From a virus (lineage: Duplodnaviria; Caudoviricetes), in IMG/VR virus record IMGVR_UViG_3300033463_000038, positions 1 through 64,000 of that record: a DNA stretch of 64,000 nt. The stretch is one strand, 5' to 3'. A program made the translations under genes and the position numbers. Position 1 is the stretch's first letter; every line of letters begins with the position of its first letter. The notes under the pieces are model-generated. The model had not been told where the DNA came from and searched no databases. It saw only the letters and a list, made by a program, of their open reading frames with translations. Shown piece by piece: positions 1 through 64,000 of the stretch.

Positions 1-327
1 AAACTACCAGCAGAAGATGTAAAGAAGGCAGTCTTCTATCTAAATCACTTCTACGCCAACATGACGAAACTCAGCAAGATTGTCGTTTGCTTGGAAGAGG
101 AAATTCCTGCTCTCGTAAAGAAGATGGAGAGATTCTGTGAAGTCGAAGATGTGCCTTGCATCAGAAGAGCAATGGAGACTATCACTCAGGCTGTTCTAGC
201 TGAAGAGGATCATCTCGATCATCCGCTTCCGCTGCTCTCCGAAGCCGAGTGGAAGCTCACCATCACTGAACTGAAGGTTTACGCTGAGTACATCGCAGAC
301 AAGAAGCCGGAGGACTTCAATGCCTAA
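1..327 (+). CDS. hypothetical protein, 5' end probably upstream of the window
   Basis: Frame is open from base 1 through the ATG at 61; phage-typical codon usage; stop overlaps the gyrB-like start. Confidence 0.7.
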   Translation, partial: KLPAEDVKKAVFYLNHFYANMTKLSKIVVCLEEEIPALVKKMERFCEVEDVPCIRRAMETITQAVLAEEDHLDHPLPLLSEAEWKLTITELKVYAEYIADKKPEDFNA

Positions 328-2206
328 AGCTTATGACGCCAACTCGATCGAGTCGCTCCAGTTCCCAGACTTCGTTCGAAAGAGACCCGACATGTACATG
401 GGCGCTACTACAGGAAAGTACGCTCCTGCGCTCTTCCGTTGTCTGCGTGAGATCATCGACAACTCTCTTGACGAGTATCTCTGCGATCACAACAACGTTC
501 TTCACGTCTTCTACGACACGAGATCTTCTGTATGCACAGTGATCGACAACGGCCGTGGCATTCCGACCGACATCAACGAGAAGACTGGAAAATCAGCTCT
601 CTTCCTGGTGTTCGGTCAGCTTCACTCTGGCGGTAAGTTCGACAAGGACTCTTACAAGGTATCTAGCGGCAAAAACGGGGTGGGGTGCAAGGGTACAGCT
701 GCACTGTCTGAGTGGCTAGTCTCCTTCTCGAACAACAACAAGAACAAGGCATGGATGTGCCAGAAGTTCAAGCGTGGTCTACCTGATGGAACTGTAACTC
801 CAGCATCTATTCCCGCTGAGTTCAAGAGCTGCATCAAGAAGACAGGCACTATCGTTCAGTTCAAGCCCGACATTCAGATCTTCAAAGACGGCATCGAGAT
901 GGATATCCAAAGACTCAAGCGAGAGTTGAAGGATATGCAGTATCTCTGTCCGCGTCTGAACATCCAGCTTCACGTTGACGGCCAGGTCACTTCCTATTAC
1001 AGCGAAACAGGCCTTACAGAGCTCGTCTGCGACGGCAAACAGTACGAACACGTCTTTTCCTACACGGCAGAGAATATCGACGCTGCGATCGCGTTTACGA
1101 AGAAAGACGGAAGCTCTTTCAAGTCTTACGTGAACATCGTCTACACTGACATGGGCGGTACTCATCTCGCTGGGTTCAAGAAGATCATCTGCGACATCGT
1201 CAAGGAGAATTCGAAAAAGCCAATCGCTAACGAAGACATTCTTGAGGGCATGGTCGGCGCTATCCACTACAAGATGGCAGAGCCGCAGTACCAGTCTCAG
1301 ACGAAGAACGAGCTCACATCGGTAGAGGCCAAGGATGACGTGATGAAGCTCCTAGAACAGCCTCTACGCGCATTCTTCAAGAAGAACAAGAGTCTCTTAG
1401 AGAGAATCGTGAAGTATGCCGAAGAGATGTACGCGAAGAAAGAGAAGATGAAGGCCGACAAGGACATGCTGAAAGGTCTCAAGAACATCAACAACTCTGC
1501 TAAGTACATCTCCGAGAAGTTCTCTGACGCCGACAGACGCAAGTACAGAAACGTAGACGACCTCGAGATGTTCGTAGTAGAGGGCGACTCTGCTGGCGGC
1601 CACTTCAAGCAAGCTCGTGAAGGATTCCAAGCCTGTCTAAAGCTTCGCGGAAAGATCATCAACGCTGCAAAGGCTACTCAGACTCAGCTCTTCGGATCCA
1701 CAAAGAAGGGAGCAGAGCAAGACGGAAACCGTGAGATCAAGGACCTGACAGCTGCACTCGGCTGTGGAGTTCTCGACCAGTACGACGAGTCGAAGTTGAG
1801 ATTCAGTAAGCTGATCATCTTGACAGACGCTGACCCTGACGGACTCCATATCACTAACCTCGTTCTCGCATTCCTTCTCAAGTACATGCCCGATCTCGTA
1901 AAGAACGGTCACGTATACACTGTGGACTCTCCGTTGTTCATGGCTAACGGCGCTAACGCTAGAGTATATGGAAACAGCAGAAACGAAGTCGAAAAGAAGA
2001 TGAAGGAAGCGAAGTGCAAGCAGTACACGATCACTCGACTCAAAGGTTGGGGAGAGTGCAACGCTGATGACTTGGCTACTCTCTGTATCTCTCCGAAGAC
2101 TAGAAAGCTGATCCAGATGAAGTATGACGAGAAGACGCTAGATACACTAGAACAGACGATGGCTGGCGACTCTGAGTTCAGAAAAGTTCTACTGGAGGTG
2201 AAGTGA
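320..2206 (+). CDS. gyrB: type IIA topoisomerase ATPase/TOPRIM subunit (GyrB/ParE-like)
   Basis: RKRPDMYMG, EIIDNSLDE, DNGRGIP, LHSGGKF (GHKL); VEGDSAGG, LRGKIIN, DADPDGLHI, RLKGWGE (TOPRIM/C-terminal). Confidence 0.95.
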   Translation: MPKAYDANSIESLQFPDFVRKRPDMYMGATTGKYAPALFRCLREIIDNSLDEYLCDHNNVLHVFYDTRSSVCTVIDNGRGIPTDINEKTGKSALFLVFGQLHSGGKFDKDSYKVSSGKNGVGCKGTAALSEWLVSFSNNNKNKAWMCQKFKRGLPDGTVTPASIPAEFKSCIKKTGTIVQFKPDIQIFKDGIEMDIQRLKRELKDMQYLCPRLNIQLHVDGQVTSYYSETGLTELVCDGKQYEHVFSYTAENIDAAIAFTKKDGSSFKSYVNIVYTDMGGTHLAGFKKIICDIVKENSKKPIANEDILEGMVGAIHYKMAEPQYQSQTKNELTSVEAKDDVMKLLEQPLRAFFKKNKSLLERIVKYAEEMYAKKEKMKADKDMLKGLKNINNSAKYISEKFSDADRRKYRNVDDLEMFVVEGDSAGGHFKQAREGFQACLKLRGKIINAAKATQTQLFGSTKKGAEQDGNREIKDLTAALGCGVLDQYDESKLRFSKLIILTDADPDGLHITNLVLAFLLKYMPDLVKNGHVYTVDSPLFMANGANARVYGNSRNEVEKKMKEAKCKQYTITRLKGWGECNADDLATLCISPKTRKLIQMKYDEKTLDTLEQTMAGDSEFRKVLLEVK

Positions 2207-2333
2207 TGAGTAAATCAGAAAAAATTTTGAGCTTGCATGACTTGATTAGTCATCGTGATTTCGAAAAGGCACTGAGAAAAAATCTTGAAGAATCAAAGAA
2301 GGACAAACCTAAAGCGCAGGAGGTGAAGTGATG
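2194..2333 (+). repeat. 15-bp direct repeat GGAGGTGAAGTGATG (2194-2208 and 2319-2333) flanking the small ORF
   Basis: Exact repeat read from sequence. Confidence 0.9.
2206..2331 (+). CDS. 41-aa hypothetical protein (not in ORF track)
   Basis: GGAGG SD, TGATG coupling at both ends; MSKSEKILSLHDLISHRDFEKALRKNLEESKKDKPKAQEVK. Confidence 0.6.
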   Translation: MSKSEKILSLHDLISHRDFEKALRKNLEESKKDKPKAQEVK

Positions 2334-2570
2334 CTAGAATTCTCAGACAAAGCGAAAATCGCTATGGCAGATGGTCTCATCAACTACATCCGTAATCACA
2401 AGGGCATAACTGGCATCTCGGATAGTTCGGATCCAGAGTGGCACGACGGAAAGCGGTTCGTCCACATCGACTACGAGGGCGTCGAGGAGTATCTTGCTCC
2501 GGGAGAAGCTATCTGCGACGCCATCGGAGCTGCATGCAAAGCTGACGACGTGGACTTCGGCGTAGACTGA
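2331..2570 (+). CDS. hypothetical protein
   Basis: GGAGG SD, ATG at 2331 coupled to upstream stop. Confidence 0.75.
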   Translation: MLEFSDKAKIAMADGLINYIRNHKGITGISDSSDPEWHDGKRFVHIDYEGVEEYLAPGEAICDAIGAACKADDVDFGVD

Positions 2571-2583
2571 CAATAGACTAACA

Positions 2584-2622
2584 ACAACGATGGCGCTGAC
2601 CAGAAATCAGCGCCATCGTTGT
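2584..2622. terminator. 16-bp perfect hairpin between convergent genes
   Basis: ACAACGATGGCGCTGA-ccagaaa-TCAGCGCCATCGTTGT. Confidence 0.75.
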
Positions 2623-2624
2623 AC

Positions 2625-2885
2625 TCAGTCGTCGAACGCTAGGTCAGCAGACCAGGGACGGTTGAAGAAGTCGCAGCTCTTTCGTATCAAGCCCGACGCC
2701 TTCTCTTCGCGAGTCATGCGACGGTTCGGATTCGATTCAGCCTTCGCAGAGATGAACTCGAAGTTGCCACGCATGCAGCACTGCTTCAAGAAGTACTCGT
2801 TAACTTTGCCTTCTCCAGGAATGCCGCAGATAGTGAAGTACTTCTCTGGCTTTTTCTTCTCTTTGTATATGACAGACACCCACAT
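2625..2885 (-). CDS. hypothetical early protein
   Basis: AAGGAG SD; second gene behind the early promoter at 3263-3291. Confidence 0.75.
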   Translation of the reverse strand: MWVSVIYKEKKKPEKYFTICGIPGEGKVNEYFLKQCCMRGNFEFISAKAESNPNRRMTREEKASGLIRKSCDFFNRPWSADLAFDD

Positions 2886-2896
2886 ATAGTATCTCC

Positions 2897-3232
2897 TTAG
2901 TCGTTGTTGCGCCAGTTACGAGTTGCAGATTCCGGAATCGGGTCTTTAATGCCTTTCTTAGCAAGACGAATACGATGAAGTTCGACGAAAGCTCCCTGAG
3001 ACTGATCACACCAGTTCTCGGGCCAACAAGAGAACGCGCCGTTTGGATCGATGTCAATCTTCTGGTCCTTCCAGAAGATATAGTAGCCAGTAGCGCCTTC
3101 ACGACAGATCTGAATCTGAAGGTCGTTGAGCTGAAGTTCGTTCTCGATAGTGCCGAGATCTTCGCCAGACGGAGAGTAGAGGGTGCCGAGAGAAGACGGA
3201 AGGTTGATGTCGTGATTGATCGAAATAGCCAT
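2897..3232 (-). CDS. hypothetical early protein
   Basis: AAAGGACC RBS directly downstream of an early promoter. Confidence 0.8.
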   Translation of the reverse strand: MAISINHDINLPSSLGTLYSPSGEDLGTIENELQLNDLQIQICREGATGYYIFWKDQKIDIDPNGAFSCWPENWCDQSQGAFVELHRIRLAKKGIKDPIPESATRNWRNND

Positions 3233-3262
3233 TGTCTGGTCCTTTGTTGAAGTTACGGTGTA

Positions 3263-3291
3263 AATATAAGTAATTCCAGAGAAACTCTAAA
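3263..3291 (-). promoter_or_regulatory. early sigma70-like promoter
   Basis: gggTTTAGA-N17-TATATT. Confidence 0.8.
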
Positions 3292-3320
3292 CCCTAAATT
3301 GGAGAAAACTCAAAAAAAAT

Positions 3321-4217
3321 ATGTTCCAAGGTGCAGACAATATCAGAGGCCATAAAGAGAAGATCGAGATGACCGAAGAGCAGCTCGAAGAGTACGTGAA
3401 GTGCAAGACAGACATCTTCCACTTCGCGAAGTACTTCTACATTCTAACTCCTAAGGGCTCAAGACCTATCCCTTTGCGTGAGTACCAGATCCGTGAGGTG
3501 AAGACGCTGTGCGCAAAGGTAGAGGGAAAGAACAACCGCATCATCATGCAGGGACGTCAGTCGGGAAAGACGACTATCGCTACGCTGTATCTGACTTGGA
3601 AAGCGCTGTTCGAAGAAGACAAGACGATCGCTATCCTCGCTAACAAGCTGTCTCAGGCGCTGGAAATCATGGCTCGTATCAGAGACGCGTATGTTCGACT
3701 GCCTCTGTGGCTCCAGCAGGGAATCGATCCACAGCGTGGAGGCTGGTCTAAGTCCTGTATAGGTCTCGACAACGGCACTAAGGTCTTCGCGGCTGCATCA
3801 TCTTCATCTGCTATTCGTGGTAAGTCAGTAAACTACATGCTCGTGGACGAGTTCGCTCACTTGGATGACTCGATCGCAGATGACTTCATTCAGTCAGTTA
3901 TGCCGGTGCAGGCATCTGACCCGGACGCTGAGCTGATCTTGATCTCTACCCCTAACGGAATGAATCACTTTGCCGACATCTGGCAGAAAGCTGTCGCTGG
4001 CGAGAACTCGTTCATTCCCTGTAAGGTGCAATGGCACGAGATCGATGGTCGTGATGAAGCTTGGAAGGCTAGAATCATTCGTGACTACGGCGTCAAGCAC
4101 TTCGCTCAGGAATATGCGTGCTGTGATGGAGAACAGCTAGTCAAGATCCGTAGAAACGGCGTCGAGAGCGTCGTATCCATGAAGGAACTCGCTAGCATTC
4201 TCGAGTATCAGCTGTAA
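3321..4217 (+). CDS. gp17: terminase large subunit N-terminal (ATPase) half fused to a split-intein N-fragment
   Basis: LREYQ, GRQSGKTT (Walker A), IRG..MLVDEFAH (Walker B), ISTPNGMNHF; ends FAQEYA then an intein block A; no nuclease domain. Confidence 0.92.
   Translation: MFQGADNIRGHKEKIEMTEEQLEEYVKCKTDIFHFAKYFYILTPKGSRPIPLREYQIREVKTLCAKVEGKNNRIIMQGRQSGKTTIATLYLTWKALFEEDKTIAILANKLSQALEIMARIRDAYVRLPLWLQQGIDPQRGGWSKSCIGLDNGTKVFAAASSSSAIRGKSVNYMLVDEFAHLDDSIADDFIQSVMPVQASDPDAELILISTPNGMNHFADIWQKAVAGENSFIPCKVQWHEIDGRDEAWKARIIRDYGVKHFAQEYACCDGEQLVKIRRNGVESVVSMKELASILEYQL
4119..4217 (+). mobile_element. atypical split intein N-fragment (32 aa)
   Basis: CCDGEQLVKIRRNGVESVVSMKELASILEYQL: C-x-x-G-E-x-x-V...NG...I/M-x-E-L pattern at the QE(F/Y)x|C site used by known TerL split inteins. 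Confidence 0.85.
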
Positions 4218-4422
4218 CTTCTTTTGCTGTCTTAGAGGGACTCATTTTCCAGTCAATCATTTCGAAACCGTTGTACTCAGCGATGTCCTTGAGTTTCTCA
4301 TCGTCGAGGTCGTTGCTGATGAACATTCCTCTTGCACGGTTTGCGATGATCTGAGCCTGACGATCTGTGATCTCTTGCTTGGATTCTACTGTGAAAGGGA
4401 TGTAGATGGTCTTAGTGAACAT
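4192..4422 (-). CDS. hypothetical early protein
   Basis: AACAAGGACC RBS; convergent overlap with terminase 3' end. Confidence 0.7.
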   Translation of the reverse strand: MFTKTIYIPFTVESKQEITDRQAQIIANRARGMFISNDLDDEKLKDIAEYNGFEMIDWKMSPSKTAKEVTADTREC

Positions 4423-4434
4423 AATTGGTCCTTG

Positions 4435-4692
4435 TTAGTCAATTTCCACATTTACTTGCAGATATGCCGTCTTATAAGGGTTCACATATACCTTGTGATT
4501 CCTATTAGGTCCCTTCGGTATCTCCTGCACAGTCATTCCAGTGATAGGGACTACTTCGGTGGTATGCTTATATTGCGAATATGCCGCTTCTGTTCTGCTG
4601 GACGTATAATTGACCTGACACTGAACGACGTCAGTATCGGACAAGGGTTCGAGCATTTTAAGCAGTTCTGCTTTAGTTATAATAGTTTTCAT
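4435..4692 (-). CDS. hypothetical early protein
   Basis: GGAGG SD, in operon behind early promoter. Confidence 0.7.
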   Translation of the reverse strand: MKTIITKAELLKMLEPLSDTDVVQCQVNYTSSRTEAAYSQYKHTTEVVPITGMTVQEIPKGPNRNHKVYVNPYKTAYLQVNVEID

Positions 4693-4863
4693 TCAGTTAT
4701 CCTCCGTTGAAGATTCGTTATAGTCGACACCGGTGGGAGTCGCAGTCATTGCTCCACGGTAGCCCTTGTCGATGAATCGATCAAATGCTTTGTTCATAGC
4801 GTCGTCTTCATCTTCAGCGACGACTAGAAATTCAGTGTTTATGCTTACGCAGTATTCTTTCAT
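4693..4863 (-). CDS. 56-aa hypothetical early protein (not in ORF track)
   Basis: CAACAAGGACC RBS; MKEYCVSINTEFLVVAEDEDDAMNKAFDRF...; stop abuts next ATG. Confidence 0.7.
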   Translation of the reverse strand: MKEYCVSINTEFLVVAEDEDDAMNKAFDRFIDKGYRGAMTATPTGVDYNESSTEDN

Positions 4864-4897
4864 GGTCATGGTCCTTGTTGTTTTTGTTTACATGTCA

Positions 4898-4926
4898 AAT
4901 ATAAGTATATTTCAGAGAAATCTAAA
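4898..4926 (-). promoter_or_regulatory. early promoter
   Basis: gggTTTAGA-N17-TATATT. Confidence 0.8.
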
Positions 4927-5028
4927 CCCATAAATTGCGACTTTCTCAAAAGCTGTCGCGAAATAAAAATTCTGCAAAAATGAGTATATTTACATTATCA
5001 TCCACACAACGGATGAGAAGGATAATAT

Positions 5029-6339
5029 ATGTCAAAGAAAGATAGAAAAGCAAAAGATATTGGCAAGACTACAACTAACGACTTCGGAACTGGTCCAGCA
5101 GCATTCAGCAAGGCCGACGAAATCATCAAGGAAATCAAGAAAGACAAGGAGCTCAACAAGCTCGTAATCAATCCCGAGACGATGAAGTATGAATGGCTCA
5201 ACACAAACGTCATCTCACTAAACCTCGTCTTCTCCGGAAAGATTCGTGGCGGTATCAAGAAGGGCGCTATCACCTCTATGGCTGCTGACTCTCAGCTCGG
5301 TAAGTCATTGATCGGCTACAACCTTCTGCAGTGCGCCTACCGTTCTGGTATGGCTTGCGTCGTAATCGACTCTGAACACGCTATCAACCTCGACCTCCTC
5401 AAGCAGCTCGGTATCGATCTGGACAAGATCGTAATCTACCAGACATCGAAGATCAACGAGCTCAAGCAGATCTTCGCTCGCATCAACAAGGGCAAGAGCC
5501 GCGAAGAGTCGATGAACACGTTCGTCCTGATGGACTCTTGGGGTCCTATCGTGGAAGTTCAGGTGATGGAGAATGCAGAAGAGGCATCCTCTTCCGTGAA
5601 CATGTCTGGCGCTAAGTTCAAGAACGAGCTCGCTAACATCATCAACGCATGCGGCAACACTACATTCGTGATCAACCACGTCTACTGCTCTCTCGAAAAG
5701 TATGGCGAGAAGTTCAAGATTCCTGGCGGTAAGAGATTGTTCTTCAACTCTGACTCTATCGGCCTCGCTTCCTCTGCTGCTAAGTACAAGGACGCTCAGG
5801 ACAACATCCTCGGAAAGGTCGTTACGGTCGGCGTCAAGAAGGGTAGAGGAGCTAAGGAATTCCTCAAGACCAAGTACCTCATCCGTCATGACGGCGGTCT
5901 TGATCCGTACTTCGGTCTGCTCGATGACGCTATGGAAGCTGAAGTGGTCTTCAAGCCGAAGCCTGGTTACTACGCTAGAACCGACTACGACGTAGACAAG
6001 GAAACTGGTGAAGTCAAGAAGATGTGGAAAGAATCGGAGCTCTACTGCTCTACATTCTGGATTCCGCTCTACCGCGATCAGAAGTTCGTAGACTACTGCG
6101 AAGACAAGTACAGCTTCATCAACGCTAAGCTCATCTCTGCTTCTGTCGACGTCATGGCTCTCATCGACGGCGCTGCTGAGATCACAGACGAGACGATGCC
6201 CGTCATCAACGCTGGCGACGAGGAAGCTCAGTTCGAAGCTGAGTACGGAGACGAGAACGAAGATCTCGAACTCGATGGCGCAGGAATCTTCCAGAAGTAC
6301 TCGAAGGAAGAGATCGAGGCCGCTAAGAACGAAGACTAA
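5029..6339 (+). CDS. uvsX: RecA-like recombinase UvsX
   Basis: TNVISLNLVFSG, ADSQLGKS Walker A variant, IDSEHA, MDSWG, INHVY, GGKRLFF; directly upstream of helicase. Confidence 0.88.
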   Translation: MSKKDRKAKDIGKTTTNDFGTGPAAFSKADEIIKEIKKDKELNKLVINPETMKYEWLNTNVISLNLVFSGKIRGGIKKGAITSMAADSQLGKSLIGYNLLQCAYRSGMACVVIDSEHAINLDLLKQLGIDLDKIVIYQTSKINELKQIFARINKGKSREESMNTFVLMDSWGPIVEVQVMENAEEASSSVNMSGAKFKNELANIINACGNTTFVINHVYCSLEKYGEKFKIPGGKRLFFNSDSIGLASSAAKYKDAQDNILGKVVTVGVKKGRGAKEFLKTKYLIRHDGGLDPYFGLLDDAMEAEVVFKPKPGYYARTDYDVDKETGEVKKMWKESELYCSTFWIPLYRDQKFVDYCEDKYSFINAKLISASVDVMALIDGAAEITDETMPVINAGDEEAQFEAEYGDENEDLELDGAGIFQKYSKEEIEAAKNED

Positions 6340-6359
6340 AAGTTTTCCTTCTCAACAAC

Positions 6360-6396
6360 AGAGTCTGGATGTAAATATCGTCCAGACTCTTTTTTC
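6360..6396 (+). terminator. intrinsic terminator
   Basis: AGAGTCTGGA-loop-TCCAGACTCT then T-run. Confidence 0.8.
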
Positions 6397-6410
6397 TATT
6401 TTGGTATATC

Positions 6411-7862
6411 ATGGTGAATGTACAGTTTCCGCACTTAATTTTGAAGACTTTATACGCTAATCAGTCCGTCAGAGACAGAGTTACTCCGTTCCTGAAAGAC
6501 GACTGGTTCAGAGAAAACGAGAATATCAGCACTATCGTATCTAAGATAATCGACTACATGGAGAAGTGGGGCAGATTTCCTTCCGTCATCGAGTCGAGAA
6601 CTATGTTCAGAAACGACATGGGCGTTCTTGAAGAGTTTGACGCCGCTATCGCTATTCCAGACGAGGAGGCGCAGAGCGAGTCTATCCTTGACGACATTCA
6701 GGACTTCATCCGTAAGAAGCTCATGTATGAAGTTACGCTGAAAGTCCAAGAGTATCTCTTCTCCCACGGAGAGCCTCCATCTGGTGACTCGTTCGCTCAG
6801 ATGATGGCTGACGCTGAGTCGTTCAGCTTTGACACTGACGTAGGCTTCGACCTTGTTGACGACATTGACGAAGTCTATGAAGAGATGATCCAAGCCGTCA
6901 ACATCATTCCTACGGGCATCAAGGAGTTCGACAACCTCATGAACGGAGGCATCCCAGACAAGGTCATGATCGGCATCTTGGCTGGCACTAACGTGGGTAA
7001 GACGCTAATGATGAGCTGTATGGCGTCCAACATCATGGCTAGAGGAAAGAATGTGCTATACATCACGTTCGAAGACTCGAAGACTAAGATCGCTACTAGA
7101 ATGATGCAGAACCTGTGCGACATCTCGCAAGAACAGCTCAAGATGCTCAACAGGAACTCCTTCGTCGCCCTCAAGAACAAGATGAAGGCTATGTCAGCTA
7201 CTCACTTGAAGATCGTGGAACTCGAGGAAGCAGCCGTGAACACGATGAGAGTCAGGACGTTGTTGAAGGACTTGAAGGAAAAGAAAAAGTTCGAGCCAGA
7301 CATCATCTTCTTGGACTACGTCGGATGTATGATTCCTAACGGTCGTCCGAACCCGAACCTGAACACCAACACTATCCTGCAGAAGGTAGTCGCTGAGTGG
7401 CGTGGCTCTATCTGCATGAAGCTCGGCATTCCTACGGTGACGGGCTTCCAGGTCAACAGAGGTGGCGCAGACAGCGCATCTGTTGGCTTGACGGACATCG
7501 CAGACTCATTCGGCTCTACGACTAAGGTTGACGCTATGTTCGCTACGACTCAGGACCAGACGATGCTAGAGAACGGCATGTACAAGCTCAAGGTCGCTAA
7601 GACGAGATTGAAGAACAACAAGAACACTGAAGTGATGATAGGCGTATGTATCGACAAGCAGCAGATCTATGACTTGAACTCTTCACCAAGCTCAAGAACG
7701 CCACAATTGACTAATACTGCACCAGCAGCTCTGCCGACACCCACTCCAGTCGATCAGATAGCAGAAGAGAAGCATATAGAAGCTAAAAACACTGATACAG
7801 CAGACAACGCTTATGTAGCGACAGCGAAAGTAGATCTCGACAAGATAAACGAGATATTGTAG
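6411..7862 (+). CDS. gp41: DnaB-like replicative helicase
   Basis: IPTG, AGTNVGKT, VLYITFE, IFLDY, QVNRGG, IADSFG, KTR. Confidence 0.93.
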   Translation: MVNVQFPHLILKTLYANQSVRDRVTPFLKDDWFRENENISTIVSKIIDYMEKWGRFPSVIESRTMFRNDMGVLEEFDAAIAIPDEEAQSESILDDIQDFIRKKLMYEVTLKVQEYLFSHGEPPSGDSFAQMMADAESFSFDTDVGFDLVDDIDEVYEEMIQAVNIIPTGIKEFDNLMNGGIPDKVMIGILAGTNVGKTLMMSCMASNIMARGKNVLYITFEDSKTKIATRMMQNLCDISQEQLKMLNRNSFVALKNKMKAMSATHLKIVELEEAAVNTMRVRTLLKDLKEKKKFEPDIIFLDYVGCMIPNGRPNPNLNTNTILQKVVAEWRGSICMKLGIPTVTGFQVNRGGADSASVGLTDIADSFGSTTKVDAMFATTQDQTMLENGMYKLKVAKTRLKNNKNTEVMIGVCIDKQQIYDLNSSPSSRTPQLTNTAPAALPTPTPVDQIAEEKHIEAKNTDTADNAYVATAKVDLDKINEIL

Positions 7863-7873
7863 GAGAAACGAAG

Positions 7874-8248
7874 ATGATAAACAGCGACGACAAAATAGAA
7901 GCGCTAGAGCGAGAGACGGCTAAAGCCGAATTTTTCGATCTGTTGAGAAGACAGGGATACGACATGTATGATCTGGAAGAGGGCAGCAAATTGCCTAAGT
8001 GTCTCATTCCTATCATCGAAAAGAAGGACTTGAATTCCTTCATTCTCTTCAACAGTACGCTAGAGCACATTCACCACAAACATGGGATCTCTGTAACCGA
8101 CATGTGCAAGTATCTCATGGAGGATTTCTTCGACGAGAAGCAGATCCTAACTCTTCTTCAAACTAATCTCTATGACGCTCTGTACTTAGAGCTGCAGAAG
8201 AAGAACGGCATGGCAGTCGAACGAACGAGCAAATTCCTGATCAAGTAA
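7874..8248 (+). CDS. putative late-transcription co-activator (gp33-like)
   Basis: C-terminal GISVTDMCKYLME...ILTLL...LYLE resembles gp33; 33-59-32 synteny. Confidence 0.45.
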   Translation: MINSDDKIEALERETAKAEFFDLLRRQGYDMYDLEEGSKLPKCLIPIIEKKDLNSFILFNSTLEHIHHKHGISVTDMCKYLMEDFFDEKQILTLLQTNLYDALYLELQKKNGMAVERTSKFLIK

Positions 8249-8249
8249 T

Positions 8250-8951
8250 ATGAACGCATCTGACGCATACTCGATACTCTATCTCTTCAACAAAGAGATT
8301 CGCAAGACTAGCAAGACACTGAGCTTAGGAAACGTGTTCAGTGAAGCAGCATGGGCAGTAGCGCAAGACGAGATGGAGGCAGCTGTCGCTTATGGAAAGC
8401 GTCCAGTGATCGACAAGATGGGACGTGATCGCTGCATTAAGCTAGCAAATGCTCTCGAATGCGGTCAGATGAACATGAAGACGTTGAAAGTGTACATGGT
8501 AGGCGAGTACATCAGGAAGAACAAAGGATGCTTCTTCAAGCGCAAGAAAGACGGCAGTCTGTACATGAAGGGAACTAAGAAGGATCCAGACAAGAAGAAA
8601 GTCGTCTACAACGCTGTCGATATCGAGAGCATAGGAAGGCTGGAAGGTATCGATCTGTATAAGCCAGAGAATCTCAAGAAGCAGTTAGAGATTCTCAAAG
8701 AAGCAGCTCAGACGAACGTAAGCGTCATCAATCCTAGAGAAAATCAGACAAACGTGCTCTATGATCTGCTTTGTGAAGGCAAGATCGGACTTCATCTGTA
8801 CTTGCATCTTTGGAATCTGAACGACGGATTTGGAATCGACGTGAACAGCAAGGCAGCAGAAGAAGAATACAAGAGATTCCTCAAGATGGTACAGTGGCTC
8901 GTCAAAGACGGTTTCGATCTGAACGACATCTGGTTCCACGATCGAGCGTGA
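8250..8951 (+). CDS. hypothetical protein, possibly helicase loader (gp59-like)
   Basis: Size and position just before gp32; MNASDAY start; weak sequence support. Confidence 0.35.
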   Translation: MNASDAYSILYLFNKEIRKTSKTLSLGNVFSEAAWAVAQDEMEAAVAYGKRPVIDKMGRDRCIKLANALECGQMNMKTLKVYMVGEYIRKNKGCFFKRKKDGSLYMKGTKKDPDKKKVVYNAVDIESIGRLEGIDLYKPENLKKQLEILKEAAQTNVSVINPRENQTNVLYDLLCEGKIGLHLYLHLWNLNDGFGIDVNSKAAEEEYKRFLKMVQWLVKDGFDLNDIWFHDRA

Positions 8952-9055
8952 GAGAATTTTGAAGTGACGGTTTTTTCCTATATATAACATGTCCAAGCGA
9001 GAAATACTCGTGGGAGACGGCAAGTTAAGATAAAGGAAAATCCAAAGGTAATAAG

Positions 9056-9976
9056 ATGATTGAAAGAAACTTCGACAACTATTTCGACCAAATCAAGAAC
9101 GCAGCTGCCAAGAAGACGGGTAGCTCTTTTTCTATTGAGAACGAATTCGTTCCGACGATGGTGAACGGTGAATGTGAAGTCGTCCTCCGTCTGCTCCCGC
9201 AGCCGAAGACTGAAGCAGCTCCGTTTATCGAAAATCGTACTCACTCGTTCAAGGGAACCGATGGCAAGTGGCACGTGATCGACTGCCTCCGCAAGGCTGG
9301 TCACAAGTGCCCGATCTGCGATTGGAACTCTGAAGTCTTCAAGGCTTTCCCGAAGGAAAAGGCGAAAGACATTTCCAAGAAGAAAGCTAAGCGTCAGTTC
9401 GTTTCCAACGTCTACGTCGTCAAGAACACGGCAGCTCCTAACACTGAAGGAAAGATCTACCGCTTCAAGTACGGCATCCAGATCATGGAAAAGATCCTCG
9501 ACAAGATGGCTGACAAGACCGATCCTGATAAGGGTTTCATCAAGGGCGTCAACGTGTTCGATTACTACAATGGCGCTAACTTGATCTTCAAGGCTAAGGA
9601 AGGTGCATACGGTCCTAACCCTGAAGCGTCATACTTCGGTGACCAGAAGCCTATCTCTGACAAGAACAACAATCCGTTGTCCGAAGAGGAGGTACAGGAT
9701 ATCGACAACAACCTGTACGAACTCAAGCCGTGTGAAAAAGACACTAGCAACGAGACTTTCGTCGGCGTTCTCGACATCTTCGAAAAGTTCACTGAAGACA
9801 AGCTGTACAAGCGCGGCACTGACGCTGAAGGCAAGGCGACATTCGATCCGATCATTCCGGGCATCGACGGTGGAAACACTGCTGCTCTCAACGAATCGGT
9901 ACAGAGCGAAGCCGAACCTTACACGGAGAAGCCGTCATCTGAAGGGATCGACGATTTCTTGGATTCGTTGAAGTAG
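9056..9976 (+). CDS. gp32: single-stranded DNA-binding protein
   Basis: VLRLLP, HSFKG..GKW, C..CPIC zinc site, NVYVVK..PNTEGKIYRFKYG, GANL, acidic tail. Confidence 0.93.
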   Translation: MIERNFDNYFDQIKNAAAKKTGSSFSIENEFVPTMVNGECEVVLRLLPQPKTEAAPFIENRTHSFKGTDGKWHVIDCLRKAGHKCPICDWNSEVFKAFPKEKAKDISKKKAKRQFVSNVYVVKNTAAPNTEGKIYRFKYGIQIMEKILDKMADKTDPDKGFIKGVNVFDYYNGANLIFKAKEGAYGPNPEASYFGDQKPISDKNNNPLSEEEVQDIDNNLYELKPCEKDTSNETFVGVLDIFEKFTEDKLYKRGTDAEGKATFDPIIPGIDGGNTAALNESVQSEAEPYTEKPSSEGIDDFLDSLK

Positions 9977-10065
9977 TAAAGATTTCTTTACAATAGAACT
10001 GGTTGGGCGCTCGTCGTAACTCATAATCTCCTTTACTGTTAATCTAGAGCGTCCACGAAGTGAAT

Positions 10066-10099
10066 AAGCTGCAGAGAGTCAAATTTCTGCAGCTTTTCT
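10066..10099 (+). terminator. intrinsic terminator after gp32
   Basis: AAGCTGCAGAGA-gtcaaa-TTTCTGCAGCTT-ttct. Confidence 0.8.
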
Positions 10100-10111
10100 C
10101 AAGAAACTCTA

Positions 10112-10140
10112 TTTAGAAAACGCTAGAAAATTCCTATATT
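10112..10140 (+). promoter_or_regulatory. early promoter
   Basis: TTTAGA-N17-TATATT. Confidence 0.75.
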
Positions 10141-10172
10141 TTATTTGTAACTTTCACCAAAAGAGGTCAAAA

Positions 10173-11069
10173 ATGGATCTTAAAGACCGTAACTTGAGAA
10201 TTCTCAATTTCACATCTTGGAGCGTCAACGGCGCAATCTCGTCTGTAATTCTCAAAGCGTATTACAAGAACTGCAAAACTTACTTCATGTCGTATCGCCG
10301 TCCTGATGATATGACTGCGACTATGATCCAAGAAGGCGACAAGATCGACGCTGTGATCTTCACGAACATCGCTCCGACACAGAGCCGCGACTTCGTCAAG
10401 AATTTCAAGAAGCCAGTCGTAATCTTCGACCATCACGAGAACGCTAACTGGTGGAAGAGTCTTGGCAACAAGGACTACCACGTCAATCAGGACTACTCGG
10501 GCGCTATGATGGTCTACATGTACTACAAGCGCTTCATGGCCGATCTCGAACGCTACTACGACGTTACGCTTCTCGCAGATGACTTCGAACTGTGGAAGTT
10601 GAAGGATCCACGCTCGTTCCACTTCAACACTCTGTTCTGGAAGTCCGACAATCCGTATACATTCATCAAGCGCTGGTCTGCTGGTGGAAAGCTCGCTTTG
10701 ACTCAAGCTGAGAAGGACATTCTCACAGAGCACGTTCGTGACTGGAAGCTCTATTACGAGTCTCTCGCACAGCTCAAGCTCGGCTATAACGGCCGAATGA
10801 TCACGGCGAACGAATATCAGGCAGAGATCAGCAAGCAGATGGACTTGGAAGGAGTAAACTACTTCTTGCTCTACCATCCGAAGTCCAACTACATCACTCT
10901 CCGTTCCTGCACTGCCGTAATCGACTGCAAGGAAATTCTGGAGAAGATGAACGTATTTACCGCACAGAGCAATGTCGGCGTCATTCCGTGCAAGAATCTG
11001 GACGAAGCTAAGACGATCTGTGCTCAAGTCGAAAAGAACGTTTTGGCTCACGTGCCGAAGGAAGCATAA
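10173..11069 (+). CDS. DHH-family phosphoesterase-like protein (degenerate)
   Basis: IFDHH, SGAMMVY, DDFELW, TLRS; motif I DxD replaced. Confidence 0.65.
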   Translation: MDLKDRNLRILNFTSWSVNGAISSVILKAYYKNCKTYFMSYRRPDDMTATMIQEGDKIDAVIFTNIAPTQSRDFVKNFKKPVVIFDHHENANWWKSLGNKDYHVNQDYSGAMMVYMYYKRFMADLERYYDVTLLADDFELWKLKDPRSFHFNTLFWKSDNPYTFIKRWSAGGKLALTQAEKDILTEHVRDWKLYYESLAQLKLGYNGRMITANEYQAEISKQMDLEGVNYFLLYHPKSNYITLRSCTAVIDCKEILEKMNVFTAQSNVGVIPCKNLDEAKTICAQVEKNVLAHVPKEA

Positions 11070-11080
11070 ATAGAACTACT

Positions 11081-12184
11081 ATGTTCGAAATTGATGACCA
11101 GACAAAGACTTTTGTACTCGAGAAGTACATCCGTCGTGCGGTCGATACGGTCCGCCATAAGGGCCGTGGACGCGAGATCAAGGTGAACTGTCCATTCTGC
11201 GGAGACAAGGACTTAAAGGGCACTCTATGGCTCACTAACACCTATCGTTGGTGCTATACGTGCTGGAGAGCCTCTTGCCGTTGCGCTGATCACGGAATTC
11301 TCGCTACAAAGTGGCTGAAGGAAGTCAACTCGAGCCTCTACGACCAGTATGTCGAAGAGCTGAAGTCTTACGGAAAGAAAGACAAGAAAGAAGTCGATGC
11401 GCTGAAGGCTATTATCGAACGCAAGAGAGCAGATGACCTGATCAAAGAGAAACAGGATCTTCAGCGAGCGATCGAGAAGGACCGCAAGGCGACACGATTC
11501 TTCAAGAAGATCGACAAGCCAGGCAAGTACCAGTTGGCTGCTATTCACTTCTGCAAGAGCCGCTTGATTCCCGAAGATGTTTGGAAGCGCTTCTACTACT
11601 GCGACGAAGACAAGTATCGCGGACGCGTGATCATTCCGTTCTACGACAAGGACGGTAAGATCGAATTCTTCCAAGGACGCACCTTGGAAAAGGATAACGA
11701 CGTCAAGTACCTGTCTAGAGTCGGAAGCACTGCACTCTACAACTGGGACTTCGTGGACAAAGAGAAGCCAATCGCAATTCTCGAAGGCCCGATCAACAGC
11801 ATGTTCGTCGAGAACTCAACTGCAACTGTCGGCGCTGGATCCTCTTGCGAGATCGACGACAAGCTCAAGAACCTGAACTGCTGGTTTATCTTCGACAACG
11901 ACAAAGGTGGCCGAAAGAACGCTTGGAAGAGAGTCAATCAGGGACGCCCAGTCTTCATGTGGAGCTCTTTCATTTTCGACTACAATCTACCTACGGACAT
12001 CAACGATATCAACGACGTCGTAATGTACCTGAAGAGACGAAAGAAGTTCACAGTAGAAGAGCTGAGACGCTATTTTACACGCTATCCCGACCAGTACAAG
12101 GCGCTCGAACTAGCTAAGGTGAAGGAAGATCCTCCATTGCTGCAGAGAGACGATACGCCCGAAGTGGATGAGGAAGAAGACTAA
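11081..12184 (+). CDS. gp61: DNA primase
   Basis: CPFCGD...CW..C zinc domain, RVIIPFYD, FQGR, LEGPINSMF, FDND TOPRIM. Confidence 0.92.
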   Translation: MFEIDDQTKTFVLEKYIRRAVDTVRHKGRGREIKVNCPFCGDKDLKGTLWLTNTYRWCYTCWRASCRCADHGILATKWLKEVNSSLYDQYVEELKSYGKKDKKEVDALKAIIERKRADDLIKEKQDLQRAIEKDRKATRFFKKIDKPGKYQLAAIHFCKSRLIPEDVWKRFYYCDEDKYRGRVIIPFYDKDGKIEFFQGRTLEKDNDVKYLSRVGSTALYNWDFVDKEKPIAILEGPINSMFVENSTATVGAGSSCEIDDKLKNLNCWFIFDNDKGGRKNAWKRVNQGRPVFMWSSFIFDYNLPTDINDINDVVMYLKRRKKFTVEELRRYFTRYPDQYKALELAKVKEDPPLLQRDDTPEVDEEED

Positions 12185-12195
12185 AAGGAGAAACG

Positions 12196-12438
12196 ATGAA
12201 CACAGACATCTACATCGAATATGACGAAGCTCTCGCTGACAGAGTCGCGATAGAAAAGCTGAACAGGACTACTATCGAAGACCTAGCGAAGAGAGATCAA
12301 TCCGTAGCTAAGTGGGTCGTAAAGACTGGCAGCTGGCGCAACAAGTGCAAGCTCCTCAGGATGGAAAAGCCGTGGTCTGCCACTAAGACCATCTTCGTAG
12401 CTACTCTCAAGAAACCGACCTACAAGAAAGTCAAGTGA
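12196..12438 (+). CDS. hypothetical protein
   Basis: AAGGAG SD, followed by terminator. Confidence 0.75.
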   Translation: MNTDIYIEYDEALADRVAIEKLNRTTIEDLAKRDQSVAKWVVKTGSWRNKCKLLRMEKPWSATKTIFVATLKKPTYKKVK

Positions 12439-12457
12439 AGAGTCTCCTGCATGCCAA

Positions 12458-12491
12458 AGAGACTGGGTCTCGCAAGAGTCCAGTCTTTTTT
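12458..12491 (+). terminator. intrinsic terminator
   Basis: AAGAGACTGG...CCAGTCTTTT + T-run. Confidence 0.65.
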
Positions 12492-12504
12492 GTGTAAATA
12501 CTTT

Positions 12505-13035
12505 ATGTCAGTATTTGCGAAAAACTACTATCAGGGAACTTTCGTTCCTAAGCATCCAGAGAAGTGCCTGAACTTCAACGGAAAACTATACCCTGACAAG
12601 ACGCTTCCGATCACGTACAGAAGCTCATGGGAGCAGATCATGTGCAACTTCTGCGACATGCAGGTGAATATACTGTCATGGGGATCTGAAGTCGTAGAGA
12701 TTCCTTACTACTCACAGATAGACAATCGCAGCCACAAGTACATCTTAGACTTTCTCATCATCCTGAGGGACAAGTCGGGAAAGATACAGAAATACGCTGT
12801 CGAGGTGAAGCCAGACAATCAGGCTGAGAAGCTTGACGCTAACGGCAACGTGATCTACCCTCCAGCTCCGAAGAGAAAGACGCAGAGAGCTTTAGCGAAA
12901 TGGCAGGAGAAGTGCCAAGTGATACGTAGAAACGCTGAGAAGTGGGAAGCAGCAAAAGTATGGGCAGCTAAGCGTGGATTCACGTTCAGGGCTATCACTG
13001 AGAACGAGATCTTCGGACTCGTAAAGAATCAATAG
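12505..13035 (+). CDS. gp4: head completion protein / TnsA-like nuclease
   Basis: YYQG.F.PKHPEK, YRSSWE, WGSE, IPY, DF, EVKP, KWEAA; start reassigned to ATG 12505. Confidence 0.9.
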   Translation: MSVFAKNYYQGTFVPKHPEKCLNFNGKLYPDKTLPITYRSSWEQIMCNFCDMQVNILSWGSEVVEIPYYSQIDNRSHKYILDFLIILRDKSGKIQKYAVEVKPDNQAEKLDANGNVIYPPAPKRKTQRALAKWQEKCQVIRRNAEKWEAAKVWAAKRGFTFRAITENEIFGLVKNQ

Positions 13036-13040
13036 CGGTC

Positions 13041-13048
13041 TATAAATA
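13041..13048 (+). promoter_or_regulatory. T4-type late promoter (also at 15545, 16521, 30453, 39234, 42880, 44675, 51394, 53702, 55183, 55684, 63553)
   Basis: TATAAATA immediately upstream of (mostly structural) genes; gp55-like sigma encoded in window. Confidence 0.85.
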
Positions 13049-13069
13049 TCTCATAAAGGAAATATACCT

Positions 13070-14683
13070 ATGAATCTGAACTTTCTAAACTTTCTAAGCA
13101 GCAATTTCTTGAAGAACGAAGAGGACGCCCAGACACTTCGTGAACTTGAAGCTAGGAACAACTCTATCGGTCTCGATGAAGACCAGACGAACTGGAGCGC
13201 TGCAGCTGGCGGTTGGGGATCTAGGTCTGGAGACTCTGTAAATCCCGACCAGCAGTCAATCTTGTTCGATGAAGTGTTCGAGAGCAAGAAACAGCGTATC
13301 GCATTCTATCGCAGCATGTTCAACTATCCTCTCGTCAAGAAGGCCATTCTAGTGATGGTCAACGAGATGTGCAAGCCTAACGCAGACAACGAAGTCGCTA
13401 CGTTCAACATCACTAAAGCGTTCGCAGACCAGTTCAACAAGACTGAGTACAAATCTCTCAAGAAAGAGTTCGACTACGTGATCAACTGCGTATTCGGAGG
13501 AAGCAGCAAGATCAGAAATCTAGTCAAGAGATGGTTAGTCGACGGTCAGCAGTTTATCGAGAACTGCAGCAACGATGACGGAAGTAAGCTAGTCGGCATC
13601 AAGGTCCTTCCAGCATACTGCTCGCTAGTCGTATATGAAGAGGGCGTAGCGACTGGATATGTTCAAGATCCTAGAATGATCGATCTTCAGGCTACTGGAG
13701 AAATCAAGAGATTCACGCTCGATCAAGTATCTTATTCCGACTATGGACAGTGGGGAACTAACCGAAACGATGTTCGCGGTCATCTTGATGCCGCTATCAG
13801 ACCGCTAAACCAGCTGAGAGCTATTGAAGACGCTCTGACGGTCACTAGAATCAACAGAGCTCCTGAAAGAAGACTGTGGAACGTGTTCATCGGCCGTGCT
13901 AACGACGCTAAAGCGACAGCAATGGTCAACGACGTCAAGAACAAGTACAGAAAGACCCTGACGATCAACCCGGTCACTGGCGTCATCGAGAGCTCAAAGA
14001 ACGTCCAGAGTTTCACTGAAGACATCTTCGTTGGAAAGACAGACCAGGGCCAGGGAACTACCGTCGAACCGATCAAGTCTTCGACAGAGTTCAACGGACA
14101 GATGGACGACGTCAAGATGTTCCAGCAGCAGGTCATGGACGCACTGCTGTTCCCAGCACAGCGTTGGGCTAATCCGGAAGGAGGAACTCAGGCATCTCTA
14201 TCACCTGAACAAGAGATCAACGAGATCACGTTCCAGGAGATGTGTAGAGAACTCGCTCAGAAATACTGCGACGAGATCATCAAGCACACGTTCCTCGTGC
14301 ACCTAAAGATGGTAGGCTTCAAGAAGAAATATCTTGATCCAGCTCTATACAACATCTCTCTGAACGGAGCTAACAACTTCGAAAAGATCAGACAGATAGC
14401 TGTATGGGAGAAGATGGGCGGGCTGCTCAGTCAGCTTCAAACTATGCTGCCTTCTCTTGCTAACGCTAAAGCAGACTCCGAAGAGCCAAAGCCTCTCATC
14501 TCTAAGCAGTACATGTACAGCTCTATCCTCAATATGTCGGATTCTGATATTCTCAAGAATCAGCAGTGGATCCAGGAGGAGTCGGATGCTCTACTAGACG
14601 CTGCTAAGGCTGCAAAGGACGAATCTGCGCCAGAAGATGAAGATGAAGATCTCTCTGGAGAGGATGACGATATCGGCTTCTAG
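13070..14683 (+). CDS. gp20: portal protein
   Basis: YRSM, WLVDG, HLDAAIRPLNQLRAIEDAL..TRINRAPERR, ED..DDV..FQ...AL..P..R. Confidence 0.93.
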   Translation: MNLNFLNFLSSNFLKNEEDAQTLRELEARNNSIGLDEDQTNWSAAAGGWGSRSGDSVNPDQQSILFDEVFESKKQRIAFYRSMFNYPLVKKAILVMVNEMCKPNADNEVATFNITKAFADQFNKTEYKSLKKEFDYVINCVFGGSSKIRNLVKRWLVDGQQFIENCSNDDGSKLVGIKVLPAYCSLVVYEEGVATGYVQDPRMIDLQATGEIKRFTLDQVSYSDYGQWGTNRNDVRGHLDAAIRPLNQLRAIEDALTVTRINRAPERRLWNVFIGRANDAKATAMVNDVKNKYRKTLTINPVTGVIESSKNVQSFTEDIFVGKTDQGQGTTVEPIKSSTEFNGQMDDVKMFQQQVMDALLFPAQRWANPEGGTQASLSPEQEINEITFQEMCRELAQKYCDEIIKHTFLVHLKMVGFKKKYLDPALYNISLNGANNFEKIRQIAVWEKMGGLLSQLQTMLPSLANAKADSEEPKPLISKQYMYSSILNMSDSDILKNQQWIQEESDALLDAAKAAKDESAPEDEDEDLSGEDDDIGF

Positions 14684-14704
14684 TCCGATGTATAGAGGGA
14701 TCGA

Positions 14705-15436
14705 ATGAGATACTCGATCAAAGACGTCAAGAGAATCTATGACTTCTTCGATCGAGATTTCTTTTTGCGAAATTTTGGTAAGAAACTAGGAAAATCCAAA
14801 ATAACGACTGACATATCGACTGCACAAAACTGGTTCGGAGAAGAAGACTTCGAAAACTCTAGCGGACTGTCGTACTCAGAAGACGGAGAACAGCTTATCT
14901 ACGTGAACCGGTTTCTTCTCGACAACTTGAGGCCTCTCGCCAACACGATTCTTCACGAAATGATACATATCTACGACTGGCGGGAGAATCCTCACAGAAG
15001 ATCGTATAGAAAATCTCATGGCGCCTTCTGGACTAGAGTTTCCCAGATCGCTAACGAACGCTATGAGAAGAGAATCGGAAAGATAGAGCAATACAGCACA
15101 GATCTTGAGCTTGAGAAGATGAGCAGATCAAGACTAATACACAGCACTAAGTCCTTGTCCAACGCGTACATAGTGATACTGCAGTCTGGAGCGAAAGTCC
15201 CCATAAAGACGCTGAATGCCGTCCAAATTGAGCGAATTAAGCACACTTCTGCCGTCGCAGTGTATCGAGTTCACTCAAATCTTTCCCAGACGAAAACGAA
15301 TCGAGTGAAGAAGTTCTTAAATTTCAATAAGCTTCTGGAGACCATCGAGGCCAATCCAGCAGTGCTAGACGAGCTTGATATTGACCTGAACGAACAAGCA
15401 GATGCAATCTTCACAAAGTTGTCAGTTTCTCTTTAA
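14705..15436 (+). CDS. SprT-like zinc metalloprotease
   Basis: TILHEMIH...HG.FW. Confidence 0.75.
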   Translation: MRYSIKDVKRIYDFFDRDFFLRNFGKKLGKSKITTDISTAQNWFGEEDFENSSGLSYSEDGEQLIYVNRFLLDNLRPLANTILHEMIHIYDWRENPHRRSYRKSHGAFWTRVSQIANERYEKRIGKIEQYSTDLELEKMSRSRLIHSTKSLSNAYIVILQSGAKVPIKTLNAVQIERIKHTSAVAVYRVHSNLSQTKTNRVKKFLNFNKLLETIEANPAVLDELDIDLNEQADAIFTKLSVSL

Positions 15437-15489
15437 GAGAAAAACATAATTTAATCAAGTAAAATATCATAAAAATATAGAAATAAGGG

Positions 15490-15518
15490 TTTAGAAGCTG
15501 TCACAAACATAGTATATT
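15490..15518 (+). promoter_or_regulatory. early promoter (followed by a late TATAAATA at 15545)
   Basis: gggTTTAGA-N17-TATATT. Confidence 0.75.
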
Positions 15519-15578
15519 GACATAAGTTAACTCTCCTAAAAAGGTATAAATAAGCTATAACTTTAAGGAAGAGCTAAC

Positions 15579-15872
15579 ATGACTACAATGACAGTCGACA
15601 CTCTAGATATGGTAAAACTCAAAGACGGCTCACACAACTGTGTAGCGATCTTCAAAGCTACACTGAACGGCATTTTCCGCATCACTGGCGTAAAGCTGTT
15701 CAATGACCCGCAGATGGGGAAATGGTGGCTGAAGTTCCCTGTGAACGAAAGCAACCACAAGCGACTTCCCTTCTTCTCGTTCGTGAATCGCGAGGATTAT
15801 CAGCATCTCCTAGAGTGCGCGAAGAACGAATTCTTGGGTGACTCGGATGAAGAAGAAACATACGTGGGCTAA
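15579..15872 (+). CDS. SpoVG-like nucleic-acid-binding protein
   Basis: A.F.ATLNG.FRITGVKL...G.W.L.FP pattern; 97 aa. Confidence 0.55.
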   Translation: MTTMTVDTLDMVKLKDGSHNCVAIFKATLNGIFRITGVKLFNDPQMGKWWLKFPVNESNHKRLPFFSFVNREDYQHLLECAKNEFLGDSDEEETYVG

Positions 15873-16179
15873 CGCCATTCCAAAGACCCGTCGCGAGAAA
15901 GACGTGATGAGGATGATAAAGAATCCGGCCGAGTGCAAGCGCATGATGGACTTGCTCGGTACCGCGACAAAAGTTACTGAAAACCTAAACAAGTTCGAAA
16001 CCGACAAGTTCAAGACGGTCGATGAGATAGTCTTGTTCGTGTCTACACATCTCTCTGATGAGTTTCCTCAGAAGGAAATTCTACAAGAAGAGCTGAAAAG
16101 CTTAGTGGAGAGATATGAAGAACGAATCATACTTGCAGAAGGAAACGATAAAGGTGCCCCAGTTTGTTGTGGGCGGTGA
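15838..16179 (+). CDS. hypothetical protein (start uncertain)
   Basis: ORF track; overlaps both neighbours. Confidence 0.55.
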   Translation: MTRMKKKHTWANAIPKTRREKDVMRMIKNPAECKRMMDLLGTATKVTENLNKFETDKFKTVDEIVLFVSTHLSDEFPQKEILQEELKSLVERYEERIILAEGNDKGAPVCCGR

Positions 16180-16525
16180 ATACCAGGACGAAAAGGGGAA
16201 CGACTATCGGGTTCTGTCCATAACGGGCGACTTGATGGAAGCTAAATTCAACTTCGTCAAGAAAAAGTTCAAGATTGTGCCCTGGGGTTCGACTATGGCT
16301 GCCGTGAATTGCGGAAGGGTCTGGTTCAAGAGCGCTGCTAACAATCCTGCGCTGCTTGAAGAGGACGAGAGCTGCAACATCATCCAGCGTGGAAAGTACA
16401 ACACCCTGAAGAAGATGACCCCAGAAGAAAAGAAACTCTACCGTCGTGAGCGTGCTAGAAAGCGTCGCAAAGCGAGACGTGAGGCTGCAAAGGCTGCTAA
16501 AGCCGAAGCAGAAAACAGCGTATAA
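16115..16525 (+). CDS. hypothetical protein with basic C-terminus
   Basis: GGAG SD; R/K-rich tail. Confidence 0.7.
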   Translation: MKNESYLQKETIKVPQFVVGGEYQDEKGNDYRVLSITGDLMEAKFNFVKKKFKIVPWGSTMAAVNCGRVWFKSAANNPALLEEDESCNIIQRGKYNTLKKMTPEEKKLYRRERARKRRKARREAAKAAKAEAENSV

Positions 16526-16565
16526 ATAACACAGAAGATACTCTACACACAGAGGAACAACTAAC

Positions 16566-17531
16566 ATGGCATTTCATGATTTCTTAGAAAGTCAGAGAAA
16601 CCCCGCTCCACAGAGAGAGCCTCAGTTCGAGGTAGACGAAGGGGACAACTATGAGGAAAAAGAACCTCGGCGCGAGCGTAAGTCGAGCCGTGAACGCTTC
16701 GACGACGAAGATTCTAAAGTACTTGACGAAGTAGAATTCTACAAGGAGCGTCTGTACAAGAAGATCGATTCCTGCTTCATCCGTTATGGCCTAGCGGGCC
16801 TTAAGAAGATCGATGAGGGCATCGCAGATTCTCTCGCTAGGTACATCGACAGTCTCAAGGGTGGAAGATACTACGAAGACAGACCTCAGTACTCACGTCC
16901 GTTTCCTAGCTACCGTCGTCCTCAGGAAAGAGCACGTTACAGAGAAGATGAGCTCGACGATCTCGATGAAGCAGAGGAAAGTCTGCCACGCAGTCCAGAG
17001 TCGAAGCCAGCGCCAAAGCCGTTCAAGAAGCCAGTCAAGATCGAAGGATCTAACCCGAATCCTGTTCCTAAGAGAGCCGGTGAGCCGAACCTTCAGGCTG
17101 GCGTATACAATCCAGAGCTGCTCAACGCTATCCTAACGGACGTGATTCCGCCGACCGAGATTCATCAGGTCGAGATTCACAGCAACATTCCAGTTCCGCA
17201 GAAGAAACAGCAAGCTGCACCGCAGAATGTTGACTTCGCACCGCTTCCTGAAGAGATGCAGGAGCAAGAACAGCCGCAGGAAGATACATACGAGCAGCCC
17301 GTCGAGACCTATCAGGCGCCGCAGCAAGCTGAATCGAGCAACTTCGATCTAGCAGATGTGATGCTCGCTGGCGCTGGAAACACCGACGTGAGCTTGATCG
17401 TTCCTCCGACCATCGAAGAGCCAACATCTGAGAACTTCGTATCAGACGCTGATCTCGATGCTCCGATCGTCGAGTCAGAGAAGCAGACGCCTATCGAGAT
17501 GCCTGCACCGAAGAGAAGAAAGAAGAAGTAA
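16566..17531 (+). CDS. late, low-complexity (P/E/Q-rich) protein
   Basis: TATAAATA at 16521, GAGG SD. Confidence 0.75.
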   Translation: MAFHDFLESQRNPAPQREPQFEVDEGDNYEEKEPRRERKSSRERFDDEDSKVLDEVEFYKERLYKKIDSCFIRYGLAGLKKIDEGIADSLARYIDSLKGGRYYEDRPQYSRPFPSYRRPQERARYREDELDDLDEAEESLPRSPESKPAPKPFKKPVKIEGSNPNPVPKRAGEPNLQAGVYNPELLNAILTDVIPPTEIHQVEIHSNIPVPQKKQQAAPQNVDFAPLPEEMQEQEQPQEDTYEQPVETYQAPQQAESSNFDLADVMLAGAGNTDVSLIVPPTIEEPTSENFVSDADLDAPIVESEKQTPIEMPAPKRRKKK

Positions 17532-17728
17532 TGAGCGAGATAACGTTAGAAGAGCTAGAGAATCAACCCTTCGTACAGGCCCACAAGGACTTGTACAAGG
17601 TAGCTCTTGAGCGTGGAAAATACTCAGACAAAGCATTCTGGGACGATCTTGACAGCGACGTTCGAGATTCAGTGAAAGAACAGCTCAGAAAGTACGGAAG
17701 TAAGCCAGTTTGGAGGATGCTGAAGTGA
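17531..17728 (+). CDS. hypothetical protein
   Basis: TAATG coupling. Confidence 0.65.
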   Translation: MSEITLEELENQPFVQAHKDLYKVALERGKYSDKAFWDDLDSDVRDSVKEQLRKYGSKPVWRMLK

Positions 17729-18270
17729 TGGAAGTGCTAAACAAGTGTTTTGAGCGCCTAGAAGAGGCCTCTGCGGGAGACAACAAGCACTTCCTTGAGA
17801 AACTACAGCGTAACTGCAAAATGGCCGTAGCAGCGATGGAAAGCGATAATGTCATCAGTGAAGCTCAGAATGACTTGAAGAGCTTGAAGGCTATGAACAA
17901 GAAGATATCGATGTCGACTCACTCGAGAAGCATCGACAACGTTCTTGTCTACATCTTTCTGAAGAATCTCATGACTGTACCTTCGACTACGAAAGCCTAC
18001 AAGCTCGGCCTGATCGACAAAGACGGAAAGCTTCTCCGTGAGCCGAAGACTCCTGAAGAGAACGACTGTATCTCTAACTTGGATCTCTTCACTGCTCAGT
18101 TGAGAAAGTGGATGCGTCCTTACATGAACAGGCTATCGAAGATGTCTTGGGTACGCTCGATGGACTCTAACTACCGCATTCAGAATGCTCTAGGAAACTC
18201 TGACAGCTTATCTAAGCGTGCAACTGTGATGCGTGTCAACGACGAGCTCGATCGTATACTGGAGGGCTGA
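17728..18270 (+). CDS. conserved T4-like phage hypothetical protein
   Basis: AYKLGLIDKDGKLLREPKTPEE motif recalled from T4-like phages; TGATG coupling. Confidence 0.65.
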   Translation: MEVLNKCFERLEEASAGDNKHFLEKLQRNCKMAVAAMESDNVISEAQNDLKSLKAMNKKISMSTHSRSIDNVLVYIFLKNLMTVPSTTKAYKLGLIDKDGKLLREPKTPEENDCISNLDLFTAQLRKWMRPYMNRLSKMSWVRSMDSNYRIQNALGNSDSLSKRATVMRVNDELDRILEG

Positions 18271-18271
18271 G

Positions 18272-18493
18272 ATGGGCTGTCCAGTCTGTGAGAGCGCTTA
18301 TAAGCAGTACGGATTCACTCTTCGTGAAGGTATGCATTGCTACACTGCTAGCGAGAAAGCTTGCTGTCCCAAGAAAGTCACTGTTACAGCATTCACGTCG
18401 CAAGAAGTGAAATTTACGACTAAAGACGGCGTAGAGCACTCGAAGCCGTTCTTAGAGTTCATGAAGTCGTCTTGGATCGACCGTAGCTTCTAA
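18272..18493 (+). CDS. small Cys-rich hypothetical protein
   Basis: GGAGG SD; MGCPVC. Confidence 0.65.
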   Translation: MGCPVCESAYKQYGFTLREGMHCYTASEKACCPKKVTVTAFTSQEVKFTTKDGVEHSKPFLEFMKSSWIDRSF

Positions 18494-18528
18494 AAAGACT
18501 ATATTTCCGCAGTCTCGATAAATAACGT

Positions 18529-19323
18529 ATGCTAGACAGCAGATTCATATATGATGTAGATGCTACGACTCTTCCTCTATCGAAAGAGCTATTGAAATCT
18601 TGCATAAACAGCAAGCCTATATACGCTTATGTTCTATGCAAGTACGAAGACCTGATCACTACGATAAACACTATCAATCATGCCGAAGAGATCAATGGCA
18701 CTCTGAATGGGCAGATGCTTTTCGATAGCATCAACAACCCAGTAACGAGTTTCGACTGCGTGATCAAGATCGAAGGTTTGAAGAAATCTGACGACAACTA
18801 CCTGGATCACGTCATCCGTTCTAACGACGACTGCACTTGGACTGACTTCCGTACGTACTCGAAATCTCTCAGAAAAGAGATATGCGGTCTAAAGTCCACG
18901 ATTTTCAGAAAATCTCTATGGAATCGTGACTCTATAGATACTTGGTTCAGCGTAAACAAAATCGATCTGCCAGACGAGGTCAAGAATTCATTGGCGACTG
19001 ACTGGGAGTTGTTTTTGGATACCGTGCTGAGAAGCTCAGATCGTGACTCGTACATCTCTTCATGCTCGGACGACAGCAAGAAGCTATATGCCGACTTGAT
19101 CAACAAGAACGCTAAGAACTTGTTCGACCGATACAGAGTTGAGCTAATGGCACACGCTCAACAGCAGAACAAGAACGACGAGACTGTAGTCGTGATCAAA
19201 CCAGTCGTAAGCAAGATCTACATCATGTCGAACAACTACGCAAAGTGCCAGAGAGACTGGCCTACGCTTAGAGTCTCACCACTAAATAAGAAAAGCTTAG
19301 AAACACTGGGGCTGTATCTGTGA
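18529..19323 (+). CDS. hypothetical protein
   Basis: GATAAATA late-like box 4 nt before ATG. Confidence 0.75.
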   Translation: MLDSRFIYDVDATTLPLSKELLKSCINSKPIYAYVLCKYEDLITTINTINHAEEINGTLNGQMLFDSINNPVTSFDCVIKIEGLKKSDDNYLDHVIRSNDDCTWTDFRTYSKSLRKEICGLKSTIFRKSLWNRDSIDTWFSVNKIDLPDEVKNSLATDWELFLDTVLRSSDRDSYISSCSDDSKKLYADLINKNAKNLFDRYRVELMAHAQQQNKNDETVVVIKPVVSKIYIMSNNYAKCQRDWPTLRVSPLNKKSLETLGLYL

Positions 19324-20150
19324 TTCCAATCAAGACATTCGTACCAACTATAGAACCGAGAGAATATGATGCCGTGAACGACATCACGTATCTCGACAAC
19401 TCATACGGCGACTCGATGTGCAAGAAATACAATCGAGCTATCGACATGATCGGAGATTATCAGGGCTGGGTTTGCTTCAGGCATGACGACCTCGAAATTC
19501 GTACTCCAGCAGACATCGTACAGGCTAGACTGAGACAAGCTTACGAGAAGAACCAAGTCATCGCTGGAGTCATCGGAACATTCAATCTGGATTATCTCAT
19601 GCACTGGTGGTACCCTGACCGCGAAGTCAACGGCTGCGGATACATCCTACAGAAAGTGCTAGACGAGAACAAGAAGCCAGTCGTACCAGAGAAGACGTAC
19701 GAGATGAAGGAATGGGCTGGTTTTCACGACGGAGTAGCTACAGTAGACGGCTGCGTCATGTGGATCCACACTGACGCGTTCAAGCATATCCGTTTCGACG
19801 AGAAGATCAAGGGATATCACTTCTACGATGTAGATATCTGCCTGCAAGCGCTCAGAGAGCATCTTGGCGTATGCACAGTTCCCATCGTAGCATGTCACGA
19901 ATCTGCTGGAGATTTCGACAAGAAAGAAATGGACAAATTGAGAGTGTACGTATTCGACAAATGGTCGAGAATCGCTAACACTTTTCCGATCAACAAATAT
20001 TCGATGTTTAGGAGGGATGATGAAATTGAGATTCCTGGAATTTCTGACGGAGAATCAGAACAGCCAAGCGCAGAACCCGCTGAACGAGAAAGAAAACCTG
20101 ATTCAGCTAAGGGACAACTTCAAAAAGGTCTTTCCGTATTCGGACTATAA
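19320..20150 (+). CDS. GT-A (family 2-like) glycosyltransferase
   Basis: YNRAI, FRHDD, AGVIG, VATVDG, FDE..GYHFYDVDICLQ, H.S.G. Confidence 0.8.
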   Translation: MIPIKTFVPTIEPREYDAVNDITYLDNSYGDSMCKKYNRAIDMIGDYQGWVCFRHDDLEIRTPADIVQARLRQAYEKNQVIAGVIGTFNLDYLMHWWYPDREVNGCGYILQKVLDENKKPVVPEKTYEMKEWAGFHDGVATVDGCVMWIHTDAFKHIRFDEKIKGYHFYDVDICLQALREHLGVCTVPIVACHESAGDFDKKEMDKLRVYVFDKWSRIANTFPINKYSMFRRDDEIEIPGISDGESEQPSAEPAERERKPDSAKGQLQKGLSVFGL

Positions 20151-20508
20151 GAATATACGCATCATCTCTTCCTCTACCAAAGGAAAGGATACGCTCACGT
20201 TGATCTGCAGCGGCATTATCGAATCCAGAGATCAGGCTGCTCCATACAAGGTGCTAGTTCAGTTCCATAGAAAGACCATAGAAGAGCCCTGGACGATCAA
20301 TTCTGTAGCTGAAGTCAAGTGTACGTGCAACGCATTCCGCTACAACGTCGCATATCCGCTCTACAAGAGCAAGAACTACGCAGGTAGAGTGCCAGGAAAC
20401 TCCACAATTCCTAACAGGGTAGTCAACGCTAAACAGATCCCAACTTTCTGTAAGCACATTTACGCTTACTTGAGATATCTTATCCAACAGAAAATCATAT
20501 CACTGTAA
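20017..20508 (+). CDS. SWIM-type zinc-finger protein
   Basis: VKCTCNAF...FCKHI. Confidence 0.7.
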   Translation: MMKLRFLEFLTENQNSQAQNPLNEKENLIQLRDNFKKVFPYSDYKNIRIISSSTKGKDTLTLICSGIIESRDQAAPYKVLVQFHRKTIEEPWTINSVAEVKCTCNAFRYNVAYPLYKSKNYAGRVPGNSTIPNRVVNAKQIPTFCKHIYAYLRYLIQQKIISL

Positions 20509-20529
20509 TTTTACTAAATTTTAACTGTT

Positions 20530-22023
20530 ATGAGCAAGAAGAGCAAATTTCTGAAAACTGGAACAAGCGAAAAAGAAAATCAGGTCAGCGAAGCTACATT
20601 GTCCGAAGTGCTTGAAGATAACATCAAAGAGTACGGCATGTCTGTCATCGAAGATCGAATGATCCCGTCAATTAGAGACGGATTGAAGCCGTCTCAGCGC
20701 CGCCTCTTGAAGGCTATGTACGACTTGAAGGCTTGGAACACATCTCCAACTGTAAAGTCGGCTAGAGTCACTGGCGACTGCATGGGCAAGTATCATCCGC
20801 ACTCTGAAGCTTATGGCGCACTGGGCGGTCTAGTGAATCAGACCTACAGTCTAGTTCAGGGTCAGGGAAACTGGGGAAGCCTCGATGACGAGCCAGCAGC
20901 GCCGAGATACACCGAGTGCCGTTTCAGCAAGCTCGGTCAGAGATGCTTCGAGAGCTACGAAGTCGCTGACGAAGTTCCTAACTTCTCTGGCGAGTATATG
21001 GAGCCAATCGACATTCCGATGGACTTCCCGCTATTCTTCGTCAACGGAGGAAAGGGTATCGGCGTGGCTGTTCGTCTAGAGACGCTCGACCACAACCTTG
21101 AAGAGATCGTAAACGCTCTCAAGATCGTCCTGAAGAAGGGCGAGAAGACTAAGATGGAAGATCTGTTCAAAGTCTTTCACGGTCCCGACTCTGTCTACGG
21201 AGGAAAGCTGCTCACTTCCAAAGAAGAATTGAAGAGCATTTACGAAACTGGCACTGGCAAGGTCTCTTACGAGTGCGACTACACGATCACTCCGCAGGGC
21301 AGAGACAAGTATCTGCTCACTGTGACTGGGTACTGCCCTGGCTTCAAGCCGTCAAAGTTCCAAAACGCTATGATCAAGCTGATGACTGGCGAGAAGTGCG
21401 TGCTAGACGCTAACGACGCTAGCGATAAAGAGAACAAGTGCAATTTCCAAGTCGTCTATCAGGGCGAAGACACTTTCGAAAATAAGATCCACAAGAATCT
21501 GATCTGCTCACAGGCTGTTCAATACTACGCGCTCGATCGTCAGAAGAGCAAGAACCCCGAATTGAGAGACATCGACACGGTTCTCATCCAGAAGTCATTC
21601 ATCGAGTACATGAGAATCTGGCTCGACTGGAGAAGAGAGCAAGAGGGTAACCTTCTCGATATTCGCGCAAAAGAGCTTGACGACAAGATGTTCCATGTCG
21701 AGTGCCGTATGTGCGCCGCAGAGAATCTGAAGGTCATTCAGGCTGCTCTGAACGCCGATGACGCTGAGTCTCACTTGATGAACAATCTGCCGTATCTCAT
21801 GGGTCATCCGAGAGCGAAAGAGGGTGCAGAATATGTTCTCGACCTGAAGATCGGATCCATCAAGAAGACAGATATGCAGAAGATGCGCCTAGAGTTCGGC
21901 GCACTCGATCAAGAGCTGCAGCGCGTCAAGAAGGACAAGAACGACATCGACAAGGTCGTAGCTAGAAAGCTTGACTCGCTGAAGGAGTTCTTCAAGCCGA
22001 GAATGCTCAAAGTCCAAGATTAG
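20530..22023 (+). CDS. gyrA: type IIA topoisomerase cleavage subunit (GyrA/ParC-like, no C-terminal pinwheel)
   Basis: DGLKPSQRR, KSARVTGDCMGKYHPH, GQGNWGS, AAPRYTE (catalytic Tyr), NGG.GIGV, GPD; 497 aa. Confidence 0.93.
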   Translation: MSKKSKFLKTGTSEKENQVSEATLSEVLEDNIKEYGMSVIEDRMIPSIRDGLKPSQRRLLKAMYDLKAWNTSPTVKSARVTGDCMGKYHPHSEAYGALGGLVNQTYSLVQGQGNWGSLDDEPAAPRYTECRFSKLGQRCFESYEVADEVPNFSGEYMEPIDIPMDFPLFFVNGGKGIGVAVRLETLDHNLEEIVNALKIVLKKGEKTKMEDLFKVFHGPDSVYGGKLLTSKEELKSIYETGTGKVSYECDYTITPQGRDKYLLTVTGYCPGFKPSKFQNAMIKLMTGEKCVLDANDASDKENKCNFQVVYQGEDTFENKIHKNLICSQAVQYYALDRQKSKNPELRDIDTVLIQKSFIEYMRIWLDWRREQEGNLLDIRAKELDDKMFHVECRMCAAENLKVIQAALNADDAESHLMNNLPYLMGHPRAKEGAEYVLDLKIGSIKKTDMQKMRLEFGALDQELQRVKKDKNDIDKVVARKLDSLKEFFKPRMLKVQD

Positions 22024-22049
22024 AATTTGTCATATACCTCCTAAGACCT

Positions 22050-22078
22050 AGGCTCGGGTGAAATATCCCGAGCCTTTT
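22050..22078 (+). terminator. intrinsic terminator
   Basis: AGGCTCGGG-tgaaatat-CCCGAGCCT-TTT. Confidence 0.85.
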
Positions 22079-22124
22079 ACGTTTTTCTCAATAAATATCT
22101 CATAACTAACCAGCGTGGTCAACT

Positions 22125-22871
22125 ATGAGTATCGAGACATCAATTGACGCTCTCTGTCGCGAATTCGACATCGAAGACAGAAGAGCCGATGAAAAAGCTA
22201 AACCTACACTTCCTGATCCAGTCGAAGAAGTAGCAGCAGTTGAGCCCGAAGAGCCAGTTGCGCAAGATCCGATGAGTTTCCTTGAAGAGGAGACAGGCGA
22301 TCTAGTGAAAGCAGTTCCAGAAGATGACGAGGACGAGGAAGACGAGAACGGTGGACACGGTCCATCGGTTGCCGACTTGAAGAAGAAAGCTCAAGAAGAC
22401 AACAAAGAGATCGTCAAGTTAGAAGCCGAAGTCAAGCTCAAGACCATGACTCAGCGTTATGACCTTGAAGACAAGGCATACATGAAAGCTCAGCTCAAGT
22501 CTCTGATCTCCGACAACAGGACAGTGATGGAAGTGATCGAGTCGCAGCTGAAGATAGGCACGAATCCGCACCTGTTCGACACTTACGCTACTCTGTCTAA
22601 AGTCGTGGCTGACAACGTGATGCGTCTAGCTAAGATCGACCAGATGGTAACCGACTACAAGGTCGTAGAGGACAAGGGTAACGGCAACATCAAGCAGGAC
22701 GTCATCAAAGAGCAGCAAGAAGCCGCAGCTGCTGGCCAGGGCGGTGGAAACACGTACATCCAGAACAACCTCTGCTTCGCATCTGACGAGATTCTCAAGA
22801 TGGTCAAGAAAGTTCTTCCTCCGCAGCAGAAAGTCACGATGGAAGATCTGCCGAAATTCGATCTCACCTAA
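22125..22871 (+). CDS. gp16: terminase small subunit (gp16-like) with acidic N-terminal extension
   Basis: P.LFDTYATL.K.VAD..M.L..I ... QNNL.F.S.EILKM pattern of gp16 family. Confidence 0.6.
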   Translation: MSIETSIDALCREFDIEDRRADEKAKPTLPDPVEEVAAVEPEEPVAQDPMSFLEEETGDLVKAVPEDDEDEEDENGGHGPSVADLKKKAQEDNKEIVKLEAEVKLKTMTQRYDLEDKAYMKAQLKSLISDNRTVMEVIESQLKIGTNPHLFDTYATLSKVVADNVMRLAKIDQMVTDYKVVEDKGNGNIKQDVIKEQQEAAAAGQGGGNTYIQNNLCFASDEILKMVKKVLPPQQKVTMEDLPKFDLT

Positions 22872-22904
22872 GAAAACGCAAATAAATAAAACTATAAGAC
22901 TATC

Positions 22905-23228
22905 ATGGGTAGACCTCTTTACACAAGATTCTCGATTTTCTATCGCATCAGCAGGAAAGATGAGTTCCTTCGTAAGCTGATCATGAGCCTGTGCAATCGC
23001 AACGACCTGTCAGACTACGAAGTTCTATACGACATGTACTCTAGAACTTTCGACATCATAGCAGACGCGATAAAGAATCACGACAAGAAACGCATCATGA
23101 TGTTGATAATGAACGAGAATTGCGAGGCTAAGCTGAATCGACGAATTTACGACTACTTAGTATGCGCAAATACGTTCAAGCTGTCGAAGAAGAATTTGGA
23201 AGAGACCTTGGAAAATCAGGAGTTTTAA
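22905..23228 (+). CDS. hypothetical late protein
   Basis: AATAAATA upstream. Confidence 0.7.
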   Translation: MGRPLYTRFSIFYRISRKDEFLRKLIMSLCNRNDLSDYEVLYDMYSRTFDIIADAIKNHDKKRIMMLIMNENCEAKLNRRIYDYLVCANTFKLSKKNLEETLENQEF

Positions 23229-23230
23229 GC

Positions 23231-23950
23231 ATGGAAATGAATCTAGAATCGATCAAGAAATATGTCAACGAGACGGTTGAGCCTGTCGATTTCGTCAAGC
23301 TTTTGACAGAAGCTGAACCAGAGGATGGTCCAGAAGAAGATCTCGGTGGAGACGACGGTCCTTCTGACGACGATGGCGATTTCGGCGGTGATGACGATAT
23401 CGGCGGTTCAGATGACTTTGGAGGTCTAGACGACGGTGGAGATTTTGGCGGAGGCGGTCCATCTGGCGGTCCTCACGGAGATTCCGGAGAAGACCTAGGT
23501 GATGAAGAAGAGGCTGTCGGAGATGCCCGATTCGCTGACCGTGAAGACGATCCAGACTTCGTAGGCGGTTCTAACGAAGAAGGAAGCGCTGCTGAAGGAA
23601 AGCCATCTGGAGCAATGATCTATGACACCGAAGGAGTTCTCGACAGCATCAACAACACTATCAACGCTAGTGACGTCAATCTCGCTGAGATCGACAAGGC
23701 TAAGAACGTACTTGAAGTGATCGCGAACGGAAAGAAGCTTAAACCAGAAGATTTTGACGATATTCAAGATTTTCAGAGTTTCTCCGATATCATCAACAGA
23801 TCTCTGTTCCAGACTGACGACAAGACTCAGAACTACTTCAAGCTGAAGATCAAGTCTGCTATCCTGGCTATCCAGAATCAGAACAAGATCGACGCTGCTA
23901 AGAAGGCTGGAGAAGTCGATACGCTTCGTGATTTGGCTTCAAAATTCTAG
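23231..23950 (+). CDS. acidic G/D-rich protein, putative prohead core component
   Basis: Directly upstream of scaffold; LTE/VNE motifs; start reassigned to 23231. Confidence 0.5.
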   Translation: MEMNLESIKKYVNETVEPVDFVKLLTEAEPEDGPEEDLGGDDGPSDDDGDFGGDDDIGGSDDFGGLDDGGDFGGGGPSGGPHGDSGEDLGDEEEAVGDARFADREDDPDFVGGSNEEGSAAEGKPSGAMIYDTEGVLDSINNTINASDVNLAEIDKAKNVLEVIANGKKLKPEDFDDIQDFQSFSDIINRSLFQTDDKTQNYFKLKIKSAILAIQNQNKIDAAKKAGEVDTLRDLASKF

Positions 23951-24073
23951 AAATTCACGATAAATAGAGAGAAAAGTTGACGTTTCTCACAAGAATTGTT
24001 GACTTTTCTCATGAAAAAAGCAAATTTTCAGAGAAAATTCTGAAATATATAAATCATAAGCCGGAGGAAATAA

Positions 24074-25090
24074 ATGGATAAAATCGCAGAAAAGCTCCAA
24101 GCGCTAGGCGTCTCAGAAGAAGACTTGGCTATTGTCAAGGAATCTTTTGACGAAGCTGTGGAAGCTAGAGTTAAAGCTGAAACCAATCTTATTTCCGAGA
24201 AAGCAGAGGAATACATCGCAAGAGAAGTTGACAAGAGAGCTGCAGAAAAGGAAGCAGAGCTTGGCAAACTCTCAGAGAAGTATCTCGACATCAAGACGGC
24301 AACAATCGCTAAGAACGCTGCTATGGCTCTTGATGAAGAAAAGAAGAAGATCGAAGATGCTTGTGCTAAGTACATCGAAGAGAACTTCGAAAAGGCTTTC
24401 GCGGAAAAATACGAACAGGAATTGGCTTTGATGGAAGAGTCTATCCTCGCGCAGCTTGACGACTATCTTGACTACGCTATCGTCGAGAACATCTCTCCCG
24501 ATATCATCAAGAATGCAGCTGTCAACGAGACATTCGCTCCTATCATCAAGGGAATCCAGAACCTCTATCAAGAACAGTTTGTTCCTCTCAACACATCTGG
24601 CCAGAAGAAGCTCAAGGAAGCTCAGGCACACGCTGCTCAGCTCGAAGAGACTCTCGCTGCTCAGATCCAAGAGAACATGAACCTCACCAACATGTCTGAG
24701 AAGTACGCTAAGCGCGCTCTGATCGCAGAAAAGGTCGCTGACCTTCCGGCTGCTGACAGAAACAACGTCAGAAAGTTCTTCGCCGAGAAGTCTTTCGCTA
24801 CTACTAAGTCAGACATCGATTCTTACTGCAACATGCTCAAGGAGTCTGCAAAGAGAATCGAAGAGGCAAGAGAACAGGCCATTCGAGAGAGCAAGGTTCA
24901 GATGACTGCTCCGAAGAGCATCGTCGCGGAATCCTCAAGACCGAGACCTAGGTCTTTCGTGAAGTCCTATTCTGAGGACAACACTCCAGACTTCGTAAAC
25001 GAACGTATCAAATCACACAAACAGTCCAGACGCTTGGACGAAAGCAGCGACGAGTACCTCACCTCAGTGGCTAAGTACTGCGAGCTGTAA
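24074..25090 (+). CDS. gp22: prohead core scaffold protein
   Basis: F.EAVE, LDDYLDYA, E.F....I..L...F, coiled coil; immediately before MCP. Confidence 0.8.
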   Translation: MDKIAEKLQALGVSEEDLAIVKESFDEAVEARVKAETNLISEKAEEYIAREVDKRAAEKEAELGKLSEKYLDIKTATIAKNAAMALDEEKKKIEDACAKYIEENFEKAFAEKYEQELALMEESILAQLDDYLDYAIVENISPDIIKNAAVNETFAPIIKGIQNLYQEQFVPLNTSGQKKLKEAQAHAAQLEETLAAQIQENMNLTNMSEKYAKRALIAEKVADLPAADRNNVRKFFAEKSFATTKSDIDSYCNMLKESAKRIEEAREQAIRESKVQMTAPKSIVAESSRPRPRSFVKSYSEDNTPDFVNERIKSHKQSRRLDESSDEYLTSVAKYCEL

Positions 25091-25120
25091 GGAATAAGAA
25101 TTTTCAAGGAGTAAAAGAGA

Positions 25121-26464
25121 ATGAAAATCCTAAATTCACAGAAGACAATCACTGAGGCATGGAGCGAAAAGCCAAATGCACTCTCTGTTGCATCTATTCA
25201 GGACAAGTATATTCGTGCTAACACTGCAAAGTTGCTTGAAAACCAGGACCGCTGGGTCAAGAAGGGCATGAGACTTGACGAAGACTTCAGCATGGGCGTT
25301 GCTGGTGCTACTGGTCTCAACCAGGGCATTCCGCATGGTGGCCCGGGTAAGGGCGTTCTTCCGAACATCTCTATGGCTATCGTCCGTAGAGCATTCCCGG
25401 AAATGTTCGCAAACGTACTCGTCGGTGTTCAGCCTATGGCCGGTCCGGTGTCTCTCGCTTGCGCAGTCCGCAGAATCTACAAGACCTCGAATCCTCAAGA
25501 AATCATCGAAGCTGCTTGGAAGCACGTCGCTCGCTTCTCTGGCTTCACTGGCTCTACCGCTAACGCCTCTGGCGAACCGGATGCCGGTACCGCTGTCGAG
25601 ACTGAAGCTGCAGAACGCTGGAAGCTCGGCGGAGACGCTAACAAGTTTGAGAAGTGGCCGGAACTCGGTCTCATGCTCGCTACGCAGGTCGTGGCAGCTA
25701 AGACCCGTAAGGTCGGATCTAGCTTCTCTATCGAGTCTGCTCAGGACATCGAGTCTATGCAGCACCTCGACATGATGAGCGAGATGATCAAGACCTGTCA
25801 GGAAGAGCTCGTCCAGGAAACCGACCGTGAGACTATCGCTCACTGTAAGGCTCTCTGCACACCGAAAACCTACAAGTTCGCGGAAGGCACTACGAGTGGA
25901 TCTCCTAACGATCCGAACCTCGCAGGCTTCGGCGACGGCTGGAATGGCCGTTGGTCTCAGGAAAGACTCGCAAACATCGTCGCTAAGCTCATTGGCGCTT
26001 CGAACAACATCCGTACCAGCACTCGTACCAGCTCTGGTAACATCGCTGTCGTATCTCCGGACATCGCAACTGCTCTGCAGATCGCTGCTCCGAACTTCAG
26101 CAAGATCGTTACAAACGTCAACGGTAGCTCTGCAACCGCAGCTGCAGGTACTCTAAACGGAAACATCAAGGTCTTCATCGACAACAACGCTGTTGACCCG
26201 ATGACCGGTATCGATAACGGTGAAGCACTCATCGCATACAAGGGCGAAGGCCTCTCTAACTGCGGTGTGGTATACTGCCCGTACATCACCAGCTTGACAC
26301 TTCAGGCTACTGATCCTCGCGACTTCTCTCCGAGAGTTGGCGTGATGAGCAGATACGCCTTCGCCGACAACATGCTCGGCGCTGAGAACTACTACAGACT
26401 TCTCAGATTCGAAGGACTTGCTTCTAAGGTTGGTTTCGATACTAACGACGAAGGCACTTGGTAA
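25121..26464 (+). CDS. gp23: major capsid protein
   Basis: LLENQ, VRRAFP, VGVQPMAGP, AKTRK, ESAQD, YCPY, DP.DF.PRVG.MSRY. Confidence 0.95.
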   Translation: MKILNSQKTITEAWSEKPNALSVASIQDKYIRANTAKLLENQDRWVKKGMRLDEDFSMGVAGATGLNQGIPHGGPGKGVLPNISMAIVRRAFPEMFANVLVGVQPMAGPVSLACAVRRIYKTSNPQEIIEAAWKHVARFSGFTGSTANASGEPDAGTAVETEAAERWKLGGDANKFEKWPELGLMLATQVVAAKTRKVGSSFSIESAQDIESMQHLDMMSEMIKTCQEELVQETDRETIAHCKALCTPKTYKFAEGTTSGSPNDPNLAGFGDGWNGRWSQERLANIVAKLIGASNNIRTSTRTSSGNIAVVSPDIATALQIAAPNFSKIVTNVNGSSATAAAGTLNGNIKVFIDNNAVDPMTGIDNGEALIAYKGEGLSNCGVVYCPYITSLTLQATDPRDFSPRVGVMSRYAFADNMLGAENYYRLLRFEGLASKVGFDTNDEGTW

Positions 26465-26500
26465 TCAGGGTGAAATTTAACAATAAGGAGAATTTTGACA

Positions 26501-26842
26501 ATGTACAAACTACCTTCTAAGTCACAGTATCACATTGGTAACGACAAGCGAATCCCGGATTCTGCTTTCGTCGCCTCCAGCTATGTTGATGGCATCTACA
26601 CCCAGTTCGCCGAAGGCGTGAACGGCTGGCTGGATGTCCAGGAAACCTTCAAGCTCAATCTCCCGCAGTCCGGTTGGGGCTTCGCAGAAGGCGATCCGAA
26701 GGCAGCACTTGCTTCCGGTCTCGTCACTTCCGCACTCTACACCAGCGGCTACGACAAGGCTACTTCTGACATCGTCAAGAAGCAGTTCCCGCAGATCGAG
26801 ACTTCTGGTCGTTCCGACTATGTCGGTATCGAGCAGGCTTAA
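26501..26842 (+). CDS. putative capsid decoration protein
   Basis: Co-transcribed after MCP with strong SD and highly biased codons; shares N-terminal domain with 44381-44668. Confidence 0.55.
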   Translation: MYKLPSKSQYHIGNDKRIPDSAFVASSYVDGIYTQFAEGVNGWLDVQETFKLNLPQSGWGFAEGDPKAALASGLVTSALYTSGYDKATSDIVKKQFPQIETSGRSDYVGIEQA

Positions 26843-26865
26843 TCGACAAGCTGACCAAACATTCA

Positions 26866-26902
26866 GAAAGAGAGGAAGAATTCTTCCTCTCTTTTCTTTT
26901 TT
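26866..26902. terminator. bidirectional intrinsic terminator
   Basis: AGAAAGAGAGGAAGAATTCTTCCTCTCTTTTCTTTT between convergent genes. Confidence 0.8.
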
Positions 26903-26930
26903 GTCCAACTTACGATTTGACAAAGTTTCT

Positions 26931-27215
26931 CTAGAGCGCTGCTACGATACGATGAGCACGTTCGATCTGATACTTGTCCCAAGCGGACTTGTTGCGCTTC
27001 CACTTCTTTGTATCAGCGCCAGCGATCCACTTGTAGTCTTCTTCAGAAATCACTTTAGCGTACGAGTTTGACCTCTCGCTCGGCATGCACTGCATTCTCG
27101 TGCCGTCAGTGAATTCAACATACCAACAGCCACATCCCTGCTTGTTCAATCCCTTAGCTGCCATTTTCTTCTTTGTGTGATAGATGTAGATCGGAGAGGA
27201 TACGAATTTTCTCAT
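26931..27215 (-). CDS. hypothetical early protein
   Basis: CAACAAGGA RBS, own early promoter. Confidence 0.75.
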   Translation of the reverse strand: MRKFVSSPIYIYHTKKKMAAKGLNKQGCGCWYVEFTDGTRMQCMPSERSNSYAKVISEEDYKWIAGADTKKWKRNKSAWDKYQIERAHRIVAAL

Positions 27216-27274
27216 AGTTTATTCCTTGTTGATTAGGTCAGTTTTTGATCAACTCTCTTTTGAGTTGTAAAGAT

Positions 27275-27303
27275 AATATACTTTTTTATGAACAATTTCT
27301 AAA
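27275..27303 (-). promoter_or_regulatory. early promoter
   Basis: gTTTAGA-N17-TATATT. Confidence 0.7.
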
Positions 27304-27433
27304 CAGAAATCTTAATTTTTTGAAGTAAAAATAACTTTACAAATATGCTGTGAAAATGGGCTGTGGAGAAATTCAAAAGCCATATAAATTCCTTATATTT
27401 CAACTGAATAAGTAAAAGGAAAATTCCACTAAA

Positions 27434-28597
27434 ATGCTAAAAATAAACAGTGAGAATGACAAGAATTTAGTATTGTTCTACTTAGCCGATAATTCAGGAT
27501 GCAGCCACGTACGATGCCGTTTCTTCGCTGACTATATCAACGCAAACGATTTCGGAATCAAGGCAGTCATCCTTCCAGTGCCAACGTTAGATCCTATCAT
27601 CTTGTCTAAGACTAGAGCAGTAATCTGGCAGAAGCCAGCGACATACAATCATCTGACAGTGATTCAGAAATACAAGGGTTTTCAGAGAAAATACGGCTTC
27701 AAGCTCATCTACGAGCTCGATGACCTGTTCTTCACCTCTCCGATTCGTGGAGAATGTCTACCTCCATACAACATCAGCTATCAGAGAAGAAAAGATCTGA
27801 ATCTCAATGAAGAGATCGAAGATGCTCTTCACCAGATTATCCCGCTATTCGACACAGTCATGTGTTCCACTGACTACTTGAAGAAGGTAGTGATCCAGAA
27901 GTACAATTTCGACAACGTAGTGACAGTCAAGAACACTGTGCCGAGATTTCTCTGGGCTTGCGACAGAAGAAAGCCGATCGAGAAAGACATCGAAAAGCCT
28001 CTCGTTCTGTATTCTGGAGTGTCTGGACATTACAGAAACCCTAAGGGCGAAGGCGATCCGGGAGACTATGGAGACTGGAACTGCGCATTCCGTGAATGGG
28101 TACTCAAGAACGTGATCGACGACAAGATCAACTTCAAGATCATGGGAGATTTCCCGTGGTTCTTCAAGCCTATCGCGCCGAAGATTCAGTTCATCCCTTG
28201 GACTAACTCGTACAACTATCCGAGACGTTGTTGGAGCAGCAAAGCGGACTTTCAGATCGCTCCTCTCGCCGAGAACGAGTTCAACATGGGAAAATCTGCG
28301 CTTCGATTCTACGAGTCTTCAATCGCGGGCATGGGCTTCTTCGGATCTGTGTTCGACACTTCAACTGATTCTCCATACGAAGAGATCTATCCAGAGTGCA
28401 AGATCAAGAATTCAGCTTCAATCGAAGAGCTTGACCAGAAATTCTGGAACATGTGCAAGAGAGACAACTTCAACGACATGATCCGCTGGCAGTACGACAA
28501 TCTTGACAAATCTGGTCTGATTCTAGAATCAACAGACGCTATCAATAGACTTCTGTCAGTCATAGACAGAAATACTTCCCTTCTGGAGTCGATATAA
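27434..28597 (+). CDS. GT-B-type phage glycosyltransferase
   Basis: ADNSGC..VR, YELDDL, STDYLK, N..P, APL.ENEFN.GKS.LRFYE. Confidence 0.75.
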   Translation: MLKINSENDKNLVLFYLADNSGCSHVRCRFFADYINANDFGIKAVILPVPTLDPIILSKTRAVIWQKPATYNHLTVIQKYKGFQRKYGFKLIYELDDLFFTSPIRGECLPPYNISYQRRKDLNLNEEIEDALHQIIPLFDTVMCSTDYLKKVVIQKYNFDNVVTVKNTVPRFLWACDRRKPIEKDIEKPLVLYSGVSGHYRNPKGEGDPGDYGDWNCAFREWVLKNVIDDKINFKIMGDFPWFFKPIAPKIQFIPWTNSYNYPRRCWSSKADFQIAPLAENEFNMGKSALRFYESSIAGMGFFGSVFDTSTDSPYEEIYPECKIKNSASIEELDQKFWNMCKRDNFNDMIRWQYDNLDKSGLILESTDAINRLLSVIDRNTSLLESI

Positions 28598-28818
28598 TGG
28601 CTAAAGAGAAGGGAATCATTCTGAACGGAGTCGTTCTCGAAGCTCTCGGCGGAATTCGTTTCAAGTGTGCGCTAGAGAACGGACAAGAAGTGCTATGTAC
28701 TCTGTCCGGAAAGATGCACGGTAAAAACTTCATCAGGACCAACCCAGGAGACAAGGTGCAGATCGAAGTCTGTCCATACGATCTGACACGCGGACGAATC
28801 ATCTATCGCGAGAGATAG
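28597..28818 (+). CDS. infA: translation initiation factor IF-1
   Basis: MAKE..I...G.V.EAL...F...LENG..V....SGKM..NFIR..PGDKV..E..PYDLTRGRIIYR. Confidence 0.95.
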   Translation: MAKEKGIILNGVVLEALGGIRFKCALENGQEVLCTLSGKMHGKNFIRTNPGDKVQIEVCPYDLTRGRIIYRER

Positions 28819-28842
28819 ACTGATATATAGACAGATAAGGAG

Positions 28843-29400
28843 ATGTCCTTCATGAAGATCAACAATAGAGAGTTGAGACAGCGAATTCTCGACTATCAGG
28901 CTGGCGGTATCTCAACTAAAGCGTATGAGCAGCTGTGGGACGACTTGAGAGAGATTTGCGCTTATCAGATCAAGAAATCTAAGAACGACAAAGCATACTA
29001 CGACTTTATTCAGGACATGGTGATATACGTTCTCGAACACTATATTCAGAACTTCACTGTCTTGAACGACGAAGGAAAGGAAAACTCGGCTCTAGCGTTT
29101 ATGCTTCAATCGGCGTATTTCAGCAAGCTCGTTCTATGGAACAACAAGTACAAGCACGAGACTAACGAGTTCGCTACTATGAACACAGCGTCAGCAGACA
29201 GTGACGGAAACTCTACAGAGCTAGTCAACACTTGGTCTAACGAAGCTTACAGCGAGATGTGGACTCACGCTTGGGGCAAGTCGCTTCCAATCGATCCGAA
29301 CGCTAAGATAAAGAAGAAAAAGAAGAAGAAACAGAAAGATATCTACGACGAGAACGGTAAAGAAGTCGACGTAGAGATCGAGGTCGAAGAAGATGAGTAG
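28843..29400 (+). CDS. gp55: late-transcription sigma factor (gp55-like)
   Basis: INNREL, D.IQD....L..Y..NF, SALAF..Q pattern; TATAAATA promoters throughout. Confidence 0.65.
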   Translation: MSFMKINNRELRQRILDYQAGGISTKAYEQLWDDLREICAYQIKKSKNDKAYYDFIQDMVIYVLEHYIQNFTVLNDEGKENSALAFMLQSAYFSKLVLWNNKYKHETNEFATMNTASADSDGNSTELVNTWSNEAYSEMWTHAWGKSLPIDPNAKIKKKKKKKQKDIYDENGKEVDVEIEVEEDE

Positions 29401-30016
29401 TTATCTGAACACTATGGACAGTCTTTCTGGAATTCAAGCAGAGGACAGCATACTAGAATACCTCGCTAAGCGATTCAAGAAAGAGGGCAGAACATGGGTG
29501 TTGGTCCATTCTGTCTGTTCAGACGAGTTAAGATATCGTGCTAAGCTTCCTAACGTGATCACGTGGATAGAGAGCACTAAGAAGAACTCTCAACTCGGAG
29601 ACATACGAATCTTCCATGGAGATATTCACGGACGACCGTTAAGAGACAAGTGCGTATATGTCGACGTGAAATACTCTAAGAAGTGGGACTACGCGTCCGT
29701 AACGTTCAGAAGAACTGGAACTGACGCTAAGAGCGACGCTATGAGACATCTCTGTGGTTTCGTTGGATCTGGAATTTCTCCAGACGACTTCTGGTATCTC
29801 GCTCTCGGAAAGAAAGGAACCTATATCTTCACATTGAGAGACGTTCAGAACTTCATCAAGCATACTTCCGAAGAAGAGATGAACAAGATCTGTCATCTCG
29901 GCAACTTCAACGACCTAGACACTTGGTTCATGCCGTTCGACAGAATCGTGGACACCTGCATGTCGTATGATCTAGATACTTGGATCGAACAAGTCGTAGA
30001 GCCGAGGCTAGACTGA
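29393..30016 (+). CDS. putative PD-(D/E)xK nuclease-fold protein
   Basis: G..AE, GDI...VDVK. Confidence 0.4.
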   Translation: MSSYLNTMDSLSGIQAEDSILEYLAKRFKKEGRTWVLVHSVCSDELRYRAKLPNVITWIESTKKNSQLGDIRIFHGDIHGRPLRDKCVYVDVKYSKKWDYASVTFRRTGTDAKSDAMRHLCGFVGSGISPDDFWYLALGKKGTYIFTLRDVQNFIKHTSEEEMNKICHLGNFNDLDTWFMPFDRIVDTCMSYDLDTWIEQVVEPRLD

Positions 30017-30471
30017 TGGCAGTGACTCCTTCGAACGATATTCTCAACGGGTACTTCTACACGTTCATCTACAAGGCTAGAGACAACTCGCTCGAGGTTG
30101 ACGAGAGTCCATTGATTTTCTGCATAGGTCCGTCGTTGAAGAACGAGAACAACTTCATGGGGCTCAACTTGCATAAGCTCTCTGAGCAGATGAGAGAATC
30201 TCTAATTATGGGCATGCAGAAACGAAAAGGAATACTGAATAGCGTTTCTAGAGCCGTATTCAGCCCTATAGAGCTCAATTCAATCTTACCGGGATGTATA
30301 TCAGCTATACGTGAATACAGCCGCAAACGTGTCTTCTATGCGCAAAGAATCGACTCTACAGACATATATCTGTACATCTACGGAGATGGAAAAGAACGTG
30401 TTGACCGAAATGCTCCAAAATACCAGAGAATCTCTGAAAAATGGAAGGGTCTTATAAATAATAAGCTATGA
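30016..30471 (+). CDS. gp2: DNA end protector protein
   Basis: GYFYTFIY.A....D..PLI......FMGLNLH.L; TGATG-coupled start. Confidence 0.75.
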   Translation: MAVTPSNDILNGYFYTFIYKARDNSLEVDESPLIFCIGPSLKNENNFMGLNLHKLSEQMRESLIMGMQKRKGILNSVSRAVFSPIELNSILPGCISAIREYSRKRVFYAQRIDSTDIYLYIYGDGKERVDRNAPKYQRISEKWKGLINNKL

Positions 30472-30959
30472 TTAGAAAGATTGCAATCGACATGGACGGC
30501 GTAGTCGTCGACTTCCTCAAAGGCGCATACAACGCTGGTATCTTCAATCCTGAGACTGGCGAGATGGACGAGCAGAAGCTAGTCGAAGCCGATGAACAGT
30601 TCTGGGCTAATCTTCCAGTACTGACAGAGGGTCTATGGCTATACTCTCGTCTCTACGCTTTCTCTAAGAAGAACGACTTGACATTGTACGTGCTGTCTCA
30701 CGCTATCAACGAGGCAGCTAAAGCCGGAAAGCGAGAATGGATCCAGAAGAATCTCCACACGAATCCAATGGAGATCGTTCTCGTCGCTAAGAGGTCTGAC
30801 AAGAAGGATTTCGCTGATCCTGAGACGCTTTTGATCGACGACTATCCTAAGACTTGTGAAGAGTTTGTCGCTAACAAGGGTCACGCCATCGTATTCCATC
30901 GAAATGACTTCAAGAAGACGTTGGAAGACTTGAGGGTCTATCTGAATGAAATTAAGTGA
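30468..30959 (+). CDS. HAD-family 5'(3')-deoxyribonucleotidase
   Basis: IDMDGV, FW.NLP, K..W, LIDD. Confidence 0.85.
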   Translation: MIRKIAIDMDGVVVDFLKGAYNAGIFNPETGEMDEQKLVEADEQFWANLPVLTEGLWLYSRLYAFSKKNDLTLYVLSHAINEAAKAGKREWIQKNLHTNPMEIVLVAKRSDKKDFADPETLLIDDYPKTCEEFVANKGHAIVFHRNDFKKTLEDLRVYLNEIK

Positions 30960-31347
30960 TTATGTCAGATCGTTACAGGAATCAGTTGAAGAGACAAGCG
31001 TCTCTTTGACTAAGTCTAGTGATGGAAATCTTCAAACCGAGATTGATGAGTTGATCGAAAAGTCCGAGAACAAATGGATCGGAAAACGTCTCTCCGACAA
31101 CTCGATATATCTCTTCAACAACAAGCACTACATCAACATCACGAATCTCAGAAACGAGATCGCACAGCTGTACGCTACAAAGGGCTTCACCGGATCTGGA
31201 TTCGACAGACTCACAGAAGAAGAGCTATGTGTCTACAAGACGGTCAAGGAAATCTTCATTCAGCTGATCGCTCAGTCTCTCGGCCCAGAGCTGAGTCCTA
31301 AAGAGACGGCGCAGTCTCTGTTCGACCGTGAGATCTTCTACGCTTAA
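30946..31347 (+). CDS. hypothetical protein
   Basis: ORF track, GAGG SD. Confidence 0.7.
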   Translation: MKLSDYVRSLQESVEETSVSLTKSSDGNLQTEIDELIEKSENKWIGKRLSDNSIYLFNNKHYINITNLRNEIAQLYATKGFTGSGFDRLTEEELCVYKTVKEIFIQLIAQSLGPELSPKETAQSLFDREIFYA

Positions 31348-31436
31348 TTTTTGTTGTGCAACCCACTAGCTGCTGGAATTTTGTTCCAGCAGCATTTTTG
31401 TAAATTGTCATAGAATATTAAAGAGGAAAACTCAAT

Positions 31437-31904
31437 ATGAACGTAACTATCGACAACGCTACACTCGAAGGCTACAAGGCCTTCACGAAGAAGGAAGATC
31501 TGATCGTCTACTCTCAGATCGTTATCAAGACTAACGAAGAGGGTCCTATCGAGCTTCTCCGCTACTTCAAGAACAACACAGACAGAGCTGATCTCGAAAA
31601 GATCGCTGACTCCGACAGCTGGAAGAACTACACGCTCGACATGCACGACGAGATCGATCTCGAATTCGGCGAAGCTAAGATCGAGTGCAAGGTCACCGAA
31701 GTAGCTGTGAAGCGCAACCTCAAGAAGCAGAAGTCCGTCTACAAGATCACTTTCGAGACAGACATGGATCCCGAACAAGTTTCCAAGATGGTCATCCCGT
31801 ACTTCCACGCTCGTGTCGAAGACGATGAGCCAGAGAAGCCAGGCAAGATGCCGAAGGGTCCGAAGTACAAGAAGCAGATGTTCCTTGCGACACTCAGCAA
31901 CTAA
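31437..31904 (+). CDS. hypothetical protein
   Basis: GAGG SD, biased codons. Confidence 0.75.
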   Translation: MNVTIDNATLEGYKAFTKKEDLIVYSQIVIKTNEEGPIELLRYFKNNTDRADLEKIADSDSWKNYTLDMHDEIDLEFGEAKIECKVTEVAVKRNLKKQKSVYKITFETDMDPEQVSKMVIPYFHARVEDDEPEKPGKMPKGPKYKKQMFLATLSN

Positions 31905-31913
31905 GGAGCAGTC

Positions 31914-32132
31914 ATGACAGTAAAGATGTACACAACCCACTGCCCTAAGTGCGACGTCATGGAGAGAAAGCTGAACGAAGCGAACATCCAGTTCGAAGCT
32001 ATCGACGACATGGCTAAAGTGCTGGAGGTCGCTAAGTCTGGTGGATTCTCTATGGCTCCTATCCTTGAAGTCGACGGCAAAGCTATGGACTTCAAAGACG
32101 GAATCGAGTGGATCAGGAAGAACGCTGAGTAG
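31914..32132 (+). CDS. nrdH: NrdH/glutaredoxin-like redoxin
   Basis: YTTHCPKC, APIL.VDG; upstream of nrdD. Confidence 0.85.
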   Translation: MTVKMYTTHCPKCDVMERKLNEANIQFEAIDDMAKVLEVAKSGGFSMAPILEVDGKAMDFKDGIEWIRKNAE

Positions 32133-32212
32133 CTCGGAAAAGGTCAATTTTAGAAGATCCGACTCCTATATATAATTGACACAACCGCTACAAACTGCAG
32201 AGGAAAGGTTCT

Positions 32213-32296
32213 ATGTTAGAAGCTAATGATGATGTTCTCGGCTTAAATTGGAAATATAAGAAGATTTTCTCAGCAGATTCTCCCGAAAAAGACTAG
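32213..32296 (+). CDS. 27-aa upstream ORF in nrdD leader
   Basis: GAGGAAAGG SD; MLEANDDVLGLNWKYKKIFSADSPEKD; promoter-like TTTAGA..TATAAT at 32149-32176. Confidence 0.4.
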   Translation: MLEANDDVLGLNWKYKKIFSADSPEKD

Positions 32297-32380
32297 AAAT
32301 TGACAAGCGAGACGCTATGACGGCGCTCGCCCTGTCAATGTTGTAGCTTCACTAAATTTTACGAACGTAAAGGAATTCAA

Positions 32381-34378
32381 ATGGCAGTCAACAATTCAGT
32401 ATTCAACATTCCCCTAAAGGTCAACAAGGACTTCAGCAAGGCTCTAAACAATCTCGAAGAAGCATACGGCGAAGATTTTGAGATTCTCAACGGTTTTGCA
32501 GAGAAGAACTTGAATTTCTCTGACTTCATCGACGCATTCACAGCGAAGAACTCGGTAACTGCAGACGTTACGATCGACGCTAACGCAAACGCTTCGACTA
32601 AGGACATCAGAGCGCTTCTGAACGAGAAGGATAAGCCTCTCGACAAGATTTTCGCATTCAACAAGCTGTTCCTAGAGCTCAAGCAGAAGTACGGCCTCAA
32701 GACCGCTAGAGAATGGCTCAATCAAGAGTACAGCGGCGGCTTCTATCTGCACGACGCATGCACTTCGACTTACATGGGCTACTGCTTCGCTTACGATCTC
32801 ACTCGTCTCGCTAAAGAGGGTCTATTCTTCCTGAAGAACTACAACAACGTTCCTCCTAAGCACCTCACGACGTTCCTAGACGACGTGATCGAGTTCGTAT
32901 CCTTCATGAGCAATCGCAGCTCTGGCGCTGTCGGTCTACCTAACGTGCTACTGTGGACCTATTATTTTTGGCGCAAAGACGTGCAGCAGGGCTTCTTTAC
33001 CAAGGACCCGGACAGTTACCTAAGACAGAGCTTCCAAAAGCTCATATACCGCCTGAATCAGCCCTTTATGCGCATCGACCAGACTGCATTCGTTAACGTG
33101 TCTATCTTCGACCACAACTACTGCGAAGCTCTGTTCGGTGGCGTAACATTCCCCGACGGCACTATGTTCATCGACTGTGTTGAAGAGTTCATCGAACATC
33201 AGAAGATCTTCATGGAAGTAGTATCGCAGATCAGAAGCGAGAACATGTTTACGTTCCCTGTTCTGACCATGTCTCTCCAGTACAAGGACGGCAAGTTCGT
33301 CGATGAAGAGTTCGCTCGCTGGTGCTCCGATCACAACACCCAGTGGAACGATTCTAACTTCTTCGTCTCTGAAGACATCAACAGCCTCTCCAACTGCTGT
33401 CGTTTGAGAAGTGACTTGAACGGACTGAAGAAAGACGGCGAGAAGCTCACTGGCTTCTCTAACTCTGTCGGAGGTACAGCTCTCCAGATTGGATCGATCA
33501 AGGTCAACACGATCAACCTCGTTCGTATCGCTATCGAAGCTATGGCTAACAAGCCGAAGGGAGAAGCTAAGATATCTTCGATCAACACATATCTCAAGCT
33601 GCTGAGAAAGAGAACTGAGCTCTGCTGCAAGCTTCTAGACGTACAGCGTGACATCATCCAGAAGAACGTCGAACGCGGTCTTCTTCCGAACTACTGCGAT
33701 GGAGGTATCGACATCACTCATCAGTACAGCACAGTCGGCATCCTTGGTCTGTACGAGACAATCAAGGAGTTCGGATTCGTAAAGATAGACGAATTCGGAA
33801 ATCACAGCTACACTGAAGAAGGTATCGAGCTCGCTAAGAAGATCTTCGAAGTCATCAACGACGTCAAGGACAACTTCACCGACCGATACAGCTTCAACAT
33901 CGAGTCTGTTCCTGCTGAACGTGCTGCAGTGATTCTCTGCCAGAAGGACAATCTGCTCTATGACCGAAACGACGACTTCATCTACTCTAACCAGTGGATT
34001 CCGTTGAAAGAGAAGTGCACGATTCAAGAGAAAGTCCGTCTCTCTGGCATTCTAGATGATCTCTGCTCTGGTGGTGCTATCGCTCACATCAACATCGAGA
34101 GCAACTTCCCGTCTAAGGACGTCGCTTGGGATATGCTGAACCGCATCGCTGAAAAGAAGGTCATATATTTTGCCTTCAACAACAAAGTGAACGTCTGCAA
34201 GAACCATCATGGATTCGTAGGTCGAGACACTTGTCCAGTCTGTGGTGAGCCAGTCTATGACCAGTTTACGAGAATCGTCGGCTTCCTTACGCCAACAAAA
34301 TCATACAGCAAGGATCGAAAGAAGGAATTCGACGCTCGAAAGTGGTACGACTACGCTACACAACTGAAAGATCTCTAA
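32381..34378 (+). CDS. nrdD: anaerobic (class III) ribonucleotide reductase
   Basis: YLHD, YC, FTFPV, SNCCRL, TINL.R, PAE, SGG.I, C..H...CPVCG, TRIVGF glycyl-radical motif. Confidence 0.95.
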   Translation: MAVNNSVFNIPLKVNKDFSKALNNLEEAYGEDFEILNGFAEKNLNFSDFIDAFTAKNSVTADVTIDANANASTKDIRALLNEKDKPLDKIFAFNKLFLELKQKYGLKTAREWLNQEYSGGFYLHDACTSTYMGYCFAYDLTRLAKEGLFFLKNYNNVPPKHLTTFLDDVIEFVSFMSNRSSGAVGLPNVLLWTYYFWRKDVQQGFFTKDPDSYLRQSFQKLIYRLNQPFMRIDQTAFVNVSIFDHNYCEALFGGVTFPDGTMFIDCVEEFIEHQKIFMEVVSQIRSENMFTFPVLTMSLQYKDGKFVDEEFARWCSDHNTQWNDSNFFVSEDINSLSNCCRLRSDLNGLKKDGEKLTGFSNSVGGTALQIGSIKVNTINLVRIAIEAMANKPKGEAKISSINTYLKLLRKRTELCCKLLDVQRDIIQKNVERGLLPNYCDGGIDITHQYSTVGILGLYETIKEFGFVKIDEFGNHSYTEEGIELAKKIFEVINDVKDNFTDRYSFNIESVPAERAAVILCQKDNLLYDRNDDFIYSNQWIPLKEKCTIQEKVRLSGILDDLCSGGAIAHINIESNFPSKDVAWDMLNRIAEKKVIYFAFNNKVNVCKNHHGFVGRDTCPVCGEPVYDQFTRIVGFLTPTKSYSKDRKKEFDARKWYDYATQLKDL

Positions 34379-34394
34379 AATATCTTGACTGCAC

Positions 34395-34438
34395 AAACAG
34401 AAAGAGAGGAAGACTTACATCTTCCTCTCTTTCTGTTT
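34395..34438. terminator. 19-bp hairpin terminator after nrdD
   Basis: AAACAGAAAGAGAGGAAGA-cttaca-TCTTCCTCTCTTTCTGTTT. Confidence 0.85.
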
Positions 34439-34440
34439 AT

Positions 34441-34498
34441 AGAAAAGAGGTCCCGTCTCCTAAAGACAAGGACCAGTTGAATAGAAGGAGACGGGACC
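34441..34498 (-). terminator. terminator of the MoxR gene with 24-nt loop
   Basis: 13-bp stem GGTCCCGTCTCCT/AGGAGACGGGACC followed on minus strand by TCTTTTCT. Confidence 0.75.
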
Positions 34499-34504
34499 GA
34501 AAGG

Positions 34505-35617
34505 TTATGCGACCTTGGAAGCGATCGTTTCCTCGTAGAAGGCCTGCAGAGAGTCGTCGGAGATCTGGAAGACCCAGTCTTCGCCGCTGATCATGTCCTG
34601 GTATACGAGGTTGTTGATGATAGCGACCTGAGATTCCTTGCTCATGCCTTCGCGGATGAAGCTGCCGAAGTTCTTCTTCCACTTGGCCGGAATGTCCTTC
34701 TTGTAGGACTGAACGAAGATCTTGATGTCGTTGGCGAGCTTGGTAGCCGTAGCCACGTCGAACTTCTCATCGTCGTTCGGCTTGACAGACGACCAGTCGC
34801 GGAGGATCTCTTCTGCGCCAACGGCAGAGGAAGCGTTCATGTAGAACGGAGCGAACTTGATAGCGATAGTGCTACCGATGTAGCCAGAACCGCCGAGGAT
34901 GACGAATTCGCGAGTGAGCTTCTTGACGCCCTTGACCTTCTCAGCGTTGTAGAGGAAGTCAGAGTAGTCGAACCAAGAACGGCGAGACGGAAGGACGGTG
35001 AGATCCTGACCATCCGTGTCGGCTCCAACGTTCATTGCCTTAGCGTTGCTGAACGGATCGAGATCGGACTTGTTCTTGTTGAGGTATTCCAGAATAGCCG
35101 GGTGGATCTTGCATTCCTTAGCGTGAGTGTACCATTCTTCGAAGGTCGGTTCGAGCCAGTAAGAAGCGTAGCGGGACAGCTGAGCCGGGTCAGGAATTTC
35201 GCCTTCGTAGCCGTGGAATCCCGGAGGGTTAGCAGCAGCGAAGACGCGAGATCCCGGAGCGAGTTTCTTGTCAGCGATAGTCTGGTCGAGGCAGAGGCTC
35301 ATGAGAGCGTTGCGGACGTCCGGGTTAGCACGGAAGACTTCGTCGAAGAAGAGCAGAACCGGAGTGTCCGGTTCATACCAGTAAGTCGGGTTGAAGACGG
35401 TCTTGCCATTGACGATGGACGGAAGACCGAGAATGTCGCCCACGTCGTTGAGGTGAGTGCAGTCGAAGCAGATGACCTTCAGGCCGAGCTTCTCGCCGAT
35501 CTGGCGGATAACCTGTGTTTTACCAATACCAAACTCACCCACGGCGAGCATAGCCTTGCGGGCGGGAGTGCAGATGGCGAGATCGATGAATTCTTTGACA
35601 GTTACTTTAGAGAGCAT
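34505..35617 (-). CDS. MoxR-like AAA+ ATPase
   Basis: GEFGIGKT, FFDEVFRA, AAANP, DPA..SRY, PSRRSW. Confidence 0.88.
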   Translation of the reverse strand: MLSKVTVKEFIDLAICTPARKAMLAVGEFGIGKTQVIRQIGEKLGLKVICFDCTHLNDVGDILGLPSIVNGKTVFNPTYWYEPDTPVLLFFDEVFRANPDVRNALMSLCLDQTIADKKLAPGSRVFAAANPPGFHGYEGEIPDPAQLSRYASYWLEPTFEEWYTHAKECKIHPAILEYLNKNKSDLDPFSNAKAMNVGADTDGQDLTVLPSRRSWFDYSDFLYNAEKVKGVKKLTREFVILGGSGYIGSTIAIKFAPFYMNASSAVGAEEILRDWSSVKPNDDEKFDVATATKLANDIKIFVQSYKKDIPAKWKKNFGSFIREGMSKESQVAIINNLVYQDMISGEDWVFQISDDSLQAFYEETIASKVA

Positions 35618-35663
35618 AGTTATGGTCCTTGTTGAAGTTAGCTCTTTAGTTATTTACATAGTA

Positions 35664-35692
35664 AATATAAGAAAATCCAGAGAAACTCTAAA
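35664..35692 (-). promoter_or_regulatory. early promoter
   Basis: ggggTTTAGA-N17-TATATT. Confidence 0.8.
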
Positions 35693-35725
35693 CCCCAAAT
35701 CAAGATTTTTCTGATTTTTTTGAAT

Positions 35726-35953
35726 TTATTCCTTGTCTACACGGCTGAAGATGAGCAGCAGATCGGCAAAGTCCTTCTTGAACTGATCGATACCGATTCC
35801 GTACTTTTCGAGTACTGCATGACAGTTGAACCCGTACTTGTTGCTGTCAGGATAGTAGATCATAGCATTTTCGATCTCCTTATAAGCGATGAGATCGTGA
35901 TATTTCCATTCGACAAATTGATGGATAAAGTTAGCGATTTCTCTCTTGTTCAT
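35726..35953 (-). CDS. hypothetical protein (start reassigned to MNKREIANF)
   Basis: GAAGG SD after vWA stop; AT-richer than neighbours. Confidence 0.65.
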   Translation of the reverse strand: MNKREIANFIHQFVEWKYHDLIAYKEIENAMIYYPDSNKYGFNCHAVLEKYGIGIDQFKKDFADLLLIFSRVDKE

Positions 35954-35964
35954 GTTTAACCTTC

Positions 35965-37584
35965 TTAGTCGTCGAAGATGTGAGTGAGCTGCTGGATGGA
36001 AGCGTGATGCTTGACGAAATTCGGCACGGTGTATTCCTTTTCGGAAGAGATCACGAAGATGTGCTGACCGAGGTTGTTTTCCGTCCATTCCCAGTAGCAG
36101 TCGGTGAAGATGACGACGCCGTCGTAGTGAGCGTTGTGAGCCTTGAGCCATTCGCCGATGCAGTGCGGATCAGTGCCGCCACGACCAGGAGCCGTAACCT
36201 TCTGGAAATTCTTAGTCAGCTTCTGCGGCTTGACCATCTGTGCGTCCCAGAATGCGAGATCGATTTCGGTCTTCTTGTAGAAGTTGTGCAGAATCTCGCA
36301 GCCCTTGCGGATGTCGGAGTCAGACATAGAGCCGCTAGAGTCGATGGCGAAGAGCATCTTGGTCTTGCGGTCGGTGCGGTAGCCAGGAAGATATTCGTAG
36401 CGCTTGTTGACGCGGAGACGTGTAGAGACACGCTTGCGGCAGCGGACAGAAGCGCCGAAGCCAGCGATGATGGGAGTGATGTTGACCTTGCGCTTGTTCT
36501 TGAGCATGATCTCTTCCACAGCATCGCCGCTCAGCTTGCCCCAGCCAGTGACCTTGCACTTATTCTCGATCACGTCGCGGATCATTTCGTCTACGATGTT
36601 GTTTGCGCCCCATTCTTCCGTGTTTTGGTCGCCGTTTTGGTTCCATTCGTCGAAGGCGTCTTTTTTCGGGTTTTGCTTTTTTGACTTTCCCTTGCCATCG
36701 CGTCCAGCAGAGCTAGGATTGCTTCCAGTTCCTCGACCCTCTCCAGAGCCCTGATCCCCAGCAGAGTCACCCGCCTCATCAGATTCTGAACCGGTTTCGG
36801 AGCCGTCTTGATCATCTGAAGTTCCTTGTCCGTTGGACCCATCTTCGCCAGTTCCTCGAGAGGAAGACTGAGAAGATCCGTCTTGTCCTTCTTGACCGTC
36901 TTGGTCTTGGTCGCTTTCGGAATCTTCGCCGTCTTGGCCTTCGTCGCCTTGATTGCTGGAGCTGGTTTCGTCGTTCTGGTCTTGATCATCTTGATCTCCT
37001 TCGCCGTCCTGAGAGGACGACTGCTGTTGTTGTTGCTTGCCCTGACCGTTCTGCTGGTCCTGGTCATGCTGTTGTTGCTGTTGCTGTTGTTCCTGATGCT
37101 GATTGAGCAGCTGGAAGACAGATTCGTAGTAATAGTCGTTTTCTGCGATCTTCTGGTTGATTTCATCTTCGATGAGCTTCTTGGACCAGACAGATTCGCG
37201 GACGTATTTAGCGATCTCTTCGGGTGCAGAAGCGAGGAAGATCTGAAGTTCCTTGCTGTTGCAAGTCGCAGTGGAAGCCTTGAAAGCGTTTGCGCCAGTG
37301 AGTTTACGGTGCGTGCAGTGATGATGGATGAAGCGGTACAGCTCGATAGAGAGAATGAAGACGAAGACAGCTCGGTCGCAGCTGCAGACCCAAGACTCGT
37401 TGTATTCGAGAACCGGAGTAACGTCAGTCTTGACGCAGATGCGGATAGTGTCGATGTCGTTGTTTACGCGCTTCGTGAAGAGAGCGTAGAAAGAGAGGAG
37501 GTTAGGAATATAGAGGCCGAAGTAGTCCACCGCGTTGGTGAACTGGAGCTCGATAGCCTTGTCTGAAACTTCTACGTTGGTCAT
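35965..37584 (-). CDS. DUF2201-type peptidase-like/vWA protein
   Basis: IDSSGSM (MIDAS), GRGGT, FTD; long Q/D/G/S linker; N-terminal HExxH position reads IELYR. Confidence 0.85.
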   Translation of the reverse strand: MTNVEVSDKAIELQFTNAVDYFGLYIPNLLSFYALFTKRVNNDIDTIRICVKTDVTPVLEYNESWVCSCDRAVFVFILSIELYRFIHHHCTHRKLTGANAFKASTATCNSKELQIFLASAPEEIAKYVRESVWSKKLIEDEINQKIAENDYYYESVFQLLNQHQEQQQQQQQHDQDQQNGQGKQQQQQSSSQDGEGDQDDQDQNDETSSSNQGDEGQDGEDSESDQDQDGQEGQDGSSQSSSRGTGEDGSNGQGTSDDQDGSETGSESDEAGDSAGDQGSGEGRGTGSNPSSAGRDGKGKSKKQNPKKDAFDEWNQNGDQNTEEWGANNIVDEMIRDVIENKCKVTGWGKLSGDAVEEIMLKNKRKVNITPIIAGFGASVRCRKRVSTRLRVNKRYEYLPGYRTDRKTKMLFAIDSSGSMSDSDIRKGCEILHNFYKKTEIDLAFWDAQMVKPQKLTKNFQKVTAPGRGGTDPHCIGEWLKAHNAHYDGVVIFTDCYWEWTENNLGQHIFVISSEKEYTVPNFVKHHASIQQLTHIFDD

Positions 37585-37615
37585 TTTAGTGGTCCTTGTT
37601 TGTTTCTACATGTAT

Positions 37616-37644
37616 AATATAGGTAAATCCAAGAGAAATCTAAA
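37616..37644 (-). promoter_or_regulatory. early promoter
   Basis: ggggTTTAGA-N17-TATATT. Confidence 0.8.
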
Positions 37645-37676
37645 CCCCAAAATCAAGATTTTTCTTAATTTTTATA

Positions 37677-37705
37677 TTTAGATTTCTCCGAAAAATTCCT
37701 ATATT
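37677..37705 (+). promoter_or_regulatory. early promoter (divergent partner)
   Basis: TTTAGA-N17-TATATT. Confidence 0.75.
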
Positions 37706-37736
37706 ATTACTGTAAAACCGTCAACAAGGACCAATT

Positions 37737-38342
37737 ATGATTGACAATCGCGAAATTTTCAGCCGCATAAAGGTAGCAAAGCTCGACATCGACAGCGATA
37801 ATCCTAGTTATCGCATCGCCTGGAATTTTATCCGTGGAAAGATCACGGGATCGAAATTCGCTTCGATCATCTTCCAAGACCAGGATGTTTTAGATAAAGC
37901 TGGAATCGGAGGATTCTATACTAATCGGTCGTTCGTCAACATCCTCTACCTCAGCAAGGACTATCTCAAGAACGGTAAAATCTGGTTCAAGGACGATGAA
38001 TCCGCTGCAGTATTTCTTCACGAATGCTCTCACTATATTCATCTCGTGAGCAATCAGGGCCGTTATTCACAAAAAGATGATGAGATCGTAACTAGCCTCC
38101 CTCCAGCTAATCCTACGAAAGTCAATCCGAAGAGCAGATATTACGCTGAACGAGAAGCCTGGTTCCTTTCGCTCAACATGAACAAAGTATTCAGGCTCAA
38201 CCTTCTCGACGAGATCAACAAGATCAACACACACAACATGCTGCTGGTCGAAAAGTCTCTCGGCCAGCGCAAGATCTCGATGGATGAAGTCAAGAAGATC
38301 GAAACATCAATGACGATCGACCAGTTCCACTGGAAAGCCTAG
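37737..38342 (+). CDS. putative zinc metallopeptidase
   Basis: GGFY, FLHECSH, later E..AW. Confidence 0.6.
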   Translation: MIDNREIFSRIKVAKLDIDSDNPSYRIAWNFIRGKITGSKFASIIFQDQDVLDKAGIGGFYTNRSFVNILYLSKDYLKNGKIWFKDDESAAVFLHECSHYIHLVSNQGRYSQKDDEIVTSLPPANPTKVNPKSRYYAEREAWFLSLNMNKVFRLNLLDEINKINTHNMLLVEKSLGQRKISMDEVKKIETSMTIDQFHWKA

Positions 38343-39115
38343 ATGAACTCGCCGAGGATCTCGCAACGGAATTGATCCTTGTCGAAGTTCTTCTTCGCAG
38401 TCTCTAGCCATTCCTTTGAACGCTCAGGACGGCAGTTCCACTTCACTCGATGCGGAACCCACGAGTTCTTTTCATCTAGCGCATGTTCGTATATCTTGTA
38501 GAACGTAGTCTCTTTCTTATGCGGAGTCGATAGGAATATCGTCTGCGCATCTTTGCGAGCCATCATGACTGGCAGGATGCACTTCATCAGCTCTTCGAAG
38601 TCGAAGTCGTCGATATACGCTGCTTCGTCGATCACGAAGAGATCGATCGTGCGTCCATGAAGCATAGCAGAGTTCGCAGAGCAGGAGAAAATTCTGCTGT
38701 TGTTCTCGAACTGGATGATCTCCTTTCGGTTAAGCTTCGTATCGAGACGCATATACTCGGGCAGCTTTATGAGGATCTCTTTGACACGCTGCAAGATCTC
38801 GTTAGCCTGAGCCCATTTTCTAGACATCAAGCACACGTTACGATCATTGTGGAATAGAGCATACCATAGCGCATAGGCTGCGATCAAAGTCGTCTTACCA
38901 GACTGTCTTGGCGCAATTAGAACGTGTCCTCGCTTTGCGTTCGGATCGAAAGCCGTTTCCTTGAAAGACTTTAGAACCTTCTTCTGCCATCTGAACGGCT
39001 TGAACTCTTGGTCGCCCTCTGGGCCTAGAATCGTGCAAAACTTGAGAAATCTCGCCGGATTCTCACTGCACTTGTGGATTGTTTTCACTTGATTGAATGT
39101 GAGTTTCAAATTCAT
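38339..39115 (-). CDS. terminase large subunit-like ATPase domain, stand-alone paralogue
   Basis: PFRWQ, PRQSGKTT, F.N.SRI, HGRT..FVIDEAAYI, LSTP, FY.IY, ends F.CE...EFI. Confidence 0.88.
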   Translation of the reverse strand: MNLKLTFNQVKTIHKCSENPARFLKFCTILGPEGDQEFKPFRWQKKVLKSFKETAFDPNAKRGHVLIAPRQSGKTTLIAAYALWYALFHNDRNVCLMSRKWAQANEILQRVKEILIKLPEYMRLDTKLNRKEIIQFENNSRIFSCSANSAMLHGRTIDLFVIDEAAYIDDFDFEELMKCILPVMMARKDAQTIFLSTPHKKETTFYKIYEHALDEKNSWVPHRVKWNCRPERSKEWLETAKKNFDKDQFRCEILGEFI

Positions 39116-39229
39116 GAGTTACCTCTTCAAGTATTTATGATACTAGACGTCTGCTAAGGCATAGGACTTTCCTGATTCAAAGTAGACCTGGATTGCATTT
39201 CTACAACCGAACTATCTACTCTTGTCAAG

Positions 39230-39241
39230 TATTTATAAATA
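39230..39241. promoter_or_regulatory. palindromic late promoter (TATAAATA on both strands)
   Basis: TATTTATAAATA between divergent genes; extra CATAAATA on minus strand at 39132-39139. Confidence 0.75.
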
Positions 39242-39257
39242 ACATGAGGTAAATTGC

Positions 39258-41954
39258 ATGAGCATAGATTATACGAAAGTCACGCACGAATCAATGCTTA
39301 CGGACTGGAACAACCGTGTTCTAGCAGACGAGAAGTACAAGAACTTGAGCAAAGCGAGCATCTATTCCTATATGCAGGAATTCATCGCTGGCGTGTTCGA
39401 CATGACTAACTACTATATTCAACGTACAGCAGAGGAGAACTATCTCGACACTGCTAAACTCGACTCGAGCAGCATAAAGCTCTCTCACAATCTTGGATAT
39501 CAGCCGAAGAGAGCAATTCCAGCGACTGGAAACGTTACGTTAGAACTGAGAGGTCCTCTTCCTGCTAATCTGAAGGCAGACGACGTGATCTGGCTCAACA
39601 ACGAAAGTCTCTCTTTCTCGTTCAACAATCACGACTTCATGCTTGACGCTTGCTACTCGTACAGGCTCACTGCAGAAGATATCGCTCAGGGCACGAGCAG
39701 CTCATGGAGCAAGAGAATCACGTACGCAGTGAACGGATACGAATCACAGAGAGACGGCTATATCGCTCTAGACGGAAAGAAGACCGTATCTTATGGAACT
39801 AAGCTTCATCCGATCCGTGTTCTCCAGGGCAAGAAAGTAACAAAGATAATCGATCCGGTGACCAATTCGAGCCAGGTTGGAATGGCTTATCAAGAGTATG
39901 ATATCGACGATCTGAGTTTCTCTAACTGGTACGGAAAGAGAGATCCGTTCGCTTATGTGAACGGACAGTATGACAAGAAATACGGCCTCTGCAAGATAGG
40001 CATCGGAAAGAACATCGAGTCTGCGTTCAGTGAAGAGAATCTCTACGAGATCGAAGACGAAGCAGTCGAATTGAACAGCACTGGAGCTTGGAACGTCGTA
40101 TGTCTCAAGTCCAACTGGGACAAGACTGTCCGTCTGTACTTCGGAAACGGCGTAAGCAGCTCATCTGGACTGGTAAGCATAGATGACCAGATATATGTGC
40201 AATATGTTGTTACTGACGGCTCTGACGCTAACTATCCCGATGCTCTCGAATCTGAGCTTCAGATGTCTGGAAGAGTTTACGCATCTTCTCCCGGAAAGAC
40301 GTACGAAGTCACTAGCAACGTCAGATTCATATTCACTGGACCGGTTCATGGCGGAACTGATTTCGAATCACGCGAAAGCATGAACAGAAACGCTAAGCTC
40401 TATTACGCATCGTCCGGAAAGCTCATCACGCTTCCTGACTACATGTCGTATCTTCTCACGATCACGGATCCGATCACAGTCAAGCACGCTATCGCATTTG
40501 GCGAGAATCAGCTCGAAGAGGCAGGAATCGAACACAGCTCTGCACTGTCGAATCTCGTCATATACAACGTCTTCTCAGACATCTACAGAGAATCAGATGG
40601 AAGATATCGTCCTTTGAACGTATTTGACGAAGATGAAGATGTCACTGGAGCTTCTCTATATTACGACTACGAGACGTACATGGCTCATCTTCTCGACATG
40701 ACAGAGTTTATGCTAGCTCCGAAGAAGTCAGTCGAAGCCCAGTATGGAGATCACACTACGTTCGGTCGATGGTGCGCTCAGATCCGTTCTGACGCTTCGG
40801 ACCGCATGATGATGAACAGCAAGCTCATCTCTATGCCTCCTCTATTCCACTATTATGACGTAGTAGGAGAGGTTCAGGTAGATAGACATGTCGACATGGC
40901 TGAATATCAGGCTGAACTAGAGAACAGCATCTATCGTTGGCTGTCTGTGAATACAACGTTCAAGACGCCCATCTTCAAGTCCGATATCGTCAACAAGATC
41001 CTCGAAAATCCTTCTTCAAAGCGTGTCAACATCGACATCAAGGTCTCAGAATGGATCAAGGGTGAAGAACACACGTATCGCTTCGAGCCAGGAACTGTCA
41101 GTAAGAGCATCAATATTCTAACTCTTCCAGCGAACGACATGAACGGAAACGACATGAGACCGATTCTGCAAGAGATGGTCGGCAAAGACGTCCTTCTCAC
41201 GATTCACGATGACGGAGAAGGAAGTGCAGAGAGATTCAGAATCGAAGATGTCAGTTTTGATGCTGATCACGTGTACTGCACGCTGAATGTAGAACCCGGA
41301 GACGTGAGCGATTCGTACGTCGATCTTACGTTCGACTCTACTTCGCTGTACAGCAAGGGAAATCTCACTGGAATCGACTACGACTTCATGATAGCGGTTC
41401 AGAGATGGATCAACAGCCGAACTACAGTGATAGGAACAAACGACAGACCGATTCCGCTCCCATATACAGTCGACTTCGGCATCGGAGATCTTCCAGAGAA
41501 TCTCAGAGGATTCGCAGAAGAGCTGAGCTGCGATGAAGCTCTGCTGGAAATGCTCCAAAACGGTCATATAGCGTCCATTTCAGGCACTACTAGGCAGTCG
41601 CTAATATTAGTCCTAAAGAACTCCATAAACATGCTAAAACTGCTCTTAAAGGGCAAGTTGGAATACTACCAGAAGGATATCGTCAGAAACGAGACGATGG
41701 AGAGAATGGGAGCTAACAACGTAGACCTCTCGTTGAATCTCAGTGAAGAAGCATTTAACTACTTCCTCGCCGACGCAGTAAAGGCTGGAACTGTCACATG
41801 GGACACAGTAAAGGCAGATTTCCCGTACATCTATCCTGCACTGAAGGTCGTATTCGACGACAACATCCTAGACGACAACAACAACATCGTCAACTTCAGC
41901 TCGGATCGAGACATTCCAGTCGTACGCCTTAGATTGAGATACAAATACGCTTAA
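39258..41954 (+). CDS. gp6: baseplate wedge protein
   Basis: E.YLDTAKL.SS..KL..NLGYQP.R..PA, V.QG, FGNG, Y..T.G..AN, GG.D.ES, T..DY. Confidence 0.88.
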   Translation: MSIDYTKVTHESMLTDWNNRVLADEKYKNLSKASIYSYMQEFIAGVFDMTNYYIQRTAEENYLDTAKLDSSSIKLSHNLGYQPKRAIPATGNVTLELRGPLPANLKADDVIWLNNESLSFSFNNHDFMLDACYSYRLTAEDIAQGTSSSWSKRITYAVNGYESQRDGYIALDGKKTVSYGTKLHPIRVLQGKKVTKIIDPVTNSSQVGMAYQEYDIDDLSFSNWYGKRDPFAYVNGQYDKKYGLCKIGIGKNIESAFSEENLYEIEDEAVELNSTGAWNVVCLKSNWDKTVRLYFGNGVSSSSGLVSIDDQIYVQYVVTDGSDANYPDALESELQMSGRVYASSPGKTYEVTSNVRFIFTGPVHGGTDFESRESMNRNAKLYYASSGKLITLPDYMSYLLTITDPITVKHAIAFGENQLEEAGIEHSSALSNLVIYNVFSDIYRESDGRYRPLNVFDEDEDVTGASLYYDYETYMAHLLDMTEFMLAPKKSVEAQYGDHTTFGRWCAQIRSDASDRMMMNSKLISMPPLFHYYDVVGEVQVDRHVDMAEYQAELENSIYRWLSVNTTFKTPIFKSDIVNKILENPSSKRVNIDIKVSEWIKGEEHTYRFEPGTVSKSINILTLPANDMNGNDMRPILQEMVGKDVLLTIHDDGEGSAERFRIEDVSFDADHVYCTLNVEPGDVSDSYVDLTFDSTSLYSKGNLTGIDYDFMIAVQRWINSRTTVIGTNDRPIPLPYTVDFGIGDLPENLRGFAEELSCDEALLEMLQNGHIASISGTTRQSLILVLKNSINMLKLLLKGKLEYYQKDIVRNETMERMGANNVDLSLNLSEEAFNYFLADAVKAGTVTWDTVKADFPYIYPALKVVFDDNILDDNNNIVNFSSDRDIPVVRLRLRYKYA

Positions 41955-41966
41955 GGAACCTGAGAA

Positions 41967-42884
41967 ATGGCAGCGATAACGTATCAAAGACAGAAGAACA
42001 ACAAAGAGGTTACAGTAACCCGTTCTGCGACGAGAGATTCTCAGACATTGACCGAGACCGCAGTTCTGAAGCCGTACATGTATGACGTCACTACGATAAC
42101 GATCAGTGGAGACGAGAGCGTAACTCTAGAGAAACTCCATCTTGGGCTAAGCGAGGTCTTAGGAGACGAGAGAAAGTCGATCGACTTCAACATGATGACG
42201 AGATTTTCTGAAAATAGCGAAGATGAGTGGGACGAGAGAGTCTTCTACGGAAGATTAGTGCCCAACGAAGTTGTCGGCGGAAGCGACTTGACGATCTACA
42301 TACCTCATAAGTGCTATAGCGATGGAGTCGAGAGTGGCTATCTCGATTCTGTCGTCAGAATCTCGTTAGATCACGATGGAGAAGACATATCAGTAGCATA
42401 TCGAACGAATATTCCGCCTTGCGTCATAAACGGAGTTCCAAAGAAGAGAAACCCAGACGATGAAGATCCTGTGCTTCCAGCTGCAGCTGATCGAGTGGAC
42501 TTTGGAAAGGGCATTATTCCAAGCTATTACGATAACAGCAGAGGCTATCAAGCGGACTATCTGTTCACAAACTCGATTGCAGTGTACCAGATCGAAGCGA
42601 GCGGATTCATCCCAGAACAGATCAGTGGAGAGTACGGATTCACGTCAGTGAGCGCTTTCATGAGAAACCCAAACACGGACATGAAGGCATCTCTTCATAT
42701 CGTAAGCTCAGCTTCTGGGCAAAGTTCGATGGACGTGATGGAAATTGACGGGATATCTGCTCCGTTCACTGCCGATTTCGACGTTCACAGATGGACATAC
42801 AATCTGATTTCTGACGCTTATTCTGCGAGTTCTGGAGTAATATACTCCGATGCAGAGATTTCAGCAACGTTTGAAGAGATATAA
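41967..42884 (+). CDS. hypothetical structural protein
   Basis: Between gp6 and tail tube; AAGGA SD. Confidence 0.65.
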   Translation: MAAITYQRQKNNKEVTVTRSATRDSQTLTETAVLKPYMYDVTTITISGDESVTLEKLHLGLSEVLGDERKSIDFNMMTRFSENSEDEWDERVFYGRLVPNEVVGGSDLTIYIPHKCYSDGVESGYLDSVVRISLDHDGEDISVAYRTNIPPCVINGVPKKRNPDDEDPVLPAAADRVDFGKGIIPSYYDNSRGYQADYLFTNSIAVYQIEASGFIPEQISGEYGFTSVSAFMRNPNTDMKASLHIVSSASGQSSMDVMEIDGISAPFTADFDVHRWTYNLISDAYSASSGVIYSDAEISATFEEI

Positions 42885-42918
42885 ATAACTAGTAAAAGAG
42901 TAAATTTAGGAGAATTTC

Positions 42919-43548
42919 ATGGCTGTAGAGAACGATATGAACGTATTCACGAGCGAGATCGACAACTTTCGTGACCTCGCTAAAGACTATCTATGGCAAG
43001 CAGTGATCATCCCAGAAGAGGGCACTCCGCTCGCAGAGCTGTTCAAGGCTCTCGGTGGAACTCGTCAGTTCACGTTGAGATGTCGTGCAGCAGCTCTTCC
43101 ACAGAGATCTGTCGAAAGTAAGCTAGAGACTCACTGGCAAGGATCCAAGAAGGTCTTCCCGGGTCGTACAAAGATGGACGGTTCAATTCCTCTGAAGTTC
43201 GACGAATTCCAGGACTGGACGACCTCTCACATGTTCCAAGCATGGATGAACCTGATTCACAACTGCGATATCGGCCAAGACGGCGGAGACTCTGCTGTGT
43301 ACTTCGACCAGAAGACTGGCGCTTCTGTGTCCAACTTCATGAAGGACTACAGCGCTAAGATTCGTCTCACATGCTTCGACTCGAGACTAGCAAAGGGTGC
43401 ACCTCATGACTACGTGTTGTACTACTGCTGGCCTGAAGATCTGGCACAGGTTACGCTAGATCAAGAAGGAAGTGGAAAGATCTCACGTGAAGTTACGATC
43501 TGCTACTCTACGTTCCAGGAAGTAAATCCTGAGCAGTACGACGTCTAA
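42919..43548 (+). CDS. gp19: tail tube protein
   Basis: CRAAALP, W.G....PGR, F.AW.N.I, Y.L...WP..L....LD. Confidence 0.8.
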   Translation: MAVENDMNVFTSEIDNFRDLAKDYLWQAVIIPEEGTPLAELFKALGGTRQFTLRCRAAALPQRSVESKLETHWQGSKKVFPGRTKMDGSIPLKFDEFQDWTTSHMFQAWMNLIHNCDIGQDGGDSAVYFDQKTGASVSNFMKDYSAKIRLTCFDSRLAKGAPHDYVLYYCWPEDLAQVTLDQEGSGKISREVTICYSTFQEVNPEQYDV

Positions 43549-43566
43549 TCAGATTAGAGGGATTCG

Positions 43567-44376
43567 ATGGCAGACACTAGCAATCCGAGAGTAAATCAGT
43601 GGTGCGGTCATCGTGACCAGTACTACGACATCGGCTGGATCGACAATATAGCCGCTCTGAAGGCTTATGTCCTTCGTCAATTGGGAGCTCCTCGTATCTG
43701 CGTAGAGCTATCAGACGAGCAGCTTACAGACTTGATCGGTGACTGCATCAGATATTTCTGGAAATACTACAGCCAAGGACATCGTGAAGACTATCTAGCG
43801 TTTCAGCTCGTTCCGGGTATGACCCACTACAAGATCTGCCAAGAGCTGGAAGAAGTCGTCGATCTGAATCTGCCGAACTATCTTGGACTGACAGACAATC
43901 TGCTGTCTCCAGTCACTAACGCTCTGATTTCACAATTCCCTTGGGGAGGCATGACTTTCCCTGGGCAGTGCTGGGGAGGTTCTGACTACGGAGACGTTCT
44001 GGGCAACTGGAACGCAACTCTGACTTGGTTGGAAGAAGCGAAAATGGACTTCGGTCGCAAGTATCAGGTCAAGTACATCAGAGAAGAGAAAGCTCTGTCA
44101 GTATGGCCCACTCCTAAGAATCCAGACCGTTGCTTATTGAGAGTCTATAAGCGCGAGCACTTCATGAATCTGATTCAGGATCCGCTCTTCCGCAAGTATC
44201 TTGTAGCAAAGGCTGGATGGCTGTGGACTCTCGCTTTGAGAAAATTTTCACTCCAGCTCGCGGGAGGAGGTCAGTTGAACGGAGATTCTCTAGCAGCAGA
44301 CTTCAAGCAAGACATAAAGGACATCGAGGAGCGTATCGATCTAGAGACTCCATATAACGAAATATTGGTTGGGTAA
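43567..44376 (+). CDS. gp13: neck protein
   Basis: LKAYVLRQLGAP.I.VEL..EQL.D.I; L.KF...L.GG..LNG. Confidence 0.88.
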   Translation: MADTSNPRVNQWCGHRDQYYDIGWIDNIAALKAYVLRQLGAPRICVELSDEQLTDLIGDCIRYFWKYYSQGHREDYLAFQLVPGMTHYKICQELEEVVDLNLPNYLGLTDNLLSPVTNALISQFPWGGMTFPGQCWGGSDYGDVLGNWNATLTWLEEAKMDFGRKYQVKYIREEKALSVWPTPKNPDRCLLRVYKREHFMNLIQDPLFRKYLVAKAGWLWTLALRKFSLQLAGGGQLNGDSLAADFKQDIKDIEERIDLETPYNEILVG

Positions 44377-44380
44377 GAAT

Positions 44381-44668
44381 ATGGGATATAAAAGACACAA
44401 GTGCATATACATCGGAGGAAACGACCAACCGATTCCAGATTCAGCGTTCAACGTATCGTCTTGGCTTGATGGCATCTACACACGCTTCGATCCGACTCTA
44501 TGTCCTGACGGATGGCCGGACATCCAGCCGTACAATCCTGAACCGGGACCAGTTCCTCCAGAACCGTCTGCTACGAGCGGTGAATTGATATACTCAGAGA
44601 ACGGCAGCGTAGACACTTACGTAGACGGTCACGGCAATACTCTGATATACAACGAAAACGAAGGCTAG
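44381..44668 (+). CDS. putative virion anchor/decoration protein
   Basis: GND..IPDSAF..SS..DGIYT.F shared with 26501 protein; Pro linker; D..GN.L tail. Confidence 0.6.
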   Translation: MGYKRHKCIYIGGNDQPIPDSAFNVSSWLDGIYTRFDPTLCPDGWPDIQPYNPEPGPVPPEPSATSGELIYSENGSVDTYVDGHGNTLIYNENEG

Positions 44669-44704
44669 AGAAAGTATAAATAATTTGTAAACTGGAGTTT
44701 ATCT

Positions 44705-45055
44705 ATGGCTAAGCAGAAACAGTTTCATCAGCTCGAGAACGAAGCAGAAAACTTCGCAGACGACGACGTCATCGCAATCGATGGCGCTACAAACAATACG
44801 AGAAAGATGAGCGCTGCTAAACTAGCCGAGATCATGGCTCAGAACGCGATCGCTGGAAATCTTGCACCAGGATTCGTAAAAGAGAAGAGCTATGAAGCTG
44901 GAGTAGTAGTCGCTTTCGAAGGAAAGACTTACAGATTCAAGAATCCGCATCAAGGAGAATGGGATCCGAACGACGTTGAGCCTTTCACGTTCGAGAAAGA
45001 AGCAGCTACTGAGGTTATTCCGAACGACACGATCGACGATCTCTTCGACGACTAA
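44705..45055 (+). CDS. putative fibre adaptor protein
   Basis: Late promoter 44675; Y..G..V...GK.Y.F...H.G.W small beta domain; ends IDDLF. Confidence 0.6.
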   Translation: MAKQKQFHQLENEAENFADDDVIAIDGATNNTRKMSAAKLAEIMAQNAIAGNLAPGFVKEKSYEAGVVVAFEGKTYRFKNPHQGEWDPNDVEPFTFEKEAATEVIPNDTIDDLFDD

Positions 45056-45155
45056 AGAATTTTAACTTTATTGATTTCTCCAACTTGAGCTTATAGATTA
45101 GCTCGATTTCTTGCAAGAAAAAAAGGTTGATTAACCAAAATATGAGAAACAAATC

Positions 45156-46706
45156 ATGGCACAATATCTTGACCAAGCGGGTCTACAAGAACTCGTAACC
45201 AAGACTAAAGAATATGCTCGTAAGAGCGCTAAGGATGCCGTAAACACTTCGGCTGCCGCTGCAAGCAAAACCATCATTGGATGGGACGCTACTACTAGCG
45301 CTGCTACTTATGGCAACATCTCTATCACGTCCGGCCAAGTCACCGACTTGGCTAACGCTATGGATCTCAAGGCAGATCTCGTTAGCCCGACATTCACTGG
45401 CGTTCCGACTGCTCCGACTGCTGCTCCTGGAACAAATACGACTCAGATCGCTACTACCGAATATGTCGTAACTGCAATCGGCAACATCGGCGAAGCTATG
45501 CACTACATTGGTGCTGTAAATAGCGAATCCGATCTTAGAACTTCAGGCGAAGCTGGAGATACTTACAAGGTAGCTACTGCTGGCACTTATCTCGGTTACA
45601 AGTGTGAAGTTGGCGATATGATCATCGCTAATAAAGACTACACTTCCGCTCTGACTAGCGCAGACATTGATGTGATCCAGACCAACATTGATGGCGCTGT
45701 CACTGGGCCGGAAACGGCCGTTTCCGGCAACATCGCCATCTTCAACGGTGCAACTGGCAAGGTCATCATGGATGCTGGTTATGGACTTGATCACTTCAAG
45801 GTCGTTCAGCAGACCTCTGCATACAGTGGTGGACCTCTGAAGACAGTCGATGGGATCTCTCAGAATACTAACGGTGAAATCTCCGTAACGTTCCAGGACA
45901 TTCAGTCTGCAACTGCTGGTCAGAAGGGCGTCGTCCAGCTCGCTACTTCTATCGGAACTCCAGAGACAGAGAACAATAAGGCTGCTACCGAAAAGGCTGT
46001 CCGTGACGCTATCAACGCTTTGGACGTGAACAACATCGATGGCTTCGGCGTTGATAAGACCCTTGCTACTTTGACTGAAACCGATGGCAAGATTGCTGCT
46101 ACCTTCCAGCCTATCCAGATCGCAGAATCTCAGGTTACTAACTTGACAATCGATCTTGCTAATATTGCAACAAGCGCTGATACTCTCAATACAAAGATAG
46201 ACGAAGTATCTGGCGCTGTCGCAACTAGCGCAGCTGCACTTGATGCAAAGATCGGTAATCTTATCGATGGTCTTGACTTTGGCCCTTATGACATCCCGAC
46301 TTCTGGAACGATTACGGCCATCTCCGAAACCAATGGTAAGATTTCAGTCACATCTGGCGCTATCAAGATCACTCACGATCAGGTCGAGGACTGGGCTACT
46401 GTTCTCGGTGGCTACAAGACCGTTCAGACTTCTGTGTCTGATCCGTCTGCTGATGGTACTGGACTCACGTTCATCGACAGCATCTCCCAGGATGTTAACG
46501 GCGTAATCACTCCGCACAAGAGGACCGTCCAGAGCGCTTCTAGCTCTCAGGACGGTCTCATGACTTCTGCTGACTTCAGCAAGTTGGCTGGAATCAGCTC
46601 TGGTGCTAAGAATGTCGCCGTGAACGCTGACGGCGTTCTGACTATCGATGGCACTAGCGCAATGGGTCCGATTTCTAAAACGGAAATCGACAATCTGTTC
46701 GCATAA
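45156..46706 (+). CDS. fibre protein (putative head fibre)
   Basis: YLD..GL start, SPTFTGVPTAPTAAPGTNTTQIATT fibre motif, four I..I....G.I repeats, GLM...D..KL.GI, ends EIDNLF. Confidence 0.75.
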   Translation: MAQYLDQAGLQELVTKTKEYARKSAKDAVNTSAAAASKTIIGWDATTSAATYGNISITSGQVTDLANAMDLKADLVSPTFTGVPTAPTAAPGTNTTQIATTEYVVTAIGNIGEAMHYIGAVNSESDLRTSGEAGDTYKVATAGTYLGYKCEVGDMIIANKDYTSALTSADIDVIQTNIDGAVTGPETAVSGNIAIFNGATGKVIMDAGYGLDHFKVVQQTSAYSGGPLKTVDGISQNTNGEISVTFQDIQSATAGQKGVVQLATSIGTPETENNKAATEKAVRDAINALDVNNIDGFGVDKTLATLTETDGKIAATFQPIQIAESQVTNLTIDLANIATSADTLNTKIDEVSGAVATSAAALDAKIGNLIDGLDFGPYDIPTSGTITAISETNGKISVTSGAIKITHDQVEDWATVLGGYKTVQTSVSDPSADGTGLTFIDSISQDVNGVITPHKRTVQSASSSQDGLMTSADFSKLAGISSGAKNVAVNADGVLTIDGTSAMGPISKTEIDNLFA

Positions 46707-46730
46707 TCGATAGGATAAAAAGATAAATAG

Positions 46731-46760
46731 AAGCTGTGGATCACAAGTCCACAGCTTTTT
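46731..46760. terminator. terminator between convergent genes
   Basis: AAGCTGTGGA-tcacaag-TCCACAGCTT-TTT. Confidence 0.8.
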
Positions 46761-47046
46761 ATTTGCACTGTTGTTCAAGCATACGATCAAGCATATATGG
46801 AGCGACTCGATTGAGCTCTATCCTCTTCTCTTTATCGTACAATGGTCTACCGCTAACTCTTCGAGAAACGTGACGGTACTCGATCACGTATCGGTCGATG
46901 AGCATATCTCGCTGAAATGTGTCGCTATCGCCATACCAGACAGAGATGTGCTCAGTCATTCCAGTCATATCGTTCTCGATACGATATCGCTCCGGATTCT
47001 TCTCGAATCGCTGACAGATTAGAGTTTTCACCTGTTCGTACGTCAT
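46759..47046 (-). CDS. hypothetical early protein, probably leaderless
   Basis: ATG 7 nt downstream of the promoter -10 box. Confidence 0.7.
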   Translation of the reverse strand: MTYEQVKTLICQRFEKNPERYRIENDMTGMTEHISVWYGDSDTFQRDMLIDRYVIEYRHVSRRVSGRPLYDKEKRIELNRVAPYMLDRMLEQQCK

Positions 47047-47053
47047 CAATTTG

Positions 47054-47082
47054 AATATAAGAAATTCTCAAGAAATCGTAAA
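47054..47082 (-). promoter_or_regulatory. early promoter
   Basis: gggTTTACG-N17-TATATT. Confidence 0.75.
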
Positions 47083-47139
47083 CCCTAATAAATAATCTGT
47101 AATAGAGTATCTTTCTATAGAATATCTTTGGAGTTTCAA

Positions 47140-48942
47140 ATGTCTATCAAGTATCCCGAAGAAGTACCAGGAACTGGAATCGAGCTGTATAGCGCAGCTC
47201 TCTGGAACCGAACGACTGTCGCTGACGGTAAATGGTTGCAGAACAACACTTTGAAGCCGTTGTACGACAACGAGCTAGTCTTGGCTTCAGCAATTCACAG
47301 CACGAGCGCTTCTCTTCAGGGAGAGGTTGACGATCTCAAGGCTGCTACTGACGTGATCGACGTAGTAGCTACATACAGCAGTCTTCAATCTTGGAGTCAT
47401 TCTGTCACTAGCGCAGACGTCATCAAGGTGCTGCACTGTGAGCCAGTAACTGCTGGTGGAGATACGTACAGCGGTCAGGTATATTTCAGATACGAAGGTC
47501 AAGATGCTCAGACAGCAGATCCATCTAAGTGGGTTCCGTTCGCATCGCTCGATCCATATTACAGCGAATCTCAGATCAACGAGATGTTCAACAATTTGAA
47601 TCCGGTTGCTTTCACCGGGTCATATAACGACTTGAGCGACAAGCCGACTATTCCGACCGTCAATGATGGAAAATTGACAATATCCAGAAACGGCACGGCT
47701 CTCGGCTCGTTCACCGCGAACCAATCTAGCCTTTTAGGCATTGACATTTCCGTACCAACCAAGACAAGCGACCTCGTAAACGATTCTTTATTGATTAACG
47801 ATGGAACGCTGACTATAAAGCAGAACGGGGTGAGTAAAGGTACTTTCTCCGCGAACCAATTAGGAAACGCCACGATAGACCTTGATGACACCACGACTGT
47901 TTCTAGCGTTGAAAAAACGGCTCTCGGAGAGATGAACACGTTGCCGGTGGCAAGTATGGTTTCTTCCGCTTTCAAGGCTGGTACTTTCTTATTGAAGGCA
48001 ACGGCAGACGGCGGCGAACCTTATGTATTCAACGACGTGACAATACCGAACAATCAATGGTACAGGTTCACTGTCAACGGCGAATCTTCGAACTATTGCG
48101 AGATTACGCTTGAAATCGTCGCGGGTAGTGCATCCTCCGCTTTCGGGACTTTCAAGCTGCTCGTGGATAACGGCAGCGTGAAGAATGTCGTGCGTGTTCC
48201 GTACGCCACGAAGACGGCGGCTGTCGGCTCCGTAACAACGCCTGTATATGTTGACGGAAACGGAGAAATCAAGGAATGCACAAGCGTGGCGCAAAAGGCA
48301 TCTTCCGGAAGCGGAAACCTTGCGGTTATTGACGGCAACGGGAATTATTCATCTAGCGGTATTAGTGCGTATGACCAAACTATGCTTAACGGACTCACGA
48401 GCAGACTTGGCTCGTTTGTAAGCGCGATAAACAGCTTTTCCCATTCCTTCAATGTCATATTCAATAGTTCGGATATTTCAAAAACCTTGGATTTTGAAAA
48501 TACCTATGCAAGCATAAAGTTCTTGAGATTTGGCATTTCTTACATCAGCGGAAAAATATCGTACAGATTGCCGTGGAGTGGCGCAAGTGCAGATTATAAC
48601 GGATGGATTATAGCACCGGACACGCAAACAAAAAATGGCAAATCAATCGTACATACCACACATACTTTCACCGTGGCAGGGAATACAAATACAGAAGAAC
48701 TTTATGAAGAAAACGAATTAGGGACAACGGGTCAAAGCGTAGCGTCAATTTTCGAAAAACAGATTACAACGTCGCAGACTGTGCGCGGTAGGCTATCTTC
48801 GGAAATACGACTTTATAACGGCATAAGCTACAAGGAGTTAATCGTCCATGTAGATATTGGATATGAAAGACTATCCTCAACTGGAGCATTTTATGCTTTT
48901 GGTACGGTAACTTGCAATACAGACTTGTTTGAAAACGACTAG
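47140..48942 (+). CDS. tail fibre / receptor-binding protein (mosaic)
   Basis: VAFTGSYNDL.DKPTIP, duplicated NDG.LTI..NG...G.F.ANQ, VPTKTSDL.ND, VGS.T.PVYV...G. Confidence 0.7.
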   Translation: MSIKYPEEVPGTGIELYSAALWNRTTVADGKWLQNNTLKPLYDNELVLASAIHSTSASLQGEVDDLKAATDVIDVVATYSSLQSWSHSVTSADVIKVLHCEPVTAGGDTYSGQVYFRYEGQDAQTADPSKWVPFASLDPYYSESQINEMFNNLNPVAFTGSYNDLSDKPTIPTVNDGKLTISRNGTALGSFTANQSSLLGIDISVPTKTSDLVNDSLLINDGTLTIKQNGVSKGTFSANQLGNATIDLDDTTTVSSVEKTALGEMNTLPVASMVSSAFKAGTFLLKATADGGEPYVFNDVTIPNNQWYRFTVNGESSNYCEITLEIVAGSASSAFGTFKLLVDNGSVKNVVRVPYATKTAAVGSVTTPVYVDGNGEIKECTSVAQKASSGSGNLAVIDGNGNYSSSGISAYDQTMLNGLTSRLGSFVSAINSFSHSFNVIFNSSDISKTLDFENTYASIKFLRFGISYISGKISYRLPWSGASADYNGWIIAPDTQTKNGKSIVHTTHTFTVAGNTNTEELYEENELGTTGQSVASIFEKQITTSQTVRGRLSSEIRLYNGISYKELIVHVDIGYERLSSTGAFYAFGTVTCNTDLFEND

Positions 48943-48949
48943 GTGAACA

Positions 48950-49166
48950 ATGAAGGACTTTTTCAAACTACTCGCTCCCTACATCGCCACCATCGGCTCC
49001 GCCATCGCACTTTACGCCAACTTCCAGACGATGGTCGGCGTGCTGGAGTACCGCACGAACGCGATGGAAGAACGCACGAAGGGCGTGGTGGAAGACATCG
49101 GAAGCATCAAAATCCTGATGCATACATCATATATGCGGGGATGGAAGCTTACGGATTCCACAATGC
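48950..49166 (+). pseudogene. probable truncated membrane-anchored protein co-acquired with fibre tip
   Basis: N-terminal hydrophobic helix + coiled coil, GC-rich until about 49115, then runs into convergent gene. Confidence 0.35.
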
Positions 49167-50465
49167 TTAAGCGTACATCCTTGCGCAATCATGAAGATTG
49201 ACAAGGTCAGTGTAGCCGACGTTGTAGCTGTTGAAGTAGTTTACGATGTCGAAATCCTTCTTGTACCAGAAGCTGAAGATTGAGTACGCAGACGAGTAGA
49301 TCTTGTTTCCTATCAGAATTCCCTTCTTCGTATCAGCTTCGTTAGTCTCGTCAAGTTCGATCGTGTACTCATCTGACTCGCTAGCATGGATATCAAGTTT
49401 GACGTTTCCTACGTATACTCCATCTCTCTCGAAGTGAAGGTCGTCAAGCAGCATATCGACTGTATTGTACTTCGTCTGGTCTCCGCTGCTACCCTTCCAA
49501 GCAGCTATCAAATCTTCCATAGTAGTCTTGCAGTACTTGTACACTGGAATGCATGACGCTTTTCCAGTCATCACGAACTTTCCTATTCCTTTGATGTGAC
49601 CAGCGATATTCAAGCAGTCCGAAGTAGGATGAACGTTGCTCGGATTGACGAACAGTCTCAGGCCGTTCTCTATCTTTCGTACGATGTCTGACAGCTCATC
49701 GATCTTGCTCCTCGCATAAGCTGTACACATATCTTCATAAGCGGGCTTGATGATCCAGTCGTTCGCTCTTGTGCAGTATAGCTTCATTCTCTCTGTGAAT
49801 GCTCGATAGTACGAAGATGCAGACTCTACGCTAGTACACAGCTCAGTCTCGTCTAGTACGCAGTTGAACATCGCCTTCAACTGATCTAGAAGATCGAATA
49901 CGCCGAGGCGTTTCAGAGTGTCGAGATAGTATCTCAAGAAGCGCTCGATAGCGTCTACCTTCCGTCTCAGCCAACGGATCCACTTGTTCATCTGTGACAA
50001 GAAGCTCTGGAACAGCCCAGTGATAGCCGATACCGTGAAATCAAGAGAAATCCCAGAACATATCTGTTCCTTGAACGCCTGAAAATCTCTCGTAATCTCA
50101 TGCAGTTCTCTTTGAACGTCTCCATTGATTCCGAGCATGTCACGTACAGCTTTAGAGAAGATGGAATCGGGATTGAGAAGATAGTCTCTGAAGAATTCGC
50201 AGTTGTACATGTTCTGGCACATCTTCGTATTAGAGAAATCCCGAATCCACAAGAAGTCCAGAGACTTCATCAGACTCGTTATAGACGACGCTATCAGCTT
50301 TATGACTGGATTCAGAACTTCACGGATCGAAAACAGCATCAACTTGACGATGCCGTAAATCGTATCGAGAATCTTGTCTGCGACAGCTTGTGCTATTTCT
50401 AAAGCCGTCTTGAGAGTGACAAATGTCTCGTAAATGTACGTGCAAATGATCGTAGATACGTTCAT
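49167..50465 (-). CDS. hypothetical helical protein
   Basis: 432-aa ORF, divergent from gp14. Confidence 0.75.
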   Translation of the reverse strand: MNVSTIICTYIYETFVTLKTALEIAQAVADKILDTIYGIVKLMLFSIREVLNPVIKLIASSITSLMKSLDFLWIRDFSNTKMCQNMYNCEFFRDYLLNPDSIFSKAVRDMLGINGDVQRELHEITRDFQAFKEQICSGISLDFTVSAITGLFQSFLSQMNKWIRWLRRKVDAIERFLRYYLDTLKRLGVFDLLDQLKAMFNCVLDETELCTSVESASSYYRAFTERMKLYCTRANDWIIKPAYEDMCTAYARSKIDELSDIVRKIENGLRLFVNPSNVHPTSDCLNIAGHIKGIGKFVMTGKASCIPVYKYCKTTMEDLIAAWKGSSGDQTKYNTVDMLLDDLHFERDGVYVGNVKLDIHASESDEYTIELDETNEADTKKGILIGNKIYSSAYSIFSFWYKKDFDIVNYFNSYNVGYTDLVNLHDCARMYA

Positions 50466-50488
50466 ATCAGTATATATATCGTGATATG
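50463..50488. promoter_or_regulatory. compact bidirectional late-type promoter
   Basis: CATATCA-g-TATATATA-tcg-TGATATG; both start codons are part of the inverted repeat. Confidence 0.6.
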
Positions 50489-51391
50489 TCTACCGATTTT
50501 CAAGAAGAGTTCAATCGAATATGGGGAGCTGCTGGAGGCTGCTCTGTTAGCGGATGGAACTGGAATCAGCCGATGCCGTTCGACGGCACTGATCCGAACA
50601 GCTGCTACGCGAATGAAGCTGCTCTCATGAGCTCGTTGACGTCCGAAGCCTACAATCAGTTCGGTTTCGAAATCGACTACTACATCAAGCAGATATCGAC
50701 AAAGAGAGATCGGCTGCTCGGTGAAGATCCGTTAGAGAATATCGTCAGACGCTTCAGACTATCAGTCTACACGGCGCAGATACCTAACTTGCAGAAGAAA
50801 TATCAGCTTCAGGGCATGCTGTACGAAGAAGTGTTCGATGTTCAAGCTACGATAGCTCACTTCAGCGAGGCGAGTCAATACAATTACGACCGCAGCAAGA
50901 TCCAGTACGAGATGTATAAGCCGAAGATAGGCGACTTGATGCACTTCACCTACAACAACAAGTACTACGAAGTGATAAACGTAAAGACTTTCGGCGAGAA
51001 CACAGCGTTCCTTGGCACACCGATCACATATACGTTCACTCTAAGAATCTGGAAGAACAATCACGAAGATGTCGACGTCATGAGTCAGAACGACGACGAG
51101 ATGCCGATCGAGAAGTTCACGTCGCTCGCAGAGACTTTCGACATCGAGAACAATACTGCTGAAGTCGGTTCACACTGTGACATTCTAGCTATCAACGACT
51201 ACGTGGATTCGAAGGATACGATCAATCCATACACTGAGAAAGAGAGAAAATCTCAAGGAAAAGAACCAGAGATTATCCAGAAAAAGAACGAAAATACAGA
51301 GATTTTCACGTATAAGCCCAACGATGAGCCTACCGAGATCGTAAAACAGAAGCGGGAAACTGACCCTTTCGATCCGTTCAACGGATGGTGA
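50486..51391 (+). CDS. gp14: neck protein
   Basis: L...L.SEA...FG....Y, D.L.GED, PK.GDL..F....K.YEV..V. Confidence 0.75.
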   Translation: MSTDFQEEFNRIWGAAGGCSVSGWNWNQPMPFDGTDPNSCYANEAALMSSLTSEAYNQFGFEIDYYIKQISTKRDRLLGEDPLENIVRRFRLSVYTAQIPNLQKKYQLQGMLYEEVFDVQATIAHFSEASQYNYDRSKIQYEMYKPKIGDLMHFTYNNKYYEVINVKTFGENTAFLGTPITYTFTLRIWKNNHEDVDVMSQNDDEMPIEKFTSLAETFDIENNTAEVGSHCDILAINDYVDSKDTINPYTEKERKSQGKEPEIIQKKNENTEIFTYKPNDEPTEIVKQKRETDPFDPFNGW

Positions 51392-51425
51392 GATATAAAT
51401 AACTAGTAAATACGAGGTAAAACCT

Positions 51426-51845
51426 ATGAAATGGAATGAATATCTGAAGATGATCAAGGAAGACGCTAACTACAATCCCGAAGTCTTCGAAGACGAGATC
51501 AACGGCACGGTTCCTGATGCTGGCAACACGGACGTATCGACTCCAGAACCAGTTCAACAGAAGAGCGCTATGGGCGACCTGATCGAGAAATATTTCTCTA
51601 AGGGCGAGTCCGACGCTATCGCTTCTCTTGACGGCTTCTCCAACGACTTCGTCAACGAGCTGTCCAACTACATCATGAAGGAATGGATCAATCCGGAAGA
51701 CTTCACTGGTCGTGATGACGCGCTCGCTCAGTTCAAGAAGAAGGTCGAAGGCATTCTCGACAGCCGCATCAACAAGATCGGTACCGGAATTCACGACCTC
51801 GGCGTACAGCTCGCTAACACTAAGAACCTGTTCTTGAAGAAGTAA
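51426..51845 (+). CDS. late protein, putative internal head protein
   Basis: TATAAATA 51394; MKWNEYLKMIKE. Confidence 0.65.
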   Translation: MKWNEYLKMIKEDANYNPEVFEDEINGTVPDAGNTDVSTPEPVQQKSAMGDLIEKYFSKGESDAIASLDGFSNDFVNELSNYIMKEWINPEDFTGRDDALAQFKKKVEGILDSRINKIGTGIHDLGVQLANTKNLFLKK

Positions 51846-51878
51846 GTCACAGCGGACACCGACAGCTGAGGAGAATCG

Positions 51879-53243
51879 ATGGCAGATCAGAATGGAAATT
51901 TTCCACCAAATCCTCCGCATCATCCATGCGGACCTTGGCCTTCAGTGTTTCCTTACAATAAAGACTACCCAGGAGATCATCCTCACCGTCCTCCGCAGCA
52001 AGTGCCAGGAAACCTTTGGTGGAATGACACTGAGCCAGTGATGGGTGTCTATCCCTGGGAATCGTGCTGCGACAGCGGTGCTGCAGATCAATGCATGTGC
52101 ATCACTTCTGGAGAAGTCGAGACATGGAATCAGACATACTCCGCAGTCAGCGAAAACTCTGCGGCATGGTCTGAACAAGCTCCAGACAACAGCTGGAGAA
52201 CGTCTGCCGACAACTGGCAGAGCGCGTACGAGACGGTAAGCGCTTCATCTGGAACTTGGAACGAAGCTTACAGCATAGCTTCGGGTTGGGATTCAGCTTC
52301 GCTAGATTCTCTGAATACGATCGTTTCTGCTACTAGCGCATTCCTGTCTACTTACAGCGCTTCTCCTTACATTCACGTCAATAGCGCTTACTTCGACGGA
52401 AATGGCAGTGAACCAGATCCTCTCACTTTCTCTCGTGACCTTCAAGCCTTCTATCAAGATGTAACGAAGGCGATGAACCAGCTCTACTTGGCTGGACAAT
52501 GGGGAGAAGAAGCTTATCGCAACTGGCTAGAGAAGGCAGATCTGAACGATCTGTACTATCATCTAGAAAAGATCGACAAGCTCATGTGGGATGTCAAGCC
52601 AGGAATTACTTCTGGTACGAAAACGCCAGACGGCATCTTCCATCAGCTAGAGAATATCTGGGCAGTCTTGAATGCGCCAGACGGAGATCTTTATCTTCCG
52701 GGTGAATGGATCAGCATCGTAGATCGAGTGATATCGGTCTCTGGAATGAATCCAGAGCTATGGTACGAGACTTCAGACGTCGTATCTGCTAATTCAGGAC
52801 ATTGGTCCGAGGGCTACTCTGCATACGAGACACTATCTGAAAATTCCGGAAGTTGGAACGATAGCCGTGAAAAGACAGAGATTCTCTCAGAAAGTTCTGG
52901 AAACTGGGATTCGACTTATGACGTCGTATTGACAAACTCCGGAAAATGGAACGAGATTTACGACGTACTGACTGACACATCGGCTAACTGGAACGCTGGA
53001 TATGAAGCCTACTTGACTCTGAACAGCAACTCTGGACGTTATGACGAGGCGTGCGCTAAGATCGACGAGGTTTCTGAAGCATCTGGCTCTTGGAACTCTG
53101 CATACGACACAGTCAACGAAAATTCTGCATCTTGGTCTAGCGGATCTCACGAGACATGGGTATATGAAGGAAATCTCGACGTGACTAACTATTCTGCATA
53201 CAACGCGCCAAACACTATCTACTTCAGCTACTATCAAGAATAA
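51879..53243 (+). CDS. virion protein with W-N-x-x-Y-x-x-V-S-x-x-S repeats
   Basis: About a dozen 14-residue repeats in two blocks; Pro/Cys-rich N-terminus. Confidence 0.65.
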   Translation: MADQNGNFPPNPPHHPCGPWPSVFPYNKDYPGDHPHRPPQQVPGNLWWNDTEPVMGVYPWESCCDSGAADQCMCITSGEVETWNQTYSAVSENSAAWSEQAPDNSWRTSADNWQSAYETVSASSGTWNEAYSIASGWDSASLDSLNTIVSATSAFLSTYSASPYIHVNSAYFDGNGSEPDPLTFSRDLQAFYQDVTKAMNQLYLAGQWGEEAYRNWLEKADLNDLYYHLEKIDKLMWDVKPGITSGTKTPDGIFHQLENIWAVLNAPDGDLYLPGEWISIVDRVISVSGMNPELWYETSDVVSANSGHWSEGYSAYETLSENSGSWNDSREKTEILSESSGNWDSTYDVVLTNSGKWNEIYDVLTDTSANWNAGYEAYLTLNSNSGRYDEACAKIDEVSEASGSWNSAYDTVNENSASWSSGSHETWVYEGNLDVTNYSAYNAPNTIYFSYYQE

Positions 53244-53267
53244 AGTTTAAACAGGAGCATCTAAGAG

Positions 53268-53693
53268 ATGAAAGAATACAAAAATTTACACGAATTCCTT
53301 CTAAACGAGTCTACAGTGCTCGACAAGAGAGAAGACACTAACCCGCTGTACTATATCTGGGCTGTGATCAAGAGCGTCAACGGAAAGACCGAAGACGAGA
53401 TCAAGAAAGACGATTCGCTGAAGGCTCTGTTCAAGAAGCTTGACAAGTTCTGCGACAACTACGACAAGTACACTAAGAAGCTAAAGGGTCGCTATTCTCC
53501 AGCTGAGCTGCAGCTCTCTTTCCAGAATCAGACCGTAGACCAGCAGAAGAAGACTGTCGACTGGTTGCTAGACAACATGAAGACTGCTATGTCGGCTGAC
53601 ATAAATGGCTTTAACGAGTGGAAAGAGTTCACAGACGCTTTCGACGAGCTCAGAAATTCTGAAGAGATGCAGGTCGTGATCAACTCACTGTAA
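53268..53693 (+). CDS. putative internal head protein
   Basis: MKEYKNLHEFLLNE. Confidence 0.6.
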   Translation: MKEYKNLHEFLLNESTVLDKREDTNPLYYIWAVIKSVNGKTEDEIKKDDSLKALFKKLDKFCDNYDKYTKKLKGRYSPAELQLSFQNQTVDQQKKTVDWLLDNMKTAMSADINGFNEWKEFTDAFDELRNSEEMQVVINSL

Positions 53694-53741
53694 AGATCTT
53701 CTATAAATAACATAAAAGAAATACTAAAAAGGTGTTACAAC

Positions 53742-54692
53742 ATGACTAAAAAGAGAAAAGAGCTTCTAAACGAGGATTTTCTGTCCGACATGGAACAGAA
53801 GCCCGTCAGCGCTGAAGACGTAGCGGGTGCACCGGAAAACGTTGCTGATGACGACTTTGCTGATCTTCTCGGCGGAAAGACTGCTCAAGCTGAACCTCAG
53901 GTCAGTCCGTCTGCTCAGGAAGACTTCGCAGAGACAGTCTCTACTCTGAAGGACGCTGTCAACGGCCTTGCAGTCACTGTAAAGGAAATAAAGGACGCTA
54001 TGACAAAGCAAGCTGAACCAGCACCAGCAGAAGAACCTGTTGCTCCAGCTGAACCAGAAGCTGCACCAGACGCACCTCCTAACGTAGATCTCGACGCTGC
54101 TCCGGAGGGCAGCGAAGAGGCTGCTCCAGCTGAACCAGCTGCAGATAAGGCGGCACCAGAAGATAAGCCTATCGAAGACAAGCCAGCAGAAGGTGGAGAA
54201 GCACCAGCTGCTGAGACTGAAGAAGACGACTTCTCTCAGGATGAATCCCGTCCCGAAGACGCTACTAAGTCTGAAGCCTACCAGATGAACCGCAAGGCTG
54301 GAAAGCTGCTCAACAGCAACTCTGGCTCTATCATCGGCATCGTCGAGTCTGGAAAGCTCTATAAGCTAGACGAGATGATCATGGCTGCTGTCAAGGCTAA
54401 GATCCGTGAGAAGATCAACGAAGCGAAGGCTAACCTCAAGGCTGAGTTCTTGAGAGAAGCAGCAGAACTTCCGAAGTCCGAGCCAGAAGTGATCAACGAA
54501 GAAGAACAGAAGGTCGAAGAGGCTAAGTCCGAATCTAAGAAGCCTATGTCGTTCCTCGAAAAGCTCAAGGCCGCTAAGGCATGCAAGGGCTCTGAATGCA
54601 CTGAAGAGAAGTGCGACGAATCCAAGAAGTCTTCTGATAAGTTTTCTTCCAAGTGCGAAGAAGACGAGGATGGCAAGAAGAAGGAACACTAA
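53742..54692 (+). CDS. acidic low-complexity protein, putative prohead core protein
   Basis: TATAAATA 53702; many (I/L/V)xE motifs. Confidence 0.6.
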   Translation: MTKKRKELLNEDFLSDMEQKPVSAEDVAGAPENVADDDFADLLGGKTAQAEPQVSPSAQEDFAETVSTLKDAVNGLAVTVKEIKDAMTKQAEPAPAEEPVAPAEPEAAPDAPPNVDLDAAPEGSEEAAPAEPAADKAAPEDKPIEDKPAEGGEAPAAETEEDDFSQDESRPEDATKSEAYQMNRKAGKLLNSNSGSIIGIVESGKLYKLDEMIMAAVKAKIREKINEAKANLKAEFLREAAELPKSEPEVINEEEQKVEEAKSESKKPMSFLEKLKAAKACKGSECTEEKCDESKKSSDKFSSKCEEDEDGKKKEH

Positions 54693-54695
54693 CTC

Positions 54696-55187
54696 GTGCT
54701 AAGCGAAACTCAAATGGGAGCTCTGAAAGTATTGGAAGCGCTGGAAGGTGAGGAAGAGACTGCATACACAGTCAACATCTCTAATCCAGTGTGTCCTTGC
54801 TGCGGAGCTAAACTCGTGATCAACGACGATGTCGAGCCTGGTCAGAACGAAGAGCTCAACACTGAGAATCTCGAAGAGAGCTACAGTGTCAACGAGCAGT
54901 TAGCTGATCCTTCAGTCATCATTCCGATGGTGCGTGAGACGGCTAACTACATCGTGGAAGGCTACACCGAGTACTGCGAACAGGCTGGTCTCGACCAGCG
55001 TCAGATCGCAAACTCGCTGTGCTATCCAGTCGATCCGGAACTTAAAGACGCTATCGTGAGAAAGGCGAAGGAATTGAAGTCCGTGTTTGCGAGCGCTTAC
55101 GGACTAATCGTAAACGAACAGATCATCGTCCAAGATCTTCGGGACGCGATCAAGAGAATCGTAACAGGCGGACGAAGATCAGTATAA
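54696..55187 (+). CDS. hypothetical late protein
   Basis: CPCCG; GTG start after AAGGA. Confidence 0.65.
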   Translation: MLSETQMGALKVLEALEGEEETAYTVNISNPVCPCCGAKLVINDDVEPGQNEELNTENLEESYSVNEQLADPSVIIPMVRETANYIVEGYTEYCEQAGLDQRQIANSLCYPVDPELKDAIVRKAKELKSVFASAYGLIVNEQIIVQDLRDAIKRIVTGGRRSV

Positions 55188-55218
55188 ATAAAAAGATTTT
55201 AACAACGAGGTTAACCAA

Positions 55219-55620
55219 ATGAAAGACTCTAAAATCACTAAAGAAATGCTCGATGAAGCAATCGAAGTGGCAGAGGCTCACGGCTACAAAGTGGTCGATG
55301 AGTCTGCTAAGGCTTATGCTGAGAAGTCCAAGAAGGAACTGATCAAGGAAGCTATTGAAGTCGCTAAGGCTCATGGCTACAAGGTCATCAAGGAAGACGA
55401 AGAAGAGGAAGTCGAGACTAATGTCGAAACTGAGACTCCGGAAGTCGAAGATGATGGCGAACTCATCACCATCCAGGTGACGAAGTCTGAGCTCGAAGCT
55501 ATCAAGTCTGTTCTCGACAAGATCGAATACGAAGATGACGGTTCCGCAGACGCTGAAGCTGCAGCTGCAGTAGTTAGCGCTATGGACAACGACAACATCT
55601 ACGGCGCTGCCGAAGACTAA
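55219..55620 (+). CDS. acidic late protein with duplicated EAIEVA.AHGYKV..E motif
   Basis: TATAAATA 55183; tandem motif. Confidence 0.7.
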   Translation: MKDSKITKEMLDEAIEVAEAHGYKVVDESAKAYAEKSKKELIKEAIEVAKAHGYKVIKEDEEEEVETNVETETPEVEDDGELITIQVTKSELEAIKSVLDKIEYEDDGSADAEAAAAVVSAMDNDNIYGAAED

Positions 55621-55645
55621 TTCGAAGCTTCGCGAAAAGCAATTA

Positions 55646-55680
55646 AAAGAGACTCTGGTTCATCGCCAGAGTCTTTCTTT
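55646..55680 (+). terminator. intrinsic terminator
   Basis: AGACTCTGG-ttcatcg-CCAGAGTCT-TTCTTT. Confidence 0.75.
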
Positions 55681-55709
55681 GCTTATAAATAACTTAAGAG
55701 GAATTTCTT

Positions 55710-56201
55710 ATGAAGAGATTTATGGATTTCAGAGAAAAGCGCATCGACGAGGCTGAACCAGTTCAACAGCAAGCCTCACCACAGCCTAAAGAAGCGCCAA
55801 AAGAGCCTGTAGAAGCTCCAAAAGCTGAGCCTCAGGATGCACCTAAGGAAGAGAAGCCAAAGAGCCTTAGAGAGACGTTAGCGGACAAAATTAAGCCGCA
55901 GATGGAATCTGCATTGAGCATCGTGAACGGCATTCAGACTGCATTCCAGGACAGATGCGCAAATACGACTAAGTATGACGCAATGGGTGACCAGATCAAG
56001 AACTTCGAGAAGCAGATCCGTGGCGCTTGTGAGCAGGTCATCGCGATGGTCGAACAGGAAAAGTTCGACTGGAAGAACTGGGACAACTGCTCTCCGAAGT
56101 CTTACAACGTGATCACGAAGTACAAAGATCGCGACTTCGACGTTCTGAAGCTCTCCGCTGCAGTGATCGTATTCTACAACAGCTTGATAGGAAAGAACTA
56201 A
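55710..56201 (+). CDS. putative internal head protein
   Basis: TATAAATA 55684; MKRFMDFREKRIDE. Confidence 0.65.
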   Translation: MKRFMDFREKRIDEAEPVQQQASPQPKEAPKEPVEAPKAEPQDAPKEEKPKSLRETLADKIKPQMESALSIVNGIQTAFQDRCANTTKYDAMGDQIKNFEKQIRGACEQVIAMVEQEKFDWKNWDNCSPKSYNVITKYKDRDFDVLKLSAAVIVFYNSLIGKN

Positions 56202-56202
56202 C

Positions 56203-56604
56203 ATGAGATATCTAGTCGAAAAGCTACTACTCGAACAGCCACATGTCTTTCTCGACATGGACGAAGAGTCTGAAGATGCTGGCGGAATCTGGGATTTCTG
56301 TGCAGAAGATCGTCCGAAGACTTGGATCATTCAGTTGATCAAGCTATATGCGATGCACAAGCTAGAGACTCTGAATCCGAGAAAGAACAACTCGACCGTC
56401 TTGTATTTGACTCCAGACGAAGTCGAGATGTTCACACAGCACATGGCCGAAGATCCGTTCTTCATCATCCAGGCTAAGAGCTGCGTCGACAAGATGAAGA
56501 GAGATAATCAAGATAAAGCGATTCGATTGCTTCAGAAGTACCTACCAGACGCGCTTCTTTCGAAGATAGGAATCTCAAAAGAAGTTGAACTGGAGGAAGT
56601 ATGA
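56203..56604 (+). CDS. hypothetical late protein
   Basis: ORF track, follows previous gene by 1 nt. Confidence 0.7.
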   Translation: MRYLVEKLLLEQPHVFLDMDEESEDAGGIWDFCAEDRPKTWIIQLIKLYAMHKLETLNPRKNNSTVLYLTPDEVEMFTQHMAEDPFFIIQAKSCVDKMKRDNQDKAIRLLQKYLPDALLSKIGISKEVELEEV

Positions 56605-56732
56605 GCGTAAGAGTCCGAAAGCCTATCAAAAAGGTTCAAGAGACAGAACCTAAGAAAATCTTAAAGGAAATTCCGATCCGTAAAAAGAAGAGTGAATCTA
56701 CTGTATCGAGTGACGTTGGTACAGCTCCTTGA
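56601..56732 (+). CDS. 43-aa basic peptide (not in ORF track)
   Basis: GGAGG SD, ATGA overlap; MSVRVRKPIKKVQETEPKKILKEIPIRKKK... Confidence 0.45.
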   Translation: MSVRVRKPIKKVQETEPKKILKEIPIRKKKSESTVSSDVGTAP

Positions 56733-57786
56733 ACGAGCTGAACACCTTGACTTTGTCACTGATATCTGAGCTGTCGTCGATATACTTCTTTGCTAGACTC
56801 AGCAGAGTGATTTTCGAGACATCGATCTTCTCTATCGATGTCTTTTCTTCTCTGCGCTGGTAGATCGGATTGACAGGATACGCTGGCTCGTAGCTTTCGA
56901 TCTTCTCAAGGTACTCGTTCACCTTGTTCATGTATTTCGAATCTTCCCAACCGATCTCGACATCAATTATGTTGCCCTGAATGAAGGTCTTTGGATCCTC
57001 GGGCATATCTGGGTACTTGAGCTTCTTGTACTCGATGCAGTGCTCGTTACGGATAAATTCCATCTCTTCCGTGTAAGTGTCGAGAATGTAGAATCCTTTA
57101 TCTTCGATCTCGGAGCGATTGAGCTGGTATGGAGAGCCCAAATAGGTCAGTTTGCAGTCACCCTGTGTAGTTTCCGAGTGAATGTGATAATGGCCCGTAT
57201 AGATGTGTTTCCAGTGCTTAAACAGCTCTTCTTTGTCGAATCCTTGCTCGGCGCGGTTGTTGAAGATGTCCATCTTTGCGCCTAGCACGTCCAAGTGACC
57301 GAATAGGCGCGTAATTCCACTCGTCATCGTGTGCTTTTTCTCGACAGTGTTTCTGAACTCTTCGTAGTCCGTAACCCACGGCAGAAGGAGTGTGTCGTGA
57401 TCTCTTCCCTCTTCTATGCAACGCTGAGGATCGAGACTAATTCTCAACGGCCTATCTATGATGCACACGTTCTTGATGCGGTCCAATACGACCAACGAAC
57501 TAATGTCCATCGAATTCTTGTAATAGAGGTCGTGATTGCCGAGAATGATGTACCAGATCACTTCGCCCTCGTGTCGCTTGAAGAAGTCGATCACTCTGTT
57601 TATCGTCAAAACGTTCACTGCATGACGAGTGTCGAACAGGTCGCCCAGAACGAAGATTTTCTCTATTCCTCGCTCTTTGCAGTCGTTGACCATCTGCTCC
57701 ATGAATGCGAATTGAGAATCTTGGAATTTCTTGTCTGAATCTTTTACGCCAAAGTGGATGTCGCTAACTAGGGCTACCTTGCTCAT
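56698..57786 (-). CDS. gp47: Mre11/SbcD-like recombination nuclease
   Basis: SDIHFG, LGDLFD, GNHD, GHL, TGHYH, YLGSPYQL. Confidence 0.93.
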   Translation of the reverse strand: MSKVALVSDIHFGVKDSDKKFQDSQFAFMEQMVNDCKERGIEKIFVLGDLFDTRHAVNVLTINRVIDFFKRHEGEVIWYIILGNHDLYYKNSMDISSLVVLDRIKNVCIIDRPLRISLDPQRCIEEGRDHDTLLLPWVTDYEEFRNTVEKKHTMTSGITRLFGHLDVLGAKMDIFNNRAEQGFDKEELFKHWKHIYTGHYHIHSETTQGDCKLTYLGSPYQLNRSEIEDKGFYILDTYTEEMEFIRNEHCIEYKKLKYPDMPEDPKTFIQGNIIDVEIGWEDSKYMNKVNEYLEKIESYEPAYPVNPIYQRREEKTSIEKIDVSKITLLSLAKKYIDDSSDISDKVKVFSSFKELYQRHSIQ

Positions 57787-59545
57787 TTCTATCCTTTACC
57801 AACTGGCTGAAGCAGCCCTTCTTCTGGACTCTCAGCGTCTCGAACTTATATTGTATTTGACTAAAATTTAGATCATTTAGCTTGTGAGAAATTAGGTACA
57901 CGCCGAGATTGCTGTCGCCTTGAATCATCGTGATCAGCTCTTTCAGGAAGTCCGTAATGCCTTCGCCGTCGATGCCAGTGTCGAAGATCTCGTCCATGAA
58001 CAGAATAGAGCTAGACCAGTTAGACAGCTGTTTAGCGATATCGTAGAACGTGAGCAGCATAGCGACGTTCACTCTCGTCTTCTCGCCGTTCGATAGTCCG
58101 TTGTATTCCATTTCGAACGCGCCACGAGTGAGCGTATACTCGAGCATGCTGTCGAAAATGACTTCGACGTTCAAGCCGAACTTCTTGATGTACTCGTTGA
58201 TCTTGAGATTCAGAATCGGAACGATCTCCTCGAAGAAGTAGCGCTTGATTCCGCTGTCCGACAGAATCGTGATGAGATCCGTTGCGATCGCAATTCTCTC
58301 TGAGGTGTCGTCGAGAGTGTCGTTGCAGATTTTGAGCTGCTTTCGATACTCTTCTACGCGCTTTCTCTGGTCGGTCGGATCGAACCCGTTTGTCTCAGCC
58401 TCGATCTCTCTATACTGCTGCTCGTCGTAAGAAATGCCACGTTTCAATCCCTCGATGACCGTCTGCTCTGTCGAAATTCTGCTCTTCACTTTTTCGTAAA
58501 AAGCCTTAGAGTTGCGCATCTTCTCAGCGCTTTCCTCGTCTGCTTTCTGCTTCTCGTTCAGAGTGTCGTAGAATCTCTGCTCCATGTTGATCTCTGCGAG
58601 AATTCCGTCGAAATACTCTTTCGCGTGATCCGAGCAAAAATCTGTCCCGCATATCGGACACTTGTTCTTATCGTGGAAGTCGTAAATCTTCGTAAGGCTC
58701 GTCACCTTCGCCTTGTGATCTGCGAGTCCAGAGACGCGCTCACGGATCCTCGTCATCGTGTCATCGAGTTCCGCAAAGTCGGACTCGAGTTCGGCGCACT
58801 TCTCTTCGCACTTTTGAATGTTGCTCTCATGCTTCACCAAGTCGGATTTCTGCTGTTCGATATGCTCTTTCACCTTCTCTAGCCTGTCCGCTTTGTTCGT
58901 TTCGAAATTGCGGCTCTTCTGCTCCATGTCAGCGATGATCTGGATCAAGTCGTCTATCGAGTTCTCGAGGCCCTTCTTAGTTGCGCTCATCGTCTTGATG
59001 GTGATGTTGTCGTTAGAGCGTCGTTCCTTCACCTCGTCGAGCATATCCGCGATGTTCGTGAGTCCGAATATCGTCTCGAGCAGCTCCCTTCTATCTGACA
59101 GACACATATTGAAGAACGGCACGTTCGAGATTGCGCCGATACACATCACATTCTTGAACAGCAGATATTTGACGCCGAGCAGTTTGTCGATCTCGAGCTG
59201 ATTGAGCTTCTTCGAGCTCAGCGCCTCTACCATCTCTCCGTTCTTGTACAGTTCGAACTTAGACGGCGCAAGGCCTCTCAGCATGCGGTAGGAATCCTTG
59301 CCGATGTCGAACTGGATCTCTACCTCTAAGTGGCGCTTATTGATGTAGTTTACCAGGCTCTTCATTTTGATGTCACGATAGGGCTTACCGAAGAGCACGA
59401 ACGAGATAGCGTCAACGATTGTCGATTTTCCTGCGCCGTTCTGAGCGTTGATCAGGTTGAGTTTGTTGTTGAAGTTCAGGGTAGTCCACCCGTTGCCATA
59501 GGACAGGAAGTTCTTGAACTTGAGCGTATTAAACTTGATATACAT
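57764..59545 (-). CDS. gp46: Rad50/SbcC-like recombination ATPase
   Basis: FKNFLSYGN, NGAGKST, LFGKPYR, CPIC hook, LSNGEK.R, MDEIFD, ISH; start reassigned to MYIKF. Confidence 0.93.
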   Translation of the reverse strand: MYIKFNTLKFKNFLSYGNGWTTLNFNNKLNLINAQNGAGKSTIVDAISFVLFGKPYRDIKMKSLVNYINKRHLEVEIQFDIGKDSYRMLRGLAPSKFELYKNGEMVEALSSKKLNQLEIDKLLGVKYLLFKNVMCIGAISNVPFFNMCLSDRRELLETIFGLTNIADMLDEVKERRSNDNITIKTMSATKKGLENSIDDLIQIIADMEQKSRNFETNKADRLEKVKEHIEQQKSDLVKHESNIQKCEEKCAELESDFAELDDTMTRIRERVSGLADHKAKVTSLTKIYDFHDKNKCPICGTDFCSDHAKEYFDGILAEINMEQRFYDTLNEKQKADEESAEKMRNSKAFYEKVKSRISTEQTVIEGLKRGISYDEQQYREIEAETNGFDPTDQRKRVEEYRKQLKICNDTLDDTSERIAIATDLITILSDSGIKRYFFEEIVPILNLKINEYIKKFGLNVEVIFDSMLEYTLTRGAFEMEYNGLSNGEKTRVNVAMLLTFYDIAKQLSNWSSSILFMDEIFDTGIDGEGITDFLKELITMIQGDSNLGVYLISHKLNDLNFSQIQYKFETLRVQKKGCFSQLVKDRNEQGSPS

Positions 59546-59598
59546 TTCGACAGTAAATATAAAATTCCTATTTTTACGCAAATTTCGAGCTTTCTGGG

Positions 59599-59627
59599 TT
59601 TAGAAAATCGTCAAAATTTGCTATATT
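59599..59627 (+). promoter_or_regulatory. early promoter
   Basis: gggTTTAGA-N17-TATATT. Confidence 0.8.
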
Positions 59628-59657
59628 GTATATGTAAACTTTGAAAGGAACTCAACT

Positions 59658-59840
59658 ATGAGCGATGAAGACAAGAAGCTGCTTATGGAGAAAATCAAAA
59701 AGTATGGCGAGTTGATGGCAGAAGGACGCTATTTTGCTGCTCGTCATAACCTCAAATTGATCGAAAAGTCGATCAAAACTGACAAAGAACAGTTCTTCGA
59801 TTGGGTGGACGAGAATAATGGATCAATTCGCAGATACTAG
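59658..59840 (+). CDS. hypothetical early protein
   Basis: AAAGGA SD. Confidence 0.7.
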   Translation: MSDEDKKLLMEKIKKYGELMAEGRYFAARHNLKLIEKSIKTDKEQFFDWVDENNGSIRRY

Positions 59841-60033
59841 AAAACCTTATTTCAGCGAGCGCACTAGTGAGATGGTGTGCCCATACTGTGGCTACATTCA
59901 CGAGTGCAGTGAAGAGCTGTCTAGCGACAGCAGTGAGTACGAGTGCGAAGTATGTGGCCGCGAATTTCACTACGAAAGAGAAACTGAAGTGTACTATAGC
60001 ACTTACCGCAAAGAGGATAAAGAAGAATGCTAG
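59818..60033 (+). CDS. zinc-ribbon protein
   Basis: CPYCG...CEVCG. Confidence 0.7.
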   Translation: MDQFADTRKPYFSERTSEMVCPYCGYIHECSEELSSDSSEYECEVCGREFHYERETEVYYSTYRKEDKEEC

Positions 60034-60344
60034 GCTACGATTCTTATAGCAGAGAGGATCTCGAGTCTATGCTCGACAAAGAGCGCGAGAAGGTAAAAGA
60101 GCTCGAAAAGAAGATTGAAGATATGCAAGCCAACGAGTATGTCCGTTCAGTCGATGACGGAATGGAGATCCGTCGTTTGCACCGCTGCGTAGTCCGAATG
60201 ACAAGACAGTGGCTTAGCGCAGTCGACGACATGTATAGCCGTCTAGACGACGTTCACGGACTCGACGACCAAGATGTCTTAGACTGGGACAAAGTAACAA
60301 CCCTTCACGAAAAGTTGAAGAAAGTTTTAGAAAAGTGGAAGTGA
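60027..60344 (+). CDS. hypothetical coiled-coil protein
   Basis: ORF track, GAGG SD. Confidence 0.7.
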   Translation: MLGYDSYSREDLESMLDKEREKVKELEKKIEDMQANEYVRSVDDGMEIRRLHRCVVRMTRQWLSAVDDMYSRLDDVHGLDDQDVLDWDKVTTLHEKLKKVLEKWK

Positions 60345-60345
60345 T

Positions 60346-60756
60346 ATGCTCAAAGAAGACTTTTTGAAATTTCAGGAAATGGCGCTCGAAGATGTAGTGA
60401 TGCCAGAGAACCCGGACGACATTCTGGAAAAGAATATGCAGATTCCGGGTATGAAGCAGAAGTATATCGACGCTTACCGCAAACAAGTAGCAGTCGTAGC
60501 TACACTAGAGACCAAGTTGGAAGAAGCTACAGCTCGAGCGAAGAACAAGTTGAAGGACGGCGGATACGCTTACACAGCGAAGGAAGCAACAGAGCAGACT
60601 GCGCTCGACGACGAGGTCGCAAAGATCAATCGTGCTTTGATCGAGCAGCGCTACTACATGGGTTGGCTCGAAGACACAGCAGCTAACATCACTTCACTGT
60701 CTTTCACGATCAAAAACTGGTTGAAGTGGAAAGAGATCATCTCTACCAACTACTAA
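60346..60756 (+). CDS. uvsY: recombination mediator UvsY
   Basis: 136 aa; IP....KY...Y, D.EV.K, I....F.IKN...W. Confidence 0.7.
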   Translation: MLKEDFLKFQEMALEDVVMPENPDDILEKNMQIPGMKQKYIDAYRKQVAVVATLETKLEEATARAKNKLKDGGYAYTAKEATEQTALDDEVAKINRALIEQRYYMGWLEDTAANITSLSFTIKNWLKWKEIISTNY

Positions 60757-60810
60757 GAGGTAAGTATGAGTAAGAGAGTTTCTAGAACGCTTAGCTAAAG
60801 AGATTACTTA

Positions 60811-61620
60811 TTAAGCCTTGACGTTAGTGTTTCCGCCGTTAGTAGGAGCACCAGTCACGAAACAGAAGGGATGAGCGCAGACCAACGTCTTCAGACTATT
60901 TCTACCCAGATTGACGTCTCCTAGAACAGCGTCTATGTTGACGTCTTTCCTCGCATTCAAGTTTACTACGCCGTTAGCTGTCAAGTCGAAATCTCCTTCG
61001 AGAGTAACTGACATCTTTGCAGCTCCATCCGTGTCAATCTTCTTGGACAGACTCTGTTCAACCGATATGCTGCCATTTGGATCAATCTGAATCTTCAATC
61101 CAGAACGATGATTTATCTTCATCAAACCAGTCTTTCGATTGAGCGTTACTCCTTCACCGTCGTCTGTCTTCATCAAGACCATCGTATTCGGATAGTCTGA
61201 ATTGACTGCGTCGTCCATGATGCTCTCACCTGGACTTCTCATTCCAAGGAATGATTCTACCGCTGCTACCAACGGGTTCTCTGCAGTGATTATTCCTGTG
61301 TAGATCGGCTTCATCAAGTCGCCGTTCTCGAAGTATCCTCGTACTATCGAATCAACGGGAGGAACGACTAGGTTAGAAGAGCTCGCTCCAAGATATGTTC
61401 CTTCTGGAATAGCCCACGGAAGCACTTCATCTTGAACATTGTCATAGTAGCCGAAGATTCGGATTCGTACTCTACCAAGCTTCAGAGAATCATTGTTGTT
61501 TACAACCTTTCCAGTCCATCGATCATGATTTTTCTCATTGCTTGATGCAGCGATATCGAAACCTTCCATAGGATCTTCAGTGATATTTCCATATCTCTCT
61601 GCTAACTCTTCATCTCTCAT
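60811..61620 (-). CDS. gp5: baseplate central spike (gp5 OB-fold, no lysozyme domain)
   Basis: G.VVNNND.LKLGRVRIRIFG, LPWA, VPP..S.V...F..GD...P.Y; H.SG..I.I..NG; 269 aa. Confidence 0.82.
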   Translation of the reverse strand: MRDEELAERYGNITEDPMEGFDIAASSNEKNHDRWTGKVVNNNDSLKLGRVRIRIFGYYDNVQDEVLPWAIPEGTYLGASSSNLVVPPVDSIVRGYFENGDLMKPIYTGIITAENPLVAAVESFLGMRSPGESIMDDAVNSDYPNTMVLMKTDDGEGVTLNRKTGLMKINHRSGLKIQIDPNGSISVEQSLSKKIDTDGAAKMSVTLEGDFDLTANGVVNLNARKDVNIDAVLGDVNLGRNSLKTLVCAHPFCFVTGAPTNGGNTNVKA

Positions 61621-62477
61621 CGACTGACTCCTTTAGGTTTACTTCCCTTCTTGAGATTCTCCGATTCCTTCTGCGCCATATCGTTTACTGTAGCGATAAG
61701 AAGCTCTACTTCGTTGTACGGCATATCGTCATTGATCACGACACCGCAGTATTTGCTGACCTGAATCTGGTTTCTGATCATCGTAATCGTATTTACGCGA
61801 TTGAATAGATTTATATCTCGGATATCGACTCCTACTCTCAACTCTCTTCCGCAGTCAGTACAGATCAAATTAGTCCATGACTCGATACCGAACATCGCAT
61901 CTTCGGCTAAATGTTTCAATTTAGAGAACGTGTCTGCTGGTAGTTCTAGAATGTCACTCTCTATGTTCTCGTTGTCGAAATGATCGGCTATGTCGGTCCA
62001 GTTCAAGATGTTCTCGATGTCGTGATCCTTCGATACGTACTTTTTGTCAGAAATCTTTCTGTGTACGCCAGAGATCTTCACACCTCCGATATAGATGCTT
62101 CTCAGTACGCTCTCATCGATATTCTTGACATGAAGGCTGCTCATCTGGAATTCTGAGCTAACCCTAGATCTACAATATGGACACACAAATTCAGTCTGGT
62201 AGCTGTTAGAGAGCTGAAACGTGTTGGTCCTCAGATAGAATACCAACGTTAGCCGATCTCCTTCGAGAATGTCTTTGAATTCCAGATTCTCTATCAGCAA
62301 GCATCTCTCAAGGATCGAATTCACCATCTGCCTAGAGTTCTTTTCGTTAATAGCAGCTAGAAATTTGAGATCTCTGACATTGAGACATCGAAACTTTATG
62401 GTAGCGCTCTCTGGATATTCTTTTCCTCTGCTCGGCAGTGCAGCCAAAGGTATATCCCAATAGTTGAATTCGTTCAT
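61617..62477 (-). CDS. gp26: baseplate hub assembly protein (gp26-like, gp51-like C-terminus)
   Basis: LPSRG..Y, D...L...LR, CPYC, CTDCG, DMPYNE.E. Confidence 0.7.
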   Translation of the reverse strand: MNEFNYWDIPLAALPSRGKEYPESATIKFRCLNVRDLKFLAAINEKNSRQMVNSILERCLLIENLEFKDILEGDRLTLVFYLRTNTFQLSNSYQTEFVCPYCRSRVSSEFQMSSLHVKNIDESVLRSIYIGGVKISGVHRKISDKKYVSKDHDIENILNWTDIADHFDNENIESDILELPADTFSKLKHLAEDAMFGIESWTNLICTDCGRELRVGVDIRDINLFNRVNTITMIRNQIQVSKYCGVVINDDMPYNEVELLIATVNDMAQKESENLKKGSKPKGVSR

Positions 62478-62524
62478 GAGTTATATTCGATCCATGTATA
62501 TAAGAATATATAGCGAGGTTTGAA

Positions 62525-63547
62525 ATGTCAGAGAGCAACTGGAAGACTGAAGGATATAATCCGGAAGAGCATGGCTGGTGGAAAGCCACACTTGACGATA
62601 AAGATAATCTGGGTTATCCGACTGGCTATTACTATGCTGACACTATGCGAGCAATCATGGTCGCATTCACTAAATTCTTCAACGACGTGTATGTGATCCG
62701 ATACGACGAACAGGGTTATCCCAGAAAGAGCATTAGAGTTCCGATCAAGTTCGGTCCGAGATCGAAGGCTCACGACTTCAGAAAAGAAGAAGAGTCTGGA
62801 GAGGATTACACTATTCCTCTACCGAACATGTACTACAAGTTCACTGGTTTCCAGTACGACAGCACTAGAGCTGCATCTTCGAATTCGATACGCACATTCT
62901 ATGAGAACTATCTCTTGTCTAAAGGAATCGAAGAGGGCGAGTGTCAGCTTCTATGGGAGGACACTCAGCCAGTTCCATACAACATCACTTTCGAGATGAC
63001 CGCAAAAACTGAGCTCTTCGCAGATCTACTGCAGATCATCGAGCAGATATCTTCGAGATTCAATCCAGACGCATTCCTGTTCATCAAGGAATTCTGGTTC
63101 ATGAACATCCGTAGAGATATCAAGATGAAGCTAGACAGCGTCTCGATAGACTTTCAGGACGAGTTTGGAGAGCAAGATAAGCGAGAGCTAGAAGCTAAAT
63201 TCTCTTTCACGATCGAGGGCCAGGTCTACACGAAGATCGAGCATGGCGCTATCATCGACCGCATCATCGCTGTTCTGAATCCTGCTATCGCAGTATACAA
63301 GGACGGATCCGACGTTCCAGACAGATACAAGTCGATCATCGACGTATCAGGAAACTACAGAGAAGAGCCAGGAACATACGATCCAGATACGAACACTTGG
63401 CAAGGCAGCATGACGGATCGCTACGATTTCGCTAACGTAACAGAGGAAAGCATCACGAATTCTGGACGTAAGGATTTCCTAAATAGCGCAAACGAGAAGG
63501 TCGATACCCAGTGGGCTAGCAGACATACTATCGAAGATGCTCAATAA
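62525..63547 (+). CDS. gp15: tail terminator / sheath stabiliser
   Basis: YY....R....AF...FND..V.R, VPI.FGP..K, LP.M, PVPYNI.F, QIIEQI...F.P. Confidence 0.88.
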   Translation: MSESNWKTEGYNPEEHGWWKATLDDKDNLGYPTGYYYADTMRAIMVAFTKFFNDVYVIRYDEQGYPRKSIRVPIKFGPRSKAHDFRKEEESGEDYTIPLPNMYYKFTGFQYDSTRAASSNSIRTFYENYLLSKGIEEGECQLLWEDTQPVPYNITFEMTAKTELFADLLQIIEQISSRFNPDAFLFIKEFWFMNIRRDIKMKLDSVSIDFQDEFGEQDKRELEAKFSFTIEGQVYTKIEHGAIIDRIIAVLNPAIAVYKDGSDVPDRYKSIIDVSGNYREEPGTYDPDTNTWQGSMTDRYDFANVTEESITNSGRKDFLNSANEKVDTQWASRHTIEDAQ

Positions 63548-63590
63548 ATCACTATAAATAAGCTGTAAAGACTGAAAGAAGAGTACCCTA

Positions 63591-64000
63591 ATGGAAGATC
63601 AAGCTAGAAGATTAAAGGAGCTTAAATCGTCGCTAGACCGCATTGGCGATCTGGTTCTCTGGAATACGGAGAAATTAGGCACAATTATCGCTTCTGAAAG
63701 CAAAGACGAGCAAAAATCGATGAATCTCGTATATGGCAACATCGTCGACAGCATAAAGTCAGAGACGGAGCCTTTGAGAAACATAGTCATCGACCTGAAG
63801 TACTACTTCGATCGTCAAAATAACGAGATCACAGCGATTCTCAAGAATTCTTCTGTAATCATAGATACTGTCAAAGCTTCTGTAAAGAACGAAGATGAGC
63901 GTAACGCTGTCGAAGCGGATATCGAACGCAAGAACTCATTAGTTACGACAAGTCCAGTCGTAGAGAGCGTAGGAAAAGTCCAATCTACGGGTCTCGATCC
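63591..64000 (+). CDS. late gene, truncated by window end (coiled coil, possibly tape measure)
   Basis: TATAAATA 63553; MEDQARRLKELKSSLDRIGD... open to window end. Confidence 0.6.
   Translation, partial: MEDQARRLKELKSSLDRIGDLVLWNTEKLGTIIASESKDEQKSMNLVYGNIVDSIKSETEPLRNIVIDLKYYFDRQNNEITAILKNSSVIIDTVKASVKNEDERNAVEADIERKNSLVTTSPVVESVGKVQSTGLD

Follow-up and report, generated by a model that had tools for sequence, protein, structure and literature searches.

A conserved hairpin behind a phage MoxR gene carries a candidate anti-leader element complementary to early translation-initiation regions

What is known of post-transcriptional control in lytic phages mostly concerns proteins, such as RegA, RegB, gp32 and gp43 of T4. 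The c4 antisense RNA of phages P1 and P7 lies on the same strand and transcript as its target, and its loops complement the ribosome binding site (RBS) of downstream genes; it is located upstream of them and is processed out. The 3′-UTR-derived sRNAs CpxQ, SroC and DapZ share the terminator of their parental mRNA, are processed by RNase E, and usually have their seeds in single-stranded stretches 5′ of the terminator. In Staphylococcus aureus, a UCCCCUG motif in the 3′ UTR of icaR pairs with the Shine-Dalgarno (SD) sequence of its own mRNA, an interaction that may operate in cis or in trans and works through RBS occlusion and RNase III cleavage (PMC3868564). Anti-SD-like sequences located far downstream in B. 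subtilis likewise pair with the RBS and repress, lowering both translation and stability (PMC12697547). Among small RNAs, RepG of Helicobacter pylori uses a C/U-rich terminator loop as its pairing site (PMC8295292), and the CU-rich loops of LhrC1-5 in Listeria bind SD regions (PMC5880928). A first-pass annotation of the phage locus studied here had suggested that terminator-borne anti-RBS RNAs form a class not previously described, a claim that in principle gives way before these bacterial 3′-UTR anti-SD motifs and terminator-loop seeds (PMC3868564, PMC8295292, PMC5880928).

The locus lies in an uncultured T4-like jumbo phage. We analysed a window consisting of the first 64 kb of its 119.7-kb viral contig, which has an estimated completeness of ~47%, encodes gp32 (identified by a Pfam match), the topoisomerase II large subunit, NrdD and a T4-type terminase, and carries the T4 late-promoter consensus TATAAATA upstream of many genes. 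A DNA similarity search of deposited phages with this sequence returned no match. We propose that the hairpin at the end of the MoxR mRNA is probably a 3′-UTR anti-leader element, one whose partners, in cis or in trans, would be the translation-initiation regions of early mRNAs.

A large-loop hairpin and a private early RBS tag

The convergent genes NrdD and MoxR are separated by a spacer of 126 nt that holds two hairpins. The features of the locus are as follows.

32381-34378, plus strand: NrdD, convergent with MoxR
34395-34438, bidirectional: second hairpin, a canonical terminator with a 19-bp stem and 6-nt loop between NrdD and MoxR
34439-34448, minus strand: U-rich tract UCUUUUCUAU directly after the stem of the MoxR hairpin, the terminator tail for MoxR-sense transcription
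34449-34498, minus strand: hairpin in the 3′ UTR of the MoxR mRNA, 13-bp stem and 24-nt loop
34462-34485, minus strand: loop of this hairpin, RNA UCUAUUCAACUGGUCCUUGUCUUU, 24 nt, with an 18-nt core UUCAACUGGUCCUUGUCU invariant in close relatives
34466-34475, minus strand: anti-RBS decamer UGGUCCUUGU within the loop, perfectly complementary to the early RBS tag ACAAGGACCA
34505-35617, minus strand: gene for a MoxR-type AAA+ ATPase (Pfam AAA_5 / bpMoxR; homologues), whose transcript bears the hairpin
35965-37584, minus strand: vWA coding sequence, upstream of MoxR
37737-38342, plus strand: divergent 201-aa gene, called HExxH after the label in the first-pass annotation; no family matched it in a Pfam search

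The first-pass annotation had described a 13-bp stem with a 24-nt loop at the end of the minus-strand MoxR transcript, and we recovered the same structure: the arms at 34449-34461 and 34486-34498 form 13 perfect pairs, 10 of them G-C, starting 6 nt past the MoxR stop codon in a 3′ UTR of ~60 nt, and the whole intergenic region has a fold z-score of -10.4. The G+C-rich stem past the stop codon and the U-run directly behind it are features of intrinsic terminators, but these have short loops, typically of 3-8 nt, compared with 24 nt here and 23-28 nt in relatives. A consensus terminator scan for loops of ≤8 nt accordingly left the 13-bp hairpin unreported and returned only a small alternative hairpin inside it (34470-34452). 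The large hairpin would double as the first of two tandem terminators, ending early MoxR transcripts and probably vWA-orf-MoxR transcripts as well. Rfam covariance models run over the 64-kb window assigned no family, c4 included, at gathering score. A promoter scan across the MoxR gene turned up no sigma-70-like promoter on its minus strand.

The annotation had also stated that the loop is the exact complement of a motif at five early-gene RBSs, those of MoxR and vWA among them, and this proved correct. On length alone, ~0.1 exact copies of the motif, ACAAGGACCA, would be expected in the window, which has 6. Five of them precede early-gene ATGs by 3-5 nt and lie ~20-35 nt downstream of TTTAGA-N17-TATATT promoters; the sixth, in inverse orientation, is the loop. 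Allowing one mismatch gives 9 matches compared to 2.35 in shuffled sequence (0/100 shuffles reach 9), and one further early RBS with the motif lies in the rest of the contig. The tagged leaders in the window are listed below.

3237-3244, minus strand: variant tag AAGGACCA(G) behind an early promoter
4426-4435, minus strand: exact tag before an ATG, from the motif scan
4869-4878, minus strand: exact tag before an ATG, from the motif scan
35618-35692, minus strand: MoxR early promoter (TTTAGA-17-TATATT at 35664-35692) and ~40-nt leader, tag at 35623-35632
37590-37644, minus strand: vWA early promoter (37616-37644) and leader, exact tag copy at 37590-37599
37677-37733, plus strand: divergent early promoter and leader of the HExxH gene, tag at 37724-37733

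In the incomplete contig the core AAGGACC(A) serves as the RBS of ~9 early cassettes; the complete genomes of the relatives G1 (248 kb) and G2 (243 kb) have ~20-25 such cassettes each. Because other genes use ordinary AAGGAG/GGAGG sites, we regard AAGGACC as a private tag of the early class; the collections searched contained no sister clade with an early RBS tag other than this one. Canonical pairing with the 16S anti-SD does not appear to account for the CC extension, and the CC(A) would be explained if it served as an address for anti-leader loops.

We then assessed the complementarity statistically. In composition-preserving shuffles of the loop, the decamer arose at a frequency of 5e-5 and the 7-mer core at one of 0.25%. 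A generic longest-complement test, in which 24% of shuffles find a complement of at least 10 nt to A-rich start regions, is confounded by the U-rich and A-rich compositions of the two partners, and the motif-specific shuffle was used in its place. Hybridisation of the hairpin with phage leaders, a check that the first-pass annotation had suggested, did not discriminate either: when the loop was run against 142 start regions with RNAduplex, 62% of shuffled U-rich loops reached the observed best energy, and the ranking did not separate early leaders from other start regions. The coincidence is significant only relative to the predefined motif, and since the generic hybridisation tests were not significant, the case is built on that motif together with conservation, the cross-genome comparison weighing most. 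Depletion of GGUCCUU in coding sense strands was not convincing (4, 9 and 9 observed versus ~7, 14 and 14 expected).

Structure prediction places the GGUCC positions of the loop unpaired in the fold ensemble of the full-length mRNA. A partition-function fold of the full-length mRNA gives no information on a 5′-3′ contact, since pairing of loop and leader would form a pseudoknot, which nested folding cannot represent. On the target side, the MoxR leader is predicted to form a weak hairpin, AGAGC (35641-35645) with GCUCU (35611-35615), that encloses the RBS in its loop; one relative (L045) has a compensatory UGCCA/UGGCA at this hairpin, a single covariation event. The MoxR RBS may be presented in a manner suited to loop-loop contact, although this leader hairpin is only suggestive.

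Loop conservation and loop-leader co-variation among relatives

To follow the element beyond the window, we gathered MoxR homologues from viral contigs, from a protein database together with the source contigs, and from metagenome contigs, and built a covariance model (R1) from five close copies of the hairpin. The hairpin is present in 13 distinct relatives whose MoxR proteins are 98-57% identical to that of the window, as one sense copy per genome and always directly after MoxR. L049, with a MoxR only 44% identical, has neither AAGGACC RBSs nor the hairpin. A MAFFT alignment of the hairpins was not structure-consistent, and in the covariance-model-guided alignment used instead, which favours the modelled structure, 99.4% of stem cells are paired and both-side changes occur in 6/12 pairs (25 cells). 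The stem covariation score is 0.483, compared to 0.18 with shuffled partners (0/500 reach the observed score) and 0.06-0.19 with partners slid by 1-3 columns. The raw sequences themselves contain eight different perfect stems, for example GGUCCCGUCUCC, GGUCCCACCCUC, GGACCCUCACCC and GCCCCACCUCC. In contrast to this rewriting of the stem, UGGUCCUU is identical in 13/13 loops, with variation at the loop ends; the distant group has its own invariant block, UGGUCCUUU(U)GUUUUACAC. This pattern is the reverse of a variable loop on a conserved stem, which the first-pass annotation had named as evidence against its reading. One lineage, L047 (63% identical), has a shorter hairpin with the 11-nt loop UCCUGGUCCUU and without a U-run.

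These comparisons bear directly on the view that the hairpin is a plain terminator or 3′-end stability structure whose loop is constrained by an alternative fold of GGUCCUUGUCU with the 3′ arm. The small alternative hairpin returned by the consensus scan, which would be a small canonical terminator, is this fold as it occurs in the window group, and in most lineages a U-run does follow the stem (tails UUUUUCUAUA, UUUUUGCAG and similar, with a poor tail in L048). However, the alternative pairing needs GGUCC/GGACC at the stem ends, which L044, L048 and L050 have lost while the loop core remains invariant; L047 keeps the loop on a hairpin with no U-run; and loops of 23-28 nt are retained in all type-A lineages even though they weaken termination. 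We therefore consider this explanation very unlikely.

Comparison among relatives also bears on which strand is functional. Downstream of MoxR and its hairpin lies convergent NrdD in some lineages and a co-directional late gene behind TATAAATA in others, and the hairpin is kept in both settings. If instead the opposite strand or the DNA were functional, AAGGACC might act on plus-strand read-through RNA as an RBS or protein decoy, or the site might bind a regulator of early promoters. The plus-strand loop does read like a leader, ACAAGGACCAG followed by TTG; its ACAAGGA bears what we take to be a resemblance to GGA-in-loop protein sites of the CsrA type; and the GGWCC core is palindromic. Nevertheless, the downstream gene is co-directional in most relatives, and in these lineages there is no evident transcript on the opposite strand, while in the window a strong terminator stands between NrdD and the hairpin. 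G·U pairs fit only the MoxR-sense RNA: two in the L047 stem would be A·C mismatches on the opposite strand, and the closing stem pair in L011 and L043 is a G·U in the MoxR sense only. Compensatory conservation of the stem further argues for a folded single strand rather than a site in duplex DNA. The plus strand showed no conserved ORF and no early promoter before the motif. A small plus-strand ORF starting at the TTG spans 38 codons in the window and was rejected because the frame is only 2 codons long in relatives (TTG AAT TGA or TTG AAC TAA). Function on the opposite strand or in the DNA is thus highly improbable, and the plus-strand site or relic RBS that the annotation had offered as an alternative is disfavoured with it.

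Returning to the anti-leader reading, we compared each loop with the leaders of its own genome. In all lineages, 9-16 contiguous nucleotides of the loop are Watson-Crick complementary to a leader of the local vWA/MoxR/HExxH module. Loops match the vWA leader best in L045 (16 nt, the loop being nearly a full antisense of that 22-nt leader), L043 (13 nt) and L050 (12 nt), whereas L048 matches its MoxR leader over 13 nt and the best target in G1 is the HExxH-gene leader (12 nt). The A-run before GGACC agrees between loop and leader in each case, as ACAAGG in the window group, CAAAAGG in L043 and L045, and CAAAGG in L044 and L048, and the loops of the distant group carry GUUUUACAC towards their 3′ end, which complements GUAAAAC, a box found where early transcripts start. 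Own-lineage complements average 11.8 nt compared to 10.05 nt across lineages (permutation p=0.0002, not phylogeny-corrected), and because the lineages are related, this co-variation of the loop flanks represents few independent events. UGGUCCUU and AAGGACC are invariant on both sides, and consequently no covariation exists within the core itself. Taken together, an invariant loop on a co-varying stem with flanks that track the leaders supports selection on the loop as an antisense of early leaders, as judged from these alignments.

Selection of another kind would act on the loop if its pyrimidine-rich sequence were recognised by an RNA-binding protein of phage or host, with the leader complementarity incidental or serving another purpose such as transcript stability or processing. 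The invariant blocks, UUCAACUGGUCCUUGUCU (18 nt) and UGGUCCUUU(U)GUUUUACAC, are longer than the complement to most leaders, and the hybridisation energy is not discriminating; indeed, since the 18-nt core of the close group exceeds its 10-nt leader match, something besides leader pairing may constrain the loop. A protein site does not, however, account for the extra conserved bases of the distant group, which complement the TSS-proximal GUAAAAC box of early leaders, or for the complement to the loop's A-run, whose length follows the local leaders, and no candidate protein is known. We regard a protein site as unlikely.

Gene conversion among the leader copies is another possible source of the loop-leader co-variation, and the element might then be a neutral by-product, an inverted leader copy caught in a terminator loop by PeSL-like recombination and kept similar by conversion. 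The reverse complement of the loop does resemble a condensed early leader, with TSS box and RBS, and recombination at repeated promoter/SD cassettes is known from T4-type phages (PMC4122927, PMC2839356). Yet the element occupies the same position at 57-69% MoxR identity, where the stem has been rewritten several times and the surrounding 3′ UTR has diverged, and an unselected loop segment of 8-20 nt should have decayed by then. Repeats of 10-16 bp are moreover very short for conversion, and the same loop recurs in a second context, in the L047 type and in a terminator elsewhere in the contig (element 2, below). A neutral origin therefore seems quite improbable.

Proposed action and sister elements

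In the mechanism we favour, the loop would present an antisense of the private early leader, with UGGUCCUU complementing the RBS tag AAGGACC(A) and the flanks complementing the leaders of the module. Pairing between loop and leader would occlude the SD region of early mRNAs, and the duplex might also create a double-stranded RNase target. In cis, the contact would join the 5′ and 3′ ends of one transcript, as in icaR; in trans, a stable terminator fragment of the kind that the first-pass annotation had proposed would act like a 3′-UTR-derived or RepG-like sRNA; and the two modes may coexist. As a result, the module, and possibly the ~20-gene early class, would be translated less or at a set time. 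What the comparisons show is the fold, its orientation, the constancy of the loop and the joint change of loop and leader. That pairing takes place in vivo, what sign its effect has, and whether it acts in cis or in trans are points that we infer.

MoxR has its own promoter, and a scan between vWA and MoxR detected no terminator, so that the vWA and MoxR leaders likely lie on transcripts ending in the hairpin, which makes a cis 5′-3′ contact plausible. The seed is invariant and each complete relative has ~20-25 AAGGACC leaders as potential trans targets, yet the best matches are mostly in the local module. Cis pairing within vWA-MoxR transcripts fits at least as well as a trans fragment, and by analogy with RepG and LhrC a trans role is equally possible.

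We asked whether other terminators of these phages carry similar loops, using a census of perfect-stem terminators in the contig (G0), G1 and G2. Nearly all loops are 3-13 nt long and have no anti-SD resemblance, apart from a few exceptions. Related anti-SD loops do occur on other early transcripts of the same phage: two more conserved early-transcript terminators with such loops lie outside the window, and one candidate lies within it.

10004-10055, plus strand, in the window: gp32 3′-UTR hairpin, candidate sister element, 34-nt loop with CUCCUUUACU
97006-97038 of G0, plus strand: second terminator (element 2), loop UCCUGGUCCUU, the same as that behind MoxR in L047, with a late promoter following
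~118630-118750 of G0: ORF-less early RNA of ~125 nt with an early promoter, terminator loop UCACCUCCUUC

The terminator at 97006-97038 is conserved in G2 and has a compensatory stem change in G1, where the loop variant UUCUGGUCCUU has an 11-nt match to two G1 leaders. Relatives of the gene upstream of it were sought, and G1 alone was found. When viral contigs were scanned for the type-B loop and the pairs that close it, 61 hits came up, with a comparable 11-pair stem only in the two known relatives; four other hits have 6-pair stems and were judged chance. In G0 as in G1, a small hairpin just upstream of this terminator has a loop that complements 10 nt of the region around the vWA start codon, which ranks top of 131 start regions in G0 and tied top of 335 in G1; with chance at ~0.03 by a rough count, this match is only suggestive. 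The loop of the ORF-less RNA, UCACCUCCUUC, copies the 3′ tail of 16S rRNA (UCACCUCCUU). Its G1 counterpart has the same promoter and the loop UCACCUCCUAU on a wholly different stem and body, and in G2 the promoter drives a protein gene instead.

The annotation had further proposed that hairpins at gp32 and gyrA form a family with the MoxR element. The gp32 member stands as a candidate, since co-variation in G1 and G2 preserves the stem and the loops, 31-34 nt long, keep a UCCUUUUACU-type motif. The gyrA anti-RBS (~22030-22045) is not conserved in G1, the closest complete relative, and for that reason we do not count it as a sister.

A broader reading, which we hold as a possible but doubtful extension, is a clade-wide RNA programme in T4-like rumen and gut phages, in which early genes are tagged with AAGGACC and early RNAs with anti-leader or anti-SD loops titrate or destroy early, possibly host, messages as these RNAs accumulate. 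Its RNAs would be the MoxR 3′ hairpin, the second terminator with the same loop, the gp32 3′-UTR hairpin and the stand-alone ORF-less sRNA. Anti-leader or anti-SD loops are found on only two of the ~20-25 early transcription units per genome. If such a programme exists, antisense RNA would do what the RegA and RegB proteins do in T4; Pfam searches for RegA and RegB in G0-G2 detected no domain, and the control genomes were silent as well.

If a conserved antisense element is aimed at the leader common to a temporal gene class, it would time or dose early proteins by RNA alone, as a compact device built into the terminator of one of those genes. With a rewritten stem, a frozen loop and flanks that track the leaders, it would also offer unusually clean comparative support for a bacterial-type interaction between 5′ UTR and 3′ UTR or terminator loop. 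Because target motif and seed are both short and defined, the idea is directly testable with reporters.

Comparison with described regulatory RNAs

A full-text search of a limited literature collection found no such phage element described among papers on phage sRNAs, anti-SD sequences and terminators. The c4 RNA is similar in being a phage RNA with an RBS-complementary loop on the transcript of its target, but c4 lies upstream of that target, whereas the hairpin here is 3′. Like CpxQ, SroC and DapZ, the candidate regulatory RNA is co-terminal with an mRNA and would be made whenever its parent is transcribed.

The setting also recalls the PeSL cassettes of T4-type genomes, in which early promoter and SD cassettes are repeated near stem-loops (PMC4122927, PMC2839356), and the early cassette TTTAGA-17-TATATT ... 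AAGGACC-ATG is of this sort. The PeSL stem-loop, however, lies just upstream of a promoter, and the text searched describes no complementarity between loop and SD (PMC4122927, PMC2839356). The MoxR hairpin is followed by the bidirectional terminator in the window or by a late TATAAATA promoter in relatives, never by an early promoter, and is for that reason not a PeSL cassette.

RepG and LhrC resemble the element, by sequence complementarity only, in offering a pyrimidine-rich hairpin loop to a purine-rich leader or SD region. They are stand-alone bacterial sRNA genes, whereas the phage hairpin is the 3′ end of the protein-coding MoxR mRNA; a closer analogue would be the ORF-less transcript at 118.6-118.75 kb of G0, which has its own early promoter and no conserved ORF. 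With icaR, the locus shares a 3′-UTR anti-SD motif complementary to an SD of the same mRNA, here the decamer against the MoxR and vWA RBSs. The icaR 3′ UTR is ~390 nt long, and its motif lies 260 nt past the stop codon, outside the terminator loop. In the phage, by comparison, the 3′ UTR is ~60 nt, the motif sits in the loop of a terminator-like hairpin, and it matches the tag of a temporal gene class. By analogy, the element would work like an icaR-type 3′-UTR anti-SD motif placed in a RepG-like terminator loop. Mechanisms of this kind are known in bacteria, and what seems to set the phage element apart is its placement in a terminator loop and a putative target that is the tag of an entire gene class.

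Hairpin loops at gp32 and an early operon end, and an anti-SD string at the topoisomerase gene

The anti-RBS loop of the MoxR hairpin has a counterpart at about 97 kb of G0, the window's own contig, where an early operon closes with two hairpins.

G0 96977-97041 (L061:1978-2042), beyond the window: two tandem hairpins at the early operon end

The second of these, a terminator, has the loop UCCUGGUCCUU, whose anti-RBS core is identical to that of the MoxR hairpin, and this terminator is kept in the complete relatives G1 and G2 with a compensatory change in the stem. The first has a CCUAGG stem, and its loop complements the vWA start-codon region AAAUGACCAA over 10 nt in both G0 and G1. Within the window, three further elements lie near the gp32 and topoisomerase genes.

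10004-10055, plus strand: gp32 3'UTR hairpin, 34-nt loop with CUCCUUUACU
10066-10095, plus strand: terminator 3' of gp32, loop GA(A)GUCAAAUU(U)
22030-22045, plus strand: anti-SD/anti-AUG string CAUAUACCUCCUAAG, 5' of the topoisomerase (gyrA-like) terminator

In the gp32 3'UTR hairpin, a loop motif of the UCCUUUUACU type is retained in G1 and G2, with the stem rewritten by compensation. The gp32 terminator has a constant loop across G0, G1 and G2 on three different stems. The string near the topoisomerase terminator was missing from the corresponding place in G1 and is therefore unlikely to be conserved.

The MoxR leader, a near-identical leader elsewhere in G0, and the MoxR locus of relatives

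35611-35645, minus strand: weak hairpin predicted in the MoxR leader, AGAGC pairing with GCUCU
G0 90590-90645 (L063): second gene with a MoxR-like leader (…GAUCUAACUUCAACAAGGACCAUAACUAUG)

The MoxR leader hairpin can form with the RBS and AUG inside a loop of ~25 nt, and at its position one relative (L045) carries UGCCA/UGGCA in place of AGAGC/GCUCU. The leader of the second gene is almost identical to that of MoxR, which suggests that the promoter-leader cassette was duplicated as a whole.

At the MoxR loci of several relatives (L008-L011, L043, L066 and L070), a short repeat around GCUUAGCGCAAGCUUC, which includes a palindrome centred on AAGCTT, separates the MoxR stop codon from the hairpin in varying copy number; the window itself has zero copies. 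In one of these relatives (L043:11309-14863), an inserted same-strand ORF of 372 aa interrupts NrdD, which is left as two Pfam-NRDD parts of 352 and 454 aa.

A candidate early sRNA and composite terminator-promoter units

G0 ~118600-118750 (L062:1600-1750), beyond the window: ORF-less early transcript from early promoter TTTACG-17-TATATT

This ~125-nt RNA, a candidate phage early sRNA, has no conserved ORF and terminates at a strong hairpin whose 11-nt loop, UCACCUCCUUC, is a copy of the 16S rRNA 3' tail. Its G1 counterpart shares the promoter and loop and is unrelated in body and stem; in G2 a protein gene occupies this position.

In several terminator hairpins of G1 and G2, the loop contains TTTAGATT or TTTACG, which is the upstream element of the early promoter that follows, and the -10 box stands immediately 3' of the hairpin's 3' arm. 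Three examples are:

G2 142845-142873: composite terminator-promoter
G2 145360-145389: composite terminator-promoter
G1 139188-139218: composite terminator-promoter

These composite units are of the PeSL kind, the promoter and SD cassettes adjoining a stem-loop in T4-type phages.
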